Below, piece by piece: positions 1 to 64,000 of a stretch of DNA of 64,000 bases. Below the pieces are notes generated by a model. That model did no database searches. It saw only the letters and a list, made by a program, of their open reading frames with translations, and was not told the DNA's origin. Position numbers and translations under genes: made by a program. The stretch is from an uncultured candidatus Porisulfidus sp. (lineage in GTDB: Bacteria; Pseudomonadota; Gammaproteobacteria; Poriferisulfidales; Poriferisulfidaceae): contig CBDASZ010000002.1 in assembly GCA_965199755.1 (NCBI GenBank), positions 128,001-192,000 of the forward strand, read 5' to 3'. How positions within the stretch are numbered: the first letter of the stretch is position 1; each line of letters opens with the position of its first letter.

Positions 1-157
1 CTACTGTCTCCAGTTCTCCGAGACGCACTGTGACCGTTGTGCCTTCACCGCGGCTGATCGAGACCTGAGCGCCGCTGGCACCCAACTGTCGGGCTTGCTC
101 CAGTACGCTTTGCGCGCAGTCGCGAAGATCCGCGTCAACGTCTATTTCAGCCGGCAT
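1..157 (-). CDS. pmbA: PmbA/TldE metalloprotease subunit, N-terminal part (runs off the window)
   Basis: Manual translation from ATG at 157: MPAEIDVDADLRDCAQSVLEQARQLGASGAQVSISRGEGTTVTVRLGELETV, a TldE-type N-terminus. Overlaps the tldD stop. Confidence 0.8.
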   Translation of the reverse strand, partial: MPAEIDVDADLRDCAQSVLEQARQLGASGAQVSISRGEGTTVTVRLGELETV

Positions 158-1607
158 ACAACTGGGTTCCTCCAACCGTCAGGCCGTCCACCCGCAAGGT
201 CGGTTGTCCGACCCCGACCGGAACCTGCTGTCCATCCTTGCCGCAAGTGCCAACACCTTTGTCTAACTTCAGATCGTTTCCGACCATGCTGACGCGACGC
301 AACACATCAGGGCCATCACCAATGAGTGTCGCGCCCTTGACCGGCTCAGCCACTTTGCCGTCGCGGATGCGATAAGCCTCGGAAGCGGAGAACACAAACT
401 TGCCGGAGGTGATGTCTACCTGTCCGCCGCTAAATCCAACCGCATACAGGCCCTGGTCGACTGAAGCCAGAATTTCCTCCGGGTCATACTTGCCCGGCTG
501 CATGTAGGTATTGGTCATACGCGGCATCGGCCGGTGAGCGTAAGACTCGCGGCGGCCATTGCCAGTCGATTCAGTCTGGTGCAAGCGTGCGTTGTGCCGG
601 TCGTACATAAAACCGCGCAAGATACCGTCTTCAATTAACACCGTGTTCTGGGTCGGCGTACCCTCATCGTCGATGCGCAGGGAACCGCGACGGTCCAGCA
701 GCGTACCGTTGTCAACCACTGTCACGCCCTCGCTCGCCACACGCTGTCCCATCAGATTAGTGAAGGCAGATGTTCCTTTGCGAATCGCATCTCCCTCCAA
801 CCCGTGTCCGACCGCCTCATGCAGTAGCACACCCGGCCAGCCGCAACCCAGAACGACTGTCATGGAACCGGCCGGAGCCTCTTTGGACTCAAGATTCAGC
901 AATGCGGTGCGCACCGCTTCGCGCGCAAAATTCTCTGCTGCGCCTTCGTCGAGCAGACGGCTGTAACCATAGCGTCCGCCTCCTCCCGCCTGACCCATCT
1001 CGCGGCGATCGCCGCGTTCCGCCAGCACCCCGACACTCAGCCGCACCAGAGGGCGAATATCGGTCTGATACACCCCGTCACTTGAAGCGACCAAAACCAC
1101 TTCGTAGGTGGAAGCCAGCGTGGCAGTGACTTTTCTGACTTCCGGTGCCGTCGCGCAGGCGATCCGGTCTACTTCACGCAACACTTCAAGTTTGCGATCC
1201 ATGTCAAGGTCGGCCATCGGATTGTCATAGGCGCACACAGCCGGCGGTGAACTCGCTTTGCTGTGTGGCAACTGCAATTCGCCGTCAGAGTGCGCAATGG
1301 CGCGCGCGGTACGCGCGGCTTCCAGCAACTGCATCGCATTGAGCTCGTCGGAATATGCAAAGCCTGTCTTCTCCCCGGCAATCACGCGCACCCCCGCGCC
1401 TTGATCCAGAGAAAACGCCGCATCACGCACCCGGCCGTCCTCCAGCATCAGCATTTCATGCTGCTGATATTGCAGATAGATGTCCGCGTAGTCGCAGGCT
1501 CTCGACCAAGCGCTGCCCAAAGTCTGATACAGAATCTGGGACGTGAGTTCGCCCGGTTCCAACAAGTACTGGTGCGCCGCGTTTTGCGTCAGATCTTCAT
1601 GCGGCAT
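147..1607 (-). CDS. tldD: Metalloprotease TldD
   Basis: HEAVGHGLEGD metal motif, RMTNTY, GTCGKDGQQVPVGVGQPT. Confidence 0.97.
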   Translation of the reverse strand: MPHEDLTQNAAHQYLLEPGELTSQILYQTLGSAWSRACDYADIYLQYQQHEMLMLEDGRVRDAAFSLDQGAGVRVIAGEKTGFAYSDELNAMQLLEAARTARAIAHSDGELQLPHSKASSPPAVCAYDNPMADLDMDRKLEVLREVDRIACATAPEVRKVTATLASTYEVVLVASSDGVYQTDIRPLVRLSVGVLAERGDRREMGQAGGGGRYGYSRLLDEGAAENFAREAVRTALLNLESKEAPAGSMTVVLGCGWPGVLLHEAVGHGLEGDAIRKGTSAFTNLMGQRVASEGVTVVDNGTLLDRRGSLRIDDEGTPTQNTVLIEDGILRGFMYDRHNARLHQTESTGNGRRESYAHRPMPRMTNTYMQPGKYDPEEILASVDQGLYAVGFSGGQVDITSGKFVFSASEAYRIRDGKVAEPVKGATLIGDGPDVLRRVSMVGNDLKLDKGVGTCGKDGQQVPVGVGQPTLRVDGLTVGGTQLYAG

Positions 1608-2416
1608 TCCAGTCTCCGATTATCTGTGCAGGGAAAGTTGGTGCGAACCTCCCGAAGCAGTTGACGATCCAGCATCGCCGTAACGACACCGGGGCTATGC
1701 GGGCGCTGGCCCTTGATAGTGCCCCAAGGATCGATAATCATGGAATGCCCGTAGGTTTCGCGACCATTGACATGAAAGCCGCCTTGCCCGCTGGCAATCA
1801 GATAAACCAGGTTTTCAATCGCGCGGGCACGCAACAGGGATTCCCAATGCGCTCGTCCGGTCAGCGCCGTAAATGCGGCAGGTAACGTGATGATTTCAGC
1901 TCCCTGATCCAGCAAGGCGCGAAACAGTTCGGGAAAACGCAGGTCGTAACAGACCGTCAGACCCAAGTGTCCGAATGGCGTCTCCGCCACCACCGGCTCA
2001 CTACCACGGTGAATGGTGGCGGATTCGTTGTATTTCTCACCACTGGCGACCAGTGTGACATCGAACAGATGAATTTTGTCATAGCGGGCACGCAGTTCAC
2101 CACGATCGTCATACAGCATGCAGGCCGCCGCCATCTTGTCCGGCACCTCGCAATGCAACGGAATGGTGCCAGCCACCATCCAGATGCCGTGACGCCGACA
2201 TTGTTTGCGTACAAAGTCCTGAATCGGCCCGTCTCCAGGCTGCTCGCGATACTGCAGCACATCCTCATCCCGCATGCCCATCGCGGCGAAATTCTCCGGC
2301 AGCACGACCAGACGCGCACCCTGCTTGCTGGCCTGCTCAATCCAGCGGGACGCTTCGAACAGGTTGGCTTCCCGGTTGGGGCCGGAGGCCATCTGAATCG
2401 CTGACACTTTATCCAT
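1589..2416 (-). CDS. Carbon-nitrogen hydrolase (Nit1-like amidase)
   Basis: LPENF, YDKIHLFDV and CYDLRFPE supply the Glu-Lys-Cys triad. Usual neighbour of tldD. Confidence 0.92.
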   Translation of the reverse strand: MDKVSAIQMASGPNREANLFEASRWIEQASKQGARLVVLPENFAAMGMRDEDVLQYREQPGDGPIQDFVRKQCRRHGIWMVAGTIPLHCEVPDKMAAACMLYDDRGELRARYDKIHLFDVTLVASGEKYNESATIHRGSEPVVAETPFGHLGLTVCYDLRFPELFRALLDQGAEIITLPAAFTALTGRAHWESLLRARAIENLVYLIASGQGGFHVNGRETYGHSMIIDPWGTIKGQRPHSPGVVTAMLDRQLLREVRTNFPCTDNRRLECRMKI

Positions 2417-2647
2417 GACTGGGCCTGTTGGATGGGCAGAAAGGTTTGGGGACTACTATTTTAGAGAATCGGCATTCGCTCCTGTATTTCGCATTGGATT
2501 TGGGGCTTCACAGTTTTGTGTGGAATACGGGTCTTGGGTAAAGATCCAGTTGACCCAGATCAAAGAGGATCGCTTTTCGGAATCGTTCGCGGTTTCGGTA
2601 GCCGCAAGGAATATCCGCCGATTCAGGCTAATGGCGGATGGCCTGCC

Positions 2648-3258
2648 CTACCGCTGCAGATTCAGAAGAACCCGCGCGCCGATGTCATCGCTGCCGCTCG
2701 CCTGTGTACGCTTCTACGCTCAGGTCCAGCCCGGTCCGCTGCCACGCGACATCCAAACGCTGACTGCTGCCACCCTCGCGATATGTCATGCCTACGTAGG
2801 GTTTGATCAGGCCATTGAGTGTGCCGTCGCCGATGCGACTGGCGGCTATTCCGTAAGCCAGTTCCATCCCAGTGCGGAGAGTAGCGAGGCGCGGGATGCG
2901 CTGTCGTTTTCTGTCAGGCCAGAGAACGCCTCCGCGTCCTGCTCCCGGAGTTGTTGCGGATCGGCCTGCGCGTCCACGCCAAAGGTCGGCGCCAGCAATA
3001 ATGAGAACCCCTGACCGTCAGAGCCCGTCAATCTGCACGGACCCGCTGAGCCCCCACTCGCGATCGGCACTGTACCTCGATGTGTTTGCTATCTTGGACT
3101 CCAATGAGGATAACGGTCAGATCGTCTCTAACCTCCTGAGCATGCACGGAGGCGGGCAGCAAGCCACTAAACAGTAGTGCCAAGCCTGCGAACAGGCGGC
3201 ACCGAGCGGCTAAGGTCATATATGAGCCCCTCCCCCTAACTATTATGGAGAGGCCCAA
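2648..3258 (-). pseudogene. Fragmented secreted/autotransporter-like beta-barrel gene remnant
   Basis: Consecutive short ORFs in different frames: signal peptide (..PASVHA/QE), GSDGQGFSLLLAPTFG, ELAYG..IKPYVGMTY..LDVAWQ..LDLSVEAY, and a last strand-like piece RVLLNLQR*. Confidence 0.5.
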
Positions 3259-3439
3259 GAGCGATAAAAACGCAACTGGTATTAGTTACATCATCCCGTG
3301 AAATGCCCAAATATATCTGTGGTATTAAACGGGGGCTTCACTATGCTCAATTATCCCAAACAGAACCACGAAGCCCCATGTTGCGATTAGCCCCCTAAAG
3401 AGGTAGGATCCGATATGAGTATAAGGGGTTCTCAAGGAA

Positions 3440-4303
3440 ATGTCTGCACCCATCCAGCCAAAACCCTTCGTCAAATGGGCCGGGGGCAAAAGCCAGTTGC
3501 TCGGCGAGTTGGAGAAGCGCTTCCCCCAGAAGTGTCAGAATTACTTTGAAATCTTTGGGGGGGGGGGGGGGGCAGTGCTGTTCTCGCTCGGAGATCACAG
3601 CAATCTCAAACGCACCGGCATCCTCGCATTCAATGATCAAAACCCCGAGTTAATCAACACCTATGAGGTTGTCCGAGATAATGTGGACAGATTGATCGAC
3701 AGTCTCTCCAAACACCAGAACACGCCAGAATATTTCAAGGAGATTCGCGACTGGGATCGCCCTCCTCATCGCTACAAGCAGTGCAGCAAAGTAAAGCGAG
3801 CCAGCCGCCTGATTTATCTCAACAAGACAGCCTACAATGGCCTTTATCGTGTAAACGCCAAGGACCAGTTCAATGTTCCCTTTGGCAAATATCGCAATCC
3901 CAAAATCGTTGATGCCGAAAATCTTCGGGCCTGCTCCGAGTTCCTGCAGAACGTCTGGCTGTCCTCGCTGGATTTCGAGGCACTCCTAGAACGAATTTCA
4001 CGAGGCGATATGGTCTATATGGATCCGCCTTACGCCCCCCTTTCCGAGACCTCCAGTTTCACCGCATACACAAAAGACGGATTTGGCCGTGACAAACAGG
4101 AACGTTTAAGAGACTTCTGCGTTGCCTTAGACCGCAAGGGCGCCAAGTTCCTGTTGTCCAATTCTGCAGCTGACTGGATTCAGTGCCTCTACAGAGCGCA
4201 TCCCCAATTTAATGTGGAAGAAGTCTTCGCAAACCGTGCTATTAACAGCAAGGCAGAAGGCCGTGGCAAGGTTAAAGAAATTGTCGTGCGGAACTACTCA
4301 TGA
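3440..4303 (+). CDS. DNA adenine methyltransferase, Dam/D12 class
   Basis: KWAGGK, motif I FGGGGGAV, YNGLYRVN..FNVPFG, catalytic DPPY, LSNS. Confidence 0.95.
   Translation: MSAPIQPKPFVKWAGGKSQLLGELEKRFPQKCQNYFEIFGGGGGAVLFSLGDHSNLKRTGILAFNDQNPELINTYEVVRDNVDRLIDSLSKHQNTPEYFKEIRDWDRPPHRYKQCSKVKRASRLIYLNKTAYNGLYRVNAKDQFNVPFGKYRNPKIVDAENLRACSEFLQNVWLSSLDFEALLERISRGDMVYMDPPYAPLSETSSFTAYTKDGFGRDKQERLRDFCVALDRKGAKFLLSNSAADWIQCLYRAHPQFNVEEVFANRAINSKAEGRGKVKEIVVRNYS
3557..3572 (+). repeat. G16 homopolymer in motif I of the methyltransferase (currently in frame)
   Basis: atcttt-G16-cagtg. Confidence 0.9.
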
Positions 4304-5565
4304 CCAAGAATGACCGCGCCTGGGAGAAAATTCTTGAGCAAGACCCTGATATCAAACACGCACTTGAAGAGCGGGCTTACTTTGATATTACGGCTAAAAC
4401 CATCAAGGACCATAGTGGAAGAGAACCTCGACTGGCCTGCAAAAATGACTTCCGGGAACAAGTACCCCAACCCCTTCAGGCACTCCATTCCTCAATCCTT
4501 GCCTTGGGCAATGGGAACTATCGAATCGCTCGCACCGACCCGTTCGTCTCCGTGGTGCGCCCCCGCAACGCCAAGACACAAAAACATTCTTTACCAAAAC
4601 ACATTCATGCGCTTTCTCCCGACGATATCAAAAGTGAATCCAAGGCGCTTGATGCGGCGCTCATCTCCGGCATTCTCGATGACCTAACAGAGGATACATT
4701 GTCTCTGGTGCTGCGCGGCAGAGAGTACTGCAGCCCGTTCGAATTCTCACTTCCTGACCAACAGAATCCCGGTCATCGCATCGACTATCCGGTCGATGGT
4801 GTACAGGTAGAAGTCGATGGTGGCTATGAAGGCAAGAATGGAATCTATTTGATCGAAGCCAAGATCGGAACCCGAGACAACATGAACTTGCGTCAGTTGC
4901 TTTACCCGCATTTGCACTACAAAAACATCTACCGAAAACCGGTCAAGAGTTATTTAATGTTCTATCAGCCTACGGGACAGTTCCATTTTTATTCGTTCAG
5001 CCCGAACCATCTCCAACTTGACGGCGGCCTCGGGCACTGGTGTTATCAACTGGAGCACCGGTATTCCGACATTCCTCTCTGGGAGAACATTATTGCCACC
5101 TCGGTGGATATGAGGAAGACAGATCGCAGCGCTCCTTTCCCTCAGGCAGACAAGTTTGAAGTCGTAGTTGAGGTGTTCCTCAAACTGTGTGAGAAAAAGC
5201 AGTTGAGTAAAGAGGCGTTATTCGTAAATCATGACATTGTGCCGCGACAATATGATTACTACGTCAATGTACTGCGCTGGATGCGGCTGATTCAAAAAAC
5301 ATCCGATCCTCAGCAAAGAATCGTATTTGAACTATCTCCACTCGGGAATGAGTTGGCCGGAAAACCCGTCATGAAAATGCTACTTGAAATGGCCCGAATC
5401 GTATTCTCAAACAGTCTGCTCAATCTGTATCTGCATCACGAGCAACCCAGAATTCCCGATCGTGTACGGGAAGAAAACGGTTTACGTGCGGACAGTACTT
5501 TCGAACGGCGGCTACAGACCGTGCGGAGTTGGGTGAACTACTTCCGCAAAATCTTCGTCCACTAA
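4300..5565 (+). CDS. Putative restriction endonuclease, PD-(D/E)xK fold with helical C-terminal domain
   Basis: QVEVDGGYEG..YLIEAK..RQLLYP. ATGA overlap with the methyltransferase. From memory resembles the DUF6996/DUF6997 type II restriction proteins (unverified). Confidence 0.7.
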   Translation: MTKNDRAWEKILEQDPDIKHALEERAYFDITAKTIKDHSGREPRLACKNDFREQVPQPLQALHSSILALGNGNYRIARTDPFVSVVRPRNAKTQKHSLPKHIHALSPDDIKSESKALDAALISGILDDLTEDTLSLVLRGREYCSPFEFSLPDQQNPGHRIDYPVDGVQVEVDGGYEGKNGIYLIEAKIGTRDNMNLRQLLYPHLHYKNIYRKPVKSYLMFYQPTGQFHFYSFSPNHLQLDGGLGHWCYQLEHRYSDIPLWENIIATSVDMRKTDRSAPFPQADKFEVVVEVFLKLCEKKQLSKEALFVNHDIVPRQYDYYVNVLRWMRLIQKTSDPQQRIVFELSPLGNELAGKPVMKMLLEMARIVFSNSLLNLYLHHEQPRIPDRVREENGLRADSTFERRLQTVRSWVNYFRKIFVH

Positions 5566-7424
5566 GCCTTGTCCTCGGCCAGTTCAAACTGCGCTTTTAC
5601 CGGCATCATTTCGCGCAGATGCTTATCAAGCAGCGGACATTTCTGTTTGGAGCATCCACAAGGCTTTTCATTCGCGCACATACCGATGCGCGCAAAGGCG
5701 AATTCCAGTGCTTGCTCGCGCGTGGCGGTGAACTGATCAAGCCAATCATCACCCGCGAACCCGGTGCGTTTGAAAATATCCATGACATCGGTATTCGCAC
5801 GCGCCACCAGAAACGCCACATTCGAGTCAACCAGTTGCTTCGACAAACTATGTAAGGTGTACTCACCGGTCGCGTCAATCTCATTGATGCCAACCGCATC
5901 AATGATGATATAGCGCAACCCCGGCGTTTGTACCGTGATGCGCAGGACGCGCTCGACGAAATAACTGATGTTGGCGAAAAACAGCGGCCCTTCGAAGCGC
6001 ACAATCGCCACCGTGCAGCAGGTCTCCAACAACTGTCTTCCGGCATCCGCAAAATTCCCACTGTGATTTCGGGACACCCGATACACGTGCGGGTGCATGG
6101 TGCGATAAACGAACAGCCCCAGCGAAAACAGCACGCCGACGATGATGCCCTGCTCCAGATGCGGTGCCCAAACCAAGGTGAGCACAAAAGTCAGCACCGA
6201 CACCACCGCATCGTGTTTCTGCACTTTCCAGGCATACAGGATCGGCTTGACGCGCACCAGCGGAATCACCGCCATGATGATGACCGAAGCCAGCATCGCC
6301 TGCGGCATGTAATAGAGCATGGGCGTCAGGAACAGCAGCGTCGCTCCCACCACCAGTCCGGTCACCACCGAGGAGAATCCGGTGCGCCCCCCCGCTTCCA
6401 TATTCACAGCCGTGCGAGAGAAGGAACCCGACACCGCATAGCCCTGAAACAGGCTGGCCACGATATTGCTGAGTCCCTGCCCGACCAGTTCCTGATTCGG
6501 ATCCAGTTCCTGGCGCGTCTTCCGCATTGAGACCGCCTTGGCAATGGAATACGCCTCCATAAACCCGATCAGGGAAATCGCCACCGCCACGCCCAGCAGG
6601 TCCAGCATCACGGCGACATCCAATTCCGGCATGGAGAACGCCGGCAGACCTTGCGGAATCGACCCGACAATACGCCCACCAAAGTTTGCCTCAAAGCCAA
6701 TCGCCCAAGAGCCTACAGTGGTCAGCACCGCGGCTACCAGAATCGGCGGCAATCGCCGCCAGATTTTCGGCAACAACAGCATCAAGCCAATCGCAATAAT
6801 GCTCATGGCCACGGTCGGCAAGTGCAAATGGTGATAGGCCGCGACCAGCACATTCCAGACCGTTTCGTAGTGCGCGTCACCGCGCACCGCATCCACTCCC
6901 AGCAGTTTGGACAATTGCGATGTGGCAATGATCAGTGCGGCGGCATTGGTGAAGCCAATCACCACCGGGTGCGACAGGAAATCGACCAGCATGCCCATTT
7001 TCAACATGCCCAGAATCAGCTGAAACACGCCCACCATCAGCGCGAGCATGATGGCGTAGGCAATGTAGCCGTCCGAGCCGCTTGCTGCGATTGGCTCCAG
7101 CGCACTCGCAGTCAGCAGTGAAATCACCGCAACCGGCCCGGTCGCCAGTTGGCGTGATGAACCAAACAATGAAGCGACAATGACCGGCAGGAATGAAGCG
7201 TACAGCCCGTAATACGTAGGCAATCCGGCCAGTTGCGCGTACGCCATTGACTGCGGCACCAGCACCAGAGCAACCGTCACACCGGAAACAAAATCCGCAC
7301 GCAACACCGAGGTGTCACGCAGTTCCGGCACCCAGTCTACAAAGGGTGTGGAACGCCTTATGCCGTAACGCAGGATGCGTCGACCGTTTTTATATAATTT
7401 TTGATATATCCACTTAGCCCACAT
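5562..7424 (-). CDS. SulP (SLC26) anion permease with STAS domain
   Basis: VPQSMAYAQLAGLP, GLYASF, NQELVGQGLSN, GSFSRTAVN, STAS segment FEGPLFFAN..IDATG. Start placed at ATG 7424 to avoid overlapping xseA. Confidence 0.93.
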   Translation of the reverse strand: MWAKWIYQKLYKNGRRILRYGIRRSTPFVDWVPELRDTSVLRADFVSGVTVALVLVPQSMAYAQLAGLPTYYGLYASFLPVIVASLFGSSRQLATGPVAVISLLTASALEPIAASGSDGYIAYAIMLALMVGVFQLILGMLKMGMLVDFLSHPVVIGFTNAAALIIATSQLSKLLGVDAVRGDAHYETVWNVLVAAYHHLHLPTVAMSIIAIGLMLLLPKIWRRLPPILVAAVLTTVGSWAIGFEANFGGRIVGSIPQGLPAFSMPELDVAVMLDLLGVAVAISLIGFMEAYSIAKAVSMRKTRQELDPNQELVGQGLSNIVASLFQGYAVSGSFSRTAVNMEAGGRTGFSSVVTGLVVGATLLFLTPMLYYMPQAMLASVIIMAVIPLVRVKPILYAWKVQKHDAVVSVLTFVLTLVWAPHLEQGIIVGVLFSLGLFVYRTMHPHVYRVSRNHSGNFADAGRQLLETCCTVAIVRFEGPLFFANISYFVERVLRITVQTPGLRYIIIDAVGINEIDATGEYTLHSLSKQLVDSNVAFLVARANTDVMDIFKRTGFAGDDWLDQFTATREQALEFAFARIGMCANEKPCGCSKQKCPLLDKHLREMMPVKAQFELAEDKA

Positions 7425-7527
7425 AGCTTTCTTCCTGAAACGGGCGGGTGATCGGAAAAGTGCCGTGCACTGGGGTATTACTCTATCACACAGTACAATC
7501 TTGGCATTGATTTTGCCCACCATTCCC

Positions 7528-8889
7528 GTGTCCGAAGCACCCCATATCCATACCGTCAGCGAACTGAACCAGCAGGCTCGCGACCTGCTGCTCGCCCATT
7601 TCTCGCAAGTCTGCGTTCAGGGCGAAATCAGCAACATGAAGCGCCACAGTTCCGGACACTGGTATTTCACGCTCAAGGACACCAGCTCCGAGTTGCGTTG
7701 CGCCATGTTCCGCAGCAACAATCAATTCGTCCCGTTTGTGCCTGATGACGGGGACACCGTACGCGCCTTTGGGCGGCTGGAGATCTACCTGCAGCGCGGC
7801 AGCTACCAATTGGTGGTTCGGGAATTGCAGGAAGAAGGCCGCGGCGAACTACTGCGCCGGCTGGAAGAACTTAAACTTCAACTCCACCGCGAAGGACTCT
7901 TTGACGCGGAGCGCAAAAGTCCGCTGCCCGCCTATCCTGCCGCTTTGGGCGTGGTCACTTCTGAAAGCAGCGCGGCTTTGCGCGACGTCGCACGTGCCTT
8001 GCGCCGTCGCTGGCCGGCTGCGAAACTCTACGTCTACCCCGCCACGGTGGAAGGAACTGATGCGGCCGCATCACTGTGTACAGCGCTGAATCTCGCCATC
8101 ACGCATGGTCAATGCGACACCTTGCTGCTGGTACGCGGTGGCGGCAGTCTCGAGAGTCTGCTGGCCTTCAGCGATGAAGCGCTGGTGCGCGCCGTCGCCG
8201 AGTGCCCGGTTCCCATCATCAGCGGCGTCGGCCACGAAACAGACACCAGCTTCGTGGACTTCGCGGCCGACCTGCACGCAGCGACCCCCACGGCCGCCGC
8301 GGAACAAGCGAGCCCGAACGGCCAAGCGATCAGCACGGAACTTGGGAGGAGAATCGCACGGAATCAGCAAAGCATCAACCGTATCCTGCAGCAGGCGCGG
8401 CAAGCCTTGCAGGCCGATGAGCACCGTCTGGCGCAAACGCATCCGGCGCGCAAGATTCAAACCCACCAACAGCGACTCGACGACCTGTCCGACCATCTGC
8501 AGACCTCTCTGGCCCACCAGCTGCGGCAGCGCCACAGCCACCTGGCCCTGATGTGGCAGCGCCTTGAAACCTGCGCCCCACACGGTCGCCTCGCCTCACT
8601 ACAGCAGGCAGTGACACAAACCCGACAGCGGCTGCAACAGTCCATACGCGCCCTGCACCAGACCTGGGATGCGCGGCTGCAACGCGCCGACAGCACCCTA
8701 CAAGCCGTGGGCCCGCAGCAGACACTGGATCGCGGCTATGCCATCCCGACCATGCAGACAGCCGAGGGAGTTCGGGTGTTGCGCACACTCGACCAGGTGC
8801 AGGTCGGAAGTTCTTTTGAAATGCGTCTGGCGCGCGGCAGACTTGATGCGGAAATCACCCGGATCGATCCGGCAGAATCGGAATCCTAA
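7528..8889 (+). CDS. xseA: Exodeoxyribonuclease VII large subunit
   Basis: GEISN..SGHWYFTLKD, RGGGSLE, SGVGHETD, TPTAAAE, LDRGYA. Start codon approximate (GTG 7528). Confidence 0.95.
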   Translation: MSEAPHIHTVSELNQQARDLLLAHFSQVCVQGEISNMKRHSSGHWYFTLKDTSSELRCAMFRSNNQFVPFVPDDGDTVRAFGRLEIYLQRGSYQLVVRELQEEGRGELLRRLEELKLQLHREGLFDAERKSPLPAYPAALGVVTSESSAALRDVARALRRRWPAAKLYVYPATVEGTDAAASLCTALNLAITHGQCDTLLLVRGGGSLESLLAFSDEALVRAVAECPVPIISGVGHETDTSFVDFAADLHAATPTAAAEQASPNGQAISTELGRRIARNQQSINRILQQARQALQADEHRLAQTHPARKIQTHQQRLDDLSDHLQTSLAHQLRQRHSHLALMWQRLETCAPHGRLASLQQAVTQTRQRLQQSIRALHQTWDARLQRADSTLQAVGPQQTLDRGYAIPTMQTAEGVRVLRTLDQVQVGSSFEMRLARGRLDAEITRIDPAESES

Positions 8890-8927
8890 GTTCTTCAACC
8901 TCCCCTGTTGCGGTTATACTAGAAACC

Positions 8928-9007
8928 GGTCGGGAAACCTCCTCGTCTCCGTATTCCCGGCTAGGGCTGGTCGCTCTTGACAACCTCCACAAATGTCGAT
9001 GAGCGCC
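8928..9007 (+). ncRNA. Candidate small RNA / structured leader: two hairpins with ACCUCC loops
   Basis: Stems 8928-8936/8954-8962 and 8972-8982/8994-9005, each loop starting ACCTCC. TATACT -10 box at 8915-8920. Confidence 0.3.
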
Positions 9008-9029
9008 GCCCACCTGACTCACTGATCTG

Positions 9030-10409
9030 ATGTACGCCATGAACTCGTCGTGTTTTCTAAAAGGATGCCGAGGCCTTGCATGGCTTGTCTTCGGTGCTTT
9101 GCCTGTGCTCGCCCAGGCGAACGCTCCTGAAGTTTTCTCAAAGACTCTGGACAACGGGCTTGAGATTTTCGTGCAGCCCGACACCCGCGCTCCGGTGATC
9201 GTGCATCAAATCTGGTACGGCGTCGGTGCTGCGCACGAACCACCCGGACTGACTGGCATCAGCCACATGCTGGAGCACATGATGTTTCGCGGCACCCCTG
9301 AATATCCCGGCGAATCTTTCAGCCATGCGATCTCCGCCGCAGGCGGGCGCGACAACGCCTTCACCGGTCGCGACTATACCGCCTACTACCAGATCCTGAA
9401 CCGCGACAAACTGGAGCTGGCGCTGGAGATGGAGGCCGACCGCATGCTTAATGCGTCTCTTGATGCGACCGACTTTGCCGCCGAGCGCGAAGTGGTGATG
9501 GAAGAACGCCGACTGCGTACCGAGGATCAGCCAGAAGGTCTGGCCTTTGAACAATTGCAAGCAACCGCTTTTCAGAACCACCCTTACGGTCAGCCTGTAG
9601 TTGGCTGGATGGAAGATTTGCGCAACATCACGCTGGAACATCTGCGCGACTGGTATCAGCGCTGGTACACGCCGGGCAATGCCCGCGTCGTAGTGGTCGG
9701 CGATATTGAGCCGGAGGCGGTCTTCGGCATGGTGGAGAAGCATTTTGGAGACATTCCTGCCGGACAGCCACCGAGTTTGCCGACACGTAGCGAACCACTG
9801 CAGCGAGGCGCGCGTGAAGTGCGCATGCAACTGCCGGCGCAAACTGAATACGTGCTGATCGCCTTCAAGACTCCGGCACTTGCGCAACTGCCTGAAGCAC
9901 AGCAGTGGGAAGCCTACGCACTATCCATGCTGGCATCCGTGCTGGACGGCGGGGCAGCCGCACGTCTGCCGAAACGACTGGTGCGCGACCAGAAAATCGC
10001 CGCCAGTGCTGGCGCTTCTTTCGCCTTGTATACCGCACGCAATGGCATGTTCGTGCTCGACGGCACGCCGAGTGATGGGCACAGCGCCGAGGCCTTGCAT
10101 GAGGCCCTGCTTGACGAGATCGCGCAACTGAAAGACAACCCGGTGACGGAAGCCGAACTGCAACGTGCGCGCGCCCAGGTCGTGGCGCAAGCGATTTACG
10201 CGCAAGATTCACTGCGGCATCGCGCCTACATGCTGGGCATGCTAGAAACCAATGGGCTGGGCTGGGAAGCCGAACGCGAACTGATCGCGCGCTATCAAGC
10301 GGTCACCGCCGAGCAGGTGCAGGAAGTGGCGCTACGTTATTTCAGCGACCATGCCCGCACCACCGTAACCGTCGATCCAATTAAAACCGCCGCGCACCCC
10401 CTGCCCTGA
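9030..10409 (+). CDS. M16 family zinc peptidase, catalytic subunit
   Basis: HMLEH (inverted HxxEH), NAFT, EERRLR, HPY, signal peptide. Confidence 0.93.
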   Translation: MYAMNSSCFLKGCRGLAWLVFGALPVLAQANAPEVFSKTLDNGLEIFVQPDTRAPVIVHQIWYGVGAAHEPPGLTGISHMLEHMMFRGTPEYPGESFSHAISAAGGRDNAFTGRDYTAYYQILNRDKLELALEMEADRMLNASLDATDFAAEREVVMEERRLRTEDQPEGLAFEQLQATAFQNHPYGQPVVGWMEDLRNITLEHLRDWYQRWYTPGNARVVVVGDIEPEAVFGMVEKHFGDIPAGQPPSLPTRSEPLQRGAREVRMQLPAQTEYVLIAFKTPALAQLPEAQQWEAYALSMLASVLDGGAAARLPKRLVRDQKIAASAGASFALYTARNGMFVLDGTPSDGHSAEALHEALLDEIAQLKDNPVTEAELQRARAQVVAQAIYAQDSLRHRAYMLGMLETNGLGWEAERELIARYQAVTAEQVQEVALRYFSDHARTTVTVDPIKTAAHPLP

Positions 10410-11722
10410 TGCGCCTGCGGCCTTTTCTGAGCCTGACGCTAGCGGTTGGGCTTATCCCGACCCCCTCCTTTGCGGCACCACAAATCCAGCACTGGACCAC
10501 CTCGTCCGGTACCGCGGTCTACTTCACTGAAGCGCCACAAATTCCGATGCTGGACATCCAGTTGGTGGTGGACGCCGGCAATAGCCGAGACGGTGATCTG
10601 CCGGGCTTGTCGCGCATTACGCATGCGCTGCTGGAAACCGGTGCCGGTAACATGGACGCGGATACCATCGCGCAACGCCTTGAGGATGTCGGTGCTTCTT
10701 ACAGCACAGAGATCAAACTGGACCGCTCCGAGATCTCGTTGCGCACCCTGACCGAAGAGGACTGGAAGGTACAAGCACTCGACACCTACATCACGATACT
10801 CGGTGCGCCGGCTTTCACGTCGGACCAGATCGAACTGCGGCGGCAGCAAATGCTGGTGTCGCTGAAGAAACTCGACGAAGACCCCGGTGCGATCGCCTCG
10901 CAGTTGTTTTACGCCAATCTCTACCCCGGCCATCCTTACGGATCACCGGCCGCCGGCACCGAAGACTCGGTCAATGCGATTGACCGGGATGACATTGTGG
11001 GGTTTTATGAAGAGTTCTTTGCCGCCAAAGGGGCGGTCATCGCCATGATCGGCGCGATTGACCGCACACAGGCTGAAGCCATTGCCGAGCGCATCAGCGT
11101 GGCGCTCCCGCAAGGAGATGCGCCCACCGCCCTGCCCGCACCGGAACCGGTGCTGGAGGCGAAAACCATTCGCGTCGAGCACCCGTCAAAACAGGCACAC
11201 ATCCGTATCGGACAGCAAGGTGTCGCGCGCGGGCAAAAACAGCATTTCCCTGTCTATCTGGGCAATTTCACTTTGGGCGGTGGCGGCTTCTCGTCGCGCC
11301 TGCTGCAAGAGATTCGCACACGTCAGGGACTCGCCTATTCGGTATACAGCTATTTCTTCCCGATGCGTCATCGCGGACCGTTTCAACTGGGTTTGCAGAC
11401 GCGCGGAGACCAGGCCGAGCAAGCCTTGAGTTCAGCCTACGCCGAAGTGGAGCGCTTCGTCGCAAGCGGCCCCACTGCCGAGGAGTTGACACACAGCCGC
11501 AACAATCTGGTTCTGGGGTTTCCGCTGCGCATCGCGGACAACGCCAGCATGATCAACTATTTGGCGATGATCGGCTACTACGGCTTGCCGCTTGATTACC
11601 TTGACACCTGGACTAAGCGGGTCGAGGCCATCACTCATGAGCAGATCGTGGCCGCGTTTCAAGATACCCTCAACCCTGAACATCTCATCACGGTGGTCGT
11701 TGGTGGGCAAGGCCAGCCCTAA
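10409..11722 (+). CDS. M16 family peptidase, non-catalytic partner subunit
   Basis: No HxxEH. GGGGFSSRLLQEIR..GLAYSVYS. TGATG coupling to the upstream gene. Confidence 0.92.
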   Translation: MRLRPFLSLTLAVGLIPTPSFAAPQIQHWTTSSGTAVYFTEAPQIPMLDIQLVVDAGNSRDGDLPGLSRITHALLETGAGNMDADTIAQRLEDVGASYSTEIKLDRSEISLRTLTEEDWKVQALDTYITILGAPAFTSDQIELRRQQMLVSLKKLDEDPGAIASQLFYANLYPGHPYGSPAAGTEDSVNAIDRDDIVGFYEEFFAAKGAVIAMIGAIDRTQAEAIAERISVALPQGDAPTALPAPEPVLEAKTIRVEHPSKQAHIRIGQQGVARGQKQHFPVYLGNFTLGGGGFSSRLLQEIRTRQGLAYSVYSYFFPMRHRGPFQLGLQTRGDQAEQALSSAYAEVERFVASGPTAEELTHSRNNLVLGFPLRIADNASMINYLAMIGYYGLPLDYLDTWTKRVEAITHEQIVAAFQDTLNPEHLITVVVGGQGQP

Positions 11723-12290
11723 GCGCAACCCGCCCCGCCGCCTTCGCATCGTTGCCGGAACCTGGCGCGGGCGCTACATCAAGGTTCCTCCGCATCCGTC
11801 GGTTCGACCGACGCCCGCACGGGTGCGCGAGACGGTGTTTAACTGGCTGGCCGGAGAACTGGAAGGCGCACGCTGCCTTGACTTGTACGCCGGCAGCGGC
11901 GTACTGGGTTTTGAGGCGGCCTCACGCGGTGCGCAGTGCGTGACGCTGGTGGAACGCCATCGCGCCACCGCAAACTTTCTTCGCGCGCAAGCCGAAATAT
12001 TGCAAGCGCCGCAGGTGAAGATCGTGTGCGCCAATGCCCGCGACTATCTCGCGAAGCAGCCGAATCCTGTCGATATTGTGTTTCTGGACCCGCCATTCTC
12101 TGATGCGGAAGTCTCACTGGAGGCCGCCTGTGCGCAACTGGCCGCCAGTCCCTGTCTGAAACCCACATCTTTGGTTTATGTGGAGGCCCCGGCGAATCAA
12201 CAATGGAGCGCACCAGCGTCTTGGGAAGCCCTCAAGTCGCAGCAGGCCGGACAGGTCCGCTATCACCTGTTCACCACCTCCGCTAGATAG
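11703..12290 (+). CDS. rsmD: 16S rRNA m2G966 methyltransferase
   Basis: LRIVAGTWRGR, RPTPARVRETVFNWL, LDLYAGSGVLG, DPPF. Start approximate. Confidence 0.93.
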   Translation: MGKASPKRNPPRRLRIVAGTWRGRYIKVPPHPSVRPTPARVRETVFNWLAGELEGARCLDLYAGSGVLGFEAASRGAQCVTLVERHRATANFLRAQAEILQAPQVKIVCANARDYLAKQPNPVDIVFLDPPFSDAEVSLEAACAQLAASPCLKPTSLVYVEAPANQQWSAPASWEALKSQQAGQVRYHLFTTSAR

Positions 12291-12383
12291 CAAACCACGC
12301 TGATTTCGGCACATTCGGGAGCAAATGTCTGAAATTTATCACATCCGTACCCGTATAATGCGCCCAACACTAGGGCTTGAGCC

Positions 12384-12983
12384 ATGTTGAACCAGCTTGC
12401 ACAGCAGATTCTGCGCACCGACATTGCCGGTCTTCCGCTGGAGTGGATTGATTACCGGGATGCCATTCGGCTCTACTGTAGCGATCAGGTCGCCTATGTC
12501 AGCGGCCGCGACATCATGCGCATTCGCGGCGGCTACAACGCCGTGACCGGAAGACGCAGCGAGTTGATGCTGAACTCGATTATCTCGACCTTCGGCAGCC
12601 ACCAGCAGACGCGCCACAACTATACGCCGCCGCTGAACAACCCCACGCTGTTCAAGCGCGACGGCTGGCTATGCCTGTATTGCGGAGATTCCTTCGGCCG
12701 CCGGGATCTGTCCCGCGATCATGTGCGCCCGCTGAGTCTGGGTGGCAGTGACGAATGGAGCAACGTGGTCACCGCCTGCAAGCGCTGCAACAACCAAAAG
12801 GCCGGGCGAACCCCGGAAGACGCCGGCCTGAGCCTGCTAGCCGTACCGTTCGTGCCCACGCATGCGGAATATATCTATCTGCAGGGACGCCGCGTGCTGG
12901 CCGATCAGATGGAATTTCTGCGCGCGCACTTTCCGCGCAGCAGCCCGCTGCACGACCGCCGGTACCTGCAGGCCGTTCAGTGA
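12384..12983 (+). CDS. HNH endonuclease family protein
   Basis: RDGWLCLYCG..DHVRPLSLGG..WSNVVTACKRCNNQK. Confidence 0.9.
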   Translation: MLNQLAQQILRTDIAGLPLEWIDYRDAIRLYCSDQVAYVSGRDIMRIRGGYNAVTGRRSELMLNSIISTFGSHQQTRHNYTPPLNNPTLFKRDGWLCLYCGDSFGRRDLSRDHVRPLSLGGSDEWSNVVTACKRCNNQKAGRTPEDAGLSLLAVPFVPTHAEYIYLQGRRVLADQMEFLRAHFPRSSPLHDRRYLQAVQ

Positions 12984-13966
12984 CCACATCTTCGACCCCG
13001 TCCGTCGGGGTCATGATCAGTAACCTCGGCACTCCGCAAGCCCCCACTCCGGCGGCAGTACGCCGTTATCTGGCCGAGTTTCTTTCTGATCGGCGCGTCA
13101 TCGCGCTGTCACCGATCCTGTGGAAACCGATCCTGCACGGCATCATCCTGCGCACGCGCCCAAAAAAAAGCGCACGTCTGTACCAGAAAGTCTGGACCGA
13201 GCAAGGCTCTCCGCTACTGGTGCACAGCCGCGCCCAGCAAGCGGCGCTTAAAGAAGAACTGCAACGGCGCGGTCATGACATCCTGGTCGCGCTCGGCATG
13301 CGCTACGGCGAACCCTCTGTCGCGCAGGCGCTGGAAGAACTTGGCGCGGTCTCACACGTGATCGTGTTGCCGCTGTACCCGCAATTCTCCAACACCACCA
13401 CCGCCTCCACCTTCGATGCGCTCAACGCAGCCCTGAACCGGCAGCCCAACGCTCCGCAAGCCTCACTGATCGCCGGCTACGCCGATGACGCCGATTATCT
13501 CGACGCCTGCGTCTCGCATCTGCGCGAAGAACTGGGCAACTGCGACCCCGACACCCGGCTGCTGCTCTCCTTCCATGGTCTCCCGGCCGAATCCGAACAG
13601 CAAGGAGACCCGTATGCCAGTCAGTGCCGCGCGACCGCGCAGCGCATCGCCACCGCGATGGGGGTGCCGTGGGAACGGTGGGGATTGAGCTTCCAGTCGC
13701 GCTTCGGCCCCAAAAAATGGCTGACCCCTTACACCGATGACGTCTTACAACAATGGGCCGAAAGCGGCACCTCCGAAGTCGCAGTGTTCTGTCCTGGATT
13801 CTCGGCCGACTGTCTGGAGACGCTGGAGGAAATCGCGCAAGAAAGCCGGAAGGTCTTTCTTGAGGCCGGCGGACAGCAGTTCCACTACCTCTCCGCGCTC
13901 AATGAGCAGCCGCGCCATATTCATATGATGGCCAATCTGGTTGGCCGCTACCTTACATCTGCATAA
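12980..13966 (+). CDS. hemH: Ferrochelatase
   Basis: NLGTP, LPLYPQFS, SFHGLP, FQSRFG, DCLETLEEI. GTGA overlap with the HNH gene. Confidence 0.96.
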   Translation: MTTSSTPSVGVMISNLGTPQAPTPAAVRRYLAEFLSDRRVIALSPILWKPILHGIILRTRPKKSARLYQKVWTEQGSPLLVHSRAQQAALKEELQRRGHDILVALGMRYGEPSVAQALEELGAVSHVIVLPLYPQFSNTTTASTFDALNAALNRQPNAPQASLIAGYADDADYLDACVSHLREELGNCDPDTRLLLSFHGLPAESEQQGDPYASQCRATAQRIATAMGVPWERWGLSFQSRFGPKKWLTPYTDDVLQQWAESGTSEVAVFCPGFSADCLETLEEIAQESRKVFLEAGGQQFHYLSALNEQPRHIHMMANLVGRYLTSA

Positions 13967-13968
13967 GC

Positions 13969-14400
13969 ATGCCCCTGTTTACCTACATCGTCCTGTTCTT
14001 CCTGCTGGAATTGTTCCTCATCGTGATGGCGGCCGTGGAGCACGGCTGGGTGATCTTCTGGGGTGAGGTCGGCACCGCCATTCTGGGCTCCATACTGATC
14101 AGGTACGCGGGCACCCATCATCTGCGTCGACCTGACAATGAGGCGCTCGGCATGCAGCGCTATCTGGTGCTCACTTCCCGCGCGGCCAAAACTGCCACCG
14201 CGGGCTTGCTGTTGCTATTGCCAGGGTTTATCACAGATATTCTGGGCGCTGTCCTGTTGCTGAGTCCGCTGTTTCTGCTTGCAGGTCTGTTTCGTTCCGT
14301 TTGGCGCAAAAAGGTGGAGCCTCATAGCGACACACGCGGCCCGCGCATTGTCGACGGTGAAGTGGAACATCCCCCTCAAAAAAGGATCGACAAGTCCTGA
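13969..14400 (+). CDS. fxsA: FxsA family membrane protein
   Basis: FFLLELF..AGLLLLLPGFITDILG, C-terminal IVDGE. Confidence 0.85.
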   Translation: MPLFTYIVLFFLLELFLIVMAAVEHGWVIFWGEVGTAILGSILIRYAGTHHLRRPDNEALGMQRYLVLTSRAAKTATAGLLLLLPGFITDILGAVLLLSPLFLLAGLFRSVWRKKVEPHSDTRGPRIVDGEVEHPPQKRIDKS

Positions 14401-14401
14401 A

Positions 14402-15430
14402 TCAGGCGGGGGCGCCGCCCGACTCCATAGGCTCCAGCAGATAGCACAGACAGTCTTGCGCGACAATGTCCTCGCGCAGCGTCAGCATGGACAGAAAAAA
14501 CGGACGCCGCACCAGCATCTCTTGCCCCCGATTCTCGAAGTAGACGTCGTACAAGTCCTGACCGTCCTCACCTTCCACGTCCAGCCGGGGCGTGCGCGGC
14601 TGACCCCAGACGCCGAACTTCGTGCCTTCGGCGAGCCGCTGGAAGTTCTGCTCGACTAACTCCGGGTAGACCCGACACTCGGCCTCGGCATCCTGAAAAC
14701 TGAAACGCATGCCATGAGGGATGCGCACTCGCGCCTTGGTGCGATAGATTTCCAGCTCCTCCGATGAGGTCGCGGAGGCTTTTGGCATTCCCTCGCGCAA
14801 GCACTGCAGCAGGTAGTCGCGCACATGCGCGATGCCCTCCGCGCTTCCCGGCAGACCGCACTCCACCGTAATTGCCGGACAAAACTGGCTGAACGCCATC
14901 GAATGCAACCCGTTGGGCGCTTGCAAGTAGATCATCATCGAGCTGAAGCGGCGCGCCAGATCCAGATGCGCGCGTTCCATGGTGCTGATGCAGGCGTAAT
15001 GCGGATTCGGGCCACTGGTGTTGTGAATGTCAATGCTGGCGATCGGTGCACGCGCGGAGACCTCCGCGACCACCTCACGAGTCATCTGATGCTCCGGGCT
15101 GTCGCCAGCGCCATCCCAGACCCGGTTATAGTCCTGCTGCCCGTCCAGGACGCGCTGCGCCGAGGCCGCCGCCGCCACATTGCCAATAAACAGGGATAGC
15201 GCGCGCGGCAAAGGGGTGTCGCCAAAATCCTGCAGGATCTCGCGCACCGCGAGCCAGCCGGTCGTCTCGTTGCCGTGCAGCAGTACGGACACATGCAAGA
15301 GTTCCGGGCGCTCACCCGGCAAATGAATCAGTGTCGGGCCTGTGAGGACTTCGTGCAATTCCGAGGCCGAGCGTGACAACAGCCCTTCCGGGATCTGCGT
15401 GAGGATCTGCAGCATGCTCAAAGCATCCAC
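14402..15430 (-). CDS. M14-like succinylglutamate desuccinylase/aspartoacylase family hydrolase
   Basis: HGNE, DYNRVW, IDIHN, TVECG. Confidence 0.85.
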   Translation of the reverse strand: MDALSMLQILTQIPEGLLSRSASELHEVLTGPTLIHLPGERPELLHVSVLLHGNETTGWLAVREILQDFGDTPLPRALSLFIGNVAAAASAQRVLDGQQDYNRVWDGAGDSPEHQMTREVVAEVSARAPIASIDIHNTSGPNPHYACISTMERAHLDLARRFSSMMIYLQAPNGLHSMAFSQFCPAITVECGLPGSAEGIAHVRDYLLQCLREGMPKASATSSEELEIYRTKARVRIPHGMRFSFQDAEAECRVYPELVEQNFQRLAEGTKFGVWGQPRTPRLDVEGEDGQDLYDVYFENRGQEMLVRRPFFLSMLTLREDIVAQDCLCYLLEPMESGGAPA

Positions 15431-16848
15431 TCATGCACAGGCCGGCCTTCCTGCTGGCGCTTCAGATACGCGCCCACCAGCGACTGCACATTGCCATCAT
15501 GGGCGTAATGCCACGCCCGCATCCAGCGCGCGCCCGTCATGCGTCGTGTGACGCGCTGCTCGATGATGTCCAGATAACGATCGGCCTCGGCGCTCGCCAG
15601 ACCGCTGGCACGCAAGCCGCTGCGCGCCATCGGCAGCATTTCCTGCAGCAGCAGGTCCCGCATCAGATATTCCTGACCGCCGCACCAGGTGACGCGGGAA
15701 TCCAGACCCGACTGCGCGGCGCGATAGAAATTCTCCCGTGCCTGCTCGAAAGGAATCTTCGACACCAGATCCTCGCCATTCTCCAGAATCGCCATCAGCA
15801 TGCCGAGGAAAAACGCGGTATTGGCGATCATATCCACCTGGGTCGGGCCGGCCGGCATCACCCGATGCTCGATCCGCAGATGCGGGGTCGGAGTGTCCAG
15901 ACCCATCAACGGGCGCGTCCAGCGCCAGATCGTACCGTTGTGCAGCCTCAAATGGCGGAACTCCTCGGCGGGATTGCTGTAAGGAAGCGGCAGAATCACC
16001 GGGAAGGCGGCTAGATTCTCGTCGAAAAACTCCATCAGCGACTCACCCGCGTAACCGCTGCCGCAACTGACCCGACCAATTTGTCTGTCATCGCGGGAAC
16101 TGAGGTTGCCCAAGCTGACCGACTGCTCAAACAGCGGAATGCGGGTCTCCTCCCACAAGTCCATGCCGAACAAAAACGGCGCGTTGCACGACACCGCCAC
16201 CGTGATCGGCGACAGCACCAGCGACGCATTGTAGGCTTCCACAGAACGCGACTGCGGCACCTGCACATGCACCTGAAACGAGGTGCAGGCCGACTCCAAC
16301 ATGACATCCTCATGCAGACTGCGCAGATGGTCGCGACCGCGAATGTCAATTTGCAGCGGACAACCCTTGCGCATCTCCATCACCCGTTCGTTCAGGGCGC
16401 GATAGCGATTCATCAGACTCATCCTATCGAGCGTAAGGTCATGCTCCTGCACGGTTGGCAGAATACCGATCATGCCCAGTTGCAGATCCATCGAATCAGC
16501 CACCGTATTAGCGTCGCGCCAAATCTCCGCCAACTGCTGCTGCAGGGTGTCGAACATCCCATCCCCCAAATCCACCGGCTCGGTATTGAACTCCACAATG
16601 AAACGCGACAACTCCGGCAAGCACAGCGGGCTGTTCATGCGCTCCAGATAAACCTCGTTGTGTGGCAGCGGGTGACAATCAAGGTCAATCAGCCAAGTCT
16701 CCAGCTCAAAGCCGACCCGATAATGTTCCTCGTCGAACTGACCGTCCTTGCACCAGCGCCGGAGCAAGTCGGTTTCCTGTTGCAGCGTCTTGTGGAAGCG
16801 CTGCACATCCGTCTCAGTAAATCGATCCGTGGCGATCTCATCACCCAT
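15418..16848 (-). CDS. Glutamate--cysteine ligase family 2 (GCS2)-like carboxylate-amine ligase
   Basis: GFELE, EFNT, SFQVHVQ, ETRIPLFEQ, HNGTIWRWTRP, LRIEHR. Confidence 0.85.
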   Translation of the reverse strand: MGDEIATDRFTETDVQRFHKTLQQETDLLRRWCKDGQFDEEHYRVGFELETWLIDLDCHPLPHNEVYLERMNSPLCLPELSRFIVEFNTEPVDLGDGMFDTLQQQLAEIWRDANTVADSMDLQLGMIGILPTVQEHDLTLDRMSLMNRYRALNERVMEMRKGCPLQIDIRGRDHLRSLHEDVMLESACTSFQVHVQVPQSRSVEAYNASLVLSPITVAVSCNAPFLFGMDLWEETRIPLFEQSVSLGNLSSRDDRQIGRVSCGSGYAGESLMEFFDENLAAFPVILPLPYSNPAEEFRHLRLHNGTIWRWTRPLMGLDTPTPHLRIEHRVMPAGPTQVDMIANTAFFLGMLMAILENGEDLVSKIPFEQARENFYRAAQSGLDSRVTWCGGQEYLMRDLLLQEMLPMARSGLRASGLASAEADRYLDIIEQRVTRRMTGARWMRAWHYAHDGNVQSLVGAYLKRQQEGRPVHEWML

Positions 16849-18142
16849 GAGTACTCTCCAGAGTCTTCATCAGCACCTTGGCATTGCGCTGGTTGTTGTA
16901 GAAGGCGCGGCGCGCGACCGGCAAGGAGCGCGGCGAGGATGACACGAAGCCATGACCCACAAACCAGTGCATGGCCTGCGTGGTCAGCGCGTACAGTTTA
17001 TTGATGCCCTGTTCCTGCGCGCGCAGGCAGGCGTCGTCCAGCAAGTTGCGACCAAACCCCTGCTTGCGATAGTCCGTGTGCACCGCCAGACACACCATCT
17101 CGGCATGCGTGGCGTCCAGCGGATGCAAGCACACGCAGGCGACGACCAGTCCGTCGATTTCAATCACTCGATAGTTCGCAAGTTGCGGCTCAATCTCTTC
17201 GCGGCTGCGCGCCACTAGCGCGCCTTGCTCGATCAGAGGGGCGATCAGGCTTTGAATGCCACCAATGTCGGCCACGCCCGCCTGCCGGGGCGCGGAGGGT
17301 TCCTCGCGCGTCAGCATGATGCCAGAGCCTGAGCGCGTGAACAACTCTTGCGGCAACACCCCGTCGCGCCGCGCGTCCAGCAAGTGAACACGTCCGACTC
17401 TGGCCAGACAGGCATCCACCGCACCTTGCAGCAAACGCCGCCATGTTGGTGTTAGACGCCGACGCCGCAACAGCGCGAGCGCGTCCGTGGCGGTCATCTG
17501 GCGGATTATGCCGCGGCGCGCACGCAAGGCCGTCTCGCCATGTAGATAAATCAACTTGTCCGCCGCCATTTCCTGCGCCACCGAACTCGCCAGCGTAATC
17601 GCGTCGAGGTTGAAAGCTTCACCGATCGGCGAGTATCCCAACGGCGGGATCAGCACGATCGCGCCATGCTCCAGTAGCGCGTCAATCGTCGCCACATCGA
17701 CCCGCCGCACCTCTCCAGTACGCTGGAAATCCACCCCGCCGCGTATACCGCGCGGGCGCGCCGCCACCAGATTGCCGCCCAAAACCCGCAACTGCATCCC
17801 GGCCATCGGCGTATTCATCAGGCCGCAAGACAGTCGGGTCTGAATTTCAGCATAGGCCGTGCCCGCCTCCGCGGCCACCTGCGGCATATCCGCCACCGGC
17901 GTGATCCGGCACCCTTCGTGGAACTGCGAACGCGACAGTACGCAATCCAGCCAGCTGCGGGTGCCAAACACCAGCACCACCCGCATCCCCAAGGCATGCA
18001 GTTGCGCGATGTCACTCAGCAGCGAGCGGGCACCCGGCGCTTCCAGCGCGGCGCTGTCGATGCACAGTACAACCCGCCGACCGCGGTGGGCGTGGATGTA
18101 CGGAACCGTGTGGCGGAACCGTTCCAGATCAAAGGTTTTCAT
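16841..18142 (-). CDS. argA: Amino-acid N-acetyltransferase (N-acetylglutamate synthase)
   Basis: FRHTVPYIHAHRG, GVDFQRTGEVRRVD, PLGYSPIGEAFNL, ELFTRSGSG, C-terminal GNAT domain. Confidence 0.93.
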   Translation of the reverse strand: MKTFDLERFRHTVPYIHAHRGRRVVLCIDSAALEAPGARSLLSDIAQLHALGMRVVLVFGTRSWLDCVLSRSQFHEGCRITPVADMPQVAAEAGTAYAEIQTRLSCGLMNTPMAGMQLRVLGGNLVAARPRGIRGGVDFQRTGEVRRVDVATIDALLEHGAIVLIPPLGYSPIGEAFNLDAITLASSVAQEMAADKLIYLHGETALRARRGIIRQMTATDALALLRRRRLTPTWRRLLQGAVDACLARVGRVHLLDARRDGVLPQELFTRSGSGIMLTREEPSAPRQAGVADIGGIQSLIAPLIEQGALVARSREEIEPQLANYRVIEIDGLVVACVCLHPLDATHAEMVCLAVHTDYRKQGFGRNLLDDACLRAQEQGINKLYALTTQAMHWFVGHGFVSSSPRSLPVARRAFYNNQRNAKVLMKTLESTHG

Positions 18143-18193
18143 GGGAGCGAAACTCTGTCGCAAGCGCCTATTTTATTGTAGACTTAATATGTA

Positions 18194-19012
18194 ATGTCGC
18201 TGGAAACTGTCTCTTCCCTGTATCCGTCTGCGGGGCCGCTCCGACCGCTGCAGGGACTCTGCCTGAAACATCGCTTGGTCGAACAAGGCAGTACGCAGCA
18301 ACCCTACCTGTACGCAAGCTACATCATGAGCGCCAATGGCGCGATTGCGCTGCCGACTTCCTCCGGCAAATGGGCGCGTCCGCGCACGCTCAGCGACCCG
18401 CGCGATTTGCAGTTTCTGTACGAATTGCTGATTCAGGCCGACTGCTTCATCACCAGCGGCAGCTACCTGCGCGATCTGCATCATGGTGAACTTGGCGATA
18501 TTCTGCAACTGACGCATCTGGAGCAATTCCCCTATCTGCACGAATACCGCGAACAGAATCACGAACATCCCTATCCTCAAATTCTGGCGATTAGCCACAA
18601 TCTGGACTTCCCGGTGCCCGCTCCCTGTGTTGCGCGAACGCGCATCCTCACGCCAGCCAATGCCGATGCCGAACGAGTGCGGGCGCTGGAGCACAAAGGC
18701 GTCACGGTGGTGCGCACCGAAGAGGAAGGTGCCCTCAGCTGCGACACCATCATGGCGGAATTACGCAAGATGGGCTGCCATACGGCTTATTTGCTGTGCG
18801 GTCCGGGCGTCGGCGCGCCACTCATGCAACACGGTCACGTGCGACGGCTTTATCTCAGTTGGCTGCACCGCCTGCACGGCGGCCATCCGGTGCTGACCAT
18901 CGGCTCTCATCTGACCGGTGAGGCACCGCTCGACATGACGCTCGGCGAGTTGTATCAAATGGAAGAGCGCGACGGTCTGCCGGGACTGTGGCTCGGATAT
19001 TTCGAACTATAG
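18194..19012 (+). CDS. RibD C-terminal (pyrimidine reductase/DHFR-fold) domain protein
   Basis: PYLYASYIMSANGAIA..D..F.ELLIQADCFIT; LLCGPGV..VRRLYLS. Confidence 0.7.
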   Translation: MSLETVSSLYPSAGPLRPLQGLCLKHRLVEQGSTQQPYLYASYIMSANGAIALPTSSGKWARPRTLSDPRDLQFLYELLIQADCFITSGSYLRDLHHGELGDILQLTHLEQFPYLHEYREQNHEHPYPQILAISHNLDFPVPAPCVARTRILTPANADAERVRALEHKGVTVVRTEEEGALSCDTIMAELRKMGCHTAYLLCGPGVGAPLMQHGHVRRLYLSWLHRLHGGHPVLTIGSHLTGEAPLDMTLGELYQMEERDGLPGLWLGYFEL

Positions 19013-19019
19013 TGTTTGA

Positions 19020-20228
19020 TCAACTGTATTCGGGATTCTGCCGATAATACTCGCGAATCCCCTTATACAAGGCTTTGGCGATCTTCTTCTGATGCGCAGT
19101 GGTGCGCAGCAGTTTCTCCTCTCCAGCATTTGAAATAAATCCGGTCTCAACCAGAATCGAAGGAATATCCGGCGACTTGAGCACCGCGAACCCGGCGCGC
19201 CCGATGCGGGTGTTGTGCATGCGCACCGAAGGTTTCAGAGAGCCAATCATGGCGCGCGTCGCACGGGTGCTGTATTCATGCACTGCGCCTTGCGACATAT
19301 CCAGCATCATGTCCTGCACATACTGTTTCTGGTCAACCAGTTTGGTGCCGCCGACTAAATCCGCGGCATTCTCCCGATTCGCCAGCCAGCGCGCTTCCGC
19401 GCTGCTCTCTCCCTTGGTTGACAGCATATAGACCGAGGCCCCTCGCGCGCTGCGTCGGCGCGCCGCATCCGCATGCACCGAGATGAAGAAATTGGATGCC
19501 TTGCTGCGCGCCATGCGGGTGCGCTCATGCAGGCGCAAATAAATATCCCGATTGCGGGTCATATACGGCGTGATGCCCGGATCGGCTTTCAACATGCCGT
19601 ACAGATAACGCGAGATCTTCAGCACCACGTCTTTTTCGTAGGTGCCTTTGCGCCCCACCGCACCTGGATCCTTGCCGCCATGTCCGGGGTCAATCATGAC
19701 CACGCGACGTTTCGCTGCGGCACGCTGAAAAGCTTGGGCGCTCCGCTGCGGCGACGATTGCGCAGGCTTTTTCGCCGGTGGGAGGAATCCTGCCGGCATG
19801 GTGAAATCGATCACAATGCGATCACGCACCCCGTCGGGAGAGGACCACTGGCGCAGGCGATCTTTCGCGCCGGGCAGGCGGCGCAAATCCAGAACCAGCC
19901 GCAACTTGCCGTTCTTGTCCAGGTGCCTGCGTACTTTTTTGACAACGCCGTCCTGGGGAAATTTCAGCTTGTCCACTGCTACGGCTTTGCGCACGTCGCT
20001 GATGTCGATATACAACCGCGGCGGGTTTTTCAAACTGCCGTGCCGCACTAGCTTCACCTTCCGGCTGAACTCAAACACCACACGCTGGCGGGACTCATCA
20101 AGACCTTGGCGAACATCCACCAGAAACCGGCGCGCCAGTGCCGGTGCTGGCAACAGCCAAGGTAGAAAAGCCAAAAGGCGCAAAAATTTACGACGTGTCA
20201 ACACAACAAGACCGGGGGCCAAAAACAA
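19020..20228 (-). CDS. amiC: N-acetylmuramoyl-L-alanine amidase (AMIN + Amidase_3), Tat signal
   Basis: TRRKFL, IDPGHGGKDPGA, FISVHAD, PSILVETGFISN. Follows tsaE. Confidence 0.9.
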   Translation of the reverse strand: MFLAPGLVVLTRRKFLRLLAFLPWLLPAPALARRFLVDVRQGLDESRQRVVFEFSRKVKLVRHGSLKNPPRLYIDISDVRKAVAVDKLKFPQDGVVKKVRRHLDKNGKLRLVLDLRRLPGAKDRLRQWSSPDGVRDRIVIDFTMPAGFLPPAKKPAQSSPQRSAQAFQRAAAKRRVVMIDPGHGGKDPGAVGRKGTYEKDVVLKISRYLYGMLKADPGITPYMTRNRDIYLRLHERTRMARSKASNFFISVHADAARRRSARGASVYMLSTKGESSAEARWLANRENAADLVGGTKLVDQKQYVQDMMLDMSQGAVHEYSTRATRAMIGSLKPSVRMHNTRIGRAGFAVLKSPDIPSILVETGFISNAGEEKLLRTTAHQKKIAKALYKGIREYYRQNPEYS

Positions 20229-20274
20229 CGGTCGAAAGTACCTGTAATTTTACTCCTGCACAACACCATCGCAC

Positions 20275-20757
20275 CTAACCTGCGAGCACGGTGGATTTCT
20301 GCGCCAGCACCCGCGCCAGCAACTGCTCACCGCACACGCTGCGAGCCTCCAGTTCTCCGCCCCGGCGCTCCCCGGTTCCTTCTGCCACAAGCCGCAACAC
20401 CAGGTCCGCGCGCGCCAGCAATTCGGGACAGCGCTCCGGCCATTCAATCAGCACCAGCGCCTGACCATCGAAGTGCTCGCGCAGCCCCAGTGCCTCAAAC
20501 TCCGCCTCATCCTGCATCCGGTACAGATCCACGTGATACACCGTGTGCGCATGGGTACGGTACGGCTCCACTAGCGTATACGTCGGACTCGGCACCACGC
20601 CTTCATGGCCCAACGCGCGCAGCAACGCGCGCACCCAGGTAGTCTTGCCCGCACCAAGCGGTCCGCACAGAGCCACTACGCACGGCGCATCCAGCGCCTG
20701 CGCAACCACTGCCGCCAAATGCCCGGTGTCGGCTTCAGAAGCCAGCGTGAATTTCAT
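20275..20757 (-). CDS. tsaE: tRNA t6A biosynthesis ATPase
   Basis: GPLGAGKTT, SPTYTLVEPY, HVDLYR, IEWPE. Confidence 0.96.
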   Translation of the reverse strand: MKFTLASEADTGHLAAVVAQALDAPCVVALCGPLGAGKTTWVRALLRALGHEGVVPSPTYTLVEPYRTHAHTVYHVDLYRMQDEAEFEALGLREHFDGQALVLIEWPERCPELLARADLVLRLVAEGTGERRGGELEARSVCGEQLLARVLAQKSTVLAG

Positions 20758-20759
20758 GC

Positions 20760-22214
20760 TCAGCCAAGCCGCGCGCGCATACAGTCCAGCAGATCGCCCG
20801 CGATCATGCCACGCTCTCCGTCACGACCCGCGTCCTCCGCCGCCACCCCATGCAAACTTATCGCCACACGTGCAGCTTGCGAGGGATTCAGGCCCTGCCC
20901 CAGCAGTGAGGCGATCATGCCAGTCAGAATGTCACCCATGCCGGCCGTCGCCATCCCCGGATGTCCGTACGTGCACACTCCCACCGGCCCTGCGCCATCA
21001 TCAATCAGAGTGCCACAACCCTTGAGCACTACCGTGCCGCCATAACGCTGCTGCAGGGCGCGCACGGCGGCGAAACGATCCTGCTGCACTTCCCGACTGG
21101 TGATCTGCAACAGCTCCGCAGCTTCACCGGGGTGCGGGGTCAACACCCAGTCCTCTCGCTGTACCGGCTCCACCGCCAGCAGGCGCAGTGCATCCGCATC
21201 CAGCACCAGCGGGTGCGCGCCTTCCATGACTGCGGATAACATCTCACCGGCCCACGCATCCCGGCCCATCCCCGGCCCGACCGCCAAAACATCGTCAGGC
21301 TGCAATAATTCGCGCAACTCGCGGCGTCCCGTGACGATATGACGCATGATTTCAGGCCACCCCGAAGGCGCTTGTGCGGGTCCGGCGTGAGACACACGCC
21401 CGCTGCCACAGCGTAGCGCTGCGCGTGCGCACAGTTCGGCCGCTCCGGCAAATCCCGGAGTGCCACCAATCACCCAGACATGCCCGTGTTCCCCCTTGTG
21501 CGTATTGAGCCGACGCTGCGGCAGTTGCTCAAGCAACATCTCCCACTGCAGGCATTCGGCCAAAGTGTCAGCGGGGAAGGGCACGGTCTCTTCGCCCACA
21601 CTGAGCGCGTCAAAATGCCGCACTCCCGCGTAGTCCGGGCCATCCCCGGTATACAGTCCGCGCTTGCGCGTAATAAAACTCACCGTATGATCCGCGCGTA
21701 CTGCCACCTCACTGACACCGCCCGTATCCGCCATCAGTCCGGACGGCACATCCACTGCGATCACCACGCCCGATGAGGCGTTCATACGCTCAACCGCCGC
21801 CGCCCAGTCGCCTTCTAGTGCCCGTGACGCACCTGTACCCAGCAAGGCATCCACCACAATGTCTTCCTCAATCTCGCCGGACGCCTCAAAGGCCTCCATA
21901 CGCACCCCGGAAAGTTGCGCCTTCTCATATGCCGCGCGGGCTTCTCCATTCAGTGCTTCGCCAGGTTTCAACTGCACGATGCGCACGTCTTTGCCGGCCG
22001 CATGAAGCAGGCTGGCTAACAGATAACCGTCCCCGGCATTGTTGCCGGCACCGGTGAAGACGATCGCACTCTTGGCTTGCGGGATTTCATGTTGGATCAC
22101 CGCGAACAGCGCCTCCGCGGCGCGTGTCATCAACTCAAACCCACTGGTGCCAGCATCAATCACCTGCTGATCCAGAGCGCGAGACTGCTCCGAGTTGAGC
22201 AACAAGCCGCTCAT
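20760..22214 (-). CDS. nnr: Bifunctional NAD(P)H-hydrate epimerase/dehydratase
   Basis: GNNAGDG, VDALLGTG, DVPSG, HKG, LDADAL, TPHPGEA, AGMGDILTG. Confidence 0.95.
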   Translation of the reverse strand: MSGLLLNSEQSRALDQQVIDAGTSGFELMTRAAEALFAVIQHEIPQAKSAIVFTGAGNNAGDGYLLASLLHAAGKDVRIVQLKPGEALNGEARAAYEKAQLSGVRMEAFEASGEIEEDIVVDALLGTGASRALEGDWAAAVERMNASSGVVIAVDVPSGLMADTGGVSEVAVRADHTVSFITRKRGLYTGDGPDYAGVRHFDALSVGEETVPFPADTLAECLQWEMLLEQLPQRRLNTHKGEHGHVWVIGGTPGFAGAAELCARAALRCGSGRVSHAGPAQAPSGWPEIMRHIVTGRRELRELLQPDDVLAVGPGMGRDAWAGEMLSAVMEGAHPLVLDADALRLLAVEPVQREDWVLTPHPGEAAELLQITSREVQQDRFAAVRALQQRYGGTVVLKGCGTLIDDGAGPVGVCTYGHPGMATAGMGDILTGMIASLLGQGLNPSQAARVAISLHGVAAEDAGRDGERGMIAGDLLDCMRARLG

Positions 22215-23743
22215 GGCGCTCCCCATCCGCCGCCACCCGGCGTCTCGATGCACAGTCGATCTCCCGCATTCACGGTGCGCTGGCATTTACCAGGCAAGGT
22301 CTCACCGTTGAGTGTGTTGCGCCCCACGGATCCCGCCTGTCCTCCGTCCGCGCCATTCGGCGCGTGTCGCCGACGTTCCGACAGCACGCTGAACTGCGCC
22401 GGTTGCAAGAACTCAAATTCCCGAATCAGGCCATCGCCTCCGGAGTAAGTGCCCGCCCCGCCCGAACCTCGCCGCAGCGCATAGCGGTGCACACGCAACG
22501 GATAGGCTTGCTCCAGCACCTCCACTGGCGTATTGCGCGTGTTGGTCATGTGCGCCTGACGCGCCGACAGTCCTGATCCCGCGGCATGCGCGCCCATGCC
22601 GCCGGCCAGAGTTTCGTAGTAGGCCCAGGACTGTGCGCCACCAGCACCCGCCGCCACGTTGTTCATCGTCCCCTGACTGTCCGCGGGCAAGAGTTGGGGC
22701 TGCGCCTTGTGCAGCGCGCGAAGCATCAGATCCACCACGCGCATGGAGGTCTCGACATTTCCGGCCGCCACCGCCGCGGGCGCACGTGCATTGAGTACAC
22801 AGCCTTTCGGGGCACACAGTCGAAGCGCCTCGAAACTGCCGGCGCACGCCGGCGTATAGGTTGGCATCAAACAGCGGAAAGCGTAATACACGGCAGCCGC
22901 CGTGACCGACAGCGGACAGTTGATCGGGCCTTCCACTTGCGCGTCAGTGCCCTCGAAATCGACCTCAATCTGCCCCTCTCGCACCGCAACGCGCACCTGC
23001 AGGCGAATGTCCTCATGCCCAAGTCCGTCATCCTCCATCCATTCGCAGGCTTCGTAGATGCCATCAGGAATGGCGCGCAATGCCGTATGCGCCAGACGTC
23101 GTCCGTAAGCATTCAATTCTTCCAGCGCCGGCTCCCAGTGCGTGATGCCTAATTCTCCAATGCGCTCCATCAGACGTGCGCAGCCGCGGTCATTGACATG
23201 CAATTGCGCCAGAAGATCCCCGCGGGTGTCGCGCGGGGTGCGGGTCGCGCTGACAATCTCATCCAGACGCGCCTGATCCAGTTGACCGCCGCGACAGATG
23301 AGTTGCGGGGGCAGAATCAGACCTTCCTCTTCCAGTCTGCGAGACATTGGCATGGAGCCCGGTGTGTCTGCGCCAATATCCGCATGATGTGCCCGATTGA
23401 CGGCGAAGCCGTACAAATTCCCGTCCAGAAAACACGGCGTGATTACCGTGACGTCCGGCAAGTGAGTACCGCCCATGTAGGGGTCGTTGAGCAGCGCGGC
23501 GTCACCCGGCTGCCACTCAAAATAGTCCGCCAGATCGCGCATGGCGTAGGCCATACTGCCGAGATGCACCGGAATGTGCGCGGCCTGCGCGATTAAGCGA
23601 CCCTTGCGATCAAAGATCGCACAGGAGAAATCCAGACGATCTCGAATGTTGGGCGAAAACGCGCAACAACGCAGCAATGCGCCCATCTCCGCGCACAGCG
23701 CTTCCATGCGGTTCGCAAATACGGCCAGTGCTACGGGATCCAT
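22211..23743 (-). CDS. Hydantoinase B / 5-oxoprolinase B subunit
   Basis: [51 protein letters not shown]. Confidence 0.93.
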
Positions 23744-23932
23744 AAATCTGCTGAAATGGCTCGACGACACTCCTGTCGTATGGGGGAATGATCAAAGATC
23801 GGCTTTAATCGTCGCGCTTTTGCGCCATTATGCTATATGATTGAGCAATAATACGAAAATTTTGTTAAATATTACGCTTATTTGTGGTATTATTGACGCC
23901 TTATTTAGCACCTGCCACATTGCCCTAAATTA

Positions 23933-24973
23933 ATGCTTTCAAAAATCCTGAAAATGTTCAGTGACGACATGTCAGTCGATCTGGGCACTGCCAATACACT
24001 GATCTATATCCCCGGCCAGGGAATGGTCCTCAATGAGCCTTCAGTGGTTGCTCTCAGGGCCTTGGCCGACAAGAACGACAAGAGCAGGATTCTGGCCGTC
24101 GGCAAGCAAGCCAAGACGATGCTTGGGCGCACCTCCAACAAGATTCAGGTGATCCGCCCGCTCAAAGACGGCGTGGTGGCGGATTTCACCGCCGCCGGAG
24201 CGATGTTGCAGGATTTTATCCGCAGAGCCACCCGACAGCACTACTTTTCGATGGGACCGCGGGTGCTGGTGTGCGTACCGTTTGGTGCCACGGAGGTAGA
24301 GCGCAAGGCAATCAAAAATTCGGCGGAAAGCGCCGGTGCGCGGAAAGTTTATCTGGCCGAGGAGCCTCTCCTCGCCGCGCTGGGCGCAGGACTGCCCATC
24401 AAGGACTCTGGCGGTCAGTTTCTGCTTGATATTGGCGGTGGCACATCCGAAATGGCGGTTTTGACATTCGGCGATATTGTGGTGGCGGAATCCTTACGCG
24501 TGGGCGGCGATCATTTCAACAACAGCATCATCGAATACGTGAGACACGAACATAATCTGCAAATCGGCGAAGCCTCTGCGGAAAATCTCAAGCACACTAT
24601 TGGCACCGCCTATCCCGCCAGCGACCCTCAGGAAATGCAAGTTCGCGGGCGCAATCGTCAGGACGGCACGCCGCACGAGACGATGCTGGCCCGTAGCGAC
24701 ATGTATCACGCGCTGGAGGACTCGCTGAAGAAAATAGCAAGCGGAATCAAGAGTGTGCTGGAGAAGACCTCCCCGGATTTGATCTCGGACATTCAGACAA
24801 ACGGCATTACGGTCACGGGTGGCGGCGCTCTGCTGCACGGCATCGACAAGTACTTGAAGGGCGAAATTCATATCCCGGTCCACCTTGCGGAAGATCCGCT
24901 GGGATGCGTCGCACGCGGTGGCCTGATCATGCTGGAAAACGAGGAGCTCTACGATCAGGACCACCTGACGTAA
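23933..24973 (+). CDS. mreB: Rod shape-determining actin homologue (divergent)
   Basis: DLGTANT, NEPSVVA, RPLKDGVVADF, DIGGGT, TGGGALL. Upstream of mreC/mreD. Confidence 0.93.
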   Translation: MLSKILKMFSDDMSVDLGTANTLIYIPGQGMVLNEPSVVALRALADKNDKSRILAVGKQAKTMLGRTSNKIQVIRPLKDGVVADFTAAGAMLQDFIRRATRQHYFSMGPRVLVCVPFGATEVERKAIKNSAESAGARKVYLAEEPLLAALGAGLPIKDSGGQFLLDIGGGTSEMAVLTFGDIVVAESLRVGGDHFNNSIIEYVRHEHNLQIGEASAENLKHTIGTAYPASDPQEMQVRGRNRQDGTPHETMLARSDMYHALEDSLKKIASGIKSVLEKTSPDLISDIQTNGITVTGGGALLHGIDKYLKGEIHIPVHLAEDPLGCVARGGLIMLENEELYDQDHLT

Positions 24974-25006
24974 CCCACGACCACCCGCCTGACTCTCCTT
25001 GGCGGT

Positions 25007-25861
25007 ATGCTCGTTTCCCCCCGCCCCTTCCACGACCCGCGCTTCCGTTTCTGGATCAGCCTGCTGCTCGCCAGCATTCTGATGAGCGCGGATCACTACT
25101 ACGCGCTGTCGCAAAAACTCTATGTGATCATCGGCCTGCCAGCCCAAAGCATCATCAGCGTCGCGAACACGGCACAAGAACTCATTGAGTCTGTCGAGCA
25201 CTATTTCGTTACTCTGGAGCAACTGACATCCGATAACGAATCCTTGAACCGCGAACTACTGCAAGCCCGCCATCGACTGCAGGAAATGCAACAGTTGCAG
25301 GAAGAAAATCTGCGCCTGCGCCAAGTGACGAACATGGACATCCTGCAGCGTGTGCAACAGGCCATGGTCGCGCAAATCACGCACGTCAGCCTGGCTCCAT
25401 TTGAGCAGCATGTGACCATCGACCGCGGCAGCGAGGAAGATCTGTTTGTCGGTCAGCCAGTGCTGGATACCTATGGCATCGTTGGTCAGGTCTCCAAGGT
25501 TGGACGGCATCAGTCCACAGTGTTGCTGATTACGGATGTCCGGCACGCCATGTCTCTGCGCAATGCTCGCACCGGAGACGTCTATCTGGCCGAAGGCGAC
25601 AGCCATCATTTGAAACTGCGCTACGTGCCGCTGCGCGACAACATTAAAGAAGGCGATGTGATGCTGAGTTCCGGGCTGGATGAGGTCTATCCGGGCGATT
25701 ATCTGGTCGGCAAGATCGCCCGCTTGAGCCTGTTGCCTAGTCAGGATTTTCTGGAAGCCATCATTGAAGTCGGTTCGCAAGTCCACCGCAATCGGGAATT
25801 GCTGCTGGTCTGGCCGCTCGCCGCGGCAGCAGACGACGACGCAGACGAAGACACTCCATGA
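25007..25861 (+). CDS. mreC: Rod shape-determining protein MreC
   Basis: N-terminal TM helix, coiled coil ..ENLRLR, IDRGS, GIVGQV, SSGLDEVYP. Confidence 0.93.
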   Translation: MLVSPRPFHDPRFRFWISLLLASILMSADHYYALSQKLYVIIGLPAQSIISVANTAQELIESVEHYFVTLEQLTSDNESLNRELLQARHRLQEMQQLQEENLRLRQVTNMDILQRVQQAMVAQITHVSLAPFEQHVTIDRGSEEDLFVGQPVLDTYGIVGQVSKVGRHQSTVLLITDVRHAMSLRNARTGDVYLAEGDSHHLKLRYVPLRDNIKEGDVMLSSGLDEVYPGDYLVGKIARLSLLPSQDFLEAIIEVGSQVHRNRELLLVWPLAAAADDDADEDTP

Positions 25862-26352
25862 ACATGCTGCATCTTCGGCTGTACATTTATCTGAGCCTGC
25901 TCATCGCGCTAGTACTGTCGGTGTGGCCGCTGCCGCAGTGGCTGGCACCCTGGTGGCCGCAATGGCTGGCCATGGTGGTGGTGTTCTGGGCGATTCAACG
26001 ACCTAAAGAATTTGGCTACACCGCGGTCTGGGTCACCGGGCTGTTGAGTGATGTCGTGTTTGGCAGCCTGATGGGAACGCATGTACTCGGCTTCAGCATC
26101 ATCCTGTTTTTGTGCCGGCGTTTCGCCCGCGTGCTACGTTTCTCCAACCTGTTATGGCAAATTGCCCCAGCAGCGCTGCTGATGGCAGGCTATCTACTCT
26201 ACATTCAGGTGGTGGTCATTGCGCTCACCGGCGGCGACTGGATGCTGGAACTCTGGTTGGGCCTGTTGGCCAGTGTGGTGCTGTGGCCGCTTCTGCACCA
26301 GTGGCTGACGTCGCTGGAGCGCCGCAGCGGATTCGAACCTCCCGACTCTTAA
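25858..26352 (+). CDS. mreD: Rod shape-determining protein MreD
   Basis: Hydrophobic; PQWLAMVVVFW, GLLSDVVFGSLMG. ATGA overlap with mreC. Confidence 0.9.
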   Translation: MNMLHLRLYIYLSLLIALVLSVWPLPQWLAPWWPQWLAMVVVFWAIQRPKEFGYTAVWVTGLLSDVVFGSLMGTHVLGFSIILFLCRRFARVLRFSNLLWQIAPAALLMAGYLLYIQVVVIALTGGDWMLELWLGLLASVVLWPLLHQWLTSLERRSGFEPPDS

Positions 26353-26407
26353 GTTTTCCCTGAACCCACAGACCCTGCGGGTGTGCTGAAAGCACTCCTT
26401 TATCCGG

Positions 26408-27046
26408 TCAGGGATTCGCCTGAAGCCACGTCTCCACCGCACGTAACTGCAACGACGGCCCCAGCGGCTGCAATTGCTGCCGCGCTTGCAGGAAGGCTGC
26501 ACGCGCCAGAGTTTGCTCTCCCATCAGCACGTAGACATTGCCCAACTCACCCGACAGATCCGGATGATCCGGCCAGCGCTGCTGCAACACCAGATACGCC
26601 GCCTCGGCACCGGCCAGATCGCGCAAGCGCAATAGGCGACGCGCCTGTCCCCAGTCCGCGAACAGAACATCAAGGTCTTGTTGTGGTGCCGCAGAGGGCT
26701 GCGGCGTGTCAGGGATCGGTTCAGGGTCTGGTTCCGGTGACATTACGGGTTCCGTTTCTTGTACGGCTGCATCAGGATTCTCATCCAGAGGCATCTCTTC
26801 ATCTGTCAACGGTGCTTCTTCAGGTTCCGGCTCCGCCGGTGTCTCTTCCTGAGGGACGTCATCCGCCAGCTCCTCAGGCTCCGGCACTGCTTCCTGTTCC
26901 GATGTGAACAGAGGTTCCGTATGCAGGCTTGGCCACCAGCGCATATCCGGGGTCAGGCGCCATGCCAGCACGAACACCAGCACCACGGTAGTCAGAATAA
27001 GCAGATGGCTGGCCCAGCGAGACTTCTGCTCCATGGTGTGCGACAA
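26408..27046 (-). CDS. Hypothetical membrane-anchored protein with acidic Pro/Glu linker and TPR-like C-terminus
   Basis: One N-terminal TM helix, low-complexity EP-rich linker, AEAAY..PDHPDLSGELGNVY..GE...ARAAF. Confidence 0.65.
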   Translation of the reverse strand: MSHTMEQKSRWASHLLILTTVVLVFVLAWRLTPDMRWWPSLHTEPLFTSEQEAVPEPEELADDVPQEETPAEPEPEEAPLTDEEMPLDENPDAAVQETEPVMSPEPDPEPIPDTPQPSAAPQQDLDVLFADWGQARRLLRLRDLAGAEAAYLVLQQRWPDHPDLSGELGNVYVLMGEQTLARAAFLQARQQLQPLGPSLQLRAVETWLQANP

Positions 27047-27048
27047 TA

Positions 27049-27294
27049 TCAGGGTCGCGGCATCGGCGGCGGCCGCATACGCACTAAGGGATACACGTAA
27101 GGCATATCCGCAAACACCTCTGGCGGCGGCACGATTCGGTCGTGCGATGCGGCCTCTTCCATAGCAGGCGTGCCCTCAACCAGTTCTTCCGTAGGTTGCT
27201 CGGCAGCGGAGGTCCCCTGCGCATTAACCGTCAGCGACAACGAGAGTGTCAGAGAAAACAGTAAAGTACTGAAAATAAATTGTTTTGCTTGCAT
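27049..27294 (-). CDS. Small secreted Pro-rich hypothetical protein
   Basis: Signal peptide MQAKQFIFSTLLFSLTLSLSLTVNA. Ends 2 bp before the next ORF. Confidence 0.55.
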   Translation of the reverse strand: MQAKQFIFSTLLFSLTLSLSLTVNAQGTSAAEQPTEELVEGTPAMEEAASHDRIVPPPEVFADMPYVYPLVRMRPPPMPRP

Positions 27295-27345
27295 TGTCCA
27301 AAAACTCGGTCTGCGCTCCATCCTGCCCGCCATTATACTGTCCCC

Positions 27346-28443
27346 ATGAGCTCACTTGAACAATCCGGTGAAGCGTGGATTGATCGTCAGGACTCACTCA
27401 AAAAATTCCTGAATGCTATCGCCGATGCCCAGTGGTTGGTACTGGACACCGAATTCATGCGGATTCGGAGTTACTACCCACAACTGTGCGTCATTCAGTT
27501 GTCGGACGGCAAAAACTTCGGCCTGATCGACACCCGCGCGGATCTGGACCTGCAACCGCTGATCGCGCGTCTGCGAGAACCGCGCCCGCTTGCCCTGCAC
27601 GCCTGCCTGCAGGATATGGAGGCGCTGCACCATGACTTTGATCTGATCCCGCCACAAGTCTTTGACACGCAGATTGCGTGGAGTTTTCTGGGACAAGATT
27701 TTCAGATGGGCTATTCCGCTGTGGTGGAACAGCAACTCGGCGTGACGCTGGACAAGTCGCAAGTGCGCAGCCGTTGGGATCGCCGCCCGCTCAGTCCGGC
27801 GCAATTGCAGTACGCCTTGTCTGACGTCCTCTACCTCGCGCCACTCTACGAAATCCTGCGCGACAAACTGGAGGCACGCGGACGAACGGACTGGCTGCGC
27901 GATGAAATGCAGCGCATTCTGGTGCCGCAGACCTGGACCGTGGACCCCGATGAAGTCTGGCGGCGTGTACGCGGCGGCCAGCGACTCAATAGCGCGCAAA
28001 AGGGCCGCCTGCGCATACTGGCGGCATGTCGCGAACATATCGCACGCAAATCTGATCGGGTGCGCATATACGTGGTTAAGGATGATTTACTGCTGGCTCT
28101 GGCAAAAAATCCCGGTATGAAACGCAAGGAATTTGATCAACTGGTACCGCCGAGGTTTCAGCGAGGTCTGTGGCGCGCCATGCAAAAGGCGAAAGAGGCT
28201 TCTCCGACACCGAAAGGTTCTGGTATGGGCCGAGAGGAACGCCGTGACCTGGCGCACCGAGTTCAGGTTTTAGCAAAACTTGTACGCAAGGTTGCGGCGG
28301 ATCTGAAAATCGCACCGGAACTACTGGCTAGCCGCACCATGATTGAAGAAATGATTTTCAAGCGGGGGGACGCGACCGTGATGCAGGGCTGGCGTCGTGA
28401 TTGCGTCGGCGATACCTTGCTCGGGGCCCTCGATGAACTCTAA
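27346..28443 (+). CDS. rnd: Ribonuclease D
   Basis: LDTEF, YYPQLCVIQL, HACLQD, FDTQIA, YALSDV, HRDC region, GWRR. Confidence 0.95.
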   Translation: MSSLEQSGEAWIDRQDSLKKFLNAIADAQWLVLDTEFMRIRSYYPQLCVIQLSDGKNFGLIDTRADLDLQPLIARLREPRPLALHACLQDMEALHHDFDLIPPQVFDTQIAWSFLGQDFQMGYSAVVEQQLGVTLDKSQVRSRWDRRPLSPAQLQYALSDVLYLAPLYEILRDKLEARGRTDWLRDEMQRILVPQTWTVDPDEVWRRVRGGQRLNSAQKGRLRILAACREHIARKSDRVRIYVVKDDLLLALAKNPGMKRKEFDQLVPPRFQRGLWRAMQKAKEASPTPKGSGMGREERRDLAHRVQVLAKLVRKVAADLKIAPELLASRTMIEEMIFKRGDATVMQGWRRDCVGDTLLGALDEL

Positions 28444-28888
28444 CGACTATCCTTGCAACTTGCTGGACCAAGTTTGCGAACTGGCCGCCGAGCGTGACGT
28501 GCTGCTGGTCGCGGATACACCAGCCAGTTCTCTGCCGGAATGGATTGGCATGACGGTATCAAGCGACGCAATACTGCAAGAGACCACGCCGCGAGACGCT
28601 TTGGGTCTGGTGCTGAGTCCGTGGGTGGAGGCGGATCAACTGGATGCGGTCATCGCGCGCCTGCGTGATTTGCTGGTGCGGGAGTTCTGTGTCTTGCATC
28701 CTGGAGATGAGACTGAACAGGCAAAACACATGGGAGCGCTCGGCCTGCACTGCATGCAGATGACGCACTTCGCCGAACAGCCCTGGGGACTGAATCACTT
28801 TGACTTGCGTCAGTACAAAAAGACGCCCGGCTGGCTCAATAGCCGCTATTGGGCCAACCCTCAATTATGGAATCGCTTTCGCTGGTGA
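28433..28888 (+). CDS. Conserved hypothetical protein (DUF6231-like)
   Basis: IARLRDL..FDLRQYKKTPGWLNSRYWANPQLWNRFRW C-terminal signature. Family name recalled, unverified. Confidence 0.65.
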   Translation: MNSNDYPCNLLDQVCELAAERDVLLVADTPASSLPEWIGMTVSSDAILQETTPRDALGLVLSPWVEADQLDAVIARLRDLLVREFCVLHPGDETEQAKHMGALGLHCMQMTHFAEQPWGLNHFDLRQYKKTPGWLNSRYWANPQLWNRFRW

Positions 28889-28892
28889 GGGC

Positions 28893-29645
28893 TCAACCCT
28901 GGTCGTGCGGATCGCACAGCGCCTTGCTTTCCGACGGCGCATTGTCCGGGCACAGCCCGCAATGCTCATTGCCCGGCACGGCGAACGCCATCTTCTTCGG
29001 ATGCGGAAACTCCAAACTGTCCATTAAGGCTACGAAGTCCTCTTCGGACTGACCTTCATGCAGGCGCGGATTGCGGGCTTTCTCCTGCGCCACCGTGGAG
29101 ACGAAGCGTCCCTCATAGTCATGCGCCGGATACACCAGTGTGTCATCGGGGAGCGTGTAGAATTTCTCATGGATCGAGCGATACAGCGTGGCCGCGTCAC
29201 CCGACTGAAAATCAGTGCGCCCACAAGCATCAATCAAAAGCGCATCACCACTAAACAGCCAGTCCGCAGAGCCGCCGTGGAATAAATAGGCGTGATGCGT
29301 GTCGGTGTGGCCCGGCGTAAACAGCGGGTGGACCTCCAGCGTCCCCAGTCGCAGCGCCTCGCCTTCGCGCACGCCGATGTCGCGGCATGGCAGGTTGTCC
29401 AGCGCCGGCCCCGCAATCTTGCAGTCGGTGAGCGCACGCAACTTGTGCGCGCCGCTTAAGTGGTCGGCATGAATGTGCGTATCGAGCACGCAGGTCAGTT
29501 TGCGTCCCATCGCCTGCAGTACTTCCAGATCGCGCTCGACGGTCTCCAGCACCGGATCAATCAGCAAAGTCTCGGCGCTTTGCTCGCAACCGAGCAGATA
29601 GGTGTAACTGCTGGATTCGGTCTCGAAAAGTTGGCGGAAAATCAT
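28893..29645 (-). CDS. Persulfide dioxygenase (ETHE1/Sdo-like MBL-fold)
   Basis: IFRQLFE..SSSYTYLL, THIHADH, TPGHT, GDALLIDACGRTDFQ, YPAHDY. Confidence 0.9.
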   Translation of the reverse strand: MIFRQLFETESSSYTYLLGCEQSAETLLIDPVLETVERDLEVLQAMGRKLTCVLDTHIHADHLSGAHKLRALTDCKIAGPALDNLPCRDIGVREGEALRLGTLEVHPLFTPGHTDTHHAYLFHGGSADWLFSGDALLIDACGRTDFQSGDAATLYRSIHEKFYTLPDDTLVYPAHDYEGRFVSTVAQEKARNPRLHEGQSEEDFVALMDSLEFPHPKKMAFAVPGNEHCGLCPDNAPSESKALCDPHDQG

Positions 29646-29697
29646 GGCGGCTACGTGCGCGCAGGGAATTTATGATAGCAAAGTGGCGGGTTTGCAG

Positions 29698-29773
29698 TGG
29701 TGGGCCATCAGGGACTCGAACCCCGAACCTGCTGATTAAGAGTCAGTTGCTCTACCAATTGAGCTAATGGCCC
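29698..29773 (-). tRNA. tRNA-Lys(CTT)
   Basis: GGGCCATTAGCTCAATTGGTAGAGC..CT-CTT-AA..GGTTCGAGTCC..TGGCCCACCA, 76 nt with CCA. Confidence 0.96.
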
Positions 29774-29801
29774 GACGCTTCCGGCTGAGTAGTGCGGCAA
29801 G

Positions 29802-29878
29802 TGGGGTGAGTGACGGGATTTGAACCCGCGACCTCAGGAGCCACAATCCTGTGCTCTACCAACTGAGCTACACCCACC
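29802..29878 (-). tRNA. tRNA-His(GTG)
   Basis: G-1 start GGTGGGTGTAGCTCAGTTGGTAGAGC, loop TT-GTG-GC, GGTTCAAATCC, CCA end. Confidence 0.96.
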
Positions 29879-29889
29879 ACAATCGGAAT

Positions 29890-29966
29890 TGGCACGCCCG
29901 GCAGGATTCGAACCTGCGACCTCCGGTTTAGAAGACCGATGCTCTGATCCACTGAGCTACGGGCGC
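29890..29966 (-). tRNA. tRNA-Arg(TCT)
   Basis: GCGCCCGTAGCTCAGTGGATCAGAGC, loop CT-TCT-AA, GGTTCGAATCC, CCA end. Confidence 0.96.
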
Positions 29967-29996
29967 CCATTTTACCGCCTATGACGCACAAATCCG

Positions 29997-30073
<77 letters not shown>

Positions 30074-30120
30074 GCGCAGGCTAGTTTAGCAAAGGCGCAT
30101 TTGTTTCTGATATTAAGAAA

Positions 30121-31881
30121 CTACTGCGGGCAAAGTTCTGTCTTTATAATTTCGAGAAATATTTCAGCACGGCGCTTGAGAAATGCCTCATAGTTCCCTT
30201 CCTTCCCTGTTTTTACATTCAGTTCATCAAACGGCACACGATGGGAGGCAAGCAACTTTTTCATATCTGCCTCATTACGGTTTCTATTTAAACGTTCTCG
30301 GAGGTATTGAATAGGAGGCTTTGCTTGTAATTTATTATTGGTTACAGAGCTAATCAAGGCATAATTCAAAGCATGGTTAACCACTTCCTTTTTCCTACCT
30401 TCATCTTCCAAAAGCGCTTTAGGAAACAGATGATGGTATTGCCTATCTCTGATGTTTCCTGCGGTAATTGATTCCTCAGAAGCCAAGTCTTCTGCTCCAT
30501 TTTGGAGGCTAATACACAATAAGGCACGCGCCAACCTGTTCTTTGTGGTGGGAGAAGAAAGAGGATCACTTACTGATGCTAATTCACCTAGTTTCGGGAG
30601 CGAAAATTCTTTTCCACGAAAGATAGGGATATCGCTCTCCTTAACGTTCTTATCCATTGGACCTTCCAAGTAACCTTTAAGCCCTCTATAATCCTCCCAA
30701 AGCCTACTGTTAGCAGTTCTTTCGTACCTGTCCGTTAGAAAAGCATGCCAAAGATATTGCTTTATAGCCTTCCGAAATGCCCCTCTATGATCAGTGTCAT
30801 TTGGCAATAGTTCATGTAAAGCCACTAGCGCCTGAAAAGGCACAAGACTAGGCAAACGTTTTTCATCATATATTTTCTCATTTTCAAGTTGTTCAATAGC
30901 CCAATCCATTCCCGCGACAATTCCTTTCCAAGCATCTGCGTCTGCAATTAGTCCAGTAACATTTCGGTCTGTATAGTTAGAGTCAGTTGGTAATTTATCT
31001 GATCTGAGACAAGCCACTTTAAGCACAAATTCTCCGATTTTCTGGATTCGCTTATCCGTATCATCTCCAAAGAAACGAACCTGTCGCTCTTTTCCGATCT
31101 CAATATTTTCTATCCGGTCGCGAAGCACCTCCCCTGTCCCTTTCTCAATTTCTGCTACTGCAATATCGAATCTGGATATCTTTGCAGAGGACTCATTGGT
31201 CTTAATGAAAACTTCGATCGCTTCATCACGTTCAGTCTCTTTTGGTAGACAATAGTATGAAATGTCCCGATGTCTTAATTGCTCGGACAACTTACTAATC
31301 TTTCTTTCTAATGCACGACTTTCACTCGCAGCATCCTGACATACCTTGTCACACCACTCTCCGACCTTTTCGCCTCCCTCTGGTCCCAATATGCCAACAG
31401 GGAGCAAGTTTTCCTGCCATAACCTAAGAAAGTCAACTTTCTCGAACTTGGTTTTTTGCTTTTTAGTTACGACTTCCTCAACAGCAAAATCAGAAGCATC
31501 CTTGCTTTCAACTTTCAAAAAAAGCCGAAGAAAATAATCCTTCCCTTCATCTTGGTAGTCAATATTAAAGGCCCTCCATAAAGTTGTTAATCTCTGTTGC
31601 CCGTCCAAAATCAGTTGATCACAATCTTCTACACTAGGCTCTGGTGCATTACGTATTCCGTGACACTTGAAGATGGAGTTGTCTTTCTTTTGGTAGTCCA
31701 ACAACAGCAACGTACCCACCGGCTTTAAATTCAACAACGAACAAAGCAAATCTTCAGCCTGTTTATCCTTCCAAACGAGACCTCTTTGAAAACTAGGTAG
31801 CATGAGTTTTTTGTCTCGAATCCTTTGAAGCCATCCTTCCACTGAGCACCTCTCGGGAGCACCTGCACTTGAATCATTCAT
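30121..31881 (-). CDS. DUF262 + C-terminal HNH-like nuclease (GmrSD / SspE-like)
   Basis: LPSFQRGLVW, LILDGQQRLTTL, VFIKTN; C-terminal YHHLFPK..NHALNYALISSVTNNKLQAKPP. Confidence 0.88.
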   Translation of the reverse strand: MNDSSAGAPERCSVEGWLQRIRDKKLMLPSFQRGLVWKDKQAEDLLCSLLNLKPVGTLLLLDYQKKDNSIFKCHGIRNAPEPSVEDCDQLILDGQQRLTTLWRAFNIDYQDEGKDYFLRLFLKVESKDASDFAVEEVVTKKQKTKFEKVDFLRLWQENLLPVGILGPEGGEKVGEWCDKVCQDAASESRALERKISKLSEQLRHRDISYYCLPKETERDEAIEVFIKTNESSAKISRFDIAVAEIEKGTGEVLRDRIENIEIGKERQVRFFGDDTDKRIQKIGEFVLKVACLRSDKLPTDSNYTDRNVTGLIADADAWKGIVAGMDWAIEQLENEKIYDEKRLPSLVPFQALVALHELLPNDTDHRGAFRKAIKQYLWHAFLTDRYERTANSRLWEDYRGLKGYLEGPMDKNVKESDIPIFRGKEFSLPKLGELASVSDPLSSPTTKNRLARALLCISLQNGAEDLASEESITAGNIRDRQYHHLFPKALLEDEGRKKEVVNHALNYALISSVTNNKLQAKPPIQYLRERLNRNRNEADMKKLLASHRVPFDELNVKTGKEGNYEAFLKRRAEIFLEIIKTELCPQ

Positions 31882-33080
31882 AACGCAATACCTCCGCGTT
31901 GATTATTAACTTGGTATGAAACAGCACGACGCACCCCTTTTGTACCTTGAGCGATAATCTCCAATGCTGCTTCTATTTCGAATTCCGTAGTGAATCTGCC
32001 AATGCCAAAACGCAAAGAGGAATCCGCAGCAGACTCAGATAGCCCATATGCCAGCAAAATTCTGGATGGCTCTACTGTATCTGAGTGACAGGCCGAGCCG
32101 GAAGAAATCAAAAGGCCGTCGAAAGCATTGATCCACTCGTCACTTGATTTTCCTGGGAAGTACAAGTTCAAGATCCCAGGCACTCGGTGGTTCTTTTTAG
32201 AGCTTCCGTTTAATTGAGTTTCCGGGTATATCTCGAATATCCCCGTAGTAAATTTTTTTGCTAAATGTTCGATTCGGTGCATGTCATCTTCTAGTTCTCT
32301 CGCAATGATCTGACAAGTTTCGCCAAACCCAACACACAATGGCACAGGAAGTGTGCCTGAACGAAGTCCTAATTCCTGACCTCCACCGAAAACAACTGGC
32401 CTTATTGCGCGTTGGGCATTCTTCCCGATGTATAAAGAGCCTATTCCCTTAGGGCCGTAAGCTTTATGCGCCGAAAGGGTTATTAGATCCCCTCCAATGT
32501 CTTCTACATCAACCGGCAACTTTCCAAGTGATTGTGCACAGTCTGAATGGAATAGAACACCTCCCTGGTGGCAAAGCCTAGCGATTTCATTAACAGGCTG
32601 GACTACCCCGGTTTCATTATTGACGTGCATTACGGTGACCAGAAGTGTAGCCTCTGAAATATGCTCCTCAAGTAAGTTGATATCAACGTGCCCTGAAGAT
32701 TGGACTGGCAAAACTGTTACCTGTGTTCCTTCCACCCCCATGGCTCTGACAGTTTCCAAGACAGAACTGTGTTCGGTTTCCAATGTGATGATCTCGCGCC
32801 TGTTCGAAGGCGCTGCTCTCACTAGTCCCTGAATAGCTATGTTGTTTGCTTCTGTCGCGCCAGATGTGAAAATTACGGCGCGGGGGTCTGCATTAATCGC
32901 CTGCGCGATTTGGGATCGAGCCGTATTGACAGCCTTCTCCGCTCTTATACCAGCCAAGTGGTTATTTGAATGAGGATTAGCATAGATTTCTGTGAAATAC
33001 GGAGCCATAGCCTCGTACACACGCGGGTCCACTGGCGTAGAAGCAGGATAATCCAGATATATTGAGTTTGAGGAAAACAC
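31878..33080 (-). CDS. Cysteine desulfurase, IscS/DndA type
   Basis: IYLDYPASTP, ANPHS, FTSGATEANN, NNETG, SAHK (PLP Lys), GLRSGT, SSGSACHS (catalytic Cys). Start uncertain (GTG 33080 or 33101). Confidence 0.95.
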   Translation of the reverse strand: MFSSNSIYLDYPASTPVDPRVYEAMAPYFTEIYANPHSNNHLAGIRAEKAVNTARSQIAQAINADPRAVIFTSGATEANNIAIQGLVRAAPSNRREIITLETEHSSVLETVRAMGVEGTQVTVLPVQSSGHVDINLLEEHISEATLLVTVMHVNNETGVVQPVNEIARLCHQGGVLFHSDCAQSLGKLPVDVEDIGGDLITLSAHKAYGPKGIGSLYIGKNAQRAIRPVVFGGGQELGLRSGTLPVPLCVGFGETCQIIARELEDDMHRIEHLAKKFTTGIFEIYPETQLNGSSKKNHRVPGILNLYFPGKSSDEWINAFDGLLISSGSACHSDTVEPSRILLAYGLSESAADSSLRFGIGRFTTEFEIEAALEIIAQGTKGVRRAVSYQVNNQRGGIAL

Positions 33081-33084
33081 TGTT

Positions 33085-34437
33085 TCAGTCAGTACAATCA
33101 CAAGGCAGTAGAGCCTCTGCCGACGGGATGTCGTCGGGTTCAATATCTTTCAGTATGCGGTATGTCCTCTGGGCATCCACTCCCCAGAACCCAATAGTTA
33201 CAGTTTCTTCACTAGATTGCTTTTGATCGGTAGAGCGCTTAACTGGTCTCCGCTGGTAACGTTCTTCTAAATCAGCCCACCATTCGACATCTGATGGGGT
33301 ATTGGGAACACTGCGCAATGCTACCGGCAGGCTTGCATCTAAACGTTTTATTTCGCGCTGGATAACAGGGATAGCATTCTCGCCTTTCATAAAGCAGTAA
33401 ACACAATTTGATAAGTTGCTTTGGTCCGGGAGTTCCAACTGCCACGGCCGAGCACTCCAATAATCCATTACTGCATCTTTATCGACTTCCGCATCGGCTA
33501 GCGGGGTGTACACGATCTCGCCATCCGGCAGATTTGCATTTCCTCGTTCTTGCTTATTTATTCCCTTGCGGTTCCGCTGCTTAACTCTGGAAACTCTCAT
33601 AGGTTCATCAGCCCTCAAGCCAATAAGAGAAACATATTCGATCGCTCCTGACCCTGTCATCGGCGCGGTATCCCCAAGACTCCGATCCGAAAACGCAGAT
33701 TTCATAATGTACCGCGCGCCAATCTCAGAAAAATCATCAAACTTCTGAGGCAAGCAGGCGGGAGGACACCGCCGAACATATTCTTTTTTACGCAAGAGTT
33801 CCTCATCTGCCATCATGCCGCGAGACTTCTTATGGCGAGCGATAACTTCTTCATCAGTTACTAAAGACTCTTGGCGATAGTGGCCTTTGTGAGTAGTAGT
33901 TTCTTTTGCTGCAAACCATTCGCAAAGAAAATTATTTGTTGTCGATAACTTCAGATTGGTAGTGCAAATTCTTGTGTGGCGACTTGGGAGAAACCCTGCT
34001 CTACTAACCATTTCTTCAAACACCTCCCCTTTATAGTGATAACCATCAGAGTTTTCTGGACTAAATGGTTCTTTGTTGACAAGACGAAATGAGTCATGCC
34101 TTGACCAGCCACCATGAGTAGCATCTTCGTATGAAGCGTATTCCAGCCAAAAAAAGGGAATTCCTGCCTGCTCTGTGTAGTCTGCACACTTTCGGACAAA
34201 ATCATACGTTGCAGGATGCTCAGCAGACGTGTTATTGAAAATTACAACATCTCCACGAATCGGATCGAAAACACCATGGTCGAGTAAGGCCATCAGCATC
34301 ATCCCGCTGGAACGTCCACCGGAAAATTTCACAACGTGCGGTAGTCCCTGATGTGATTTCGTTTCGTACTTGATACCCAAACCAGAATGGCTTTCCGCCT
34401 TTGGGGGTTGCGAAGCACTTGAAGAAGGCGATGACAT
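33085..34437 (-). CDS. PP-loop / PAPS-reductase-like (adenine nucleotide alpha-hydrolase) Cys-rich protein
   Basis: VVKFSGGRSSG, FNNTSAEHPATYDFV, WLEY, RICTTNLK, IGLRADE, YTPL, SNCVYCFMKG, terminal PCDCTD. Confidence 0.85.
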   Translation of the reverse strand: MSSPSSSASQPPKAESHSGLGIKYETKSHQGLPHVVKFSGGRSSGMMLMALLDHGVFDPIRGDVVIFNNTSAEHPATYDFVRKCADYTEQAGIPFFWLEYASYEDATHGGWSRHDSFRLVNKEPFSPENSDGYHYKGEVFEEMVSRAGFLPSRHTRICTTNLKLSTTNNFLCEWFAAKETTTHKGHYRQESLVTDEEVIARHKKSRGMMADEELLRKKEYVRRCPPACLPQKFDDFSEIGARYIMKSAFSDRSLGDTAPMTGSGAIEYVSLIGLRADEPMRVSRVKQRNRKGINKQERGNANLPDGEIVYTPLADAEVDKDAVMDYWSARPWQLELPDQSNLSNCVYCFMKGENAIPVIQREIKRLDASLPVALRSVPNTPSDVEWWADLEERYQRRPVKRSTDQKQSSEETVTIGFWGVDAQRTYRILKDIEPDDIPSAEALLPCDCTD

Positions 34438-35327
34438 TAGCTAGTTCCAGAAACAATCGGTACTATTTCACTTTTGATGATTTCCTTGACTTGCGGAGGG
34501 GAAAGTGCTCCCAGCGCCTGAGTCGCTGTATGTCGCCCTATCACATCAGCCAGAGTTCTGACTTTTTCTTTGGATCGTTCGTTTGATTCCGCCAGTTGAA
34601 TAATTAAAGCTGGGCGTATATTTTGGTCCCCGATTACAGTAAGGCGGCTCACCATTGACTCAATGAGCACTTCCCAGCGTGCTGATATCCGAAGTACTTC
34701 GGATAACTCTTGAGTGGTGAAAATACTGAAAATACGTTGTGCTTCAGTCGCGTAACGATGCCTCCACCAAGCTTTTGCCAATGGACAATCCAGGTATGTT
34801 GAGCGAGCACCCCTGTCTCTAATAATCCCTCCCAAACGTCTAAGGACATCACGAACACAACTCTCGATCTCTTTGGATCTTTTCTTGGACACACGCTCCT
34901 TATTTACAATCCTGTTAATGCGATCTCTGCCAGATTGTTTCTTTTTAGAAGTTGCTAAGAACGAACTTGAAATAAGTCCTTCCTCGATAAGTTCAACATG
35001 AATCCTCGCCCAAGCACCTGGCTGCGCCGCCATTGCCACAGGGAGATCTGCCCAGGTGCTGGCAATAACTTCCTCTGTAGACCATGGCAACTCCAAGTAT
35101 TCCGACTCCGACAGTTGGTAGGGTAAGACAGAGGGAGAGTTGCCCCTTGTCACCCCCCAAGAACGAACTATTGCACAGAATTCTTGCGAGTCTTCTGCAA
35201 CAATCTCAAGAAACTTAATTCGCTCTCTTTCCGAGCTTTGCAATTCCCTTTTGGACAGCAACACACCCTGAGCTTTCTCTAAACCTCTGTGCTCAATTGC
35301 TTGAATTTCACTAGACTGAATCAGCAT
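34437..35327 (-). CDS. Hypothetical helical protein, DUF6339-like
   Basis: LPVAMAAQPGAWARIH and ..DCPLAKAWW recall the DUF6339 motifs (A.D.RLW..L.H; RN..ARLWW). Recalled, unverified. TAATG coupling to the next gene. Confidence 0.5.
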   Translation of the reverse strand: MLIQSSEIQAIEHRGLEKAQGVLLSKRELQSSERERIKFLEIVAEDSQEFCAIVRSWGVTRGNSPSVLPYQLSESEYLELPWSTEEVIASTWADLPVAMAAQPGAWARIHVELIEEGLISSSFLATSKKKQSGRDRINRIVNKERVSKKRSKEIESCVRDVLRRLGGIIRDRGARSTYLDCPLAKAWWRHRYATEAQRIFSIFTTQELSEVLRISARWEVLIESMVSRLTVIGDQNIRPALIIQLAESNERSKEKVRTLADVIGRHTATQALGALSPPQVKEIIKSEIVPIVSGTS

Positions 35328-36168
35328 TGCTTACTCCACTGAATTTGAACGGTCTAAACCTAGCGGCAGCTACCTCTGCATGGAAATCTTCGTTGTCCCA
35401 AGTAGCAATACCTTCGTTTTCTAGCATCGTGTGTAACTCTCTCAAAACAGGAAACTCTTCCCAGAGGTTCCCTGAACCTTCTTTTGAACCGTATTCCCGC
35501 CGAAGGATTTCGAATCCCACTGTCAGCGCACTAGTCAAAATGCCGTTCCTATAATCTCCCTGTCCTTCAGGAGGGGTCACCAGAAAGGAATATAGTTCAG
35601 GGTGTGCAGTGACCTTAAAGTGGAATCCTTCGCTAGAACTTTCCTCTACTTTATATTCACCGGGCTTTAATTCTCCCTTTGGATCTTCAAGTAGCCTCAA
35701 CAGACTTTCAAAAGTAGACCTAAATGCCCAGAACTGGTCAATAGCAAGAATAGTTCCAGAGCGCAATTGAATTTCTCGACCGTCCCAAATGCTATGGACT
35801 CCGTGTCTCTCAGTTGACAACTTTATATTTTGGGGTTCTGCCAGCTCAACTACAACAATAGGACGAATATATACGGGAGGAACAACTTCCGCCGCATCCC
35901 AAGAGACCTTTTGAGTGCATGATATTTCGCCTCGAATCTCGCTTTTTTCTATATGCCGGAACGTTGCATACGGAGAAGAAACCTCGACCGCGAATACAGC
36001 CTTGGACTCTTTCAGTAACGATGCAACCAAGTTTTTCCCTTGAATTTCATGTCTTACATCCATGCTGTGTTTATCATCTCCCTGATCAACTGATATGCGG
36101 TATGTGCTGTTGGCATAGTCCATCCGTGATTCCTCCAAGAGAGGCAGTACTGTCGTGCTTAATGTCAT
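35311..36168 (-). CDS. Hypothetical protein (285 aa, beta-rich N-terminus), partner of the GHKL ATPase
   Basis: ATGA overlap with the ATPase C-terminal frame; 17 bp overlap with the next gene. Confidence 0.75.
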   Translation of the reverse strand: MTLSTTVLPLLEESRMDYANSTYRISVDQGDDKHSMDVRHEIQGKNLVASLLKESKAVFAVEVSSPYATFRHIEKSEIRGEISCTQKVSWDAAEVVPPVYIRPIVVVELAEPQNIKLSTERHGVHSIWDGREIQLRSGTILAIDQFWAFRSTFESLLRLLEDPKGELKPGEYKVEESSSEGFHFKVTAHPELYSFLVTPPEGQGDYRNGILTSALTVGFEILRREYGSKEGSGNLWEEFPVLRELHTMLENEGIATWDNEDFHAEVAAARFRPFKFSGVSNADSV

Positions 36169-38094
36169 TTGGAAGTCTCCTGTTTTGAGGTCGCACGCTT
36201 GATAACTTCGACTCGGACACTCCCATGACCAGGATGTTGGCATGGAACTTGTATATCCACCTCTTTACCCAAGTCTAATTTGCCCAGGTCAATAGATACG
36301 CGCTGACCATTCGCATCTTTGTGCACATTTTCGACGCGCTTCCCATCGAGAGTCGGGTCTCCGCAGATTTCCAAAAACTGATCTGCCGGCGGCGAATCAC
36401 AAGTTTTATCAGCACCACTTGCATGCACTAGTCGCAACTCTACGTTTCTGTTCTTTTCAAGAGGCTTAAGACGAATTTGCATGCCTCCATTTTCCCAAAC
36501 GGAAGCCTGTTGTACCTTCAAATGACTTCCATGGCGCTTTATAGGGCTTGGGTTTGGAGGATAAGGTCCTAGGCGCTCGCCACCAGGATAAACTTGCGGA
36601 TCAGGTTGGTTTTGGCGCTCTGGTCGGCCAACACTTCCTTTGGGAGACTTCGGGTTTTTCTCGCGCCCGCCGCCGGTAACTTCAACCGAGAAAAATCCCG
36701 GATCAATCTCACGAGCTTCTAACTCAGGAGCAAATTCGCGGAGTTGCGCGTGTATTTCTTGGAAAAGTTTGTCGAACTGCTCACGTTTTTTCGATGTTCC
36801 CTTTCGACCCAAACGCGAAAGGTCTAGATCTATGTGCCGAGGACCTTCGGCATCGCGGATTAAATTGCATGCCTCTCCTGCAAGATCAGGATCTAGCAGT
36901 ATAAGTGCATTGAAGGGTGCCGAGCGACCGAAATTTGCTGGCTGATTGAGATGAATGGCATTGGTGACCCACATCCCGTTTCTGTACAGTTGAAGATGGG
37001 TGCCCCCCCCCCCCCTCCATAAGTTCTGATGTGTACTGGCGGAAGGCCACAGGCACAGATCCAAATGAAGTTTCGATATTTATCCGATTGGCTTCATCTA
37101 GCGTAATTGCTGCGTCCCAAGCTTGTCTTCCACTTGGCCCAATTGAATGATTCTTCCTTCGAATACGCTCCTTATAGTTTTCGAGGATTTCCCGAAGCCT
37201 ATTCCGATCGATCACACTCTCTTCCCAAGAGGGTGCTTTAACATGAATGTTCATCTTCCCTGCATGAATAGCAGGAGCAAAATGAGTAGCCGAAACACGT
37301 TCAATTTCTCTCACTACTTCCTGATCATCATCATACCGGTTAAAGCGGTTGAAACCCAAGATCCCGACCACCGATCCGGTGCCATATTCCTCTTCGATCC
37401 AATCTAGTTTTTTGCTAATAATTTTAGGAACGTCTCCATCCCAATAGTACAGAAAACGGTCTATGAGATCTTCTTCAAGTTTCGCGACTAAAAAACCGTC
37501 TTTCCCATAGTTTTCCCCGTTCAGAGCATGTGTTGCGAGGATAGTTTGGCCTGCAGCAATTCGACGCTTCTTGCCATGTTGCTCGAACACACCTCCGTAC
37601 ACGATGTAGCGAAGATCTGATGCGGGGAATGTCGTCATATGTCCATTCCCATAAGACCCTGTCGATTTCTCATCAGACTTCGTGCTTGCCCCATCCGACA
37701 ACAAGCGATTCATATTATCGGGGCTCAGCCCAATTCCGTTATCCATGACCCAAAGTATTGATGATTTATCAGCGTCAAGGGTTTCCTGCATTGCATCCGT
37801 AATGCCTTTTGCTTGCTGCAAGGTTTTTGCCCTCCGCTGAGTCTCGATCGCGCCTTCAAAATGTTCTCTGTAGTTACTGATTACCGAGATAGACTTGGTC
37901 TTCATCTCTTCAATATGAAAATGAATGTGCGCGGTATCTGATCCCTTCTTTGCCTGAAGGAAAGCATCAAGACCGTTCTGAATCAATTCGCGAAGCAGTG
38001 TGTCAGGGTCAATATTGTTGACCATGGACAGACCTGTTGGCCGGAAGCCTTCCAGTGGCCCCGCTGGATGGAACTTTAAAGTCGGTTTAGCCAT
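36165..38094 (-). CDS. GHKL/MORC-type ATPase, frameshifted at a G13 tract (642 aa if G12)
   Basis: Bergerat motifs RELIQNGLDA, DNGIG, GSYGNG in ORF 36886-38094. Protein-like sequence continues after the tract in the 36165-37064 frame (GTHLQLYRNGMWV..). Confidence 0.8.
37003..37015 (-). repeat. G13 homopolymer (C13 on + strand) at the ATPase frameshift
   Basis: + strand gatgggtg-C13-tccat. Confidence 0.9.
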
Positions 38095-38112
38095 AAAACA
38101 GATTTTTCTTGA

Positions 38113-38653
38113 TTAAGGATTGGGTGCGAATGCTAGCATAGTCCAAAAGCGAGCGTGTGACAGTATTCCCCCATCATAGGTCCCACCTGTACCAAAACTA
38201 CCCAGTCCTGCCCAATCGCGACTTTTCCTCTCGATAATCTCAGCTAGTGCTTTCGCGTCCTTGATTAAGTCGGAAAATAATTTTTGGGCATCAGCGAATT
38301 TCTCGCAATAATCTTGATAGATCCGGTCCATCTCAAATAGGGGATCTACATAGGACAACCACTTCTGAACATCAGCCATCTCAAGCAGGCCATGCTTGCC
38401 AGTATAGCGAAGTATGTTTTTTATTATGGCTTGCTTGAAGAGGAGGACGACGATTTTCTTCGTGGTAATCAGGCTGACATTTCATCAGTATATGCCTGAC
38501 CTCTGTCAGCACCAAAAAGGAAGTCACAGCACAAACATTACGAGTCCCATCATGGTCAAGCTCATCCGGCTCGGCTTCCTCGCGCCTAGCTAAATTATAC
38601 TTAAGTTGCTCAATGTATATTTTCAAAAGTTCTATATGGTCGCTCATGCTCAT
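38113..38653 (-). pseudogene. Decayed HEPN (HI0074-like nucleotidyltransferase substrate-binding) gene, frameshifted
   Basis: Two ORFs join via a frameshift at about 38420-38450. The second frame extends upstream as IKNILRYTGKHGLLEMADVQKWLSYVD..IKDAKALAEIIE. The RNxxxH motif is absent. Confidence 0.6.
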
Positions 38654-38843
38654 GGTAGATCTCCCAAGTTATTCAGTAAATTATGGACGTATTACCCCTT
38701 TCTTCCCGTGCGTTATCAAATCACAAATTCACTCCATTTTATGTGATTTATAAGAGGGTTAAACACTGATTGGAGCCACATCGAGATTTTCTCGGAGTAG
38801 CTAATCCTCTTATATAATTACTTTTTGACTTTGGACATCTCTG

Positions 38844-39341
38844 ATGACTGATCCAAATCCGGCCCCGCCCGTCGCCATCGTGATGGGCAGTAGTAGCGAC
38901 TGGAGCACCATGAAGGTCGCGGCTGAATACCTCGACACTCTGGAAGTCTCTTTTGAGGCGCGCGTGGTGTCTGCTCACCGCACGCCAGATCTGATGCGTG
39001 ACTACGCCCGCAGCGCCCGCGAACGCGGCATTCGCTGCCTGATCGCCGGAGCCGGAGGGGCGGCGCATCTGCCAGGCATGCTGGCCGCCATGACCCCTGT
39101 CCCGGTACTGGGCGTCCCTATCAACGCCACCGCACTGGACGGTCAGGATTCTCTGCTGTCGATCGTGCAGATGCCCAAGGGCATTCCGGTCGCCACTTTC
39201 GCGATTGGCAAGCCCGGAGCCGCCAACGCAGCGTTGTTCGCCGCCGCCATGCTGGCTGGCAGCGACCCGGAACTGGCGACGCGCATTGATGCCTTCCGAG
39301 AGTCCCAGACACGCGCCGTTCTTGAACAGACCCTTGACTGA
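38844..39341 (+). CDS. purE: N5-CAIR mutase
   Basis: [35 protein letters not shown]. Confidence 0.97.
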
Positions 39342-40485
39342 AACTGCGCCCGCCGGCGCGTCACTCGGCATTCTCGGCGGCGGCCAACTCGGCCAGATGT
39401 TCGCCCAAGCCGCCCAAGACATGGGCTACCACGTCACGGTGCTGGAACCCGGTGCCGAATGCCCCGCCTCCCGACACGCCGCATTGCACCTGATCGCCAA
39501 TTACGACAACACCCAGGCACTGGACACCATGGCCGCCGACTGCGTGGCCGCCAGTTTCGAGTTTGAGTCGGTCCCAGCAAAAGCGGTCGAATACCTGCAG
39601 TCTCGCATCCCAGTCCGCCCGGATGCCACCGCACTGGAGATTGCGCAAAGCCGAAGTCAAGAGAAAGCCTTTGCCCAACAACACGCCACACACACCCTGC
39701 CTGTCCCTTACGCGCCCATCACGGACGATGCCCAAATCCCTGAAGCACTGGAACGTCTCGGCACCCCGTGCATTCTCAAGACAGACCGTCTGGGCTATGA
39801 CGGCAAGGGCCAGCAGCAGGTCAGCGACGCACAACAAGCGAGTGACGTCTTTCACAAGTTTGGCCACGTCCCTTGCGTCCTTGAGAAAGCCATTGACTTG
39901 CAGTGCGAAGTTTCCGTAATCGTCGCACGCCAGGCAGAACAGTTCGCCGTCTATCCGGTTGCCGACAACGAACACCGCAGCGGCATTCTGCACCGCTCCA
40001 TGGCTCCCGCGAACATCTCCAACAGCATTCGCCAGCAGTTGCAAGACTCAGCCTGCGCCCTCGCGAACGCCCTGCAATATCAGGGTGTGATGGCGGTGGA
40101 GTACTTCATCGCGCAAGACGGTGCGCTTTATTTCAACGAACTGGCACCGCGTCCACACAACAGCGGCCACTACACCATCGACGCTTGCGCCACCTCACAA
40201 TTTGAACAACAAGTCCGCGTCTTGTGCGGCATGGAACTCGGCAGCACCGAACAGCACAGTCCGATCGTCATGATCAACTTGCTCGGCGATCTCTGGCGTG
40301 ATGGTGCAGAGCCGGACTGGACGGGAATTCACGACGAACCAACCGCACGATTGCATCTGTACGGCAAACGAGACGCGAGACCTGGTCGAAAGATGGGACA
40401 CTTCTGCGTGCTAGACCCGGATCTCAGCACGGCGCTGGAATGCGCCGAGCGGCTCTATCAAAACCTCAGCCAGCCCACTTCCTGA
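39334..40485 (+). CDS. purK: N5-CAIR synthase
   Basis: [42 protein letters not shown]. Confidence 0.96.
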
Positions 40486-41486
40486 TGAGCGCCCCCCAGT
40501 ACCGCGCTCTGCGCATCCACCACGATGAGCACAGTCACCATTGCGAACTGACACAGGTCTCGCTTGATGATCTGAGTGAAGGTGGTGTTGTTCTCGCGAC
40601 CGAATACTCCGCGATCAATTACAAGGATGCTCTGGCCGGCACCGGCTCCGCGCCCATTCTGCGCAAATCTCCGCTGGTTGGCGGCATTGACGCCGCCGGG
40701 TGCATTCTGGAGAGCGACGATCCCAACCTTGAACCCGGACAGATCGCTCTGGTCACCGGTTGTGGCTTGTCCGAAACCCGTGACGGTGGATACTGCGAAC
40801 GCCTGCGTGTGCCACCGGAGTTCGTCGTTCCCATCCCTGATGGATTCACCCACCAAGATGCGATGATTCTAGGGACGGCCGGCTTGACCGCCATGCTGAG
40901 CATTCAGCGATTTGAAGACAACGGCATCACTCCCGATCGTGGGCCGGTGCTTGTGACCGGCGCGAGTGGTGGCGTCGGCAGTCTCAGTGTACTGCTGCTC
41001 AACCAATTGGGCTACACCTGTATTGCGATGACCTCCAAGGACTCCGAACACGAACACTTACGCAGTGTCGGAGCCGACGAAATCTGGACACCCGAACAAC
41101 TGCAACACGACAGCAAGGGACTGGGCAAAAGTCAGATCGCCGCAGCCATCGACAACCTCGGTGGCAACACGCTGCCCGCCCTCGCACGTATCACGCAACC
41201 TTGGGGTTGTGTGGTCAGTATCGGCGTCGCCACAGGCATGGAATACACCGGCTCTGTCGCCCCCTTCGTGATACGCGGCATCAGCATTCTGGGCGTCACT
41301 TCGGCCAACTGTCCGCCTGCGCGGAGGCAGGAAGCATGGAGGCATATCTTCCAGACGATCACGCCAGAATCTCTTAACAGAATATCAATACAAGTTATTG
41401 ACCTGAATGAAGTTTCTGAACACTTCCAGGAATTCCTCGACGGTCAGGCACGCGGTCGCACTGTGGTGCGTGTCTCCACAGACTAA
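40485..41486 (+). CDS. YhdH/AcuI family acryloyl-CoA reductase (MDR)
   Basis: YSAINYKDALA, GIDAAG, GTAGLTA, VTGASGGVGS, PFVIRG, GRTVV. Confidence 0.88.
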   Translation: MSAPQYRALRIHHDEHSHHCELTQVSLDDLSEGGVVLATEYSAINYKDALAGTGSAPILRKSPLVGGIDAAGCILESDDPNLEPGQIALVTGCGLSETRDGGYCERLRVPPEFVVPIPDGFTHQDAMILGTAGLTAMLSIQRFEDNGITPDRGPVLVTGASGGVGSLSVLLLNQLGYTCIAMTSKDSEHEHLRSVGADEIWTPEQLQHDSKGLGKSQIAAAIDNLGGNTLPALARITQPWGCVVSIGVATGMEYTGSVAPFVIRGISILGVTSANCPPARRQEAWRHIFQTITPESLNRISIQVIDLNEVSEHFQEFLDGQARGRTVVRVSTD

Positions 41487-41495
41487 GCCCTAATG

Positions 41496-43514
41496 TCAGC
41501 TCGCCATATCCAGCGACTCCTTGAAGGTGCGATCGTGAATCGCACGCGCCTGATCTCGCAACTTCGCGGCTTCCTCAAACTCCAGATCACGCGCATGGCG
41601 ATACATGCGTTTCTCCAGATCCTTGATTCTGGCGAGCGCCTCATCCGGGCTCAATATCGGCACCGGCTCCGCCACTTTGTCGCGTCCTTTCTGACGCCGT
41701 TTGCCCACCCGCACCGGCGCGGCCTCCAGAATATCGGCGACTTTCTTTTGGATGCCGCGCGGCGTGATGCCATGCTCTTTATTGAACTCTTGCTGCCGCC
41801 GTCGTCGCCGCTGCGTCTCATCAATCGCGCGACGCATGGAATCCGTCACCACATCAGCGTACAGAATCGCCCGCCCGTGCAGATGCCGTGCAGCGCGACC
41901 AATGGTCTGGATCAAGGAACGCTCCGAGCGCAGGAATCCTTCCTTGTCTGCATCGAGGACCGCCACCAGCGCCACCTCGGGAATGTCCAGTCCCTCGCGC
42001 AGCAGATTGATGCCGACCAATACATCGAACTCACCGCGACGCAGATCCTGAATGATCTCCACGCGCTCCACTGTGTCAATGTCGGAATGAAGATAGCGCA
42101 CACGCACGCCGTGCTCGCGCAAGTATTCGGTCAGATCTTCCGCCATACGCTTGGTCAGCGTGGTCACCAGCACCCGACTGCCCATCTCCACTATCTTGCC
42201 AATCTCTGACAGCAGATCATCCACCTGGGTGCGCACATCGCGCACTTCCACGGCCGGGTCAACCAGACCGGTCGGGCGCACAATCTGCTCCACTACCTGC
42301 CCCGCATGCTCGCCTTCATAAGGGCCGGGCGTGGCCGACACGAAGACCATCTGCGGCGACATGACTTCGAATTCCTCGAATTTCAGCGGTCGGTTGTCCA
42401 GCGCCGACGGCAACCGAAACCCGTAATCCACCAAATTCTTCTTGCGCGAGTAATCGCCGCGATACATGCCGCCGAATTGCGGAATGGTGACATGGCTTTC
42501 ATCCACAAACATCAGCGCATCCTCCGGCAGATAATCCAGCAGACACGGCGGCGGCTCGCCCGCGGCGCGCCCGGACAGATAGCGTGAGTAGTTCTCAATG
42601 CCCGCGCAGTACCCCAAAGTCTCAATCATCTCCAGGTCGTAGCGCGTGCGCTGCTCCAGACGCTGCGCCTCAACCAGCGCATCTTGCGCACGCAACAGCG
42701 CCAGATGCTCTTCCAGCTCCTCGCGAATCGAGACAACAGCTCGCTTCAGCACCTCCTCCGGTGTAACGTAATGCGTCTTGGGGTAAATAGTGAGACGCGG
42801 CACATCGCGCAGGATGTCACCGGTGAGCGGATCGAAGACACGCAACCGCTCGACTTCGTCATCAAGCAGTTCAATCCGTACCGCTTCGCGGTCGGAATCC
42901 GCCGGATGCACATCAATGACTTCGCCACGCGCGCGGAAGGCACCGCGGCGCAATTCTGTTTCATTGCGACTGTACTGCATTTCCGCCAACCGCCGCAGAA
43001 TCTTGCGCTGCCCGCTTCGATCGCCCCGATTCAGATGCAGCACCATCTGGTGATAGGACTTCGGATCGCCCAACCCGTAAATCGAGGACACGGTCGCGAT
43101 GATGATGGTGTCCGGGCGCTCGAACAGCGCCTTGGTTGCGGACAAACGCATCTGTTCGATGTGGTCGTTGACTGAGGCGTCTTTCTCAATGTAAGTGTCG
43201 GACGCCGGCACGTAGGCTTCCGGCTGATAATAGTCGTAATAGGAGACGAAGTACTCCACCGCGTTGCGCGGAAAGAACGTCTTCATTTCTCCGTACAACT
43301 GCGCGGCCAGTGTCTTGTTGTGCGCCAGCACAATGGTCGGGCGCTGCACCTGCTCGATGACTTGCGCCATGGTGTAGGTTTTGCCGGAGCCGGTCACCCC
43401 CAGCAAAGTCTGATGACTCAGACCGCTGCGCAGCCCACCCACCAGCGAATCAATCGCCTGCGGTTGGTCGCCCGCCGGCGCAAATTCAGAGTGAATGGCA
43501 AAGGGGTCGCTCAT
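41496..43514 (-). CDS. uvrB: Excinuclease ABC subunit B
   Basis: [42 protein letters not shown]. Confidence 0.98.
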
Positions 43515-43589
43515 CTCACAAATATGATGCGGTCAAGCCATTCAGTATAAACGGCAGTGGAGTACACTATGCGCGCTCGGAGACTCGAC

Positions 43590-44763
<1,174 letters not shown>

Positions 44764-44771
<8 letters not shown>

Positions 44772-45636
44772 GCACTCCTCCACTCCCGACTGGTGGAAGC
44801 TGGAGGACACGCCAGCCTGGAGAACGTGGCGAGAACAGTACTTAAGCCGCAGTGCGATTCAATACACTCCGGTCCCTCTTGACAATCCCGCACAACTGAG
44901 CTCCTCCGAAATCGAGGCGCTGCAGACACGCATTCAGACCAGCGGCGTCGCGCTGTATCAAACGGAAACTGATCCCGGAGAAAACACTCTGCTCGCGCTT
45001 GGTGCGCAACTCGGCCTGCGCGAGATTGATCATCACCAATGCGCCGAAGCCTCCGGCGTGGCGCGCCTGAGTGTCCGGGGGGACGTAGCGAGCCGATTCA
45101 TCCCTTACACCAGCAAACGCCTGCGCTGGCATACCGATGGCTACTATCAGGGCGACACCACACCGATCCGCGCCTTCCTGCTGCACTGTGTGCGCCCGGC
45201 TGAAGAAGGCGGCAGCAATCACCTGCTCGATCCACGCGCCCTGTATATCGCTTTGCGTGATGAGAACCCTGAATATATTGCCGCGCTCAGCCGTCCCGAC
45301 GTCTTCGAGGTGCCCCCCTTTGTCGAAAACGGTGTTGAGAAACGCCCGGCCACGCAAGGCGCAGTATTCGCGCTTGACGATGGCCATCTGTACATGCGCT
45401 ATACCGAGCGCAGCGTCAATATCCACTGGCGCAATGATGCGCACGCCGCGCTGGCGCGCATCCATGAACTGCTCAATGAATTGCCACAGGCGCGGCGAGA
45501 ACACAAACTGGAGTCTGGCTGCGGACTCATCGCCCATAATGTATTGCATTGCCGCAGCGCCTATACCAATGTTCCCGACAACCCTCGCCTGCTCTACCGA
45601 ATCCGCTACCGCGACCGGATCGTCCTGCCATGCTGA
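44764..45636 (+). CDS. TauD/TfdA family Fe(II)/2-oxoglutarate dioxygenase
   Basis: WHTDGYY (HxD), LHCVRPA..GG, HNVLHCRSAY, RLLYRIRY. Confidence 0.85.
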
Positions 45637-45821
45637 CACTCAGTGAGCTGCTCATCCAGTACCACGACCTAGTGTCGTTTGAGGAACTCAAGGAACGCAT
45701 CGCTGAACGCATTGATGTCGGTGAGCGCTTCCTCAGTCTGGACGTGCGCCCGCCTTTCGCGGATACGCCATCGGATTGGGAGGAGCAACTGGAAAGTTTC
45801 TTCACCGCGCGTCGCCCCTGA
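45630..45821 (+). CDS. Small conserved protein (63 aa; homologues recalled as labelled 'sulfur relay protein DsrC')
   Basis: MLTLSELLIQYHDLVSFEEL..DVRPPFADTPSDWEEQLESFF. Packed between the dioxygenase and Cas6 genes. Contains no Cys. Confidence 0.7.
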   Translation: MLTLSELLIQYHDLVSFEELKERIAERIDVGERFLSLDVRPPFADTPSDWEEQLESFFTARRP

Positions 45822-45823
45822 AC

Positions 45824-46510
45824 ATGCTTTGGGAAGACCCGGCCTCGCCTAATCCCCCGAAGATCACCGCCGACTCGGTAGATGTCCGCTATCGCATCCG
45901 CTGCCCGGCCTTGCCGGTCGATCACGCACACGCCCTGCATGGCGCCCTGCTTGCCGTGTGGCCGTGGCTGGAGGAGGACGAACGCGTCGGTATTCATACC
46001 ATTCATGGTGCGGAATCCGGCAATGGCTGGATTCGCCCGGACAACCCGGACAGTTATCTGCCTCTGTCGCGGCGTACCCGTCTGGTGCTGCGCCTCCCGC
46101 GCGAGCGGCTGCAAGCCGCGCAGGAACTCCGCGGCACCACCTTGCATCTGGGCGCGGACACGCTGGAGGTGGGTGACGCGAACTTGCATCCATTGCAGGT
46201 GCATGAGACGGTGTTCGCGCGTTACATAGCGCTGGAATCCGAGCAGGAAGATGATTTCCTGCAGCAATGCGCCGCACTGTTGAACGAACAGGGCATTGAC
46301 GCGCCACGCATGCTGGCGGGACGCGCGCATACGGTGGCCTGCGGCGAGACGCCGTTGCACTGCCGCAGCCTGATGCTCGACGGTCTGAAACCGCAAACCT
46401 CGATACAGTTGCAGGAACAGGGACTGGGCCCGCATCGACTGCTGGGCTGCGGGCTGTTTTTGCCGCACAAAAGTATTGCGCCAGTCGGCTCGGCAGCCGA
46501 TCTGGAATAA
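45824..46510 (+). CDS. cas6: Orphan Cas6-family endoribonuclease (I-MYXAN/Cmx6-like)
   Basis: LPVDHAHAL, GIHTIHG, LSRRTRLVLRLP, C-terminal G-loop LQEQGLGPHRLLGCGLFLPHK. Confidence 0.82.
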   Translation: MLWEDPASPNPPKITADSVDVRYRIRCPALPVDHAHALHGALLAVWPWLEEDERVGIHTIHGAESGNGWIRPDNPDSYLPLSRRTRLVLRLPRERLQAAQELRGTTLHLGADTLEVGDANLHPLQVHETVFARYIALESEQEDDFLQQCAALLNEQGIDAPRMLAGRAHTVACGETPLHCRSLMLDGLKPQTSIQLQEQGLGPHRLLGCGLFLPHKSIAPVGSAADLE

Positions 46511-46551
46511 GTCCACAACGCCATCATCTGCTAGAATAGCCGCCACATAAC

Positions 46552-46597
46552 CTCCTTGCTCCACCGCTATAACGGGGAGCTGGCAAACCACAGGGAG
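46552..46597 (+). promoter_or_regulatory. Structured rpsF leader (probable S6:S18 autoregulatory element)
   Basis: CTCCTTG pairs with CAGGGAG (the SD), with inner hairpins GCTCC/GGAGC and TGG/CCA. Extended -10 TGcTAGAAT at 46529-46537. Confidence 0.5.
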
Positions 46598-46604
46598 CTC
46601 TCTG

Positions 46605-47117
46605 ATGCGACACTACGAAATCGTGTTCATGGTCTATCCGGACCAGAGCGATCAAGTCCCCCAAATGATCGAGCGCTACGGCGACATCGTGAAGCGCGAC
46701 GGCGGCCAAGTCCACCGCGTGGAAGATTGGGGTCGCCGCCAACTGGCCTATTCCATTGACAAGCTGCACAAGGCGCACTACGTGCTGGTGAATGTCGAGT
46801 GCACCAGCGAGGCGCTGGATGAAATCCAGCATTCGTTCCGCTTCAATGATGCCGTGCTGCGCAATCTGATCATCCGCCGCGACGGACCTATCACCGATTC
46901 CTCGCCGCTGATTAAATCCGCCGAAGAAAACGAGGAAGAGGACAAGGGACACTGGAATCAGACCCCCGACGCCGACGCCCCGGCAGCTGCCGAGACCGCA
47001 GAGACCTCAGGCGATGAGAGCGCTGAGGCGGCAGAGACCGTGGAAGAAGCGGCTGAGGCCGCGTCCGAGTCAGAGACCGAACCCCCCGAATCCGAATCAC
47101 CCAAGGCCGAATCATGA
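46605..47117 (+). CDS. rpsF: 30S ribosomal protein S6 with long acidic tail
   Basis: [29 protein letters not shown]. Confidence 0.97.
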
Positions 47118-47353
47118 GTACCGCAAGTCCCACGACCAACCCCAAGCGCAACCGTACGCGGCGTTTCCAGCAGCCGGAGCCGCCGGAGATCGACTACAAG
47201 GATCTGGAGTTGCTAGAAGATTACCTCACCGAGACCGGTCGCATCATGCCAGCCCGTGTCAGCGGCACCCCCGCGCGCTTTCAGCGCCAGTTGTCCACGG
47301 CGATCAAACGCGCCCGCTTCCTCAGCCTGCTGCCGTACTGCGACAACCACTAA
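47114..47353 (+). CDS. rpsR: 30S ribosomal protein S18
   Basis: [32 protein letters not shown]. Confidence 0.96.
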
Positions 47354-48264
47354 TGGCCGCCGCACTGGGCCGCTTCCTGCTCGGACCTCCCGCCCCGATC
47401 ATCGGAGTGCTGGTCACCGCACAGTTGCTGGCCGTTTATGTGCCCGGACTGCTGCTCGGGTTTCTGGTGGTCGCTGTGGCTTCCGCGTTTGTGTTTCTGA
47501 GCCGCCCCTATCAGGAGGCCGGCAGCATCCTCGCGATCAGCTGGGCACTGTACGCGCTTGCGATGGTCGTCCTGATGGATGATGTCTCCGCAGCCTTCCT
47601 GCCACTCGCATATCTGTTGACACCCGCCGTGCTGGCTTTAATCCTGCGCCAAAGCGGCTCGCTGGCGCTGGCGATTCTGAGCGGCTACGGCTTTGGCTGG
47701 GCAGCCGCCGTACTGTTGGGTTCCAGTATTCCCGGCCTTGAACAAGGCCTGGCCGAAGCAGCAGAACGATGGGGAGAGATGGCCGGGGAAGCCCGCCAGC
47801 CGGAACCCGTGATCGCCATGTTCGAGACCATGATCGTCCGCGCCGGCATGGAATTGGTGATGGCCTCGACCATGACCCTGCTGGTCCTGCTGCTATTCAC
47901 CGCGCGCAGTCTGCAAGGCGTCACCAGCGGCAAACCGACGTTCCGCGCCGAGTTTCGCGCCCTGCGTTACGGCTATGCGGCCGGTCTGGCATTCTTCGCC
48001 GTACTGCTGTCGCTGTGGTGGCAACCGCATTCAGCATGGCTGATGGGGCTGATGCTGACCTTGCTGATGGTGTTTGTGTTTTCCGGCATTGCGCTGGCGC
48101 ATCGTGTGGCTGACCGAATCCGCCACCCGCTGGTCTTGCTGGTGCCGTTTTATGTGCTGCTGATCGGCCTGCACCAGGTATTTTTGCTGGTCGCCACGAT
48201 TGGCGCGGTAGACAATGTGACAACGTTGAGTCGCCGGCTGATGCCTGACTCCGGTGCCCACTGA
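47353..48264 (+). CDS. DUF2232/YybS-like membrane protein
   Basis: Multi-TM protein, FRAEFRALR, conserved position between rpsR and rplI. Confidence 0.75.
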   Translation: MAAALGRFLLGPPAPIIGVLVTAQLLAVYVPGLLLGFLVVAVASAFVFLSRPYQEAGSILAISWALYALAMVVLMDDVSAAFLPLAYLLTPAVLALILRQSGSLALAILSGYGFGWAAAVLLGSSIPGLEQGLAEAAERWGEMAGEARQPEPVIAMFETMIVRAGMELVMASTMTLLVLLLFTARSLQGVTSGKPTFRAEFRALRYGYAAGLAFFAVLLSLWWQPHSAWLMGLMLTLLMVFVFSGIALAHRVADRIRHPLVLLVPFYVLLIGLHQVFLLVATIGAVDNVTTLSRRLMPDSGAH

Positions 48265-48282
48265 ACTTTTTGGAGAGAAGCC

Positions 48283-48810
48283 ATGGAAATTATTTTGCTT
48301 GAGAAAATCCCACGACTGGGTGAATTTGGAGACGTGGTCAAAGTCCGTCCCGGCTATGCCCGCAACTACCTGATCCCGTCTGGCAAGGCCAAGTTCGCGA
48401 CTGAAGAAAATCGCGCCGAGATCGAACAGCACCGAGAGGAATTGCGCCAGCAAGAACTTTCATTGCTGAGCACCGCCGAGGAACGCGCCAAAAGCATTGA
48501 CGGACTGGTGGTCAGCGTCTCGGTCGAGACGCATGAAGATGGCCGCATCTTCGGATCGGTCGGGGCCAATGACATCGCCCGCGCCATTGCCGAAGCGGGC
48601 GCGGATGTGCAGCGTCACGAATTGCGCCTGCCAGATGGCCCGCTGCGCGATCTGGGCGAGCACGAGGTGGACGTTCACCTGCACGCCGATGTAGACACCA
48701 CGGTGAAAGTTCTCGTCTCAGCGAGCGATGTGATCGCGACCGAACTCATTGAGGAAGAAGAGCCGGAAGCGGAAGAGTCGGACGAAGACGCGGAGACCAC
48801 CGCGCAATAA
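48283..48810 (+). CDS. rplI: 50S ribosomal protein L9
   Basis: GDVVKVRPGYARNYLIP, GRIFGSV, acidic tail. Confidence 0.97.
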   Translation: MEIILLEKIPRLGEFGDVVKVRPGYARNYLIPSGKAKFATEENRAEIEQHREELRQQELSLLSTAEERAKSIDGLVVSVSVETHEDGRIFGSVGANDIARAIAEAGADVQRHELRLPDGPLRDLGEHEVDVHLHADVDTTVKVLVSASDVIATELIEEEEPEAEESDEDAETTAQ

Positions 48811-48850
48811 CATGGCTGAGACGCACGCGCGTCTCACCCATCCAATCAGC

Positions 48851-48967
48851 TTATCCACACCCTTACAGCACTGCTGTTGGGGGCTTTCGCCCTGCCTGAA
48901 TGACTTGTCCGCAGTTATCCACTTCTTGTCCACAGTTTGCTCCAGACTTGTCCGCATCTTATGCACG
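48851..48967 (+). promoter_or_regulatory. Array of co-oriented DnaA boxes
   Basis: TTATCCACA 48851, TTGTCCGCA 48905, TTATCCACT 48915, TTGTCCACA 48926, TTGTCCGCA 48948, TTATGCACG 48959. Confidence 0.75.
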
Positions 48968-49057
48968 ATCTATTCCATTGACGGCATGCCGTCCACCCTA
49001 TAAAGTAAGGTCTAGTTCAACGCCGCCGCCCGCACCGCCTCACGCCCCCTCAAAATC

Positions 49058-50572
49058 ATGCCAGACACCCCAGACCTCAACGACGACTTCCTCAGCGACG
49101 AGATCGACACCGACTCAAGCCCCTCGCCTCTGCATCCCAACGAGGCGGAGTGCGCCGTGCTCGGCGCGCTGATTAACGACAAGGCCGCCATCGACCACAT
49201 CGGAATTCTGCACCCTGAAGACTTCAGCGAGGCCATGCACCGAGTGATTTTCGGGGTCATCCAAAAACTGGAGCAAAGCGGCAAACTGGTCGACCTGATC
49301 ACGCTCTCGGATGCCCTGCGCCGCCATTCGGACTTCCATGAATATCCCGAATTGCTGGACTACACCCGATGGGTCACGGACGAAAACTTCAGTTCCGAAG
49401 GCGTACAGCACTACGCCAATCTCATTCGCGACCACGCCACCCAGCGCCGACTGCGCAGCGCCTGTAACCAGATTCGCGCCATCACCAATGATCCGAAAGG
49501 CCGGGACGCCGCCGAACTCATCAATGTCGCGGAAGCCCTCATCCACGGCGTCTCGCAAACCGAACAGCAAGGCCGGGATGATTTCAGAAAAATCAGCCAT
49601 GCCGCCCAAACGGCCATGGCGGACATTCAGGAACGCTATGAGTGGGCTCAGGCGCACCCCGGCAAAACTCCGGCTTCCGGCGCACCAACTGGATTTGGCT
49701 ATTTTGATACCCAGACTTCCGGCATGCAGCCCGGAGAACTGGTGATCCTCGCGGGCAAGCCCGGCATGGGCAAGACCTCTCTAGCCATGACCATCGCCTC
49801 CAACATTGTGGCCGGCAACACTCCCGGTACCGAAGATGCCGTCGTCGGGATCTTCAGCATGGAGATGTCCGGTGAGCAGTTGGCCAACCGCCTGCTCGCC
49901 ATGATGGCCGGTGTCAATCAGAAGAAACTGCACAAGGGCAATCTGGAAGATGCCGACTGGACCAAGATTGAATCGGCCTACAGAATGCTCGATGGGCCTA
50001 ACCTTTATATTCAGGAAATGCCCCACGCCACACCGAGCTTCATTCGCCGCACTGCACGCCGGCTCAAGGCGCAACACCGAAGCGAAGCACACAAGGAAGG
50101 ACGGCTTGACCTGATCATCATTGACTACCTGCAGCTGATGCCGACCGACCAGCAGCGGCGAGACAGCAACCGAAACGCGGAGTTGTCGGTCATCACGCGC
50201 GAACTCAAGTCGATTGCCACCGAACTGAAAACTCCGGTGCTGTGTCTGTCGCAGCTCAACCGTCAGGGCTCAGGCCGGGATGCTGGCGAGGCTCCCAAAC
50301 TGCAGGAACTGCGCGACTCCGGCGCGATTGAGCAGGATGCCGATCTGGTGATCTTTCTATACGAGGCGGCGCAAGAAGACGGCGAATCTGAAAACGCCGA
50401 CATCTGCGATACCATTCTGGAAGTCGCCAAAAACAGAAATGGACCGACCTTCCGAATGGAGTTGATCTTCACCAAGAGCCTGACGCACTTCCTGCCCAAG
50501 GCACCTGAGGCGTACGACGTGGAAGTGGTCCGGTTCGGCAAGGTCCGCGGCTTTGAGGAAGAAAACAGGTGA
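49058..50572 (+). CDS. dnaB: Replicative DNA helicase
   Basis: EAECAVLG, GKPGMGKT, FSMEM, IDYLQLM, LSQLNR, LRDSGAIEQDAD, KNRNGP. Confidence 0.96.
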   Translation: MPDTPDLNDDFLSDEIDTDSSPSPLHPNEAECAVLGALINDKAAIDHIGILHPEDFSEAMHRVIFGVIQKLEQSGKLVDLITLSDALRRHSDFHEYPELLDYTRWVTDENFSSEGVQHYANLIRDHATQRRLRSACNQIRAITNDPKGRDAAELINVAEALIHGVSQTEQQGRDDFRKISHAAQTAMADIQERYEWAQAHPGKTPASGAPTGFGYFDTQTSGMQPGELVILAGKPGMGKTSLAMTIASNIVAGNTPGTEDAVVGIFSMEMSGEQLANRLLAMMAGVNQKKLHKGNLEDADWTKIESAYRMLDGPNLYIQEMPHATPSFIRRTARRLKAQHRSEAHKEGRLDLIIIDYLQLMPTDQQRRDSNRNAELSVITRELKSIATELKTPVLCLSQLNRQGSGRDAGEAPKLQELRDSGAIEQDADLVIFLYEAAQEDGESENADICDTILEVAKNRNGPTFRMELIFTKSLTHFLPKAPEAYDVEVVRFGKVRGFEEENR

Positions 50573-51669
50573 CCCGCCCGGCACGAGTTCGTATCTCTCG
50601 CCGAAACCTGCTGCATAACGCCCGCATCGCGCGACAGTGCGCACCGGACAGTTCCCTAATGGCCGTCATCAAGGGCGATGCCTACGGCCATGGCGCGGCA
50701 TTGTGCTACGACACCTTGCGCGACGTCGCCGACAACTTCGCGGTCGCCACCATCTCGGAGGCACGCGCCCTGTTCGAGGCGCTCGATTCGGATCTTCCCA
50801 AACTGACCATCCTGCATGGTGCCGGGTGCGCTGATGACCTCGCCTTCGCCTTGCAGCACGGCTTAGACCTGGTCCTGCCCGACCATCGGCAACTGGCGCT
50901 ATGCGAAGAGTCCCGCCTGCGGCCCCCGCGCCCGATGCGATTGTGGCTGAAGGTCAACACCGGCATGCATCGTTTGGGGGTGAACCCAGATCAGGTGGTG
51001 CCCGCCTTGCAGCGCATCGCCGCGCTCAGCTGGAGCGAAAAGCCGCTGGGCCTGATGACTCATCTCGCCTACGCCAGTGCTGCCGACGGGGCGGAAGCCA
51101 CCTACGCACAACTCGAACAATTCGAGGCGGCCTGCGCACAACTGCGCGAGGAGGCTCCTGAACTCTCCTGGGTGCGCTCCGCGGCCGCCTCAGCCGGCGT
51201 CCTCAAGTTCCCGGAAAGTCATCAGGAATGGGTCCGGCCCGGGCGCATGCTGTACGGCCCGTCGCTGGGACTGCAGAAACAAGACAGCGAACTGCACCCG
51301 GTGATGACGCTGGAAGCGCCCGTGCTGAGCATCCGCGATTGTCAGACTGGTGACCGCATCGGCTATGACGGCCTTTTCACGTGTCCCGAACCCATGCGCA
51401 TCGGCATTGTCGAAGTCGGCTACGCGGATGGCTATCCCCGCGCCGCCGGCGGGCTCGCGGATGTATTCGTAGGCGGACAACGCCGCCGCACGCTGGGGCG
51501 GGTGTCCATGGACATGATCGCGATCGACCTCAACGGCACCTCCGTCGAGGTCGGAGACTGGGTCGAATTGTGGGGCGAGAATATTCGTGTGGCGGAAGTG
51601 GCCGCGCAATGCGATACAATAGATTACGAAGTACTTTGCAACGCCGGCCATAGTTGCCGTCACGTCTGA
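50569..51669 (+). CDS. alr: Alanine racemase
   Basis: AVIKGDAYGHG, KVNTGMHRLG, VRPG, GYADG, GRVSMD, TIDYE. Confidence 0.95.
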   Translation: MTRPARVRISRRNLLHNARIARQCAPDSSLMAVIKGDAYGHGAALCYDTLRDVADNFAVATISEARALFEALDSDLPKLTILHGAGCADDLAFALQHGLDLVLPDHRQLALCEESRLRPPRPMRLWLKVNTGMHRLGVNPDQVVPALQRIAALSWSEKPLGLMTHLAYASAADGAEATYAQLEQFEAACAQLREEAPELSWVRSAAASAGVLKFPESHQEWVRPGRMLYGPSLGLQKQDSELHPVMTLEAPVLSIRDCQTGDRIGYDGLFTCPEPMRIGIVEVGYADGYPRAAGGLADVFVGGQRRRTLGRVSMDMIAIDLNGTSVEVGDWVELWGENIRVAEVAAQCDTIDYEVLCNAGHSCRHV

Positions 51670-51834
51670 GTACGACAGGGGCTTTGTCGGGAAGTTGCCA
51701 CGCCCGACGAAGAACAACAGGGGACTAACCGAGGCGTTGCCGGAGTTAGATATGTTGGCATTAATAAATCTGTTACTGAACTCGATTATCGAGCGTCTTT
51801 GCGCTTGTTTCGGGCGTCCCCTGCGCGTGCAACA

Positions 51835-51850
51835 ATGCCCATTTGGGCAT
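51835..51850. promoter_or_regulatory. Palindromic operator candidate upstream of the first glnK
   Basis: ATGCCCA-TT-TGGGCAT. Only loosely NtrC-like. Confidence 0.3.
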
Positions 51851-51868
51851 GCACGAATCTTTTAATAA

Positions 51869-53576
<1,708 letters not shown>

Positions 53577-53604
53577 CTGGTCGCCCTGCGATTCAGCACA
53601 GATC

Positions 53605-53633
53605 AGAGGGGCGCTTCGGTGCCCCTCTTTTTT
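53605..53633 (+). terminator. Rho-independent terminator
   Basis: AGAGGGGCGC-TTCG-GTGCCCCTCT followed by a T run. Confidence 0.85.
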
Positions 53634-53710
53634 GATGGTACACACACCATTATTGCGTCGGGGGTGTGTTAAGATGAAGGCAGACGGCGTGGTCACTGCG
53701 GCCACGATAA

Positions 53711-55364
<1,654 letters not shown>

Positions 55365-55385
55365 TCCGGGGCTGTCCCCCCTAAC

Positions 55386-55414
55386 AGAAAAGGCACCTTC
55401 GGGTGCCTTTTCTT
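55386..55414. terminator. Bidirectional Rho-independent terminator
   Basis: AGAAAAGGCACC-TTCG-GGTGCCTTTTCTT between convergent genes. Confidence 0.85.
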
Positions 55415-55433
55415 ATGCCGCCGCAAGAACCAA

Positions 55434-55655
55434 CTACTCGTCTACCTGCTCCCACTGTGTCAGATCGGCCGACACGTCAACGTCGCTGTTATCCCACACG
55501 GCATAGCCGCTTTCATGCCGCGCCACCGCTTCCGCGCCCTCCTCTGGCGCGGCATACGTCAAAGTCGGTGTGCCGTTGACCCAGAGATCCCACAAACCCA
55601 GCGGCTCGCGCTTGAGCTCAAAGGTGGCGATGTCGGCATGCAGTCGGTAAAACAT
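55434..55655 (-). CDS. Small hypothetical protein (73 aa)
   Basis: MFYRLHAD..WDLWVNG..ESGYAVWD. Globular-looking; ends at the terminator. Confidence 0.55.
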   Translation of the reverse strand: MFYRLHADIATFELKREPLGLWDLWVNGTPTLTYAAPEEGAEAVARHESGYAVWDNSDVDVSADLTQWEQVDE

Positions 55656-55698
55656 ATTTGACAGTATAGTGTTATCAGGCAAAACCGCAACATGATCC

Positions 55699-56043
55699 AT
55701 GGCACACGCATGCTGCATATTTCACGGCGTCTTCCCGGACGAGATTCGCCAAGACGGACAAACATTGGTCTCGCGCGTCCTGTTCGATATTGACTATCGT
55801 GGCACCCTGCACTCCCATCACATGGCCTACGTTATTCATGTCGATGGGGAGGAACAACCGCAAGTGACTTCAGATTTCGCGCTGCCCTGCGTCGGTCTTG
55901 CCGATGCCGTATTCGCTTATCTGGACTACGTGTTCGGGCGGCAAAGCCAGAGTATCTCGCATGGCGGGCCGAAAGGCCCCAACCTGATGGGGAATGTCAT
56001 GCACGTCACCTGGGAGACCCAACTTGAGATCCCTGATGCCTAA
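55699..56043 (+). CDS. Hypothetical protein (114 aa)
   Basis: Fills the gap between neighbours with protein-like composition. Confidence 0.5.
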   Translation: MAHACCIFHGVFPDEIRQDGQTLVSRVLFDIDYRGTLHSHHMAYVIHVDGEEQPQVTSDFALPCVGLADAVFAYLDYVFGRQSQSISHGGPKGPNLMGNVMHVTWETQLEIPDA

Positions 56044-56049
56044 ATAGGC

Positions 56050-57021
56050 TCACGGCATCCAGCAGCTCTCCATCTCCAACAGCAAGTCCCCTCGGCATAA
56101 CGGACTGTGCAGCACATACTGCGGTGCCGCGACACGCTCACGCAGCACGGCACTGACCGCCGACACATCCTCCGGTCGCGCCAGATACACTTTCTCAAAC
56201 GGCAATGCTTCAACTTGCGTCGGACAGGTGGGGTTCAGTTGATGCGCCTGCTCCAGAACCGCCGTGTGATTGCGTAGCACTTCCCGCGTTTGCTCAGCGA
56301 CATCTCCCGCGTGCTGGGTCTCATGCCCGGTGATGCTGGCCGTACCCGATAAATACAAGCGGCAGATTCCGGTTTCTTCATGCAGCATGCCGCGTGAGAA
56401 AGAAGGCCCGTGCGGTCCGAGTTCTGGTGGATATTCCGAAGGTGCCGTCTGTCTGGGATTGTGCAACGCCACGCCCGCCTCTCGCGCAGCCAGAAAATAA
56501 ACAACCAGCCCCTGCGCCTGACTGCCCGTCGTAGTCACCGCCGGCAGTGGCGCTTGCGCGCTTGGCGTATCCGCGAGCCATGCCTCGCGGCGGCCGTCAC
56601 AAAATTCCCGATAGCGCGCCCCGACACCATCCGACATACAGATTTCAGGGAAATGATTCCACACCCGCAGAATCGACGGATACCCGTACTCGCGGGTCAA
56701 TGCCAGCAGTCGCTGGTACACCTGTCGCGTACACACTTGCAAGCCGGCATCCGTCTCCTCGAACACCCCGTACGCGAACATGAAAGAGCCGAAACAGGCA
56801 GTGTGAAACCCGGACTCCGCACCTCGCACCACCGGCTGATCACTGCTCCAGACCTCATGGAGGATGCGTGCGCCGAGAAGCGGCAGCGCTAAACGCAATT
56901 GCGTCGCGTCGGCGTTACTGGCTGCCCCGTATACAATGCGGGCGATGGTTTGTTCGGAATTCTCGGGTGGGTCGGTGTCCTGAAAATAGGCGATACGGAA
57001 AGTCTGAGGCACCCCAAGCAT
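56050..57021 (-). CDS. FkbO/Hyg5/XanB2-family chorismatase
   Basis: LRVWNHFPEI, RYREFCDGR, NPRQ, PSFSRG, LSGTASITGHE..H.GD, LCRGDLLLEME. Start uncertain. Confidence 0.82.
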   Translation of the reverse strand: MLGVPQTFRIAYFQDTDPPENSEQTIARIVYGAASNADATQLRLALPLLGARILHEVWSSDQPVVRGAESGFHTACFGSFMFAYGVFEETDAGLQVCTRQVYQRLLALTREYGYPSILRVWNHFPEICMSDGVGARYREFCDGRREAWLADTPSAQAPLPAVTTTGSQAQGLVVYFLAAREAGVALHNPRQTAPSEYPPELGPHGPSFSRGMLHEETGICRLYLSGTASITGHETQHAGDVAEQTREVLRNHTAVLEQAHQLNPTCPTQVEALPFEKVYLARPEDVSAVSAVLRERVAAPQYVLHSPLCRGDLLLEMESCWMP

Positions 57022-59063
57022 GGGCAAAATGGCACAAGGCGATAGTTTGAACCTGAATTTTAACACCGGCGCAGCCGAGACTTTGCGCGTCGGTATCGAC
57101 ACCGGCGGCACCTTCACTGATTTTCTGGTCTGCTTCGAAGAGCGCTGGTACATCCACAAGGTGCTGTCTGATCCTGAAGACCCGGCCCGCGCCATTCTTC
57201 AAGGTCTCCAAGACATCGGCATCAGCACCGAGCAGGAGTTTTATCTCGCCCACGGCACCACGGTGGCCACCAATACGGTGCTGGAAGGCACTGGCGCGGT
57301 CTGCGCCTACATTACAAACCGCGGATTCGCCGATGTGCTGCGTCTGGGCCGTCAGGCGCGTGCGGAACTCTATAACCTCACGCCACCGCTTGAACCGATC
57401 CCCGTTGCAGAGGAGTTGTGCTTCGAGACCGGCGGGCGTGTGAGTGCCGACGGGGAGATTCTCGAACCGCTCACTGAGGAAGACCTGCGCACGCTTTGTG
57501 AGCAGGTCCAATCGGCAAACGTGAAGGCCGTCGCCATCAATCTGCTGTTTAGCTGGCGCGACGCCGAAGCCGAACACCGCATTGAAGCGGCTTTGGATGA
57601 AGTCATTGTTTGTCTCTCGCTCCTCCCGTGTCTTGCCAGAAATCCGAGAGTACGAACGCGGCATGACGACTTGGCTCAACAGTTATGTCGGCCCCGGTGT
57701 CGGCCACTATCTGGAACACCTGCACACCGCGCTTCCTCATGCGCGAGTGGACATCATGCAAAGCCACGGCGGCACCTTGCCGGGGCATCTGGCCGCACCC
57801 AACGCAGTGCGGCTGCTGTTATCCGGCCCGGCAGCGGGATTGGCCGCGGCGCTGGAGATCGGCAAACGCGCCGGCACCGAGCGCATTCTCAGTCTGGACA
57901 TGGGCGGCACGTCCACTGATGTCGCTTTGATCGACGGCCGCATCCGGCTCAGTTCCGATGGCGAGATCGGCGGATTTCCGGTCGCCACCCCGATGGTGGA
58001 TATGCACACGATCGGCGCGGGTGGAGGCTCACTGGCCTATCGGGATGAAGGCGGGCTATTGCGAGTCGGGCCACGCTCCGCCGGCAGCCGCCCCGGACCC
58101 GCTTGTTATGGCCGCGGCGGCACCCACGCGACCGTCACGGATGCCCATGTGGTGTTGGGCTGGATCCCGGCTGAGGCCCGGTTGGCTGGGAGTCTTGAAT
58201 TGGACGCGGGGGCCGCGCACAACGCGGTACGCCGATTGGCTGATGATTTGGAACTGGACCCCCTGGACACCGCACGCGGCATCGTGCGCGTCGCCAATGA
58301 AAATATGGCGCAGACGTTGCGGGTGGTTTCTATCGAGCATGGTCACAATCCCCGGGACTTCATACTGATGGCCTTCGGAGGTGCCGGTGGACTGCATCTG
58401 TGCGCACTAGCCGAAGCGCTGGACATGCGCCACGCCATTGTGCCCGCATATGCCGGGGCGTTTTCAGCCCTCGGCCTGCTGCTCGCCCCACAAAGCCGTG
58501 AATTGACGCAATCCCTCGGCCGTCCCTTGCAGGAACTTGATGATGCCACCGTGGAACAGCACTTCACGCAGCTGCAACAACGCGCCCATACCGAACTGGA
58601 AGTCCCTGAATCTCCGCCCTGGGAGGCGCAGCATAGTCTGGACTTGCGCTATGTCGGACAATCGGCAAGTCTGCGTCTGTCCTGGACTTCTGTCGCACAG
58701 GCCGGTGAGGACTTTCATGCCCGGCACCGGAAACACTACGGGCACGCGCTGGATGTGCCGATCGAACTGGTGACTTTGAGGCTGTCGCTGACCCAGCAAA
58801 GCACCACAGCACCCCTGCCCTCAGCGCCCACACGCGACAGTGCTGCACCGCACTACCATGCTCTGGTGGAAGGCCGTGAAGTGCCCGTCTATCAGCGCGA
58901 AAAACTTGCACTCGGTCAGCCCGTTGTCGGGCCGGCCATCATTCTTGAGGACACCGCCACCACCCGCGTCTCCGAACACTGGTGTGCGGAACTCGACCCA
59001 TGTGCTAATATCCGACTTGCGCGAAGTTCGCGATGCGCAGATTCTTTCTCACTTACGGTTTGA
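57020..59063 (+). pseudogene. Hydantoinase A / 5-oxoprolinase A subunit with a +1 frameshift near 57600
   Basis: Frame 1: GIDTGGTFTD, HGTTVATN. Frame 2: PEIREYER, LLSGPAAG, DMGGTSTDV, IGAGGGS, PGPACYG, FGGAG. Confidence 0.8.
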
Positions 59064-59066
59064 TCA

Positions 59067-60272
59067 ATGGTTGATGTGCTTGCCCTGTGGCACGGGGTGT
59101 TCCTGCTACCGGTCTGGAGCTATATCCTGCTGGCGCTTGTTCTGACCCACATTACGATCGTCTCGGTGACACTCTACCTGCACCGGGATCAGGCGCATTG
59201 CTCATTGCAACTGGGCGCACCGCTGCGCCATGCTTTCCGTTTCTGGCTATGGCTGACCACCGGCATGAAAACGCGCGAATGGGTCGCCGTGCACCGCAAG
59301 CATCACGCGCGTTGCGAAACTGAAAACGATCCGCATAGTCCGGCCATCCATGGCATCGCCGCTGTGCTCTGGTCTGGCGTCGCCCTGTACCAGCAAGAGA
59401 CCCGCAACTCCGAGACCCTGACCCGCTACGGCCATGGCACACCGGACGATTTTCTGGAGCGGCACCTGTATTCCCGTCACACACTGGGCATCACCCTGAT
59501 GCTCATCCTGCAGCTGCTCCTGTTCGGACTTCCGGGACTGGCGATATGGGCGATACAAATGTTGTGGATTCCGTTTTTCGCGGCGGGGGTCATCAACGGT
59601 CTGGGACACTGGTTTGGCTACCGGAATTTCGCGACCCATGACATTTCGACCAACCTCACCAACATCGGCATTTTGATCGGCGGTGAGGAGATGCACAACA
59701 ATCATCACGCCTATCCGTTCTCCGCGCGCTTCTCCATCCGCTGGTGGGAATTTGACATTGGCTGGATGTACATTCGGCTGCTGCGCGCCCTGCGGCTGGC
59801 GACCATCCGCCACGAAGCGCCGCGCTTGCGGATGTGCCGCAGCAAAACCCAGATTGATCAGGAAACCATCCGCGCTTTGCTCAGTAGCCGCATTATGGTG
59901 ATGGGGCAATACGCCCGCACCGTGTTGCTGCCAGCCTTGCGTCAGGAAGCCCGGCGCACCGCAGGCAACAGTTACCGCCGCCAGTTGGTGCGGCTGCGCA
60001 AACTGCTGCCGACCCTTGAACACCGCATGACGCCCGGTGAGCATGAACAGTTGCAACGGCTGCTGGTGCACTATCCGCAGCTGCAGGAAGTCATGCGCTA
60101 CCAACAGCGTCTGCAGGAAATTTTTCGGGCACGCCACGAAGGCTATCGGTTGATGCGCGAGCGATTGAATCAGTGGCGGCTGGGCGCTGAACAAACCGGC
60201 ATCGAAGCGCTGGAGAAGTTCTCACGGCAATTATGCTACTATTCTTTAGCGCCTGAGCGCATAAAACTATAA
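59067..60272 (+). CDS. desA: Membrane fatty-acid desaturase (delta-9, DesA type)
   Basis: His boxes HRDQAH, HRKHH, HNNHH; WWEFDIGW; helical C-terminal domain. Confidence 0.9.
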   Translation: MVDVLALWHGVFLLPVWSYILLALVLTHITIVSVTLYLHRDQAHCSLQLGAPLRHAFRFWLWLTTGMKTREWVAVHRKHHARCETENDPHSPAIHGIAAVLWSGVALYQQETRNSETLTRYGHGTPDDFLERHLYSRHTLGITLMLILQLLLFGLPGLAIWAIQMLWIPFFAAGVINGLGHWFGYRNFATHDISTNLTNIGILIGGEEMHNNHHAYPFSARFSIRWWEFDIGWMYIRLLRALRLATIRHEAPRLRMCRSKTQIDQETIRALLSSRIMVMGQYARTVLLPALRQEARRTAGNSYRRQLVRLRKLLPTLEHRMTPGEHEQLQRLLVHYPQLQEVMRYQQRLQEIFRARHEGYRLMRERLNQWRLGAEQTGIEALEKFSRQLCYYSLAPERIKL

Positions 60273-60318
60273 TTTTCTTCGTTCACCCCTCTTCACTTTT
60301 GGACTGAACCGCACCACT

Positions 60319-60633
60319 ATGAAACGTACTAACTGGATTCTGCTACTTGCTCTTCCACTGGCCTTGGCGGGCTGTGAGACTATGGATAACATGACTTCCT
60401 GGTTCGACGATGACGAACCTGTCGCAGAAGCCGGTCAGGAACAACCACAGGAGAAATACGTCACCCTCAACGTGAAAGATCGCTGGGGATTTCGTATCAA
60501 GGAGCCGATGGGCTCACGCACCACCGGCGGAAGTTGCGCGGTCTGGACTGACACGGAAAAAGAAGCCAAAGGCAGTTGTTGCTGGAACCAGCGCGGGGAG
60601 TGTTCCTGCCCCTGTCCAGAACGATCGGAATAG
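60319..60633 (+). CDS. Small lipoprotein with Cys-rich C-terminus
   Basis: Lipobox LAGC; six further Cys in the last 31 residues. Confidence 0.75.
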   Translation: MKRTNWILLLALPLALAGCETMDNMTSWFDDDEPVAEAGQEQPQEKYVTLNVKDRWGFRIKEPMGSRTTGGSCAVWTDTEKEAKGSCCWNQRGECSCPCPERSE

Positions 60634-60663
60634 CCTCAGGGCGTTTCGGGCCGACGCGACCCC

Positions 60664-60831
60664 TTATTTGATTTTCGCTTCCTTGTAGAGGACGTGCTTG
60701 CGCACGACCGGATCGTACTTGCGCGTCTCCAGCTTTTCGGTCGCCGTGCGCTTGTTCCGGGTGGTCGTGTAGTAATGCCCGGTGTCCGCGCTGGACACCA
60801 GTTTGATTTTCTCGCGGACTTGCTTGGCCAT
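60664..60831 (-). CDS. rpmG: 50S ribosomal protein L33
   Basis: [32 protein letters not shown]. Confidence 0.96.
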
Positions 60832-60832
60832 A

Positions 60833-61069
60833 TCAGACCTTCTCGCCGCGGGCACGCATTTCGATCAACACTGACTCAATGCCTTTCTTGTCGATGATCC
60901 GCATCCCCTTGCGGGACACCCGGAGTTTCACCCAGCGATTCTCGCTCTCCACCCAAAAGCGCTGCATGTGCAAATTGGGCAGGAAGCGTCGGCGCGTCTT
61001 GTTATGCGCGTGCGACACATTGTTGCCCGCCATGGGGCGCTTCCCGGTGACCTGACAGATTCGAGACAT
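60833..61069 (-). CDS. rpmB: 50S ribosomal protein L28
   Basis: [29 protein letters not shown]. Confidence 0.97.
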
Positions 61070-61197
61070 TGCCGTGTTGTGCGTGAATTGTGAAGGGGCT
61101 ATTTTAGCAAATATGTCTGGCATTAAGCACCATTTCTGTGGGACAGGATTCTGTGCAATACGCCATTTTTTCAATATTTACAATATTATTTAGGTCG

Positions 61198-61840
61198 ATG
61201 GTGCTGGCCCCGGGCACCAATACCAACTCAGCGACGCAGTCACACACCATCAATGTCGCCACCCCTTTCGGAGAACTTCCCTTTAGCCTGAGCGACGAAG
61301 CGCGAGAGACTTCCGGGGTCGGACTGCTGGTGTCCGCTTCAGGGGAATATTGGCACCCGTTAGCTGTTTGGCGGTCAGTTACACACGCGTGAATATAAGG
61401 GACACCAGTTTGACGATATGGACGTCAGTCTGCGCAGCGGCCCGCGATTGTTCTTTCCTAGCACTGATGTCAGCGTGCAGGCCAAGGTGTCACAACGCTG
61501 GTTTGGCGGCACGGTCTACAGCAAAGGATTTGGCTTCCGTGTCGAAAACAACTGGTATCTGGGCCGGCGCACCTGGACCAGCGGCAATTTGGAACGGATG
61601 CAACTGCGCAACCGTAATGAAGGTCTGGGCGAAGGCCCGCGCTGGAATGCGACACAATGGGTTTTCGCCCGCCACCATTCTGGTTCGACAACGGCAGCGC
61701 TCAAATTTTATCCTTTCAGAATACAGCCGAACCCGAATGGAACTCTCGGTGCGTCGCTTGTTCTGACGCACCACAAACTCCCCAAGCAGCATAATGGACG
61801 GCGCGAAACACTCGCGCGGCTCCCTATTGGACATATCTGA
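61198..61840 (+). pseudogene. Remnant of a Slam/DUF560-like outer-membrane beta-barrel gene
   Basis: LAPGTNTNSAT..TI..FGELPFSLSDEARETSGVGL, then in another frame SGPR..RWFGG..YSKGFGFRVE. No signal peptide or TPR region. Confidence 0.5.
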
Positions 61841-61855
61841 TTTCTCTCCCCGTCC

Positions 61856-62881
61856 ATGACTCTCATTCTCGGCATTGAAAGTTCCTGCGATGAAACCGGT
61901 GTCGCCATTTGGAACGATGCGCAGGGCCTACAAGCTCATCGCCTCTACAGTCAGGTCAAAACACATCAGCGCTACGGTGGCGTGGTGCCTGAATTAGCGT
62001 CACGAGATCATATCCAGCGACTGCCTCAGTTATGTCAGGAGGCGCTGTCTGAAGCGCAGTGCGAAGCCACAGATCTTGACGCCATCGCCTATACCGCAGG
62101 CCCTGGGCTGATCGGCGCACTGATGGTCGGTGCCTCTTTCGCCTGTGCGCTGGCCTACACCGTCAAGCGCCCCACACTGGCCATCCACCACATGGAAGCG
62201 CACCTGCTGGCTCCTCTGATGGGCACTTCCGATCTCCACCCACCGTTCGTCGCGCTATTGATCTCTGGTGGTCACACGTTGCTGATACGGGTGGATGAGA
62301 TCGGCCAGTACACCTGTCTGGGTCAGAGTTTGGATGATGCCGTCGGCGAAGCGTTCGACAAAACCGCCCGACTACTAAACCTCCCCTACCCCGGCGGGCC
62401 CGCTCTGGCGCAACTTGCCGAACAAGGCAATGCCAAGCACTTTGCGTTCCCTCGCCCCCTGCTGGATCGACCCGATTGCAACATGAGCTTCAGTGGCCTG
62501 AAGACCCACGTGCGTCGCATGATCGAAAAACACCCGCAACCGGAACAGGCACCCGACATTGCCGCCGGCTTTCAGGAAGCCGTGGTGGATGTATTGATCG
62601 GGAAGGCGCAGCGAGCCTTGGACGAGACCGGACTATCGGATCTGGTTGTCTCTGGCGGCGTCGGTGCCAACGTGCGCTTGCGTACGCGCCTGACTGAAGA
62701 GTTGCAGCATTGTGGCCGCCGCGTGTTCTATCCGCCGCCTGAATACTGCACGGATAACGGGGCCATGATTGCCTATGCCGGATTTCGGAGGCTGGACGAT
62801 GCTCGCCCGAATGAGCGTCCGCAGATTCTAAGCCGGGCTCGCTGGCCGCTTGAAGAACTCAAGCCCCCCGGAGCCACTTGA
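61856..62881 (+). CDS. tsaD: tRNA t6A threonylcarbamoyltransferase
   Basis: LGIESSCDET, HHMEAH, ISGGHT, GEAFDK, SFSGLKT, CTDNGAMIA. Confidence 0.97.
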   Translation: MTLILGIESSCDETGVAIWNDAQGLQAHRLYSQVKTHQRYGGVVPELASRDHIQRLPQLCQEALSEAQCEATDLDAIAYTAGPGLIGALMVGASFACALAYTVKRPTLAIHHMEAHLLAPLMGTSDLHPPFVALLISGGHTLLIRVDEIGQYTCLGQSLDDAVGEAFDKTARLLNLPYPGGPALAQLAEQGNAKHFAFPRPLLDRPDCNMSFSGLKTHVRRMIEKHPQPEQAPDIAAGFQEAVVDVLIGKAQRALDETGLSDLVVSGGVGANVRLRTRLTEELQHCGRRVFYPPPEYCTDNGAMIAYAGFRRLDDARPNERPQILSRARWPLEELKPPGAT

Positions 62882-63416
62882 TCGAACACCCCATTGACGA
62901 TGTCTGCTGCTCAGGCCCCACTCCGGTCTGTGCAATCTGCACCATCGCGTCAAACAATTCGCGCGGCGCGTCTGAAACCTCCTGCAGGCCGCCGGAATCA
63001 AGCCGACCGCGATACTGCAACTCCAACGCGGCGTTGTAGCCAAAGAAGTCCGGGGTACAGACCGCGCCGTAATCACGCGCAGCCTGCTGCGTCTCGTCCC
63101 ACAGATACGGAAACGGAAACTGGTGGCGTTGCGATACCGCCGCCATGTTGTCGAAGGAATCTTCCGTATATTCCTGCGGATCGTTCGACATGATCGCGAC
63201 CGAACGGATGCCGTGCCCGACCAGTTCCGCGGTATCGCGCACGATGCGCTCCAGGCAAGCTTTGACGTAAGGGCAATGGTTGCAGATAAACATGATCAGC
63301 ACCCCGGATTCACCGCGGCATTCCTGCAACGACCAGTCACGGCCATCCACACCCGGCAATGAAAAATCAATCGCCGCAGCACCAAAGTCGCAGACCGGCG
63401 TGTGCTTGAGACTCAT
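62859..63416 (-). CDS. Thioredoxin-fold (AhpC/TSA-like) protein
   Basis: FICNHCPYV, FPYLWDETQ, AVCTPDFF, YRGRLD, SMGCSIKW. Confidence 0.9.
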   Translation of the reverse strand: MSLKHTPVCDFGAAAIDFSLPGVDGRDWSLQECRGESGVLIMFICNHCPYVKACLERIVRDTAELVGHGIRSVAIMSNDPQEYTEDSFDNMAAVSQRHQFPFPYLWDETQQAARDYGAVCTPDFFGYNAALELQYRGRLDSGGLQEVSDAPRELFDAMVQIAQTGVGPEQQTSSMGCSIKWLRGA

Positions 63417-64000
63417 TGCCGCAACGCTTCCAAAGCGGCATTGACCGCACCAGACAGATACATCGCATCCACTCCGAGACCGAGCAAGCTGAAGCCCTGC
63501 TCCCGATAACTGCGAACGACATCCGCCTGTACTCCGAAAATTCCCGGAACCTTGCCGAACTCCTTGCACGTCGCCAACACCTCAGCGATACAGTCCTGTA
63601 TCCTGGAATCGTTGACTTCTCCGGGAATGCCCATGCTCATGGACAGGTCATAAGGACCAACGAACAAGGCGTCAACGCCTTCCACTGCCGCCAGTTCCCT
63701 CACATTGCGCACCGCATCAATGTGTTCGATCTGGATCACGGTCAGCAGTGAATCATTCGCATGCTCCAGATACTCCGTCAGGCTCGCCCCGTATCGCTGC
63801 GCCCGCGCTATGCCGACGCCGCGCTCCCCTACGGGCGGATATTTGGCGTACTGCACAATCAACTCCGCCTGCTCAACCGAGTTGACTTGTGGCGCGATGA
63901 TCCCGGATGCACCGACATCCAGCATCTTCTCAATCCAACATTCCTCATGCACTGGAATGCGCACCAGACACGGCATCTTGTTGCCCACTGCCTGAATCAG
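63413..64000 (-). CDS. HpcH/HpaI aldolase family, partial (start outside the window)
   Basis: LDVGASGIIAPQV, YPPVGERG, QIEH, FVGPYDLS. Confidence 0.9.
   Translation of the reverse strand: MIQAVGNKMPCLVRIPVHEECWIEKMLDVGASGIIAPQVNSVEQAELIVQYAKYPPVGERGVGIARAQRYGASLTEYLEHANDSLLTVIQIEHIDAVRNVRELAAVEGVDALFVGPYDLSMSMGIPGEVNDSRIQDCIAEVLATCKEFGKVPGIFGVQADVVRSYREQGFSLLGLGVDAMYLSGAVNAALEALRQ

What the first reader, a model, noticed from the sequence alone, without database searches (positions are those of the whole stretch)
30121..38094. Candidate new sulfur-based DNA modification/restriction system: GHKL ATPase - unknown - DUF6339-like - PAPS-reductase-like - cysteine desulfurase - DUF262/HNH
Seen: six co-oriented genes on an AT-richer island, joined by ATGA/TAATG overlaps or gaps of a few bases (36165-68, 35311-27, 34437, 33080-85, 31878-81). 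The desulfurase motifs (SAHK, SSGSAC) and the PP-loop (SGGRSS) are intact. Established: a dedicated desulfurase plus a PAPS-reductase-domain protein is the sulfur-incorporating core of phosphorothioation (DndA+DndC, SspA+SspD), and SspE is a DUF262+DUF1524/HNH effector. Dnd uses the SMC/ABC-type ATPase DndD plus DndE, and Ssp uses the nickase SspB plus the P-loop ATPase SspC. None of these, nor the BREX genes PglZ/BrxC, is recognisable here. Instead there is a GHKL/MORC ATPase trio of a kind I recall next to cytosine-methyltransferase loci. Inference: a distinct architecture in which a MORC module targets backbone or base thiolation, read by the DUF262 nuclease.
Basis: partly seen in the sequence, partly recalled or inferred. 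Interest (0 to 1): 0.93.

Follow-up and report, generated by a model that had tools for sequence, protein, structure and literature searches.

The report
Phase-variable sulfur DNA-marking defence island
A horizontally acquired gene cluster seems to write a sulfur mark (most likely a phosphorothioate) on DNA using an ATPase trio not seen before in such systems, pairs it with a nuclease, and is switched on and off by a run of G bases.

Summary
Window 30121-38094 (minus strand) is one low-GC operon: GHKL ATPase (split by a G13 frameshift), PDC-M33B-like protein, DUF6339 protein, a PP-loop/PAPS-reductase-like enzyme of an unannotated family, a DndA/SspA-type cysteine desulfurase and a DUF262 plus His-Me nuclease. 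The PAPS-reductase-like gene sits beside the GHKL trio in 11 of 12 genome loci and 21 of 22 close metagenome loci. A desulfurase or a nuclease is attached in a subset. In relatives the nuclease slot holds a bona fide SspE (1 locus) or PbeA/PbeC (2 loci), which are known phosphorothioate-dependent effectors. The same trio flanks a C5-methyltransferase in 2 loci elsewhere, so it behaves as a carrier for interchangeable DNA-modifying enzymes. A complex model docks DUF6339 on the PAPS-reductase-like enzyme (0.71; best control 0.00). No DndC/D, SspB/C/D or PglZ is present. The G tract is one of nine long G/C tracts in this 1.39 Mb genome, mostly in restriction-modification genes. Two congeners carry C19 or C20 tracts at the 5' end of the same gene. 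Verdict: a new, phase-variable variant of sulfur-based DNA modification-restriction, apparently OFF here. The chemistry is untested. I found no description in the library searched.

The parts
36165..38094 (-). GHKL (Bergerat-fold) ATPase, PDC-M33A-like, first conserved gene of the operon. It is interrupted by a +1 frameshift and reads through as the 642-aa P0001.
   Evidence: PADLOC PDC-M33A 2.1e-19. Invariant E36/N40, D118xGxG and G146xxGxG motifs in 13 sequences. Weak HATPase_c_3, sacsin-type and HSP90 hits. Read-through.
37003..37015 (-). G13 homopolymer (C13 on the + strand): a phase-variation tract that puts the GHKL gene out of frame. G12 would be in frame.
   Evidence: It is one of nine G/C runs of 11-16 nt in a genome with none of 9-10 nt. 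It lies in a 6-residue insertion absent from homologues. Congeners have C19 or C20 tracts at the 5' end of the same gene.
35311..36168 (-). PDC-M33B-like protein (285 aa from the ATG at 36168): N-terminal beta-sandwich plus C-terminal helices, function unknown.
   Evidence: PADLOC PDC-M33B 2.9e-8. Alignment A3. No Pfam family. AF2 model pLDDT 76, pTM 0.54, no PDB match at E<=0.001. Atlas neighbours are all 'hypothetical'.
34437..35327 (-). DUF6339-family (PDC-M33C-like) all-alpha protein, the predicted docking partner of the PAPS-reductase-like enzyme.
   Evidence: PF19866 in 5 of 12 homologues. PDC-M33C in 3 of 12. AF2 pLDDT 82, pTM 0.83, no PDB match. Complex model 0.71 against best control 0.00.
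33085..34437 (-). PP-loop / PAPS-reductase-like enzyme of a distinct, unannotated family: the presumed sulfur-inserting writer.
   Evidence: Invariant KFSGGxxS, C158, C345/C348 and the C-terminal PCDCTD motif (C446/C448). Weak SspD, BrxP and DndC hits. hhalign against DndC aligns only the PP-loop, probability 12%. Atlas nearest named clusters carry PF01507. 1248 clusters in public data, almost all unnamed.
31878..33143 (-). DndA/SspA-type (IscS/NifS class) cysteine desulfurase, a dedicated second copy. The likely start is the GTG at 33080.
   Evidence: PADLOC SspA 1.2e-137 and DndA 4.4e-137. Aminotran_5 8.2e-80. SAHK and SSGSAC motifs. A housekeeping paralogue of 43% identity lies elsewhere in the genome.
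30121..31881 (-). DUF262 (ParB/GmrSD_N) NTPase domain plus a C-terminal His-Me-like nuclease: the presumed restriction or reader component.
   Evidence: GmrSD_N 83 bits. PADLOC HEC-05 1.4e-19. Invariant FQR, DGQQR and HH...N...N motifs. Profile hit to BrxU-like 7p9k, 3.1e-16.
38113..38653 (-). Two small ORFs (88 and 90 aa) packed directly upstream of the GHKL gene inside the low-GC island. Membership in the system is uncertain.
   Evidence: No Pfam, PADLOC or NCBIfam hit. No homologue in related loci.
29698..30073 (-). tRNA cluster (Lys, His, Arg, Pro) at the low-coordinate edge of the island. purK (39205-40485, +) bounds the other edge.

Best explanation
The island encodes a sulfur-based DNA modification-restriction system with a new architecture. 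The dedicated DndA/SspA-type desulfurase takes sulfur from cysteine as a persulfide. The PP-loop/PAPS-reductase-like enzyme uses ATP to activate a DNA phosphate and inserts the sulfur, most likely giving a phosphorothioate; its conserved cysteines would hold an Fe-S cluster and/or relay the persulfide. This enzyme does not work with DndD/DndE or SspB/SspC. It is docked, through the DUF6339 subunit, onto a GHKL ATPase - M33B - DUF6339 machine that engages DNA. The same machine carries a C5-cytosine methyltransferase in canonical PDC-M33 loci. The DUF262 plus His-Me nuclease, replaced by SspE, another DUF262-HNH protein or PbeA/C in relatives, is the restriction arm that tells marked self DNA from unmarked foreign DNA. 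A poly-G tract in the GHKL gene switches the system on and off; in this assembly it is OFF (G13). Shown here: gene content, motifs, conserved linkage, interchangeable partners, and the tract pattern.
For: Linkage: the PAPS-reductase-like gene is adjacent to the GHKL trio in 11 of 12 genome loci from Alpha- and Gammaproteobacteria, Thermodesulfobacteriota and Nitrospirales. It is also adjacent in 21 of 22 close metagenome loci; the 22nd is cut at the contig end. In the genus, 5 of the 6 other genomes that hold the enzyme also hold the GHKL gene.

Sulfur: a DndA/SspA-type desulfurase is adjacent in the window, 4 of 12 genome loci, 2 of 22 metagenome loci and 2 congeners. It is an extra copy beside a housekeeping paralogue. 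The writer has an invariant PP-loop and five invariant cysteines.

Kind of mark: the gene right after the desulfurase is a full-length SspE in L005 (PADLOC 3.8e-209). PbeA (5.9e-146) and PbeC (2.6e-42) follow it in L021. PbeA/C homologues lie between the writer and the GHKL gene in congener G415. SspE and Pbe are phosphorothioate-dependent effectors (abstracts in the listing; passages).

Carrier idea: in G184 and G096 the trio flanks a C5-methyltransferase, once upstream of the GHKL gene and once downstream of the third gene. These are the two positions the PAPS-reductase-like gene takes.

Docking: the complex model scored 0.71 with best control 0.00. That mark was reached by 58 of 80 solved complexes and 2 of 110 mismatched pairs. 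Runs agreed in at least 98% of contacts and partner pLDDT was at least 80. The counts hold only roughly because my own alignments were used. The interface includes residues 70-84 of DUF6339 and 183-188 of the enzyme, which contain invariant positions.

Defence-like behaviour: a low-GC island at different sites in congeners. The tract sits among long G/C tracts that lie mainly in Type ISP and Dam-like restriction-modification genes.
Against: No chemistry was measured. The writer is not a DndC or SspD family member: TIGR03183 scores 16.9 bits against a cut-off of 290, SspD matches only 34 residues, and hhalign against three DndC sequences gives 12% probability over the PP-loop alone. Pfam PF01507 does not hit it.

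Three of the five genomes tested (those of L005, L004 and L009) hold a separate DndC-family gene above its cut-off. The SspE of L005 could therefore serve that gene instead, although neither DndD nor PglZ was found in those three genomes.

Most loci carry no adjacent desulfurase or nuclease. The window's DUF262 protein resembles BrxU/GmrSD type IV enzymes more than SspE or DndI. Homologues of 29-33% identity stand alone in 2 congeners. Two loci have the writer without the trio: L011 and G409.

[quoted passage not shown] I could not tell whether that is this family.
Confidence: 0.6

Rival explanations
1. The writer and the trio have the opposite division of labour. The PAPS-reductase-like enzyme, with a desulfurase, marks DNA on its own, as is reported for TdpC. 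The GHKL-M33B-DUF6339 trio is the restriction or sensing arm that attacks unmarked DNA, just as it would beside a self-sufficient C5-methyltransferase in PDC-M33.
For: C5-methyltransferases normally need no targeting partner, yet the trio accompanies them. Most loci have no other nuclease candidate next to the four core genes. A passage says tdpC alone suffices for phosphorothioate synthesis. Aravind's group proposed restriction-side roles for prokaryotic GHKL ATPases (passages).
Against: No nuclease motif or fold was found in any trio member. Known phosphorothioate-dependent restriction modules (SspE, PbeA/C) and DUF262 nucleases are added to the core in several loci, which would be redundant. 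The predicted DUF6339-enzyme contact suggests one complex, though it does not decide the question. The phase-variable gene is the GHKL gene; switching off only a restriction arm is possible but less typical.
Confidence: 0.17
2. The mark is not a backbone phosphorothioate. It is another product of PP-loop chemistry on DNA, such as a thiolated base or a non-sulfur substitution of an adenylated position.
For: The enzyme forms its own family, far from DndC and SspD. Most loci have no adjacent desulfurase. PP-loop enzymes also thiolate bases in tRNA (passage). The window's nuclease is nearest to BrxU, a reader of modified bases (the function of BrxU is recalled).
Against: SspE and PbeA/C, which act with phosphorothioates, are attached in three loci. 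The linked desulfurase is of the DndA/SspA type. Dnd systems also often rely on an unlinked IscS (passage).
Confidence: 0.12
3. The DUF262 nuclease is an independent type IV restriction enzyme that merely shares a defence island. The five upstream genes are then a stand-alone, phase-variable epigenetic marking system (a 'phasevarion') with no restriction arm.
For: Its best structural relative by sequence is a BrxU-like DUF262 protein. The best PADLOC hit is the single-gene candidate HEC-05. Homologues occur alone in G416 and G406. The core occurs without any nuclease in most loci.
Against: The gene overlaps the desulfurase stop by ATGA. In L002, L009 and G412 it lies inside the operon, between the writer and the GHKL gene. 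Three unrelated DUF262 nuclease types occupy the same slot.
Confidence: 0.2
4. The genes serve RNA thiolation or sulfur metabolism and have nothing to do with DNA.
For: Cysteine desulfurases and PP-loop enzymes are the core of tRNA thiolation (passage).
Against: It is a low-GC mobile island, linked to SspE, Pbe and DUF262 nucleases. Its trio is otherwise linked to DNA methyltransferases. It carries a phase-variation tract like the genome's restriction-modification genes. Distribution is sporadic: 7 of 16 genomes in the genus.
Confidence: 0.03

Closest known systems
SspABCD-SspE phosphorothioation-sensing defence
   Same: A dedicated SspA/DndA-type desulfurase (PADLOC SspA 1.2e-137), a PP-loop enzyme, an ATPase, and a DUF262 plus His-Me nuclease at the end of the operon. 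One relative (L005) carries a genuine SspE in that slot.
   Different: No SspB nickase or SspC P-loop ATPase was hit among the operon proteins. The PP-loop enzyme matches SspD over only 34 residues. The ATPase is a GHKL type with two unknown partners. The window's nuclease shares only the N-terminal DUF262 motifs with SspE, 29% over 89 residues.
DndABCDE with DndFGH, DndI or PbeABCD
   Same: A desulfurase plus a PAPS-reductase-superfamily enzyme plus a DNA-engaging ATPase module. Restriction arms are optional and interchangeable, including DUF262-HNH (DndI; passages) and Pbe. The carrier module is also found with cytosine methylases in place of the sulfur enzymes (abstract of PMC10853773).
   Different: No DndC (16.9 bits against 290.4) and no DndD in the genome. 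The SMC-like ABC ATPase DndD and the DNA-binding DndE are replaced by the GHKL-M33B-DUF6339 trio.
PADLOC candidate system PDC-M33 (GHKL ATPase, B, DUF6339 protein), untested as far as I could find
   Same: The trio is homologous and keeps the same gene order.
   Different: Canonical loci carry a C5-cytosine methyltransferase (G184, G096). Here that position is taken by the PAPS-reductase-like enzyme with a desulfurase and a nuclease. Similarity to the PADLOC models is distant: 2e-19 here against 2e-91 for the canonical ATPase.
BREX type 4 (BrxP) and TdpABC
   Same: Further cases in which a PAPS-reductase-type enzyme writes phosphorothioates outside Dnd and Ssp (passages).
   Different: There is no PglZ in the genome, and BrxP matches only about 60 residues. 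Tdp proteins could not be compared: no model or paper was at hand.

Membership tests
Ssp system | SspA-type cysteine desulfurase | tested here: met
   PADLOC SspA 1.2e-137, full length. SAHK and SSGSAC motifs are present.
Ssp system | SspD PAPS-reductase-like ATP pyrophosphatase | tested here: not met
   SspD model matched residues 146-179 only, 31 bits. No SspD in the genome at E<=0.001.
Ssp system | SspB nickase and SspC ATPase | tested here: not met
   A PADLOC scan of all ten island proteins gave no SspB or SspC hit at E<=0.01. The rest of the genome was not scanned for them.
Ssp system | SspE (DUF262 + DUF1524) effector | tested here: not met
   The window's DUF262 protein hits HEC-05 and not SspE, and shares 29% over 89 residues with a true SspE. 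A true SspE does occupy the slot in relative L005.
Dnd system | DndC sulfurtransferase | tested here: not met
   TIGR03183 scores 16.9 bits against a cut-off of 290.4. None in the genome. hhalign probability 12%, PP-loop only.
Dnd system | DndD ABC/SMC-like ATPase | tested here: not met
   TIGR03185 has no match in G000.
Dnd system | DndE | not tested
   No search was made for DndE.
Dnd system | DndA desulfurase | tested here: inconclusive
   PADLOC DndA 4.4e-137, but NCBIfam TIGR03235 scores 373 bits, below its equivalog cut-off of 480.
BREX type 4 | BrxP together with PglZ and BrxC | tested here: not met
   BrxP 5.2e-5 over residues 34-97 only. PglZ PF08665 was not found in G000.
PADLOC PDC-M33 | A (GHKL ATPase), B and C (DUF6339) in this order | tested here: met
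   A 2.1e-19 and B 2.9e-8. C: 3 of 12 homologues hit PDC-M33C and 5 of 12 hit PF19866, while the window's own copy is below threshold at E 0.023.
PADLOC PDC-M33 | Adjacent C5-cytosine methyltransferase, as seen in the canonical loci examined here | tested here: not met
   No methyltransferase lies in the island. It is present in G184 and G096.
MORC / paraMORC ATPases | GHKL domain plus S5 domain with the family motifs | tested here: inconclusive
   GHKL motifs are invariant, but HATPase_c_3 scores 21 bits, below its cut-off of 25. No S5 domain was demonstrated. PDB profile hits are weaker than E 0.01.
PAPS reductase / PP-loop superfamily | SGGxxS PP-loop and the fold of PF01507 | tested here: inconclusive
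   The PP-loop is invariant. Pfam PF01507 gives no hit for the window's protein and is recorded for 1 of the 120 listed homologues. The nearest named Atlas clusters are PF01507, score 0.94. No structure model was made for this protein alone.
GmrSD / DUF262-DUF1524 nucleases | N-terminal DUF262 with DGQQR and a C-terminal His-Me nuclease | tested here: inconclusive
   GmrSD_N scores 83 bits against a cut-off of 33, and DGQQR is invariant. GmrSD_C is not hit. A conserved HH...N...N pattern is read as His-Me-like by inspection only.
TdpABC | TdpC writer with the TdpA/TdpB restriction pair | not testable with these tools
   No profile for Tdp proteins is in the libraries, and the paper is not in the held library. 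The profile of the writer found no PDB relative.

The most novel reading that the evidence does not exclude
The GHKL-M33B-DUF6339 trio is a general, ATP-driven delivery machine for DNA-modifying enzymes. DUF6339 is the adaptor that docks interchangeable writers, either a C5-methyltransferase or this PP-loop enzyme. The PP-loop enzyme, being a family of its own, would write a sulfur mark that differs from the known Dnd/Ssp phosphorothioates in chemistry or context, for example a thiolated base. That would add a new natural DNA modification.
Probability: 0.13. Interest if true: 0.95.

Novelty: new variant of a known kind. Interest (0 to 1): 0.8.

Why it matters
Known natural DNA sulfur marking rests on a few machineries (Dnd, Ssp, BREX type 4, Tdp), and recent screens looked only for PAPS-reductase genes next to P-loop NTPases (passage). 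This system would be missed by that criterion. Yet its writer family has 1248 sequence clusters in public data, nearly all unnamed, many from marine and symbiont genomes (record titles).

If confirmed, it adds a further writer architecture. It would give a first function to DUF6339 and to the PDC-M33 candidate. It would show a second case, after DndDE, of one DNA-engaging module carrying either methylation or sulfur enzymes. It would also provide a natural on/off switch for a sulfur epigenome.

Tried and rejected
Reading the frameshift with the four-letter step GGGC=G failed, because an earlier in-frame GGGC shifted the frame. CACC=T worked.

Structure searches gave no function for M33B (best E 1.3e-3, TM about 0.2, generic beta-sandwiches) or for DUF6339 (best E 1.2). 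PDB sequence searches with the writer profile returned only a spurious tag-driven 14-3-3 match. The GHKL profile returned only weak HSP90, TopoVI-B and PMS2 hits.

The GHKL profile found no relative in viral contigs. Promoter and terminator scans were at or below the chance level. DUF6339 (1 of 401 genomes) and PDC-M33A (2 of 301) are too rare for wide sampling, so the methyltransferase link rests on two loci.

The idea that a second DndC-family gene in G401, G402 and G404 belongs to BREX type 4 or to dndCDE was not supported: no PglZ and no DndD. Its nature is open. Alignment A6 did not show clearly whether the docking segment of DUF6339 is specific to loci with the sulfur enzyme.

Literature searches found no paper containing 'DUF6339' or 'PDC-M33'. 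None links phosphorothioation with a GHKL ATPase system: 10 papers hold both words (9 listed), none with a title or listed abstract on such a system, and only one was opened, where the two terms are unrelated. Searches also gave none.

What I saw of each paper:
- Passages only: PMC12839542, PMC2292703, PMC12914056, PMC13223576 and PMC12137116.
- Outline with abstract plus passages: PMC10853773.
- Abstract and passages: PMC11662687.
- Search-listing abstracts only: PMC8092258, PMC9239217 and PMC13251355.
- The Tdp paper (An et al. 2025) is not held, and what I say of it beyond the passages is recalled.
- The origin of the PDC-M candidates in Millman et al. 2022 is recalled, not checked.

Supplementary Data 1-2 and Fig. 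S3 of PMC12914056 may list this architecture, and I could not see them.

Full report
WHAT IS THERE

Window 30.1-39.0 kb is a low-GC island, GC 0.43-0.49 against 0.57-0.63 in the flanks. It lies between a tRNA cluster (Lys/His/Arg/Pro, 29698-30073) and purK. No integrase was seen among the island ORFs scanned.

On the minus strand it carries tightly packed genes. Their junctions are ATGA or TAATG overlaps, or gaps of a few bases.

Reading 5' to 3' the genes are:
- two small unknown ORFs (38653-38113);
- a GHKL ATPase (38094-36165);
- a PDC-M33B-like protein (36168-35311);
- a DUF6339-family protein (35327-34437);
- a PP-loop/PAPS-reductase-like enzyme (34437-33085);
- a DndA/SspA-type cysteine desulfurase (33143/33080-31878);
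- a DUF262 protein with a C-terminal His-Me-like motif (31881-30121).

Family assignments come from Pfam, PADLOC and NCBIfam and from scans of homologue alignments.

THE BROKEN GENE AND THE G TRACT

The GHKL gene is split into two overlapping frames by a run of 13 G at 37003-37015. Read as if one G were absent, it gives an open 642-aa protein. That length matches intact homologues of 580-692 aa.

The Gly run sits in a six-residue insertion that the 12 aligned homologues lack. The tract is therefore a lineage-specific addition, not conserved coding sequence.

The whole genome (1,389,004 bp, GC 58%) has 16 G/C runs of 7-8 nt, none of 9-10 nt and nine of 11-16 nt. Of the nine:
- three lie in a Type ISP restriction-modification locus;
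- one lies in a second helicase-methylase giant gene;
- one lies at the 5' part of a Dam-class methyltransferase (window 3557);
- one lies in a heptosyltransferase fragment;
- two lie in ORFs without a family;
- one is this tract.

This is the pattern of contingency loci.

Two congeners carry the same operon with tracts in the same gene but at another place. In G413 a C19 run follows the fifth codon and is in frame. In G427 a C20 run follows the only nearby start codon (GTG) and is out of frame with the ATPase; that start assignment is my inference. All five congeners checked have G runs of 11 or more.

I conclude that the frameshift is a phase-variation switch and that the copy in this assembly is OFF. 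The read-level test could not be run.

CONSERVED LINKAGE

The writer's relatives were found in 12 genome loci from Parvibaculaceae, several Gammaproteobacteria (including mussel symbionts), Thermodesulfobacteriota and Nitrospirales. Eleven of the 12 have the GHKL gene, an M33B-size gene and a DUF6339 gene alongside. The exception is L011.

A metagenome scan kept 80 loci. The 22 close ones (E <= 1e-63) have the GHKL gene adjacent in 21, and the 22nd ends at the contig edge. The other 58 encode short, distant PAPS-reductase-like proteins without the trio.

In the 16 genomes held for this genus, the writer is in 7 and the GHKL gene in 6 of those 7; G409 has the writer alone. The islands are low in GC and sit at different places.

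The order GHKL-M33B-DUF6339 never changes. The writer lies either before the GHKL gene or after DUF6339.

The writer family has 1248 clusters at E <= 1e-5. Of the 120 listed, the few with a name are called 'hypothetical', and one carries a precomputed PF01507.

WHAT THE PARTS ARE

The desulfurase is a full-length IscS/NifS-class enzyme of the DndA/SspA kind, with the PLP lysine and the catalytic cysteine motifs. The genome has another desulfurase of 43% identity elsewhere, so this one is a dedicated extra copy.

The writer has these invariant features:
- a KFSGGxxS PP-loop;
- Cys158;
- an NCxxC pair (Cys345/348);
- a C-terminal PCDCTD.

It is not DndC, SspD or BrxP. Only short stretches match, and a profile comparison with three DndC sequences aligns the PP-loop alone, probability 12%. 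Language-model features place it next to viral PF01507 clusters.

The ATPase keeps the Bergerat motifs. MORC membership is not shown.

M33B models as a beta-sandwich plus helices, and DUF6339 as an all-alpha protein. Neither has a solved relative.

The DUF262 protein keeps FQR, DGQQR and an HH...N...N pattern. Its profile finds the BrxU-like structure 7p9k at 3.1e-16, but neither DndI nor SspE.

EVIDENCE ON THE KIND OF MARK

The slot after the desulfurase or the core is filled differently in different relatives:
- the window-type DUF262 nuclease in L002, L004, L009, G412, G413, G427 and G425;
- a genuine SspE in L005 (PADLOC 3.8e-209; GmrSD_N + GmrSD_C);
- a DUF262 + HNH protein in L007;
- an HTH protein plus PbeA (5.9e-146) and PbeC (2.6e-42) in L021, and their homologues (49-66% identity) between the writer and the GHKL gene in G415;
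- PD-Lambda-5_A-like genes in L008 and L013.

SspE, DndI and Pbe act with phosphorothioate-marked DNA (abstracts listed; passages). This is the strongest argument that the mark is a phosphorothioate.

The main caveat is that the genomes of L005, L004 and L009 each also hold a DndC-family gene above its cut-off at a distant site, without DndD or PglZ. The window's genome and that of L002 hold none.

THE TRIO AS A CARRIER

DUF6339 and PDC-M33A are rare: 1 of 401 and 2 of 301 genomes sampled. In both loci found, the trio flanks a C5-cytosine methyltransferase. In G184 it lies upstream of the ATPase. In G096 it lies downstream of the third gene. These are the two positions used by the sulfur enzyme.

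The abstract of PMC10853773 reports the same kind of exchange for the DndD/DndE core.

A complex model of DUF6339 with the writer scored 0.71, with best control 0.00. The mark was reached by 58 of 80 solved complexes and 2 of 110 mismatched pairs. Runs agreed in at least 98% of contacts and partner pLDDT was at least 80. My own alignments were used, so the calibration counts hold only roughly. This supports binding but does not show it.

HOW IT MOST LIKELY WORKS (INFERRED)

1. The desulfurase loads a persulfide.
2. The writer adenylates a DNA phosphate and transfers the sulfur.
3. The GHKL dimer with M33B and DUF6339 holds or scans DNA and positions the writer.
4. The DUF262 nuclease discriminates marked from unmarked DNA.

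Because the assembly shows the ATPase OFF with the nuclease intact, the nuclease is probably harmless without the mark. That would resemble SspE rather than DndI (passages). Polar effects or a mixed population could also explain it.

COMPARISON AND NOVELTY

The system works like Ssp and Dnd but fails their membership tests for every part except the desulfurase. It shares the trio with the untested PADLOC candidate PDC-M33 but lacks that candidate's methyltransferase.

I found no description in the library searched. A recent screen required a P-loop NTPase neighbour and so would miss it.

I rate it a new variant of a known kind, with high interest.

Noticed in passing
window 3425-4300 (tract at 3557); G000 C1:136822-142513; C1:849508-854195; C2:266326-266739: Eight further G/C homopolymers of 11-16 nt lie in a Dam-class methyltransferase, two Type ISP-like restriction-modification loci, a heptosyltransferase fragment and two unknown ORFs. 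The genome has no runs of 9-10 nt, which points to a set of phase-variable contingency genes.
   Followed up: partly
L043-L100 (metagenome loci): A family of short PAPS-reductase-like proteins, distantly related to the writer, occurs without the GHKL trio. Atlas places the writer next to mostly viral PF01507 clusters.
   Followed up: no
L112 8845-14239; L113 9866-14007; L105: The genomes of L005, L004 and L009 hold a DndC-family gene above the NCBIfam cut-off (323-340 bits). No DndD or PglZ was found in those genomes. The neighbouring genes differ between the two genomes compared (G401 and G404). This may be another unassigned sulfur system.
   Followed up: partly
L011 9896-13090; L134 10149-11540 (G409): Two loci carry the writer without the trio. 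L011 has unknown 330-aa and 290-aa genes after it. G409 has it alone in a GC-rich context.
   Followed up: partly
window 38113-38653: Two small ORFs (88 and 90 aa) lie inside the island, packed against the GHKL start. They have no family and no homologue in any related locus.
   Followed up: partly
L008 14874-15959; L013 5176-6282: PD-Lambda-5_A-like genes (E 2e-27 and 1e-24) directly follow the four core genes in two mussel-symbiont loci. They may be another effector option or a neighbouring defence gene.
   Followed up: no
L138 9404-11068 (G416); L139 9474-11324 (G406): Solitary low-GC DUF262 genes related to the window's nuclease (29-33% identity) occur in congeners that lack the writer and the GHKL gene.
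   Followed up: yes
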